From assembly GCA_000388065.2 (NCBI GenBank), contig KB932206.1: a stretch of 7,614 nucleotides of DNA; one strand, given 5' to 3'. Both the position numbers and the translations under genes were made by a program. The notes below the pieces were generated by a model, which ran no database searches, had not been told where the DNA came from, and was given only the letters and a program-made list of their open reading frames with translations. This DNA is from Fonticula alba ATCC 38817. Taxonomy: Eukaryota > Protista > Nucleariida. Below are positions 1 through 7,614 of the stretch, piece by piece (positions within the stretch are counted from its first letter, which is position 1; each line of letters begins with the position of its first letter).

Positions 1-465
1 GGGGGGGGGGGGGGGGGGGGGCAGGCTGAAATCCGGCCAGGCGGATCGGCAGCACGGAGGGCCAACGGGCAGGGGAGCAGCGCTGCGACTGCCAACTTAT
101 GGCTAGCTGGGGGCAGGCTACCGGGAACCGGTCCTTCCGCCACTCACCCGCCCGTCCCATCCGCACACCGCTGGGCTAGCTGCAGCCGGTCTCTTCGGGG
201 CCTCGAGGTCTTGGGATTTATCCCGCGCCGGGCGCCCGCGGCCCGCCGGGGCGCCAACTGGCCTCCGCATCACCTCCCTCCTCCTCCCCCTCGCGCGTCC
301 TTCTCGCCCCCCCCCCCCTCCCTCCTTCGCCGGCTGCCGATTGCCGCTACTTGCCTACCTGTCTGTCTCCTCGGCTACCGCCTTTCCGCCGCCGCGCTTG
401 GTCAAGCTCGCCCGCACATCCACGCGTGCACCCTGCGCACACACTTCTGAGGGAAGGCCCCGCGC

Positions 466-503
466 GTCTTTGCTTTTGCCCCCCCACCCCCCCTATAGGC
501 CAG
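466..503 (+). promoter_or_regulatory. Probable 3' splice acceptor of a 5'-UTR intron just upstream of the CFIm68-like ATG
   Basis: Pyrimidine tract gtctttgcttttgcccccccaccccccc followed by TAG (496-498) and CAG (501-503). The donor was not identified. Confidence 0.4.
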
Positions 504-504
504 C

Positions 505-2200
505 ATGGACGACCTTGACATCTACGGCTCTGTCCTCGAGGAGGAGGAGGTGCGTCTTGGATACTGGTTGTCACCTTGCTGCTGCTGCTGCTGCTCATCC
601 TGGCCACTGATCACCGCATGTCCCTCGACCCGGCAGTTCTCCGCCGCGGCCATCAAGCCATCCTCGATCGAGCCGGCTTTGACCACATCGGATACCCCCT
701 CGGCCGTGGTACAACCTATCGCCCCCCCTCCCCCCCCCCTTCCGCCTGATTGGACACCTCCGCTCTTTGCCAATGTTGCCACTGTGGCTAACGTGACACG
801 CCTGGCGTGGCTCTCCCTGCCTGCTATGTCAGCCGGTTATCCTTTCTGAGACCAAGCACCTGGGCGCCCCGCCGGGCGGTCCCATGGCCGGCGACCATCC
901 CGGCCCGGATCCCTGTACGCCGCGTTTCGTTTGCCTTGTCTCCTGAGTGCCTTGTGATGAGCCTAACCCCTTCCGCATTTCTTTCTCCCTCTCTCTCTCC
1001 CTCTGCTTCCCAGTGCGCTTGACCATGTCTACCACCGCAGTCCCGACCGGAAGCCTGGCTCCGCCTATGCAGCGCCCCGTGCCAGTGGCTCGTGCGCCGA
1101 TTGCACAGCCTGCTGGTCCCGGCCCCGGCCCCGGCCCCGGCCCCGGCCCTGATCCCACCCTCGCCGACATGCCTCACATGTCGGGCACCAGTGCCTCGCC
1201 GCAGGAGGCTCTTTCTGGTGCTGGCGAGACCAAGTCCTTCTGCTATGTCTACAACATGCATTGGGTGCGTTCTTTTTTGCCTGCGACGTCACATGCTGCT
1301 GGCGTCTCTTGCGCTCTCCTTCCCGCCTCCCCCACACGCATACACACACACATACACACACATGTGTATATGCACATGGCGAATTCAACTCACGCGACGT
1401 TGCACCTTGGACCTGGCTGGTGTGTTGCTTCTGCGCAGTGGACCTCGGATGAGGATTTGTTGAAGATCGCCACCACCTTCAACATCACGGATGTCCGTCA
1501 AATCATTTTCGCTGACGAGAAGCTAAACGGGATGTCTCGCGGGTGCGTTCCATGCGTGCACACACACACACACATGCACATACACATGCCCACTCATCTA
1601 CTCTCCTCTGTGCTTTTACACCCGAGCTGCGAAAACACCACCTGCCCCCCCCCCCTCCCTCTCTCTCTCACACACACACACACACATACCCACAAAGTGC
1701 CGCTAAGATCGAGTTTTTCCAGCCGGACTCCGGGCGTCGCTTCAAAGAGGCTATCGACTCCCAGTGCGTCCATGCATTCAACGCCACACCCTTCCCCGGC
1801 CAGAACGCCTGCATCTGCCAGGCTGCTTCCCATGGGGTCCGCCTTTTCCTCTGCTGCCTACTGACCGACCTCCTGCCAGTCTTGTTGAGCACGACGAGAA
1901 GAAGATCCATGCCTCCTTCGAGGAGCCGGTCGAATTTTCCGGCGGCTGTAGCCAGGAGAATGAGGCTCGGCCTGGACGCTCCGGTCGCTCCGGGCGCCGC
2001 GGCGGCAACGCCAATCCTCCAAACCCTGGTGGTATGTTCCCAGTATCAATCCCTGTGCCCCNNNNNNNNNNNNNNNNNNNNNNNNNNNNNNNNNNNNNNN
2101 NNNNNNNNNNNNNNNNNNNNNNNNNNNNNNNNNNNNNNNNNNNNNNNNNNNNNNNNNNNNNNNNNNNNNNNNNNNNNNNCCCCCCCCCCACACACACACA

Positions 2201-2234
<34 letters not shown>

Positions 2235-3241
2235 TACACGCATACACGCGCACGCATGCGCACCCCTCCTTCCATGTACTGACCTCTCCCATGGAATAGC
2301 TGGGCGTCACCCCCATCAAGGTGGCCAGCATGGGCAAATGATGCCCCCGCATATGGGCCACCAGTTCCCCCCGCCTGCTGGGCACCCCCATATGCTGCCC
2401 AACTTCCCGGGCGGTATGCTTCCCCCGCATCCGGGTGGTGGTCCTGGCGTGCCCCCCCTCGGACCCGGCTTGCCAGTTGTCAACAACCCAGCGGCGGCGG
2501 CGGCGGCTGCCGCTGCCGCCGCCGGCTTCAGCCTTCCCTTGCTCTTCCCAAATCTTGGACCTGGCCTAAACCCCGGGCCACCCGTTAATATGGGGCCCGG
2601 CTCGCAAGGCCCCCCTCTGGGCATGGGTCATCCGCCTGGCGACCATTTATTGGAGTGCGCAGTCTTTCTTCCTCCTCCTCCTTTCTTCTTCTCCTTCTTT
2701 TTCCCTGTCATCTGCTTCGCCGCCGCCGTCGCCGTCGCCGCCGCTGCCATGTTGTCTCGTCCTCTGGGCCTCACTTTGACTGACATCCTGTGCCTGCCTT
2801 GGTGGATGAATGGGGACGGTTCTCTCGCTCTTGCTCTCACGAAGGCGCGACGGGGGCCGCCATCAATCGCGTGAAGCGAACTCCGCCTCGCGCGGGGGAC
2901 GCGAGTCGCGCGATCATCGTGATCGATCGCGCGATCGTGATGACCGGAGTGGTGGCAACCGCGATGACCGAGGCGGTGGCAGCCGTGATGACCGAGGCGG
3001 TGGCAGCCGTGATGACCGAGGCGGTGGCAACCGTGATGACCGAGGCGGTGGCAATCGTGATAGCCGCCGCGAACGCGACCGTGACCGGATAAACGAGCGC
3101 GATTCGTCGCGGTATCGCGAGTCCCGCGAGCCCCGCGAGTCCCGCGACCGCGAGCGCGATCGTGACCGCGAGCGCGATCGTGACCGTGACCGCGACTCAC
3201 GCGAGCGTCATCGTCGGTCCTCGTCCTCCTCGCACCGGTAG
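505..3241 (+). CDS. CPSF6: Cleavage factor Im large subunit (CFIm68/CFIm59, CPSF6/7-like); join(505..549,637..708,833..914,1014..1264,1439..1542,1698..1763,1880..2031,2300..2654,2845..3241), 1524 nt, 507 aa
   Basis: All 8 introns are GT..AG with matching phases. CTRAY branch points lie at 607, 788, 963, 1861, 2279 and 2780. The N-terminus MDDLDIYGSVLEEEE resembles the CPSF6 DIY-acidic start. The spliced RRM reads CYVYNMHW|WTSDEDL...DEKLNGMSRG, resembling CPSF6 LYIGNLTWWTTDEDL...NGQSKG. A Pro/Gly-rich middle and an RD/RE/RS tail follow, ending at TAG 3239-3241. CPSF6 versus CPSF7 cannot be resolved outside vertebrates. Intron 7 spans an N gap. Confidence 0.85.
1115..1150 (+). repeat. Coding (GGCCCC)n hexamer repeat encoding (Gly-Pro)6
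   Basis: ggtccc followed by four exact ggcccc and ggccct, within exon 4. Confidence 0.9.
1333..1362 (+). repeat. Imperfect (CA)n microsatellite in intron 4
   Basis: cacacgcatacacacacacatacacacaca. Confidence 0.85.
1558..1694 (+). repeat. Two (CA)n tracts and a (CT)n tract filling intron 5
   Basis: CA tracts at about 1558-1585 and 1667-1694, with ctctctctct just before the second. Confidence 0.85.
2062..2179. other. Assembly gap (118 N) inside intron 7 of the CFIm68-like gene
   Basis: Run of N flanked by poly-C. Confidence 0.98.
2189..2262 (+). repeat. (CA)n microsatellite decaying into CATA/CGCA units in intron 7
   Basis: Directly visible; lies upstream of the branch point CTGAC at 2279. 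Confidence 0.85.
2491..2523 (+). repeat. GCG/GCC/GCT run encoding poly-Ala11 in the Pro-rich region
   Basis: Translated [17 protein letters not shown] in exon 8. Confidence 0.85.
2936..3055 (+). repeat. Coding 24-bp tandem repeat x5 encoding RDDR(S/G)GG(N/S)
   Basis: Units start at 2936, 2960, 2984, 3008 and 3032; consensus cgygatgaccgaggcggtggcarc. Confidence 0.9.
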
Positions 3242-3342
3242 TCGATCTGCCCTGGAGAACACTCGACCGGTCAAAGGACTGCCTCACGCCCCCGCTCCGT
3301 GATGTGTATCTACTTGTGTATATTTATATATGTTTTATCCAT

Positions 3343-3400
3343 GTATGTGCGTGTGCGTGTGCGTGTGCGTGTGCGTGTGCGTGTGTATGTGTATATGTGT
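3343..3400 (+). repeat. (GTGCGT)6 array at 3347-3382 within a GT-rich tract
   Basis: Six exact tandem hexamers, with GTATGT at 3343-3348 and at 3385-3390. Confidence 0.9.
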
Positions 3401-3451
3401 GCGCTCGTGCGCCCAGCCGTCTCCTCCCCCCACCGGGCAACGAAAATAGCC

Positions 3452-3457
3452 AATAAA
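3452..3457 (+). promoter_or_regulatory. Candidate polyadenylation signal AATAAA for the CFIm68-like gene
   Basis: Canonical hexamer 210 nt after the stop codon and downstream of five TGTA motifs. Its use in this organism is not demonstrated. Confidence 0.35.
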
Positions 3458-3473
3458 CCAACATGAGGCAGCA

Positions 3474-3493
3474 ACACACACACACACACACAC
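3474..3493 (+). repeat. (AC)10 microsatellite between the convergent genes
   Basis: Directly visible. Confidence 0.9.
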
Positions 3494-3805
3494 GCGCGCG
3501 GCGTTTGGGTCGGATATATTGGATGAACAAGAAAGGTTGATTGGCAAGGACATGGGCGGGCGCCCTGCTCCTTCCTCTTCTGCCACGGGGGTGCACAGCA
3601 CTCCCGCACACGCGTGTCAAGTTCCTTTCTCCCCTTTTCTTTGTCCGGCAGGCAGAGGCGGGATCGAGGCAGAGGGCGCGTGCACATGAGGCAGATGTGG
3701 ATGGACGCATGGCGGAGTCTAGGGGCCTCAGTGGGGAGGGCAAAAGTGGGTGATAGGGGGGCGGAGGGGAAGCGATCAAGGCAACCATCCGCTGGATCCC
3801 ATACT

Positions 3806-3981
3806 TCAGGGAGAGCCGGACTGCGGACTCCCACCATCGGTGGCATAGGACCAGCCCCACTCGACAGAGTAGCCCATCCCCGAAACGAAAAAGGCCACCA
3901 GGTCCTCGGTGCCGGCCTCCACCACCCGGTGGCAGGAAAGCTTCGGCGGCTGGCGAGCGCTCCGACCGGCAGTGGAGCCAT
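3806..3981 (-). CDS. Terminal coding exon of the kinase, absent from the ORF track in this frame
   Basis: It follows a C-rich tract and the acceptor gtgcgCAG at 3984-3982. The phase-1 join gives [58 protein letters not shown], which parallels the C-terminal halves of repeats 1 and 2. Confidence 0.8.
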
Positions 3982-4409
3982 CTGCGCACGGGCGAGGGGG
4001 GGAGGGCGGGGGGAGGGGGGGGCATGACAGACGATGTTAGAGGTGGCCTAGACGCCGGAGACACACAGGCGGCGCGTGTAACGACATACCGGCAGAGGAG
4101 ATGGCCGCCTCCGGAAGCATGAGGTCGATGAACACGACAATCGGTCGACGACGGGTGTTGCTGACGCTGAGGGAATAATACCCGGGGATCGGCCGCGCGG
4201 GAGACGCCTGGCCCAGGGACTGGAGCCCGGCATCGCCTAGCCAGAGCTCCGGATCGGTGGCCGCCGCGTGGATGGGGGCCTGGGGGTCCGAGCAGGGGGT
4301 AAATCCCTTGACCAGGCGCACACCATTGAGGAAGCTGATCTGATCGGTGGGAGCCCCGCCGGCGACAGTGGACCCAGTGACGCCAGTCGAGGATGGAGGG
4401 CTGCCGGCA

Positions 4410-4447
<38 letters not shown>

Positions 4448-7165
4448 ATCCAGCTGCTGGCCAAGAGGGCCGCCCGGGCTGCTGGGGTTCAAGACGGCCA
4501 GCTGGCGGAAGCGCCAGGTGAACGTGGCATCCGGCCCGGTGGTGGCGCGGCCCACCAGCGACGGCGCATGCGGCCCGGGGGGAACCACATGGCGCAAGAG
4601 GCAGATCGGCTCCGGCCCGGTGGACTGCTGGCTCAGCGTCCGCTGATGCCGGGCCACGGCGCCATGGCGCTCATCCAGCGCGCCGGCCGACGTCAAGGAC
4701 AGGCCATTCTTGTCATACACCGTGCCATGCAGCTCCACCAGCAGCTCGATCGGGAAGGGGTAGGAGTTCTCCACGAAGAAGCTGATCTGGTGCCGGGAGG
4801 CGTCACCCGAGTCCAGGGCATCGGAGGACTCGCCCGGGGTGGCCGGCGGCTGGAGCTCCTGCACGCGAGTTTCGAGGGTAATCCCGGAGAGGGTCTCCCG
4901 GCGGACGGTGGCCCCGGTGGGCTGGCGCTTGAAGGACAGCGGCACATCCGGCACGCGCTTGGCAGCCGGCCCGGCCGCCGGCAGGGGGATCGACGCCAGC
5001 CAGCTCCCGGAGCCGGGCTGGATCACGGCTCCGACGGAGAACCCGTCATCGGACAGGGTGACATCGCGCAGGGCCACCGGGTCGGTCATGCGATCCGGCC
5101 CGGGCGACTCGCCGGGAGACAGGCGCGGCAGCGTCTCGAAGGTGAAGTGGCTCCCCGGTGGCAGGGTCAAGGACACGGCATATGCCTGCAGTTCATCGCT
5201 ATGCAGGTAGAAGATGAACTCCGAGGTGGTGCGATCCAGGAGCCGGTGAAGGACCAGCCCGCCGAGGCGCTCCGAGCGGATGGACATGTTGGACCGGAGT
5301 TGGCCACGCTCGACCAGCGGCCGGAGCTCCATCGGCAGGGTTGACCGAGCCGGCGAGGCCACCTCCACCGGGCGTGCGCCGCTGATCTCCAGGGGCGGCG
5401 GCGAGGGCGGGCGGGAAACCACCGGCGACGGGGTGACCGGCTGGTGTGGCGAGTCCAATTGCAGCAGTGACAATGGCGACGTCAGCATCAGCTCCGGCGG
5501 GGGGAAGCGCCCGGCGACCACCGGCGTGGCCAGGAAGTCGGAGCTGACCGACCCGGAGACCGGGGAGATGGTGTCGATGCAAATTGACAAGGGAGACCCT
5601 TGGGGGGAGGCCCGGGCGTTGCCGGTTGCCGGGGGCGCGGGTGGCGGTGCCGCGGCCGGGGGCTCGGCCGCGGCCGAGCTGGCGGCCGCAGCAGCCGCCG
5701 CTTTCTGGAAGGCGGCATCCACCGCCGCACCGGCCGGCACAATGGGCTTCAGCATGGAAATGATGCGCGGGAAGAGAGGGCGCTTGGCCGGGTCGTCCTC
5801 CGCACAGGAGAGGACCAAGTCAACCGCGTCCGGCGGGCAGGAGGGCTGGACCAGAGCGCGGACCTGGGCATGGTGTGGGTGGCAATCCGGAGGGTTAGCA
5901 GCTGGACGGTGTTGGGGGCGGGGGGGGCGGTTAAGTCGGAGGCACAGCCAGGGGGGGGCCTTGCTCGCACCTCCACCGGGTCCAGGCCGAAGCCGGGGAT
6001 AACGCGGCGGAAGTTCCGGGCGTCGGGCTTCACGCGGCTGAAGAGCTCGGCAATGACAATGCCGAAGGAGAAAACATCCACACGTTCGTCATATGGCATG
6101 CACAGGATGACCTCCGGGGCCATGGTCCAGTCGGTGCCGCAGACGGTCATCGGCCGGGCGTGGCGCCCGGTGGAGGCGGCCGCCGCGCGGTCCAGGGCCC
6201 GGGCGAAGCCAAAATCGCACACCTTCGGGGTCATGGTCTCCGGGTGGAGGAGGATATTTTCGCTCTTCAGGTCGCGGTGGATGATTCCCAGGGCGTGCAG
6301 GTACGCCATGGCCTGTGGCGGAGGGGGGGGGGNNNNNNNNNNNNNNNNNNNNNNNNNNNNNNNNNNNNNNNNNNNNNNNNNNNNNNNNNNNNNNNNNNNN
6401 NNNNNNNNNNNNNNNNNNNNNNNNNNNNNNNNNNNNNNNNNNNNNNNNNNNNNNNNNNNNNNNNNNNNNNNNNNNNNNNNNNNNNNNNNNNNNNNNNNNN
6501 NNNNNNNNNNNNNNNNNNNNNNNNNNNNNNNNNNNNNNNNNNNNNNCCGGCGACCGGGTGCTGACGGGCCTGGAAGCAGCATGCCGGCGTACCTTGGCCA
6601 CGCCGAGGGCGATCTCCAGGCGGATTCGCCAAGGGAGGTCCCGGCGCTGGACCACATACGAGAGATTGGCGCTGCCAGCCTTCGGCCGGCGCGAGGGGGG
6701 GGACAGGTCCTTGAAGGAGGGGTCCCCGGGGCGGGGGTCCGCGGCGCCGGGCCCCACAAACTCGGTCACCACACACAGGCGCCCGTGGCGGTCCCGGGCG
6801 CTGCCCATGAATTGCACGATGTTCGGATGCCGGGCGGCCGTGAGGATGGAAATCTCGCGGGCCCAGTAGCGCTCGAGCTCCTCATTCGAGAGCACCACCT
6901 CATCGGAGCCGCCCTTCAGCGGAACGGTGATCTCCTCGGAGTCGCTGCCGCTGTCGGAGAAGTTGTCGAAGGGATCCTCCTCGGAGGAATCCTCGCCGCC
7001 ACTGCCGCCGTCGGCCGTCTGGAGCATGGATCGCGGCGGGGGGTTCAGGCATTTGATGGCCACCGGCGTGCCGAAGAGCTCGCCGGCGAAAACGCCGCCG
7101 AAGTTCCCGCGACCGATACATCGACCGAACTCGAGGTCCTCGTAGCGAAGGCTAAGCGAGTCCAT
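3806..7165 (-). CDS. TKL protein kinase, LISK (LIMK/TESK-related) type, with a long C-terminal region holding three beta-rich repeats; complement(join(3806..3981,4090..5863,5971..6312,6593..7165)), 2865 nt, 954 aa
   Basis: ATG at 7165 in context gccATGg. Kinase motifs: [79 protein letters not shown] and the late FRR..PGFGLDP segment are what I associate with LISK-type kinases of amoebae and fungi. Introns: 6592-6313 (GTACGC..CAG, phase 0), 5970-5864 (GTGCGA..CTAAC..CAG, phase 0), 4089-3982 (GTATGT..CTAAC..CAG, phase 1). Stop TGA at 3808-3806. Confidence 0.85.
4412..4447 (-). repeat. (GCC)12 trinucleotide repeat encoding poly-Ala12 in the linker between kinase C-terminal repeats 2 and 3
   Basis: Twelve consecutive ggc on the + strand, in frame with the kinase. 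Confidence 0.9.
5746..7135 (-). other. Protein kinase catalytic domain (exons 1-3), predicted active
   Basis: The Gly loop, beta3 Lys38, alphaC Glu104, HRD, DFG and APE are all intact. The splice junctions restore canonical spacing: IALGVAK|AMAYLH and LDPVE|[11 protein letters not shown]. Confidence 0.9.
6333..6546. other. Assembly gap (214 N) inside intron 1 of the kinase
   Basis: Run of N next to poly-G. Confidence 0.98.
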
Positions 7166-7254
7166 GGCGCACGAGAGGGAGAGGGGGCGCGGCGGGGGGG
7201 CAGAGGCGTGTCGCGCTGGAGGGGTTTCAGGAGGGCGCGGCGGGCGAGGAAAGG

Positions 7255-7356
7255 CAGGGCAGGGAGGGGAGGGAGGGGGAGAGAGAGGGGGAGAGAGAGG
7301 GGGAGAGAGAGGGAGAGAGAGAGAGAGAGAGAGAGAGAAGGAAGGAGGAGGAGAAA
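7255..7356 (-). repeat. (CT)n/(CCT)n pyrimidine tract upstream of the kinase start
   Basis: Reads as gagagaga/ggagga runs on the + strand; probably intronic within the 5' UTR. Confidence 0.8.
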
Positions 7357-7614
7357 GGGGGTATCTTTGCCTGGGGCCATGGGGCTGTGAAATCCCGGAG
7401 AAAAATCTGTGTCTATCTGGGATGCTTACTACCTGGGCGGGCTCTGGGGACAGGCGATCTGTCCGGGCCCGGGGCGAGAACGCTGGCAGCTGCTGCGCCC
7501 GACGGCCCGGCCCCAAGCGGGAGTTGCGTCCGGCCGCCCCGTCCTCCTTCGCACGACGCACCCGCGGCCGCAGGACAAGAGCAACTCCGGGTTGGGGCGA
7601 CGGCGGGGGGGGGG

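Follow-up and report, generated by a model that had tools for sequence, protein, structure and literature searches.

Which type of kinase is encoded on contig KB932206.1 of the GC-rich amoeba Fonticula alba, and what is the long extension that follows its catalytic domain? A first-pass annotation of the window (the whole stretch of 7,614 nucleotides that we analysed) described a LISK-type (LIMK/TESK) kinase fused to three tandem beta-sandwich-like units, R1, R2 and R3, in an architecture not recognised elsewhere. The explanation to which we lean, with moderate assurance, is that of a LISK-type kinase and putative cofilin kinase, continued by a flexible linker and by a beta-rich C-terminal region that lacks detectable relatives and in which R2 probably makes a sandwich.

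The gene is real. It has four exons on the minus strand, GT-AG introns of 106-280 nt and a product of about 953 aa (Table 1). Its frame is truly coding: read in the proposed frame, GC3 stays at 0.79-0.89 throughout the tail, against 0.58 in the 3' flank; the kinase exons have 0.87. The last exon shows the same preference on its own, with GC3 falling to 0.63 in the other two frames. Removal of intron 1 gives a continuous kinase motif (IALGVAK joined to AMAYLH), and removal of intron 2 lets the kinase run on from GLDPVEV into a further 29 residues. Reading through intron 3 would meet a stop at 4039-4037, and the final base of R3a (4090) is the first base of the codon that this intron splits. We considered, and rejected, a further intron within exon 1 (6757-6672): these 86 nt, if spliced out, would destroy the kinase frame. 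The peptide blocks that the first-pass annotation had quoted for R1 and R2 are present on the minus strand, as are those of R3, at 4342-4091 and 3979-3845 on the two sides of intron 3. So is the Pro/Ser-rich linker that it had placed upstream of R1, which is about 150 aa long and rich in Pro, Ser and Ala.

Table 1. Exons, introns and protein segments of the kinase gene, from the start codon to the stop codon
Feature	Coordinates	Strand	GC3	Description
Exon 1	6593..7162	-	0.87	190 aa; Met codon at 7162; ends ...GVAK then GT; based on translation and sequence; Pfam PK_Tyr_Ser-Thr 2.8e-8, Pkinase 1.9e-6
Intron 1	6313..6592	-		GTACGC...CACAG; includes N-run 6333-6546, so that the length of 280 nt is nominal
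Exon 2	5971..6312	-	0.88	114 aa; Pfam Pkinase 6.9e-28
Intron 2	5864..5970	-		GTGCGA...CCCAG; 107 nt; shifts the reading frame
Exon 3, first part	5300..5863	-	0.85	End of the kinase (about 5863-5740), then linker; no Pfam family
R1	4922..5284	-	0.88	121 aa; beta-strand-like blocks
R2	4502..4903	-	0.89	134 aa; Ig-like beta-sandwich of seven strands (predicted), two of its loops long and of low confidence
R2-R3 linker	4343..4501	-		Contains poly-Ala tract (GCC)12 at 4411-4447, predicted helix
R3a (end of exon 3)	4090..4342	-	0.81	Blocks A and B of R3 in the first-pass annotation
Intron 3	3982..4089	-		GTATGT...pyrimidine tract...GCGCAG; 108 nt
Exon 4	3806..3981	-	0.79	Final 58 aa (blocks C and D of R3); TGA stop 3808-3806; no Pfam family

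The catalytic domain is LIMK/TESK-like in sequence, and the assignment of the kinase to the LISK type was borne out. When the PDB was searched with exon 2, the best match was human LIMK1 (3s95; 69.7 bits, 2.4e-18), ahead of FUS3 (62 bits), LIMK2 (60 bits) and B-Raf (56 bits). Exon 1 alone, which encodes the N-lobe, matches CSK, CTR1 and TNNI3K best, and the margin in favour of LISK is thus modest. The gene is single copy in its own genome, where the nearest kinase paralogue (55.9 bits) scores below LIMK1. All the catalytic motifs (GxGxFG, VAIK, HRD, DFG, APE) are present, which predicts a catalytically intact Ser/Thr kinase at the N-terminus of the protein. Exon 1 carries the N-lobe with an 11-residue Gly loop and the alpha-C Glu, together with two inserts, one acidic and Ser-rich between VAIK and alpha-C, the other Pro-rich after the hinge. 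Exon 2 carries an 11-residue catalytic loop, the activation segment, the APE motif and a LIMK-like post-APE stretch.

LIMK1, a member of the LISK family in the TKL group, shares with the Fonticula protein the segment MAYLH..IIHRDL, the DFG.AR motif and the TV.G...MAPE activation segment. The alignment extends across the post-APE stretch YDE[KR]VDVFSFGIV...RV..D...R...FGL, pairing 37 residues of the query with 36 of LIMK1. This stretch is probably specific to the LISK family, and the query has it in the form expected from LIMK1 (13 residues, then RV.ADPDYLPRT.DFGL). The catalytic loop departs from the LISK form: it reads HRDLKSEN in the query and HRDLNSHN in LIMK1, the TESK loop being HRDLTSKN. 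This difference suggests that substrate choice may not be that of LIMK. The architecture also differs from that of LIMK, since the Fonticula protein is devoid of LIM and PDZ domains, has its kinase at the N-terminus and has the two N-lobe inserts. In contrast to TESK, its C-terminal tail (about 640 aa) is related neither to the TESK tail nor to anything else. A literature search for a Fonticula LISK or kinome found no relevant publication.

LIMK and TESK phosphorylate the N-terminal serine of cofilin and thereby damp actin severing; their targeting or regulatory part is LIM/PDZ in LIMK and the C-terminal region in TESK. A candidate substrate exists: among the ADF-H proteins of the Fonticula genome is a cofilin whose N-terminal Ser-Gly-Val motif lies in an exon starting with ...SSGVAVSDDC. 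By analogy, we infer both a substrate and a role for the tail. The protein consists of the N-terminal LISK-type kinase, the flexible linker of about 150 aa and a beta-rich region of about 490 aa. Like LIMK and TESK, the kinase would phosphorylate the Fonticula ADF/cofilin at its N-terminal serine and so restrain the severing of actin; the tethered beta module or modules would bind proteins, target the kinase or regulate it in cis, in the manner of LIM/PDZ or the TESK C-terminal region.

The beta-rich region after the linker has no detectable relatives. Sequence searches were done exon by exon, with R3 treated as two pieces (with an X at the junction in the scripts). Neither R1, R2, R3a, the last exon nor the whole tail matched a Pfam family (hmmscan, E≤10). 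A word-based search of 5.8e9 clusters returned nothing for the tail, and nothing for R2 at E≤10. An exhaustive HMMER search of 1.84e9 (1.84 billion) representative proteins gave no credible relative of the tail. Its one match, between 37 aa of R1 and P0001, a bacterial protein whose ten Ig-like repeats are nearly identical, was rejected as homology because the score was summed over the near-identical copies and the E-value was inflated. The PDB sequence search with the tail yielded poly-Ala matches only, which we discarded. No paralogue of the tail was found in the organism's own genome: with the tail, R1 or R2 as query, the search recovered the gene itself and two weak matches, one of them low-complexity on translation (L005, E 0.2), the other spanning 41 residues with an in-frame stop (L003, E 0.02). 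The architecture described in the first-pass annotation is therefore without counterpart in the sense that none of these searches found relatives of the tail, which is lineage-specific and set on a known type of kinase. In the absence of homologues, conservation offers no argument for constraint on the tail as a folded domain.

The tail had also been said to repeat the same four-block pattern three times, and this part of the description failed: the similarity between the units is no better than expected by chance, whether assessed by alignment, hhalign or register scoring. Smith-Waterman scores compared with 500 shuffles gave z values of 0.95 (R1-R2), -0.09 (R1-R3a) and 0.4 (R2-R3a). Alignments in which long gaps are cheap gave 0.9-2.6 for R1-R2 and values of zero or less for both pairs that include R3, and hhalign probabilities between segments were 0.1-0.8%. 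The proposed four-block register, scored ungapped from the block starts, sums to 12, -27 and 19, lower than any of the shuffles; in shuffled sequences the mean for the best collinear chain of four blocks is 66-68. Only block A (19 for R1-R2, 12 for R2-R3) and block B (23 for R2-R3) have positive scores. At the DNA level, neither TRF nor a repeat finder detected a repeat other than the (GCC)12 tract that encodes poly-Ala. Because the repeat statistics are at chance level and there is no DNA repeat, the feature common to R1, R2 and R3 is a strand-like alternation of hydrophobic residues, not a demonstrable repetition of sequence. Nothing in these comparisons indicates that the three segments are homologous repeats.

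Structure prediction lends modest confidence to one of the three segments. Folded alone (AF2, single-sequence), R2 gave seven strands with a pLDDT of 57 and a pTM of 0.49; three of the five models exceeded 50, the core blocks reached 60-79, and the same strands recurred in a model of 420 aa of the tail. The likeliest fold of R2 is thus an Ig-like beta-sandwich of seven strands, at modest confidence in the model. In the 420-aa model, R1 has six short strands at pLDDT 31-39, and R3a has few strands, at low confidence. The beta-sandwich-like units of the first-pass annotation are hence upheld for R2 only; R1 and R3 could be beta modules as well, although as domains they are unproven. Mean pLDDT over the 420-aa model is 40, with 343 of its 420 residues below 50, and its fold search returned generic Ig-like matches only.

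Such values are what one would expect if the tail were essentially a disordered low-complexity extension, with short linear motifs at most, the strand blocks and the R2 model having been over-read. The abundance of Pro, Gly, Ser and Ala, the poly-Ala run, the lack of homologues and Pfam matches and the frequency of such extensions in amoeboid kinases all fit this interpretation, and so do structural matches that lie within the range found for models with no true match. We nevertheless regard full disorder as improbable. R2 folded alone again forms its seven strands, and single-sequence AF2 rarely yields such models for disordered sequence. The strand segments, in contrast to the linkers, contain little Pro or Gly and alternate hydrophobic residues. 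The top Atlas (language-model) score for R2 is 0.90.

The first-pass annotation had likened the tail to calpain-associated modules, and one may accordingly read R1-R3 as three diverged copies of a beta-sandwich of the DUF1935 (SMP-1/ARM58) or CalpD_C kind, carried by a cofilin kinase for membrane or cytoskeletal targeting. We think this unlikely. The resemblance survives as a lead in the Atlas, where four clusters were listed: for R2, two unnamed ones at 0.90 and 0.88, CalpD_C at 0.87 (173 shared features) and DUF1935 at 0.86 (168 shared features); for the whole tail, DUF1935 scored 0.84 and CalpD_C 0.83. All the scores for the two named families are below 0.9, the threshold under which they count as a lead only, and recognition was low (1304); the resemblance to CalpD_C (PF26741) consists of these feature scores (0.83-0.87). 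A language-model score and the resemblance proposed in the first-pass annotation are moreover not independent kinds of evidence. With the 420-aa model, the 'Leishmania major hypothetical protein' 1r75, which we take to be a DUF1935 structure, was matched at Z 6.1; a literature search found no publication on 1R75. The positive scores of blocks A and B in some pairs also point towards copies, against an overall similarity between segments at chance level.

Like the R2 model, DUF1935 (found in SMP-1, small kinetoplastid calpain-related proteins and ARM58) is a small all-beta module. It can occur in tandem arrays, ARM58 having four copies (PMC3940081), and is linked with targeting to membranes or the flagellum (PMC3940081, PMC7912814); one review calls it exclusive to kinetoplastids. 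The profile searches were negative. The DUF1935 profile (PF09149) matched nothing at E≤10 in the single segments (R1, R2, R3a and the last exon) or in the tail as a whole and gave 0 candidates in a six-frame search of the whole genome, in searches whose HMMER filters drop very weak matches, such that a remote relation could escape. The Peptidase_C2 profile found no calpain catalytic domain in the Fonticula genome. In Foldseek, SMP-1 (2fe0) ranked 36th against the R2 model (E 0.064, TM 0.23, rmsd 13 Å), whose pLDDT of only 57 keeps this poor fit from being decisive, and neither SMP-1 nor any other DUF1935 structure was among the top 50 matches of VIA for the R2-only model.

A more specific claim, that a relative of Fungi here carries two or three very diverged DUF1935/CalpD_C sandwiches in the tail of a cofilin kinase, strikes us as decidedly doubtful. 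So far, the DUF1935/CalpD_C module is associated with calpains and with membrane-targeted proteins of kinetoplastids. If the claim were true, the module would be an ancient portable device for targeting to the cortex or membrane, and not a calpain accessory.

It is very improbable that R2 is a remote Ig-like protein-binding sandwich of the ApaG/DUF525 (FBXO3, PDIP38/POLDIP2) or gamma-adaptin-ear (GAE) type: these seven-stranded folds gave the best matches to its model, in VIA the ApaG domain of FBXO3 (Z 7.9 over 101 aligned residues, rmsd 3.1, within the range that VIA reports for models without a true match), PDIP38 (7.5) and the GAE domain of GGA2 (7.4), followed by transglutaminase barrels, and in Foldseek PDIP38/POLDIP2 (E 2.4e-3, prob 1.00), but the likeness stays at the level of a common fold, with Z below 8, many unrelated Ig-like folds within one Z unit, sequence identity of 9-14% and no profile match to any Pfam family.

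The tail is thus a candidate for a new, lineage-restricted domain, represented by a single orphan sequence whose structural model is modest and whose repeat statistics are at chance level. It will not surprise specialists, because amoeboid TKL kinases often bear lineage-specific tails; the gene is of use to annotators and offers a target for cloning. If the LISK-type kinase with its flexible linker and beta-rich region is truly a cofilin kinase, actin turnover would be under LIMK/TESK-type control in a lineage of the fungal branch of the opisthokonts, and the targeting part would be built quite unlike LIM/PDZ.

The observed architecture is genuine, with a kinase, a Pro/Ser/Ala-rich linker, and a beta-rich orphan tail. 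One minus-strand gene accounts for the whole kinase-plus-tail observation in this GC-rich window (GC 0.6-0.73). Our model, built from the sequence and its translation, has a coding length of 2859 nt and gives 953 aa, where the first-pass annotation had counted 954. The proposed frame has the highest GC3 of the frames in every segment: 0.87-0.88 in the kinase exons, 0.85 in the linker, and, within the tail, 0.88 in R1, 0.89 in R2, 0.81 in R3a (the exon 3 part of R3), and 0.79 in the last exon, with 0.58 in the 3' flank. This peak is found throughout, and so the frame originally proposed is the one in which the tail is translated.

Gene model of the kinase and segments of its C-terminal tail (window positions)
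Feature	Position	Strand	Remarks
Exon 1	7162-6593	-	start Met, Gly loop GRGNFGG, VAIK; ends ...IALGVAK then GT
Intron 1	6592-6313	-	encloses the second N-run, so span nominal
Exon 2	6312-5971	-	ends ...GFGLDPVEV then GT
Intron 2	5970-5864	-
Exon 3	5863-4090	-	kinase end first, then tail
Intron 3	4089-3982	-	108 nt; GTATGT start; pyrimidine tract ahead of CAG
Exon 4	3981-3806	-	TGA stop at 3808-3806
R1	5284-4922	-
R2	4903-4502	-
R3	4342-3845	-	split by intron 3

The window contains two N-runs, which represent either assembly gaps or withheld sequence: 2062-2179 (118 bases), where the neighbouring gene has an adjacent CA microsatellite, and 6333-6546 (214 bases), within kinase intron 1 and beside a poly-C tract. 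(CA)n/(TG)n microsatellites at 3330-3400, 3480-3500, 1280-1330, and 2190-2240 lie to either side of both genes, within UTRs and introns. The convergent neighbour (1150-3241, plus strand) appears to be homologous to CPSF6/CPSF7 (CFIm 68/59). Its RRM exon (around 1400-1561) matches CPSF7 (3n9u, E 8.9e-4) and CPSF6 (3p5t), its middle part (around 2240-2620) is rich in Pro, Gly, and Met, and its tail (2810-3241) carries Arg-Asp/Arg-Glu repeats with RDDRGGG copies, resembling the RS-like domain of CPSF6.

Exons 1 and 2 match the Pfam families Pkinase and PK_Tyr_Ser-Thr. Among solved structures, the best match of exon 2 is LIMK1 (3s95, 69.7 bits), followed by FUS3 (62), LIMK2 (60), and B-Raf (56). 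The alignment with LIMK1 takes in the activation segment (aligned sequence TVVGNPYWMAPE) and the long segment beyond APE, a typical feature of LIMK and TESK kinases. A difference lies in the catalytic loop, which reads HRDLKSEN, whereas LIMK1 has HRDLNSHN. Exon 1, which encodes the N-lobe, matches CSK, CTR1, and TNNI3K when searched alone. The closest paralogue in the genome reaches only 55.9 bits (42% identity), and the gene is therefore a singleton, for which human LIMK1 is a closer match than any sister kinase. These scores support assignment to the LIMK/TESK family, for which 'LISK-type' seems a fair label. The N-lobe also has two in-frame inserts on the minus strand (6890-7050 and 6665-6750): an acidic, Ser-rich one between VAIK and helix alpha-C, which looks like a casein-kinase-type phospho-acidic patch, and a Pro-rich one beyond the hinge.

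The first-pass annotation had read the tail as the same four-block pattern occurring three times, in R1, R2, and R3. The quoted strings are all present where they were placed, and yet the similarity among the three segments is at chance level, so that a three-fold repeat is not demonstrable. Against 500 shuffles, Smith-Waterman alignments gave z = 0.95 (R1-R2), -0.09 (R1-R3a), and 0.4 (R2-R3a). When long gaps were made nearly free, imitating variable loops, z was 0.85-2.6 for R1-R2, depending on the penalty, and at most 0 for both R3 pairs. Comparisons with hhalign returned probabilities of 0.1-0.8% over 5-20 aligned columns, none of them in the proposed register. Scored ungapped and counted from their first residues, the four blocks sum to 12 (R1-R2), -27 (R1-R3), and 19 (R2-R3). 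The best collinear four-block chain, with the block lengths kept, averages 66-68 (sd 7) in shuffles, and 1000 out of 1000 shuffles outscored the proposed register. For the real sequences the best chains score 79, 62, and 67, values that 5%, 80%, and 54% of the shuffles attain. At the DNA level, there is no repeat except (GCC)12. The pattern is what beta strands spaced by Pro/Gly/Ser loops look like in general.

As judged from sequence searches, all made per single exon with R3 handled as two pieces, the tail is an orphan. Whole or in pieces, it matched no Pfam family at E≤10, and a word-index search of 5.8 billion clusters returned nothing for the tail and nothing for R2 at E≤10. With HMMER, an exhaustive search of 1.84 billion representatives yielded a single protein (P0001, E 8.6e-6), a bacterial protein of 1226 aa with ten near-identical Ig-like repeats. 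All ten repeats (VYLSDNGSAVGSATVQADGTWSASVTL) align with one and the same 37-residue stretch in R1 (residues 73-109 of the 416-aa query; 5080-5000, minus strand), a hairpin that recalls the ...DG.W...V.L motif of the repeats at motif level only. Since the score is summed over the ten copies, we rejected homology with R1 in favour of a single short hairpin-motif resemblance. In the PDB sequence search, the tail matched through its poly-Ala tract and nothing else. Within the genome, the tail, R1, and R2 retrieved themselves and two weak matches: one (E 0.2) was rejected as a paralogue because its translation proved low-complexity, and the other (E 0.02) spans 41 residues and includes an in-frame stop.

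Structure prediction lends the beta-sandwich reading partial support, confined to R2. The R1-R2-R3a model (420 aa) is poor: its pLDDT averages 40, and four of five models lie near 27. It shows six short strands in R1 (pLDDT 31-39), seven in R2 (50-68), a helix in the poly-Ala tract, and little structure in R3a. Folded alone, R2 reaches pLDDT 57 and pTM 0.49 (three of five models above 50), with strands at model residues 5-11, 14-23, 42-52, 58-69, 106-113, 122-128, and 133-143 and two low-confidence loops; its four blocks correspond to strand pairs 1-2, 3-4, and 5-6 and to strand 7. Among 48,161 chains searched with VIA, the top matches were the FBXO3 ApaG domain (Z 7.9, 101 residues, 3.1 A), PDIP38 (Z 7.5), and GGA2 GAE (Z 7.4), with many further Ig-like sandwiches within one Z unit; on the calibration of VIA, values of Z below 8 may signify only a common arrangement. 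Foldseek gave no match at E≤1e-3, the best being PDIP38/POLDIP2 (E 2.4e-3). The model thus suggests that R2 is a probable Ig-like sandwich without an assignable family.

The tail modules had been likened to calpain-associated domains, and Atlas, a language-model search, returned the same families unprompted. Its scores, which are leads only below 0.9, were 0.84 (DUF1935 cluster) and 0.83 (CalpD_C cluster) for the whole tail, and shuffled proteins attain 0.8 one third of the time. For R2 alone, two unnamed clusters (0.90 and 0.88) precede CalpD_C (0.87, 173 shared features) and DUF1935 (0.86, 168 shared features). Recognition in Atlas was low (1304). DUF1935 has been described as an N-terminal calpain-related domain of kinetoplastids (PMC7912814); SMP-1 is a beta-sandwich; and ARM58 has four tandem DUF1935 copies (PMC3940081), so a tandem array has precedent. 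More stringent tests lend this link no support. The PF09149 (DUF1935) profile matched nothing in the tail segments and nothing in a six-frame search of the entire genome, where a profile search also found no calpain catalytic domain. SMP-1 (2fe0) ranks 36th in Foldseek against the R2 model (TM 0.23), and the Leishmania hypothetical protein 1r75 scores Z 6.1 with the 420-aa model and falls outside the top 50 with R2 alone. Membership of DUF1935 is unproven and, in our view, unlikely. Three homologous calpain-type modules are not upheld; what stands of the first-pass annotation is the architecture, the LISK-type kinase, and one probable sandwich.

Seven ADF-H matches occur in the genome, among them a cofilin-like two-exon gene (L006, G000:C7:905623-906126, plus strand). 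The first matched exon of this gene opens with ...SSGVAVSDDC (...SSGVAVSDDCVNKYNELK), the usual phospho-acceptor context, directly behind an AG, and the start codon is therefore probably in a tiny upstream exon. This candidate substrate makes a cofilin-kinase role plausible. In the most likely working model, the protein would be a cofilin-type kinase in which one or more lineage-specific C-terminal beta modules, flexibly tethered, would set the location or regulation of the kinase.
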